Assembly: GCA_023261815.1 (NCBI GenBank)
Contig: JALNKA010000017.1
Span: forward strand, 1 to 11,839
DNA length: 11,839 nucleotides
Direction: 5' to 3'
From: Candidatus Wolframiiraptor sinensis
GTDB lineage: Archaea > Thermoproteota > Nitrososphaeria_A > Caldarchaeales > Wolframiiraptoraceae
Below, in pieces: positions 1-11,839 of the stretch; within the stretch, counting starts at the first letter, position 1; every line of letters begins with the position of its first letter. The notes under the pieces were generated by a model, which saw nothing but the letters and a program-made list of their open reading frames with translations, was not told the DNA's origin and did no database searches. The position numbers were made by a program, and so were the translations under genes.

Positions 1-8
1 AGATGTAA

Positions 9-18
9 TTTTTTAATT
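9..18 (+). promoter_or_regulatory. Candidate archaeal TATA box for the methylthiotransferase gene
   Basis: AT-only run TTTTTTAATT 26-35 nt upstream of the TTG start at 44, with no clear SD. This fits a leaderless archaeal transcript. Confidence 0.45.
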
Positions 19-43
19 CTGCCACCTCAAGCCTCTCTCGGGA

Positions 44-1360
44 TTGAGGATTTACTGGGAGGTTTATGGGTGCGCGGCAAACGTCGCTGACGCGGAGATA
101 GCGATCGGCATATTGAGGGGCAGGGGTCACGAGGTTGTCCCGAGACCGGAGGACGCCGACGTCATAGTGGTCTTCACATGCGCCGTTAAGAAGCCTACGA
201 GCGATAGAATGTTCTACAGGATAAGCCGGCTGAGAGAGCTCGGAAAAAGGATCATCGTGGCGGGCTGCATGCCGATTGGGGAGCCGGGGAAGGTTAAGCT
301 CGCGGCGCCGGATGCCGTGATGATAGGCCCGAGATCCATCACGAGGATATGGGAGGCCGTTGAGAGGGGCATAAGCATCCTAGATGATGTTGATGACGTG
401 AAGCTCGGCCTTCCGAGGAGTAGGAGAAGCCCGGTGGTCGCAATAGTGCCGGTATCCGAGGGCTGCGCCTGGAGGCTCTGCAGCTTTTGCATAGTCGCGA
501 GGATCCGAGGCGCTTTCAGGAGCTATCCGTTGGAGCTCGTGCTCGGGGAGGTTAGGAGGTTCCTCGAGGAGGGCGCGAGGGAGATCTGGCTGACGAGCCA
601 GGATATGGGGAGCTATGGGATCGAGTCTGGGAGGAGCATGCTTCCGGAGCTCCTAAAAGCGGTCTCGAGCATCGAGGGCCTGTTCTTCATCAGGGTCGGC
701 ATGATGAACCCGCTATACATCTACCCCGTTAGGGAGAAGCTCGCGGAAGCTTATTTACACCCCAGGATATTCAAGTTCCTTCATCTGCCGGTTCAATCGG
801 GCTCGAATAGGATTCTCAGGAGCATGATGAGGGGCTATACGGTCGAGGCATTCAAGAAGATAGTCGAGGAGTTTAGGCGGAGAATACCCGAGCTAACACT
901 CTCGACGGACATCATCGTAGGCTACCCGGCGGAGGATGAGGAGGATTTCGAGGAGACGATTAGGCTCGTGGAGGAAGTGAAGCCTGACATGATAAATATC
1001 TCGAGGTTCTTCGCTAGGCCCGGCACTCCCTCCGAGAGGCTCAAGCCCCTAGACCCTAGGTTGATCAATGAGAGGAGTAGAATTTTGAGCGAGGTTGCGA
1101 GAAGGGTAGCTCTCGAGAAGAATGAGGGGTGGGTGGGCTGGAGCGGCTACGCTATAGTTGATGAGATCGGGGAGCGCGGCGAGGCCATAGCAAGGAACAT
1201 CTACTACAGGCCCATAGTCATCGCGGATGCGCACGGCGAGGATATCCTCGGGAGAATCGTCGAGGTCGAGGTCGAGGATGCCAGGCCATACTGCCTAATG
1301 GCCAGGCTCAGGAGAATAGTGGATCTCGAGGAGGCTCGGGAAGCGATAATAGCCTCTTAG
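44..1360 (+). CDS. mtaB: tRNA methylthiotransferase, archaeal MtaB/MiaB-like radical SAM family (probably t6A37 -> ms2t6A)
   Basis: N-terminal UPF0004 domain has three Cys (YGCAAN, TCAVK, AGCMP). Radical SAM Cys motif GCAWRLCSFC. Family motifs RVGMMNP, KFLHLPVQSGS, TDIIVGYP and SRFFARPGT are present, plus a C-terminal TRAM-like domain. TTG start. Confidence 0.9.
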   Translation: MRIYWEVYGCAANVADAEIAIGILRGRGHEVVPRPEDADVIVVFTCAVKKPTSDRMFYRISRLRELGKRIIVAGCMPIGEPGKVKLAAPDAVMIGPRSITRIWEAVERGISILDDVDDVKLGLPRSRRSPVVAIVPVSEGCAWRLCSFCIVARIRGAFRSYPLELVLGEVRRFLEEGAREIWLTSQDMGSYGIESGRSMLPELLKAVSSIEGLFFIRVGMMNPLYIYPVREKLAEAYLHPRIFKFLHLPVQSGSNRILRSMMRGYTVEAFKKIVEEFRRRIPELTLSTDIIVGYPAEDEEDFEETIRLVEEVKPDMINISRFFARPGTPSERLKPLDPRLINERSRILSEVARRVALEKNEGWVGWSGYAIVDEIGERGEAIARNIYYRPIVIADAHGEDILGRIVEVEVEDARPYCLMARLRRIVDLEEAREAIIAS

Positions 1361-1381
1361 AAGAGCTGATGAGGCTGGAGA

Positions 1382-2518
1382 ATGCTGGAGGAGCTCCTCC
1401 CGGAATATAACTCGATCGTGATACACTATGGCGAGATAGCGCTGAAGAGGAGTAGGCGCGGGAGATTTGAGCGGATACTCCACAGGAATCTTGAGGAGCT
1501 AACAGGCGTGAAGATCAAGAGACTTCAGGGTAGATTCATCATGAATCTTGAGCCGGGCATGGATGCCGCCGGACTGCTCGAGAAGATCGGGAGATCCTTC
1601 GGCGTGGTGTGGTATGCTCCAGCGATAAGGGCATCATCCCTCGAGGAGCTCCGGGATAAGCTGCTGGATATACTGCCCCGAGTCCGCGTGAGGAGCATAA
1701 AGCTCGTGGTCAAGAGGAGCAATAAGAGCTTCCCGAAGACGTCGCTCGAGGTCGCGAAGGAGCTCGGCGGCGAACTTGCCTCAAGGCTCGGGCTGAAAGT
1801 AGATTTGAAGAAGCCTGACCGTGTGGTTCAAGTCGAGATCACGGAGGACGGCATCTATGCATCACTGATGAAGCTTAGGGGGCCGGGCGGGCTACCGCTC
1901 GGAGCATCTGGGAAAATCCTCGGCCTCTATTCGGGCGGAGCCTGCTCAGCGCTAGCATGCTGGTTCATGATGAAGAGGGGCTGCAGGATCGATTTGCTTC
2001 ACATTCATGATGAGGAGTTGGGCGAGGCCGTAATCAGGTCGGAGCTCATGCGCAATGCTGAGAGGCTCCTCGAATACGCCTCGAGAATCAGGGTTTACCT
2101 TGCATCCTCGAGCCCTCTTCTGAGCTTGATGGAGGGGGCGCCGAGCGTTGAGAAGCCCACGATCAGGATCGCGTTCATGCTCAGGCTCGGTGAGGAGGTC
2201 GCCAGGCTGAAGGGCTACCCCGGCCTGGTTCTCGGATCGCGCCTCGAGGGCTCGGTCGAGCTTGACGGCCTCCTGCAGATGCTCTCCATGAGAAGCCTCC
2301 CGGTCCATATGCCCCTAATAGCCCTCACGAGCGAGGAGATCTCGAGAAGATGCGAGGCCCTCGGGCTTCACGCTCTCACGGGCCGGCGAGAAAATTATCC
2401 CGCAATTCCAGATCCCCTCGATCTCTGGAGGAGGCTCGAAGAGCCCGTGAGGCGGGCGATCGAGAGGCTCGAGGTCTATGATCTCAGGCTTGGAGCTGGG
2501 CCCGCGCAGATCACTTAG
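1382..2518 (+). CDS. ThiI-like THUMP-domain protein (tRNA 4-thiouridine synthase family) with degenerate catalytic motifs
   Basis: N-terminal IHYGEIALK, THUMP domain (VKRSNKSFPKTS...VDLKKPD), GPGGLPLG and MMKRG are typical of ThiI. The PP-loop reads SGGACS instead of SGGxDS. Confidence 0.8.
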   Translation: MLEELLPEYNSIVIHYGEIALKRSRRGRFERILHRNLEELTGVKIKRLQGRFIMNLEPGMDAAGLLEKIGRSFGVVWYAPAIRASSLEELRDKLLDILPRVRVRSIKLVVKRSNKSFPKTSLEVAKELGGELASRLGLKVDLKKPDRVVQVEITEDGIYASLMKLRGPGGLPLGASGKILGLYSGGACSALACWFMMKRGCRIDLLHIHDEELGEAVIRSELMRNAERLLEYASRIRVYLASSSPLLSLMEGAPSVEKPTIRIAFMLRLGEEVARLKGYPGLVLGSRLEGSVELDGLLQMLSMRSLPVHMPLIALTSEEISRRCEALGLHALTGRRENYPAIPDPLDLWRRLEEPVRRAIERLEVYDLRLGAGPAQIT

Positions 2519-3983
2519 CCAGCCTCAGGAGCTTCGCTGGACTTGGCAAGAGCACTTCGCAGCTTATCTCACCCGCCTCGGCGAGCCTCTGAAACTCCTG
2601 GGGGCTCTCCGTGTGCACGGGTATTAGGACTCTGGGCCTTATCTCATTGATGATCTCTATCAGGGTCTCTCGGTCCGCGTGGCCGGAAGAGTGTGCGATT
2701 CTCAGATCCAGCCTGAGCAAATTCACCCATCTCTCGAATCTCGCCCACTCTATCTCCTGCTCCTCGTCATGCGGCTCGCTCGTGGATACCACTAGGCCTG
2801 AGCCCGGTCTTGGCCTCACCTGAGCAAGCTCCAGCACCTGATCCAGCCCGCCGAGAATCAGCAAATAATCTCCCTGCTTCTTCGAGATCTCCTCAGCCTT
2901 TACTAGTGCTCCGGGCTTCCTGCCATCGAGCCTATCGGCATACATTTTCCTCAGCCATCCCCGATAATGCTGCGATTCGAGGTCATAGCCTCCTCCTGTG
3001 AGGGATCTGCGCTCAAAGTAAATGCCGGCGCCCCTCAGATCAGGGAGCGGTATCTTGGTGCCCGACTCCGCCAGCCGGTCTATCAGGTGGGCGGCTCTCG
3101 GGCAGAGAACGGGGATTCTTCCAAGTTCCTCCGATAACTGGATTATGCTCCTGACCCTATCCACGTCCGCCGGGGAGATTATGATGCAGGCGAGCTTACC
3201 CACCTTATCCTCCAAGTATCTCCTTATATCCCGGATGACCTCATCCTCGCGAACCATTATGGATGAGTCTATCCGCGTTCCCTCGATTATTAGGTACTCT
3301 ACTCCAGCAGCCCGCTCGATGAACCTGTCGGTTAGGCTCTTGAGAGCGCCATGCCTCCTGATATCGCCGGTATAGGCGAGGGAAAGATCCTCAATCACGA
3401 AGCTGAAGGCCGCTGGAATCGAGTGATCTATCGGGCATGGGGTTACGTGGAAGGGCGCGCTCGGGATGCTGGAATATTCCTCAAAGATCGCGATCGATCT
3501 CTCCCGCGGCTCGCGGCGCTCCTCAATTCTATTCCTCACCTCGAAAATCTCCGCCTCGATTCCGGATGCTGCCGAGGACTCGAGCATCGCCTCCATAATC
3601 GTCCTCATAGACCTGCTCATGGCCAGCATGATCTTGTCAGACAGGAAGCCTGATGCGCCATAATGATCCCTATGAGCGTGCGAGAAGATGCACATTGATG
3701 CCTCCACCGGCTCGCCCTTCTCCAGGATCTCGCCAACCCTCTCATCTATGCCCACTAAATCATCGCGGTAAATTCCCCTAATTCTTGGAAGTATCCCGGA
3801 GTAAAGGTAATAGTAGAGCGTGTTGGCGACCGTGAGCGCCCGGTAGCCGAGAAGATAATCCCTCTTCCTCTTCAGGTTGATCCCGAAGTCTAGGAGCACA
3901 GCATCCCCGCCCGATGAGACCGCTATCTTATTGCCCCCAACGCAGTCCGCGCCATCCAGCACCCTGAGCTCGAACGCTGGCAT
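2511..3983 (-). CDS. Metallo-beta-lactamase/beta-CASP hydrolase, RNase J-like nuclease
   Basis: Motifs GGNKI, LLDFG, SHAHRDH (HxHxDH), DHS, YTGD, EGT, HSSGHA and PVHTE. GGGAGGG SD precedes the ATG. Its 3' end overlaps the convergent ThiI-like gene by 8 nt. Confidence 0.85.
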   Translation of the reverse strand: MPAFELRVLDGADCVGGNKIAVSSGGDAVLLDFGINLKRKRDYLLGYRALTVANTLYYYLYSGILPRIRGIYRDDLVGIDERVGEILEKGEPVEASMCIFSHAHRDHYGASGFLSDKIMLAMSRSMRTIMEAMLESSAASGIEAEIFEVRNRIEERREPRERSIAIFEEYSSIPSAPFHVTPCPIDHSIPAAFSFVIEDLSLAYTGDIRRHGALKSLTDRFIERAAGVEYLIIEGTRIDSSIMVREDEVIRDIRRYLEDKVGKLACIIISPADVDRVRSIIQLSEELGRIPVLCPRAAHLIDRLAESGTKIPLPDLRGAGIYFERRSLTGGGYDLESQHYRGWLRKMYADRLDGRKPGALVKAEEISKKQGDYLLILGGLDQVLELAQVRPRPGSGLVVSTSEPHDEEQEIEWARFERWVNLLRLDLRIAHSSGHADRETLIEIINEIRPRVLIPVHTESPQEFQRLAEAGEISCEVLLPSPAKLLRLAK

Positions 3984-4011
3984 CCCTCCCGATAACCCAC
4001 CTTAAACCAGG

Positions 4012-5079
4012 TTATAGCATTGCATCGATGGGCGGGCCTCGCTCGATGAGGAGGCCGGATATTCTTCGCTCTAGGCTCTCGCTCTGCGTGGCTCTCACGA
4101 ACAGGCTCTTGCGCCTGAGCTCCTCGAGATTCGAGGCGCCCACATAGCCCATACCGCTCTTTAGCCCGCCGATGATGAGCTTTACGACCTCGCGCACGCT
4201 GCCCTTATACGGGACGTAGCCCGAGAGACCCTCGGGGATCAGCTTAGAGTACCTGTCCAGCTTCTCTATGACCTCCGGGCTCCCCATACCCCTATACCTC
4301 TTCAGCTCGACCCCATTTCTCTCGATTACCTCTCCCGGCGCCTCATCCGTTCCAGCGAGCATTCTCCCGAGCATCACGCAGTCCGCTCCTGCCGCGAGGG
4401 CCTTGACCACGTCCCCTATCCTCTTGACCCCGCCATCGGCTATCACAGGCACGCCGTAGCTCGATGCCACGTCCGCGACCCACGCGATCGCCTGGAGCTG
4501 CGGGACGCCCACGCCGCAAACCTCCCTCGTGAAGCACATGGAGCCGGCGCCGAGGCCAACTCTGAGGCCATCAGCTCCTGCTGATATGAGGTCCTCCGCT
4601 CCCTCGGGGGTCACGATGTTCCCGGCCACCACGTCCACGTCGGCGATCTCCTTGTATCTCCGGATGCTCCGGATAACGTTCTCGCTATGGCCATGAGCCG
4701 CGTCTATTACCACGAGGTCTGCGCCTGCGTCCACGAGCTTTCTGAAGCGCTCCTCGTCCAGCGCCCCGACCGCCGCGCCCACGATCAGCCCCCGCTCCTT
4801 CACCCTCCTAACCTCCTCAGCCTCCCTATCGGCCGGCATATTCCTATGGATTATCCCGATGCCGCCCTCCTCCGCCAACGCGATCGCCATCTTCGCCTCC
4901 GTCACGGTATCCATCGGCGAGCTGACGATCGGTATTCTCAAGGACACGTTCCTAGAAACCCTCGTGGAGACGTCGATATCCTCCTTCGGAATAACAGACG
5001 AGAATCTCGGAATTAGGAGGACGTCATCGAAGCTGAGAGCGGCCGCCGCCCTCTCCAGCTTCCTCGAATAGAACCCCAT
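4012..5079 (-). CDS. guaB: Inosine-5'-monophosphate dehydrogenase lacking the CBS subdomain
   Basis: Motifs [35 protein letters not shown], catalytic loop [22 protein letters not shown], flap RY and PEG. The start is placed at ATG 5079 (MGFYSRK) because the upstream 11 codons from 5112 look non-homologous. Confidence 0.88.
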
Positions 5080-5256
5080 ACTGGGAGACCTGCATCGCCG
5101 GCTTTTATCCATTAAGGCACCTCAGCCCGGGTATCAGTCATCATCCAGGAGTCAGAAATACCCGCGCTCATCACACGTGATATATCATCTAAGTGGGGGT
5201 ATTTTTATCTTCGGAAGTCATCCTTTTACCCTTGGAAAATCTTCTGAAAATCAGCC

Positions 5257-5535
5257 ATGAGCGCCGAGCTGCTTGAGAGGGCTGTGGAAGAGTATAACAA
5301 GTTTAGAAGCCCTGAGGCCGTCGTCAGGATAATCGAGCTGAGAGATGATGGGTTCGTCGCGGAGTTCTCCGGAAGCTTCTGCCTAACATGCGGGGTATAT
5401 GATTGGCTTGAGGACCTGAGGTACGAGATTCGCAGGCTCGACCCGGAGCTTGACGCGGTGATAGATAGCTGGAGACAAATATCTGATGACTCGATCATAG
5501 TGGAGTTTAAGCTCATCAGAAAGCCCGCGGAATAG
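5257..5535 (+). CDS. Small acidic CxxC protein, possibly Nfu/NifU-C-like Fe-S carrier
   Basis: 92-aa ORF with codon usage like the neighbouring genes, filling the gap between guaB and iscU. It contains FSGSFCLTCG after two predicted beta strands. The function is inferred. Confidence 0.7.
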   Translation: MSAELLERAVEEYNKFRSPEAVVRIIELRDDGFVAEFSGSFCLTCGVYDWLEDLRYEIRRLDPELDAVIDSWRQISDDSIIVEFKLIRKPAE

Positions 5536-5556
5536 GTTTCAGCGCACGGTTACCGA

Positions 5557-6051
5557 TCAAACCCTCTCGCCGCCTATCCTCCTAGAGAGTATCTTCATGA
5601 GCTCCTCTTCTTCGAGAGCGTGCCTCTCATCCGGCGTCAACTCCTCGGGCAGCCAATCAGGCTTAACCCTATCCCTGTAATATGCTCTTATCGCTCTTCT
5701 CAGGGCTCCGACCGCGAGAACTCCGCAGTGGTATTTTATCGGCGGCAACCCTCCCAGCTCATCGGATAGCTGCTTCCAGCTTATCCCCCACGCCTCCCTC
5801 AAGCTCTTTCCCTTTATCATCTCCGTCAGCAGGCTGGCGGTCGCGATGTTCGCCGCGCATCCATAGCTCTCGAAGGATGCATCCACGATCCGCTCCTCAT
5901 CGATCTTGAGGTATATCGTTATCATGTCGCCGCAGGCTAGGCTGCCGGCTGTGGCCACCGCGTTCGCATCCTCCATTCTCCCGAGGTTCTTCGGGTTCCT
6001 GAAGAGCTCGAGGACCTTGGGGCTGTAGGGGAGCGGTATTCGCGAGGACAT
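5557..6051 (-). CDS. iscU: Fe-S cluster scaffold IscU/NifU-N with C-terminal extension
   Basis: Motifs YSPKV...NPKN, CGD, YGCAA and LPPIKYHC give three Cys ligands, the Asp and the His. It starts 2 nt after the iscS stop. Confidence 0.93.
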   Translation of the reverse strand: MSSRIPLPYSPKVLELFRNPKNLGRMEDANAVATAGSLACGDMITIYLKIDEERIVDASFESYGCAANIATASLLTEMIKGKSLREAWGISWKQLSDELGGLPPIKYHCGVLAVGALRRAIRAYYRDRVKPDWLPEELTPDERHALEEEELMKILSRRIGGERV

Positions 6052-6053
6052 CC

Positions 6054-7283
6054 CTACATCATCACCTTCGGGGAGATCGATCTGATCCTGCTCACGGCTT
6101 CCGGTATCTGCTCTAGAGCATATTTTATGTCCTCTTCCTCGTGCATGGGCGAGACCTTCATCAATATGCTCCCGTGCGCTATTTCATATGGCCTCCCTAT
6201 AGCTAGGAGGACGTGCGATGGCTCAAGGGTTCTACTCGTGCAGGCGCTGCCGCTGGAGACGTATACTCCCCTGAGGCTCAGCTCGACCGTTAATGCCTCC
6301 CCCTCGCAGTAGAGGAAGCTCATGTTCGCGTTATCGGGCGCCCTCCTATCGCCCTTTGGTCCATTCAGCATGACGCCATCAATATTCCCAAGCAATCCAT
6401 TTATTAGGAGATCCCTTAACCGCCTCATCTTGTATCGGCATTCATCGAAGCTTCTTCTGAGGATCTCAAGCGCTTTCGCGAAGCCGGCGATCGCGGGCAC
6501 GTCCTCCGCCCCGGGCCAGAGCCTTTGAGAGCTCAGCTGACCGTGGAGTATTGGATCGATTTTTATGCCCTCCCTGATGTAGAGGGCTCCGACGCCCTTC
6601 GGAGCAAATGCCTTATGGCCGCTGAAAGATGCCATATCCACCCCAGCCTTCTCCAAGTCCAGCGGTATTCTTCCCAGAGCATCGCAGGCGTCGGTGTGGA
6701 TCACGGCCTCGGGGCTCTTATCTCTCACGACCTCGGCTATGGCTTTCAGGTCCTGTATGGTTCCGATCTCGTGATTTACGGCCGCGACGCTCACCATTAG
6801 GGTATTCCCATCAACTTGGCCGGCGAGGTAATCCAGATCAACAAACCCCTCTTCGTCGACCGGTATTTCCACGAGCTTAAACCCATTCTCCTGAAGCCTC
6901 TCCGCCGGAAACTTGATGCTCAGGTGCTCTATCTGCGAGACTAGTATCTTTCTCCGGCCACGGCTCGCCTTCGCAAAGCCCATGATCGCCAAGTTGTTCG
7001 CCTCAGTCCCATTATGGGTGAAAATAATCTCGCCATCGCTCACGCCTATCAAATCCATCAAGCCGACCTCAGCCTCCAAGATTACCTCGAGGGCGCGCCA
7101 TCCCGGCCTATGCGTTATCGAGGGGTTGCCATAGATCCTGTAAGCCTCCTGAAGCGCCGCCAGAGCCTCCTCGAAGGCCAAGCCCGAGTTCTCCAAGTCA
7201 AGGTAAACCTCGCGGCGCGGACCGCCATGAGCCCTCACCAAGGACTTAACCTTTTCGAGCTGCTCGAGCAGATCTTTCCCCAA
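6054..7283 (-). CDS. iscS: Class I cysteine desulfurase-like protein (IscS/NifS) with atypical substrate pocket
   Basis: Motifs GNPS, GTEANN, IEH, NHEIG, HTDA, SGHK (PLP Lys), PKGVGALY and SSGSACTS...EPSHVLLAIG. Directly upstream of iscU. TTG start. Confidence 0.88.
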   Translation of the reverse strand: MGKDLLEQLEKVKSLVRAHGGPRREVYLDLENSGLAFEEALAALQEAYRIYGNPSITHRPGWRALEVILEAEVGLMDLIGVSDGEIIFTHNGTEANNLAIMGFAKASRGRRKILVSQIEHLSIKFPAERLQENGFKLVEIPVDEEGFVDLDYLAGQVDGNTLMVSVAAVNHEIGTIQDLKAIAEVVRDKSPEAVIHTDACDALGRIPLDLEKAGVDMASFSGHKAFAPKGVGALYIREGIKIDPILHGQLSSQRLWPGAEDVPAIAGFAKALEILRRSFDECRYKMRRLRDLLINGLLGNIDGVMLNGPKGDRRAPDNANMSFLYCEGEALTVELSLRGVYVSSGSACTSRTLEPSHVLLAIGRPYEIAHGSILMKVSPMHEEEDIKYALEQIPEAVSRIRSISPKVMM

Positions 7284-7310
7284 TCCTTATCCCAGCTATT
7301 CTAAGATAAC

Positions 7311-7326
7311 CGTGTAATATTAGCTT
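7311..7326 (-). promoter_or_regulatory. Candidate TATA box for iscS-iscU
   Basis: Minus strand reads AAGC-TAATATTA-CACG. TAATATTA (7315-7322) lies 32-39 nt upstream of the TTG at 7283. Confidence 0.45.
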
Positions 7327-7678
7327 AATGCTTTGACCTAGGCGGCCTCAGGGCCACGCCATGCCTGCTCGCAATTCTCCTAACTGCCAGCTCGCATATC
7401 ATGCAGAAGGGCATATCCTCCGGCGGAGAGCCCCTCGAGATCGCCTTCTCGACATAGGCATCAACGTAGTCTCTGATCTCCTTGCACTTTGAGAGCATTC
7501 TCGCCATCTTGACCCCCCTCTTCGAATTGAGGTAATGGCTTATCGAGGGTTGAGTTACCCCGAGAAGCTCAGCGACCTCCGACTGGGTTAAATTATGCTC
7601 CTCTATGAACTTCTTGGCTATCATCAGCCTTATCGCCGGAATCACGTATCGCGCCGAAATTTCACACGGGAACCTCAA
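7325..7678 (-). CDS. Archaeal XRE/Cro-type HTH transcription regulator (COG2522-like) with Cys motifs
   Basis: PCE...YVIPAIR N-terminus, HTH LTQSEVAELLGVTQPSISHYL, KRG and C-terminal FCMIC. TTG start. Confidence 0.85.
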   Translation of the reverse strand: MRFPCEISARYVIPAIRLMIAKKFIEEHNLTQSEVAELLGVTQPSISHYLNSKRGVKMARMLSKCKEIRDYVDAYVEKAISRGSPPEDMPFCMICELAVRRIASRHGVALRPPRSKH

Positions 7679-7703
7679 TTTTCCGATGAGAAGATTGAAT
7701 TAC

Positions 7704-7718
7704 GCGGTTATAAGCATT
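7704..7718 (-). promoter_or_regulatory. Candidate TATA box for the HTH regulator gene
   Basis: Minus strand AATGC-TTATAA-CCGC. TTATAA (7708-7713) lies 30-35 nt upstream of the start at 7678. Confidence 0.5.
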
Positions 7719-7950
7719 ACCTCTGAGGCTCCACGCAAATCTCAAAATAATCATCCACTTGCCTGAATCCAATGAACTTGTGCCCCGTTCTCGAGGCCCA
7801 TTCCCTAACATCATTGGGTGACCGGGGATCCGTTGAGAGGAGTTTTATTCTCTTCCCCGGCTCGGCCTTCCTCATAACTCTTATCAGCATGATTAGGGGG
7901 CCCGGGCATGACTTGTACCTGGCATCCACTATTATCTCATCGCTCATCAT
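7717..7950 (-). CDS. tusA: TusA/SirA-family sulfur carrier protein
   Basis: IIVDARYKSCPGP (CPxP persulfide motif), STDP...DVREWA...GH, about 77 aa. The start is ATG 7950 or 7947 after GGGGAG, not 8010. It overlaps the upstream gene's stop. Confidence 0.9.
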   Translation of the reverse strand: MMSDEIIVDARYKSCPGPLIMLIRVMRKAEPGKRIKLLSTDPRSPNDVREWASRTGHKFIGFRQVDDYFEICVEPQR

Positions 7951-9274
7951 GGCTCCCCTTTGCTTGCCTCTCAAAATAATCTTCAAATTGCTCCGCATAT
8001 TTATACCCACTGTCCGGGAAAATCAGGACATAATTTCCGGAGCTCGCAGCAATATTCTTAAAAGCGTGGAAGACCGCGCCGGCGCTCAGCCCAATGAGTA
8101 GCCCCTCTTTCCGCGCGACCTCCAGCGCTCCTTCTATCGCCTCATCCCTCTTCACATCAACTATTTCGTCGAACTCGACCATGTGAATCCACTTCATCCC
8201 GGACTCGATTCTCCTGATGCCCGGGATTATCTCGTTGGGCGCGGGTTGGACTCCAACCAGCTTAACCCTTTCACCATACTTGCTCTTGAAGTATAGTGAG
8301 ATCGCGCTCATATGTCCGGATGTTCCGAGGCCGCCTATGATGAAATCGGGGATTATGCCGATTGACTGAAGCTGCTCATCCAGCTCCCTCGCCGTATGCT
8401 TCAGGTGCACCTTAAAGTTAGCGTCGTTCTCGAACTGGTTCAGATGCGTTACCCCATCTCTTCTCGCCATCGCATCCACGTCATTCACCGCCTCGACGGT
8501 CAAGGTTGTTGGGACTCTAACCACCTCAGCTCCCAGAACTCTCAGGAACGTATCACTGCACTTTTGAATCGTCCTAGGTATGAACAGCCTGGCCTTCCTG
8601 CCCAAGATATTCGCTATCGCGGCGAGCGCTATCCCGGTATTCGTCGAGGTCGCCTCGTATAGAACTTCTTTCAGGGCGCCGGCCTCCATGGCCTCCACGA
8701 TCATGGACCAGGCTATCCTATCCTTGACACTGTTGCTGAAGGGGTTGAAGCACTCGAGCTTGGCGTAGACGGCCCTGTCGCCGGATGAGTAGGATGAGAG
8801 CTTGACGAGCGGCGTCGGCCATCCTTCATAGAGGAGCTCAAGAGTGCTATCATACACTTTTAGGAGGCGGCGATCGCGCTTCCATGAGGCGCCGAGATCC
8901 TCAAGGGAATATTCAACCTGTCCGGGTTCTCGCGGAACCTCCACCTCGAAATCCTCCTGGGACAGGCGGTGTCCCGCATAATGGAGCCTGAGAAGATCAT
9001 TTACCTCGAGAACCTCGGGCTCAGGGCTTATGCGCCTAACTCTCACCTCATCACCATTCACTACATACGCTGGAGCTTTCAGCGCTGAGAGCAGTTTTAA
9101 TGCCTCGAGAACCTCCGTGCCCTTTAAGACGAACATACTTTTCCTCTCAGCTATGATAGGCGTGCTCAGCTTACCGCTTCTCAGGATGACTCTATACGCT
9201 GATAGCGTTTTCTTGAGATCAGGCCTGAAGATCTGCTTCAGCTCCCGTATATCTATGAGCTCTACGCTGCTCAT
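7937..9274 (-). CDS. Cysteine synthase of O-phosphoserine sulfhydrylase type (PLP fold II) fused to an N-terminal degenerate SerK/ParB-Srx-like domain
   Basis: Motifs GWPTPLV, KLECFNPFSNSVKDR (PLP Lys), EATSTNTG, NQFENDANF, LGTSGHMSA, IPGIRRIESG and PDSGYKY match my recollection of Aeropyrum pernix OPSS. Residues 1-128 align with the 10588 ORF. Confidence 0.88.
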   Translation of the reverse strand: MSSVELIDIRELKQIFRPDLKKTLSAYRVILRSGKLSTPIIAERKSMFVLKGTEVLEALKLLSALKAPAYVVNGDEVRVRRISPEPEVLEVNDLLRLHYAGHRLSQEDFEVEVPREPGQVEYSLEDLGASWKRDRRLLKVYDSTLELLYEGWPTPLVKLSSYSSGDRAVYAKLECFNPFSNSVKDRIAWSMIVEAMEAGALKEVLYEATSTNTGIALAAIANILGRKARLFIPRTIQKCSDTFLRVLGAEVVRVPTTLTVEAVNDVDAMARRDGVTHLNQFENDANFKVHLKHTARELDEQLQSIGIIPDFIIGGLGTSGHMSAISLYFKSKYGERVKLVGVQPAPNEIIPGIRRIESGMKWIHMVEFDEIVDVKRDEAIEGALEVARKEGLLIGLSAGAVFHAFKNIAASSGNYVLIFPDSGYKYAEQFEDYFERQAKGSHDER

Positions 9275-10500
9275 CGTTCAGCCCTCACCTCCAGCTCGCG
9301 GCATATGCGGCTCAAGGTCTCTCTAAATACTTCAAGCTCGTCCATCGTATTGTAAAGGTAGAATGAAGCGCGGACAGAGCTCTTGATTCCAAGCGCCCTG
9401 TGGAGGGGTTGCGCGCAGTGAAATCCCGATCTAACGGCTATATTCCCAAACTCGTCTAGGAGCGCGGCGACGAGATCCCCGCTCACTCCCCTGAGATTAA
9501 AGGAGACTATGCCGCATCGCTCTTCCGGGTCTCGCGGCCCGTAAATCTCCACACCATCCAGCTCCTCCAAGATTTCTAGGGCGCATGCCGTGAGCCTCTT
9601 CTCATGCTCCCTTATCACATCAAGGCCTATGGCCCTGAGATATCTGATAGCGGCGGCCAAGCCTATTGCCCCGGCAATATTGGGTGTTCCGGGCTCGAGC
9701 CTCCATGGCATCTCATTGAGCCTGTAGCCATCGAGCTCGACGTGCGAGATCATCTCTCCCCCGCCGAAGGGTGGATCCAGCTCCTCTTCAACGCCTTCTC
9801 GAATGTATAGGCATCCTATCCCGGTCGGGCCGAGAAGCTTGTGACCGCTAAAAACCAAGAGATCGCATTCCAAGTCCCTTACGTTGACCGGCATGTGAGG
9901 GACCGATTGAGCTGCATCCACGAGGAGGAGGGCTCCATGATCATGCGCGATCCTAGCGATGCTCTTCACGTCATTCATCGTACCCAGCACATTTGATACA
10001 TGGCATACCGCAACCAATCTTGTATTCCTCGACAGCTTTCCCTCGAGATCCTCGAGGTCTATTATCCCAGATGATGTTATTCCGGCGTAGCTTAGCTTGA
10101 GGCCGAATCTCCTGCTAACTATCTGCCATGGTATCATGTTCGAGTGATGCTCCATTATGGATGAAATTATCTCGTCGCCCCGCCTCCACTTGATTCCATA
10201 AGCGGCTAAATTTATCCCCTCAGTCGCGTTCTTCACAAAGATGAGCTCGCTGGGCTTGCAGCCAATAAGCCTCGCAATCTCCGCCCTCGCTTCCTCATAA
10301 AGATCCGTCGCCTCCTGCGCGAGTGAATACACTCCCCGATGAACGTTTACCGAGTAATTTTCATAATAGCTTTTCACGGCTTCTATGACTTGCCTGGGCT
10401 TCAAGCTCGTCGCCGCATTATCAAAGTAGATGAGCGGCTTATCGCCCCGCTTTCTAGATAAAACCGGGAAATCCTCTCTAAGCTTGCTGAGATCCTTCAA
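9271..10500 (-). CDS. sufS: Class II cysteine desulfurase (SufS/CsdA)
   Basis: Motifs REDFP, YFDNAATS, NVHRG, MEHHSN, DAAQS, SGHK, EPGTPN, RSGFHCAQP (class II catalytic Cys) and VRASFY. TTG start with a strong SD. ATGA overlap with the next gene. Confidence 0.95.
   Translation of the reverse strand: MKDLSKLREDFPVLSRKRGDKPLIYFDNAATSLKPRQVIEAVKSYYENYSVNVHRGVYSLAQEATDLYEEARAEIARLIGCKPSELIFVKNATEGINLAAYGIKWRRGDEIISSIMEHHSNMIPWQIVSRRFGLKLSYAGITSSGIIDLEDLEGKLSRNTRLVAVCHVSNVLGTMNDVKSIARIAHDHGALLLVDAAQSVPHMPVNVRDLECDLLVFSGHKLLGPTGIGCLYIREGVEEELDPPFGGGEMISHVELDGYRLNEMPWRLEPGTPNIAGAIGLAAAIRYLRAIGLDVIREHEKRLTACALEILEELDGVEIYGPRDPEERCGIVSFNLRGVSGDLVAALLDEFGNIAVRSGFHCAQPLHRALGIKSSVRASFYLYNTMDELEVFRETLSRICRELEVRAER
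9285..9292 (-). promoter_or_regulatory. Shine-Dalgarno site for the cysteine synthase gene
   Basis: GGAGGTGA on the minus strand inside the sufS 3' end, with a 10-nt spacer before ATG 9274. Confidence 0.75.
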
Positions 10501-10504
10501 ATCT

Positions 10505-10512
10505 TCACCTCC
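10505..10512 (-). promoter_or_regulatory. Shine-Dalgarno site for sufS
   Basis: GGAGGTGA on the minus strand with a 4-nt spacer before TTG 10500. Confidence 0.8.
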
Positions 10513-10532
10513 TTCACAATTAAGCTCTCTTG

Positions 10533-10566
10533 GCGGTAATAAGGCTTGCGAGAAAATTTATATTAC
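10533..10566. promoter_or_regulatory. Divergent promoter region for sufS and the serK-like gene
   Basis: Plus strand GAGAAAA-TTTATATT (BRE+TATA, TATA at 10557-10564) lies 24-31 nt before ATG 10588. Minus strand AAGCC-TTATTA-CCGC (10533-10547) lies upstream of the sufS SD. Confidence 0.6.
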
Positions 10567-10587
10567 AGAGTTATGTAGCAGGGCCTG

Positions 10588-11076
10588 ATGCCTGAGAATG
10601 CATACTCGGCCGATGAGGCAGGCGTGGAGCGAGATTCTGCCGATGTTATTCGAGAGCTCTCCGGCGTGCTCCTCATACTTCCAATAGATCTCCTTAGGCC
10701 TCATGAAGGGGTTGAGGATGAGCTCGTCGATGAGCTCGCCGAGGAGATCAATAAGGATGGAGTTATTAAGAAGGCGATATTGGTGGATAAGCGGACGCTC
10801 GTAGTCATCGATGGCCATCATCGGATAATGGCTCTCCGGAAGCTGGGCTGCAGGAAGATTCCATGCCTTCTAGTGGACTACTCATCGGAGAGAATTCACG
10901 TGTTAAGCTGGAGCGGTGGCGAGCCGATTCCGAAGAGCGCGGTTCTGAGGGCTGGGCTGGAGGGCAAGCTGATGCCTCCCAAAACCACCAAGCACATAAT
11001 AAGAAGCCGTGGGCAGACCTTTCACGCATCGGAAATCGAGCCGAATCTAAGCATACCGCTTAAAGATCTCCTCTGA
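10588..11076 (+). CDS. ParB/Srx-fold protein, miniature SerK/SbnI-like putative free-serine kinase
   Basis: LRPHE, VIDGHHR, LRKLG..KIP..LVDY, VLSW, G...PPKTTKH and C-terminal IPLKDLL form the motif series I recall for Thermococcus SerK (MKPHE, IVDGHHR, VYTW, SPKTTRH, VKLEDLF). No ParB HTH domain. Confidence 0.8.
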   Translation: MPENAYSADEAGVERDSADVIRELSGVLLILPIDLLRPHEGVEDELVDELAEEINKDGVIKKAILVDKRTLVVIDGHHRIMALRKLGCRKIPCLLVDYSSERIHVLSWSGGEPIPKSAVLRAGLEGKLMPPKTTKHIIRSRGQTFHASEIEPNLSIPLKDLL

Positions 11077-11089
11077 AAAAAGGAAAGGA
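11076..11089 (-). terminator. Candidate oligo-T terminator for the SIMPL gene
   Basis: Pyrimidine tract CCTTTCCTTTTTTT on the minus strand about 25-40 nt after the SIMPL stop, in a convergent gap. Confidence 0.4.
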
Positions 11090-11114
11090 GATATTGGGCC
11101 GCCTTTTACCAGCC

Positions 11115-11839
11115 TTAAGCCGAGAGGAGAATTGTTAGGCTTACGGTAGCAGATATTTTCCCCTCTCCGGGGGCTATTGGTATCTCGGCCATCTCTGCAG
11201 TTCTAATTATTATCGGGGGAGGAGCCTGCTGATGCGAGATACTTATGGAGTCTATCCTAGCAATTTTGAGACCGAGCTGCGATGCGGCCACCTCCGCCTT
11301 CTTCAACGCATCATCTATTGCCTCTTTGATTGCTTGAGCCGCGAGCCCAGATTCTCTCTCCTCGGATAGCGTGAACTGGAGGCTGCTCATTCTATTGGCT
11401 CCGGCGGCGAAGGCCGCATCTATGGCTCTGCCGACCAGCGATATGTCGGAGATCTCGACCATCAAGTTGTAGGATGCCTCGTAATCCACTATCTGAGGAG
11501 GCCTCTGCTCCCAATCATATCTGGGGTTCACCGTTATCCCAATGGTCTCCATATTATCCCTGCTTATGCCGAGGGCCTCTAGGGCGGAGAAGATCCTCGA
11601 CATCTTCGAGGAGCACTCGCTCAAAGCGTCTGATGCTGTCTTCCCATATCCCAGCGCTGCGAAAATCACGATCGACTTATCAGGCACATAGGATGCCTCA
11701 CCATATCCCGAGACGCTCAACGTAGTATAATTCTGGGGCTTAGCATAGTTGTTCTGCCCGCCAGCTACTTCATTGCCTGTTGCCACCGCCGCAAAATTCG
11801 CTATCAAGACACCTAAAGCCGCAACAGCTATCAACCCGA
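11115..11839 (-). CDS. SIMPL/DUF541-family exported protein, 5' end probably outside the window
   Basis: Hydrophobic N-terminal segment, LSVSGYGEASYVPD, PRYDW, IDAAFAAGAN, LQFTLS, A..DA..KA...A...G and PIAPGE..ISATV. The frame is open to the window edge. Confidence 0.85.
   Translation of the reverse strand, partial: GLIAVAALGVLIANFAAVATGNEVAGGQNNYAKPQNYTTLSVSGYGEASYVPDKSIVIFAALGYGKTASDALSECSSKMSRIFSALEALGISRDNMETIGITVNPRYDWEQRPPQIVDYEASYNLMVEISDISLVGRAIDAAFAAGANRMSSLQFTLSEERESGLAAQAIKEAIDDALKKAEVAASQLGLKIARIDSISISHQQAPPPIIIRTAEMAEIPIAPGEGKISATVSLTILLSA

What the first reader, a model, noticed from the sequence alone, without database searches (positions are those of the whole stretch)
8891..11076. 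Active mini-SerK paired with a catalytically dead copy of itself fused to cysteine synthase
Seen in sequence: residues 1-128 of the cysteine synthase (8891-9274) align nearly end to end with the 10588 ORF. ELIDIRELKQIF...ILRSGKLSTPIIAERKSMFVLKGTEVLEALKLLSALKAPAYVVN...EPGQVEYSLEDLG matches LILPIDLLRPHE...INKDGVIKKAILVDKRTLVVIDGHHRIMALRKLGCRKIPCLLVD...EPNLSIPLKDLL. The hydrophobic pattern and spacing are kept, but the functional motifs are gone (PHE->QIF, DGHHR->KGTEV, no PKTTKH). Established: Thermococcus SerK is a ParB-like kinase that makes O-phosphoserine for Cys synthesis. Inference: this is a kinase/pseudokinase pair in which the dead domain docks the active kinase onto the synthase, channels phosphoserine or acts as an allosteric sensor. 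I do not know of a description of this arrangement.
Basis: partly seen in the sequence, partly recalled or inferred. Interest (0 to 1): 0.88.

Follow-up and report, generated by a model that had tools for sequence, protein, structure and literature searches.

The report
Dead serine-kinase domain on cysteine synthase
An archaeal cysteine-making enzyme carries at its front end an inactivated ancient copy of the small serine kinase encoded next door, an apparently undescribed arrangement that is widespread in heat-loving archaea.

Summary
Residues 1-~135 of the 445-aa O-phosphoserine-sulfhydrylase (CysO/OPSS) homologue (7937-9274, minus strand) are homologous, end to end, to the 162-aa 'mini-SerK' at 10588-11076. 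Pairwise BLASTP is weak (E 0.043), but profile-profile comparison gives 99.3% probability, E 4e-20. The kinase motifs are lost in the domain.

The domain is not a recent copy of the neighbour. It is an old paralogue (SerK') with one origin: 63 SerK' domains separate from 70 SerK domains on one branch, support 100.

The family is widespread in thermophilic Thermoproteota-type archaea. Of 80 aligned members, 38 are triple fusions SerK-SerK'-CysO. 25 are SerK'-CysO, as in this window. 17 carry a truncated SerK', and 12 of those 17 have a SerK gene directly upstream. The N-terminal domain of the solved Aeropyrum pernix OPSS appears to be such a truncated relic.

That kinase and synthase act in one Ser -> phosphoserine -> Cys route is well supported by the fusions. 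That the dead domain docks the kinase is plausible but not shown. 7 of 20 genomes whose fusion lacks a nearby kinase gene show no SerK at all.

I found no description in print. I rate it a new variant of a known kind, of moderate to high interest.

The parts
8864..9274 (-). SerK' domain: residues 1-137 of the CysO homologue, a catalytically degenerate paralogue of mini-SerK with a ParB/Srx-type fold
   Evidence: hhalign against the mini-SerK family gives 99.3%, E 4.4e-20. Reciprocal profile hits were found in the own genome. The AF2 model has pLDDT 84-96 over this part. The BFVD Foldseek list holds 23 of 50 rows named ParB/Srx type. Atlas ParB_N clusters score 0.92. Motif residues are replaced.
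7937..8863 (-). Linker plus PLP-dependent O-phosphoserine sulfhydrylase (CysO/OPSS-type cysteine synthase) catalytic part, residues 138-445 and stop
   Evidence: PDB 1wkv E 3.9e-60 over residues 139-433. Pfam PALP 4.7e-49. K184 aligns with the PLP lysine K127 and R354 with the phosphate-binding R297 of A. pernix OPSS (alignment; role of Arg297 from PMC5120207). Foldseek top hits are 1wkv, 3vsc, 6l0p and 6l0q.
10588..11076 (+). mini-SerK: 162-aa SerK-like protein that keeps the motif residues but lacks the ~100-residue middle insertion of Thermococcus SerK
   Evidence: PDB SerK 5x0b/1vk1 E 2e-11 to 5e-11. The alignment jumps from chain residue ~103 to ~205. NCBIfam SerK 7.4e-17, 61 bits, covering only profile positions 18-101 of 244. 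H39, E40, D75, G76, H78, R79 and H136 are invariant in 70 of 70 family members.
9271..10500 (-). SufS-type cysteine desulfurase. Its stop overlaps the CysO start by 4 nt, so it lies between the two SerK-type genes and is probably co-transcribed with CysO.
   Evidence: TIGR01979 sufS 497 bits, above the 475 cut-off. Coordinates.
10501..10587 (.). 87-nt divergent intergenic region between the sufS-cysO operon and mini-serK
   Evidence: ORF coordinates. The function as a shared promoter region is an inference.
7717..8010 (-). TusA-like sulfur carrier gene, overlapping or abutting the 3' end of cysO
   Evidence: Pfam TusA 9.3e-20. The same neighbour occurs in relative L004.

Best explanation
The 445-aa protein is an O-phosphoserine sulfhydrylase (CysO/OPSS). 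Its N-terminal ~135 residues are SerK', an ancient, catalytically dead paralogue of the ParB-fold free serine kinase.

SerK' arose once, by duplication of a mini-SerK. It has since travelled with CysO as one module in three forms:
- fused to an active SerK (SerK-SerK'-CysO), mostly in MAGs labelled Bathyarchaeia;
- without the kinase in the same polypeptide, as here, where the kinase is a separate, divergently transcribed gene 1.3 kb away;
- truncated to ~70-90 residues, with SerK as the abutting upstream gene, in MAGs labelled Desulfurococcales, Pyrodictiaceae and Thermofilaceae. The solved A. pernix enzyme carries this truncated kind of domain.

How it works:
- Inferred from family knowledge: mini-SerK phosphorylates free serine, and CysO replaces the phosphate with sulfur to give cysteine.
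- Most likely role of SerK', inferred and not shown: a non-catalytic adaptor. It would be the former dimer partner of SerK and would hold the kinase against the synthase so that phosphoserine is made where it is used.
- It is also an integral structural domain of this CysO subfamily, because it persists where no SerK is found.
For: Homology.

Fold:
- AF2 with 80 sequences gives pLDDT 92, pTM 0.90.
- BFVD Foldseek lists 23 of 50 rows named ParB/Sulfiredoxin/Spo0J. Of these, 21 have probability >=0.98 over 73-119 columns.

Loss of catalysis:
- 0 of 80 N-domains have Glu in the column of SerK E40. That residue is mutated in PDB entries 5x0j/5x0k.
- Arg appears in 2 of 80 at the R79 column and His in 0 of 80 at the H78 column.
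- H39, E40, D75, G76, H78, R79 and H136 are 70 of 70 in SerK domains.

Single origin: N-domains and SerK domains are split by one branch, SH-aLRT 100.

Functional coupling:
- 38 of 80 aligned members are SerK-SerK'-CysO fusions.
- A SerK gene lies in the ~3-kb flanks of 5 of 24 long and 12 of 17 short forms, and in the window itself.
- G003 carries decayed remnants of both genes on one contig.

OPSS character:
- K184 aligns with K127 and R354 with R297.
- No cysE above cut-off in the 92%-complete genome.

A. pernix link:
- A short-form protein (L124) aligns to 1wkv from residue 43.
- The short-N-domain-only profile hits 1wkv residues 23-75 at E 0.01, with SbnI next.
- The short N-domain profile against the SerK profile gives 98.1%, E 1.2e-13.
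- Foldseek aligns 439-450 columns of the model to 1wkv-type chains, against ~285-330 for other cysteine synthases.
Against: - No experiment and no validated complex model shows that SerK' touches SerK.
- Of 20 genomes whose fusion gene has no SerK nearby, 7 show no SerK-like gene other than the N-domain itself. One has only a SerK reading frame with internal stops. 8 have only longer ParB/SerK-like proteins that match the N-terminal half. Their completeness was not given.
- G013 (93% complete) has the fusion but no SerK was found.
- To my recollection the A. pernix enzyme, with only the truncated domain, is active on its own in vitro.
- The mini-SerK fails the curated SerK cut-off (61 against 380 bits), and its kinase activity and phosphate donor are untested.
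- Most of the family keeps its own conserved motifs (DG[YH]E, GPKLPPKSF). This hints at ligand binding rather than pure scaffolding, although this window's copy has lost them.
- Foldseek does not report which query residues matched the ParB proteins.
- SerA-like dehydrogenases exist in the genome, so phosphoserine could also come from 3-phosphoglycerate.
Confidence: 0.6

Rival explanations
1. SerK' is an allosteric sensor. It no longer catalyses but still binds serine, phosphoserine or a nucleotide and tunes CysO activity, independently of any contact with SerK.
For: Most family members keep a domain-specific conserved motif set. Gly is present in 64 of 80, Glu in 64 of 80 at the H78 column, Tyr or His in 52 of 80 at the H77 column, and Lys in 38 of 80 in the column aligned to SerK K132. 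The consensus reads DGYE...GPKLPPxSF. The domain persists in genomes with no SerK detected. ParB-fold domains are versatile NTP binders (PMC12704722, passages read).
Against: The Arg of DGHHR is present in only 2 of 80. This window's own copy has lost the remaining motifs (KGTEV; SQEDF in place of PPKSF). Short forms lack the whole C-terminal half of the domain. No binding data exist.
Confidence: 0.15
2. SerK' is only a structural relic. It is a stabilising or oligomerisation domain of this thermophilic CysO subfamily, with no present-day relation to the kinase, and the gene neighbourhood reflects shared pathway regulation only.
For: It is retained without SerK in 7 of 20 genomes examined. It is progressively truncated in 17 of 80 members, and the solved A. 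pernix enzyme carries such a truncated domain. The high pTM of 0.90 suggests it packs firmly on the PLP domains.
Against: 38 of 80 members keep SerK covalently in front of SerK'. 12 of 17 short forms keep SerK as the abutting upstream gene. That linkage across several classes is hard to explain by co-regulation alone.
Confidence: 0.2
3. The similarity is chance or compositional, and residues 1-128 are an unrelated N-terminal extension.
For: Pairwise BLASTP is only E 0.043. There are no Pfam or NCBIfam hits.
Against: hhalign gives E 4.4e-20 over 132 columns. Reciprocal genome-wide profile hits were found. PDB SerK and SbnI are the best hits. ParB-type fold matches and Atlas ParB_N clusters agree.
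Confidence: 0.02

Closest known systems
Free serine kinase SerK of Thermococcus kodakarensis (TK0378; PDB 5X0B) and PF0380 (1VK1)
   Same: It has the ParB-type fold. The PHE, DGHHR and PKTT.H motifs are shared with the window's mini-SerK (alignment). It makes O-phosphoserine for cysteine synthesis (PMC5120207, abstract and passages read).
   Different: Tk-SerK is 242 aa, with a ~100-residue insertion that the 162-aa mini-SerK lacks. It is not fused to or clustered with cysK (PMC5120207). No dead paralogue has been described for it. The N-domain studied here has none of the motif residues.
O-phosphoserine sulfhydrylase (CysO) of Aeropyrum pernix, PDB 1WKV/3VSC/6L0P
   Same: It is the best sequence and fold match of the catalytic part. 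The PLP lysine and the phosphate-binding arginine are conserved. Its N-terminal domain aligns with the short form of SerK'.
   Different: The A. pernix protein is 389 aa and keeps only about the first half of the domain. The window's protein has the full ~135-residue domain. The A. pernix domain was, to my recollection, described as a new alpha/beta fold (Oda et al. 2005, not read here), not as ParB/SerK-like.
SbnI of Staphylococcus aureus (PDB 5UJD, 6NR6)
   Same: It is a ParB-fold free serine kinase. It is a hit of both the mini-SerK (E 4e-8) and the N-domain profiles (E 0.01-0.03).
   Different: It is bacterial, ~254 aa, and per the PDB molecule name also a transcriptional regulator in siderophore synthesis. 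It is not linked to a cysteine synthase.
Bacterial cysteine synthase complex CysE-CysK
   Same: It is a functional analogy only. The enzyme that activates serine is physically attached to the sulfhydrylase (abstract of PMC6829319 seen in the listing).
   Different: CysE is an acetyltransferase that binds through its C-terminal tail. It is not a ParB-fold kinase, and no pseudo-enzyme domain is involved.
ParB-CTPase fold fusions surveyed in PMC12704722
   Same: The same fold superfamily. [quoted passage not shown]
   Different: The main text names CBS, ASCH, MT-A70, HTH and others as archaeal fusion partners. A text search found no PALP, pyridoxal or cysteine synthase. Its supplementary tables could not be read.

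Membership tests
O-phosphoserine sulfhydrylase (CysO/OPSS-type cysteine synthase) | Fold-type II PLP enzyme closest to A. pernix OPSS | tested here: met
   phmmer 1wkv E 3.9e-60. Foldseek 1wkv E 1e-34, TMt 0.85-0.87. Pfam PALP.
O-phosphoserine sulfhydrylase (CysO/OPSS-type cysteine synthase) | Schiff-base lysine (Ap K127) and phosphate-recognising arginine (Ap R297) | tested here: met
   K184 and R354 align with them. K184 is invariant and R354 nearly invariant in 80 sequences. The role of Arg297 is from PMC5120207. The K127A mutant is visible in the 3vsc sequence.
O-phosphoserine sulfhydrylase (CysO/OPSS-type cysteine synthase) | Uses O-phosphoserine plus a sulfur donor to make cysteine | not testable with these tools
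   This needs an enzyme assay. Indirect only: no cysE above cut-off in the genome.
Free serine kinase SerK (NCBIfam NF053625 equivalog), for the 162-aa protein | Score above the curated cut-off over the full-length model | tested here: not met
   61.3 bits against a cut-off of 380. Only profile positions 18-101 of 244 matched. The middle insertion is absent.
Free serine kinase SerK, for the 162-aa protein | Motif residues PHE (catalytic Glu, recalled from Nagata et al. 2017), DGHHR, PKTT.H | tested here: met
   All are present and aligned to 5x0b/1vk1. They are invariant in 70 of 70 family members.
Free serine kinase SerK, for the N-terminal domain of CysO | The same motif residues | tested here: not met
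   QIF, KGTEV and SQEDFEV stand in their place. 0 of 80 have Glu, 2 of 80 Arg and 0 of 80 His at the H78 column. It is homologous but not a kinase by sequence.
ParB/Sulfiredoxin fold (Pfam PF02195 ParB_N) | Pfam gathering score | tested here: not met
   The N-domain has no hit. The mini-SerK scores 23.1 bits against a cut-off of 26.3.
ParB/Sulfiredoxin fold (Pfam PF02195 ParB_N) | Three-dimensional fold | tested here: inconclusive
   The confident AF2 model gives 21 ParB/Srx-named BFVD hits at probability >=0.98 over 73-119 columns, with E 1e-3 to 3e-2. The query range is not reported, and the domain could not be searched alone against PDB SerK.

The most novel reading that the evidence does not exclude
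Mini-SerK, which lacks the ~100-residue insertion of Thermococcus SerK, is not a self-sufficient enzyme. It would work only as a pseudo-dimer with SerK', which completes or activates its active site and hands phosphoserine directly to the CysO active site. The three parts would thus form a kinase-pseudokinase-synthase metabolon, covalent in Bathyarchaeia and split into two genes here. The long-unexplained N-terminal domain of A. pernix OPSS would be its vestige.
Probability: 0.25. Interest if true: 0.8.

Novelty: new variant of a known kind. Interest (0 to 1): 0.64.

Why it matters
- The SerK route from serine to cysteine was described for Thermococcales and Desulfurococcales only (PMC5120207). 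These data place a compact SerK physically linked to the phosphoserine-using cysteine synthase in many MAGs labelled Bathyarchaeia, Nitrososphaeria/Aigarchaeota, Methanomethylicia, Culexarchaeum, Thermofilaceae, Pyrodictiaceae and Desulfurococcales.
- Natural SerK-SerK'-CysO fusions are ready-made test objects for substrate channelling, and candidates for a two-step Ser -> Cys biocatalyst.
- The finding adds a clear pseudo-enzyme example to the ParB-CTPase fold.
- It gives an evolutionary identity to the N-terminal domain of a crystal structure solved in 2005.
- It also flags that genome annotation misses the domain entirely, since Pfam and NCBIfam give no hit.

Tried and rejected
- The single-sequence AF2 model of the 445-aa protein was useless (pLDDT 37). 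It was replaced by the 80-sequence run.
- The word-indexed homologue search on residues 1-140 found one near-identical protein only.
- phmmer of residues 1-138 against 1.84 billion representatives gave just 8 hits. They included the first triple fusion.
- The search for related loci with the N-domain alignment failed because it had no conserved stretch. I used the full-length alignment instead.
- Foldseek against the PDB with the whole model returned only PLP enzymes in the 50 rows shown. The N-domain could therefore not be compared directly with SerK or SbnI structures. I used the viral library as a work-around. It gives no query ranges.
- Complex prediction of full-length CysO with mini-SerK, each with its own alignment, returned no verdict (best score 0.27, mark 0.32, controls not run). 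This counts neither for nor against binding.
- The bacterial promoter/terminator scan is not meaningful for an archaeon and was ignored.
- The top PDB hit of the short-domain profile, a designed helical repeat protein with 0 significant stretches, was judged a repeat artefact.
- I considered and rejected three readings: chance similarity, recent local duplication, and an active second kinase.
- Seven literature searches and passages of PMC5120207, PMC12704722, PMC13759103, PMC5424206 and PMC9499178 gave no description of a SerK-like domain on a cysteine synthase. Subscription papers were not held and are cited from memory only: Oda 2005, Nagata 2017, Nakamura 2012 and the SbnI paper (the look-up of the SbnI paper failed). 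The supplements of PMC12704722 and PMC5120207, which may list such fusions or gene neighbourhoods, were closed.


Full report
WHAT IS THERE

The window carries a run of sulfur-handling genes on the minus strand and one divergent gene.

- The ORF 7937-9274 (445 aa) has a PLP-enzyme part from residue ~139. It matches the O-phosphoserine sulfhydrylase (CysO) of Aeropyrum pernix best: 1wkv E 3.9e-60, with ordinary CysK/CysM at about 1e-34. Pfam PALP scores 4.7e-49.
- In that alignment K184 falls on the Schiff-base lysine K127. The K127A mutant 3vsc shows the change at that place. R354 falls on R297, the residue that Makino et al. cite as recognising the phosphate of O-phosphoserine (PMC5120207).
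- Upstream, overlapping by 4 nt, lies a SufS (TIGR01979, above cut-off). Downstream lies a TusA-like gene.
- Across an 87-nt gap from sufS, on the plus strand, lies a 162-aa ORF (10588-11076). It matches the solved free serine kinases (5x0b, 1vk1; E 2e-11 to 5e-11) and SbnI. It keeps PHE, DGHHR and PPKTTKH.
- The alignment to SerK jumps from chain residue ~103 to ~205. The NCBIfam SerK model is matched only over positions 18-101 of 244, at 61 bits against a cut-off of 380. It is therefore a compact SerK-like protein, not a member of the curated equivalog. 'Mini-SerK' is a fair name, and its activity is inferred.

THE OBSERVATION

- Residues 1-128 of the CysO homologue against the 162-aa protein give only E 0.043 by BLASTP. 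Family libraries see nothing.
- I collected relatives of the fusion from the same genus and family and from a scan of 1.84 billion representatives (8 hits).
- A 19-sequence alignment of the N-domain against a 10-sequence alignment of mini-SerKs gives hhalign probability 99.3%, E 4.4e-20, 132 columns. It runs from residue 1 to 131 of the domain and 25 to 162 of the kinase.
- The N-domain profile, searched over the whole genome, finds the window's own kinase at E 1.6e-13. The kinase profile finds the N-domain at E 1.2e-6.
- Against the PDB the N-domain profile's best hits are SerK (E 0.005) and SbnI.
- A language-model look-up of residues 1-135 returns ParB_N clusters (score 0.92, 23 of 30 hits). 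This is a lead, not a test.
- With an 80-sequence alignment AlphaFold2 gives a confident model (pLDDT 92, pTM 0.90, N-domain blocks 84-96).
- Against viral predicted structures, 23 of the 50 listed rows are named ParB/Sulfiredoxin/Spo0J. Of these, 21 have probability >=0.98 over 73-119 columns. The tool does not state the query range, so assigning these hits to the N-domain is an inference.

A DEAD DOMAIN

- In the hhalign alignment PHE becomes QIF, DGHHR becomes KGTEV and PPKTTKH becomes SQEDFEV.
- Across 80 family members, the column of E40 never holds Glu (0 of 80). This is the Glu of PHE. PDB entries 5x0j/5x0k carry Gln there, and from memory Nagata et al. 2017 call it the catalytic base. 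The R79 column holds Arg in 2 of 80. The H78 column holds Glu in 64 of 80 and never His.
- In 70 SerK domains H39, E40, D75, G76, H78, R79 and H136 are invariant.
- Most N-domains keep their own motifs (DG[YH]E, GPKLPPKSF). The window's genus has lost even these and sits on long branches.

NOT A LOCAL COPY BUT A WIDESPREAD MODULE

- A scan of one genome per species found 176 confirmed relatives. The best 80 come from MAGs labelled Nitrososphaeria/Aigarchaeota/Ca. Wolframiiraptor, many Bathyarchaeia, Culexarchaeum, Methanomethylicia, Thermofilaceae, Desulfurococcales and Pyrodictiaceae.
- I aligned 80 rows: the window, 77 of those loci, and two earlier loci, one of which (L009) duplicates L106. 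Three loci (L095, L107, L110) were left out because they lacked a PALP ORF of at least 370 aa (split or cut genes). Three architectures appear:
  - 38 triple fusions SerK-SerK'-CysO of 527-618 aa, counting three (L071, L089, L103) of 527-562 aa and two genes cut at the locus end;
  - 25 SerK'-CysO of ~430-460 aa, as here;
  - 17 with a shortened SerK' of ~70-90 residues and total lengths of 378-424 aa, like the 389-aa A. pernix enzyme.
- A six-frame search of the ~3-kb flanks finds a SerK gene beside 5 of 24 long forms and 12 of 17 short forms. In the short forms it is the abutting upstream gene on the same strand.
- In a tree of 63 long N-domains and 70 SerK domains the two kinds are separated by a single branch with SH-aLRT 100. 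This was a quick search with the LG+G4 model on 148 columns. The 17 short forms were left out. So the duplication happened once and is old.
- In the window's own order (76 genomes) SerK-like genes are nearly universal (66 of 76). The long fusion occurs in 9 genomes and the short one in all 8 genomes of one genus. One relative (G003) has decayed remnants of both genes on one contig. Another (G012) has the domain and the PLP part as two reading frames.

THE A. PERNIX STRUCTURE

- A short-form protein (L124) aligns to 1wkv from residue 43 onwards. This includes the helix that corresponds to HHRxxAL-LG and the ...LEELG strand.
- A profile of the short N-domains alone hits 1wkv residues 23-75 at E 0.01, followed by SbnI at 0.017.
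- The same profile against the SerK profile gives 98.1%, E 1.2e-13 over 69 columns.
- Foldseek aligns 439-450 columns of the window's model with the A. pernix OPSS chains (1wkv, 3vsc, 6l0p, 6l0q; TMt 0.85-0.87), against ~285-330 for other cysteine synthases.
- I conclude, with about 85% confidence, that the N-terminal domain of the solved OPSS is a truncated SerK' relic. From memory that domain was reported as a new fold.

HOW IT PROBABLY WORKS

- Shown: homology, loss of motif residues, single origin, and repeated covalent or positional linkage of SerK, SerK' and CysO.
- Inferred from family knowledge: mini-SerK makes phosphoserine and CysO turns it into cysteine. No cysE reaches the cut-off in the 92%-complete genome. 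SerA-like dehydrogenases exist, so a second source of phosphoserine is not excluded.
- Inferred and unproven: SerK' is the non-catalytic partner that keeps SerK at the synthase. The order SerK-SerK'-CysO in the fusions fits a former SerK homodimer in which one subunit became an adaptor.
- Against a pure docking role: of 20 genomes whose fusion gene has no SerK nearby,
  - 4 have an intact mini-SerK elsewhere;
  - 1 has only a broken one;
  - 8 have only longer ParB/SerK-like proteins;
  - 7 have nothing but the N-domain itself. Completeness was not reported for these.
- The domain must therefore also matter to CysO itself, for structure or regulation. The complex prediction returned no verdict and is not used.

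COMPARISON AND NOVELTY

- The pathway (SerK plus a phosphoserine-using CysK) is known from Thermococcus (PMC5120207). In 2016 that paper stated that clear SerK homologues were confined to four genera, and it reported no link to cysK genes.
- The 2025 survey of ParB-fold fusions names other archaeal partners. Its main text contains no mention of PALP, pyridoxal or cysteine synthase. Its supplements were closed.
- Seven full-text searches found no description.
- I rate it a new variant of a known kind: known enzymes and a known fold, with a new, widespread pseudo-enzyme architecture and a new reading of an old structure.

TOOLS NOT AVAILABLE

Noticed in passing
window 44-7283: The rest of the window is a sulfur-trafficking and thiolation neighbourhood. 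It holds a MiaB-like radical-SAM protein (44-1360), ThiI/THUMP (1382-2518), IscU/NifU_N (5557-6051), a NifS-like class-V aminotransferase (6054-7283) and an HTH regulator (7325-7678). A beta-CASP-type RNA metallo-hydrolase (2511-3983) and a short IMPDH/GMP-reductase-domain protein (4012-5112) also lie in this stretch.
   Followed up: partly
window 5257-5535 (+): A 92-aa ORF with a CxxC pair, lying between the IMPDH-like and IscU genes, has no Pfam family at E <= 0.1. It is a possible small Fe-S or sulfur-relay accessory protein.
   Followed up: no
G003:C39:5367-7174 (unnamed relative, same genus): Remnants of both the CysO 3' end and the mini-SerK lie on one contig, with in-frame stops. This suggests joint decay of the pair in a genome that keeps only a plain CysK.
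   Followed up: partly
L010 (G012:C50) 1083-1529 and 1549-2412; also L095: In one relative the SerK' domain (148 aa) and the PLP part (287 aa) are separate adjacent reading frames. This is either a natural split or a frameshift or assembly error.
   Followed up: no
G000:C5:5439-6293: The same genome has a second, plain cysteine synthase homologue (~300 aa, 37% identical, no N-domain).
   Followed up: no
G078:C82:6226-6645: In a genome with the long fusion, the only mini-SerK match has three in-frame stops (1 TGA, 2 TAA). It may be a pseudogene.
   Followed up: no
L016, L017, L019 (family f3 of the same order): Here a 206-210-aa SerK with the middle insertion sits directly beside a plain 303-306-aa cysteine synthase and a divergent SufS. 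This is the same three-gene theme without any SerK' domain.
   Followed up: partly
window 11115-11834 (-): A SIMPL/DUF541 protein with an N-terminal hydrophobic stretch is cut by the window end.
   Followed up: no
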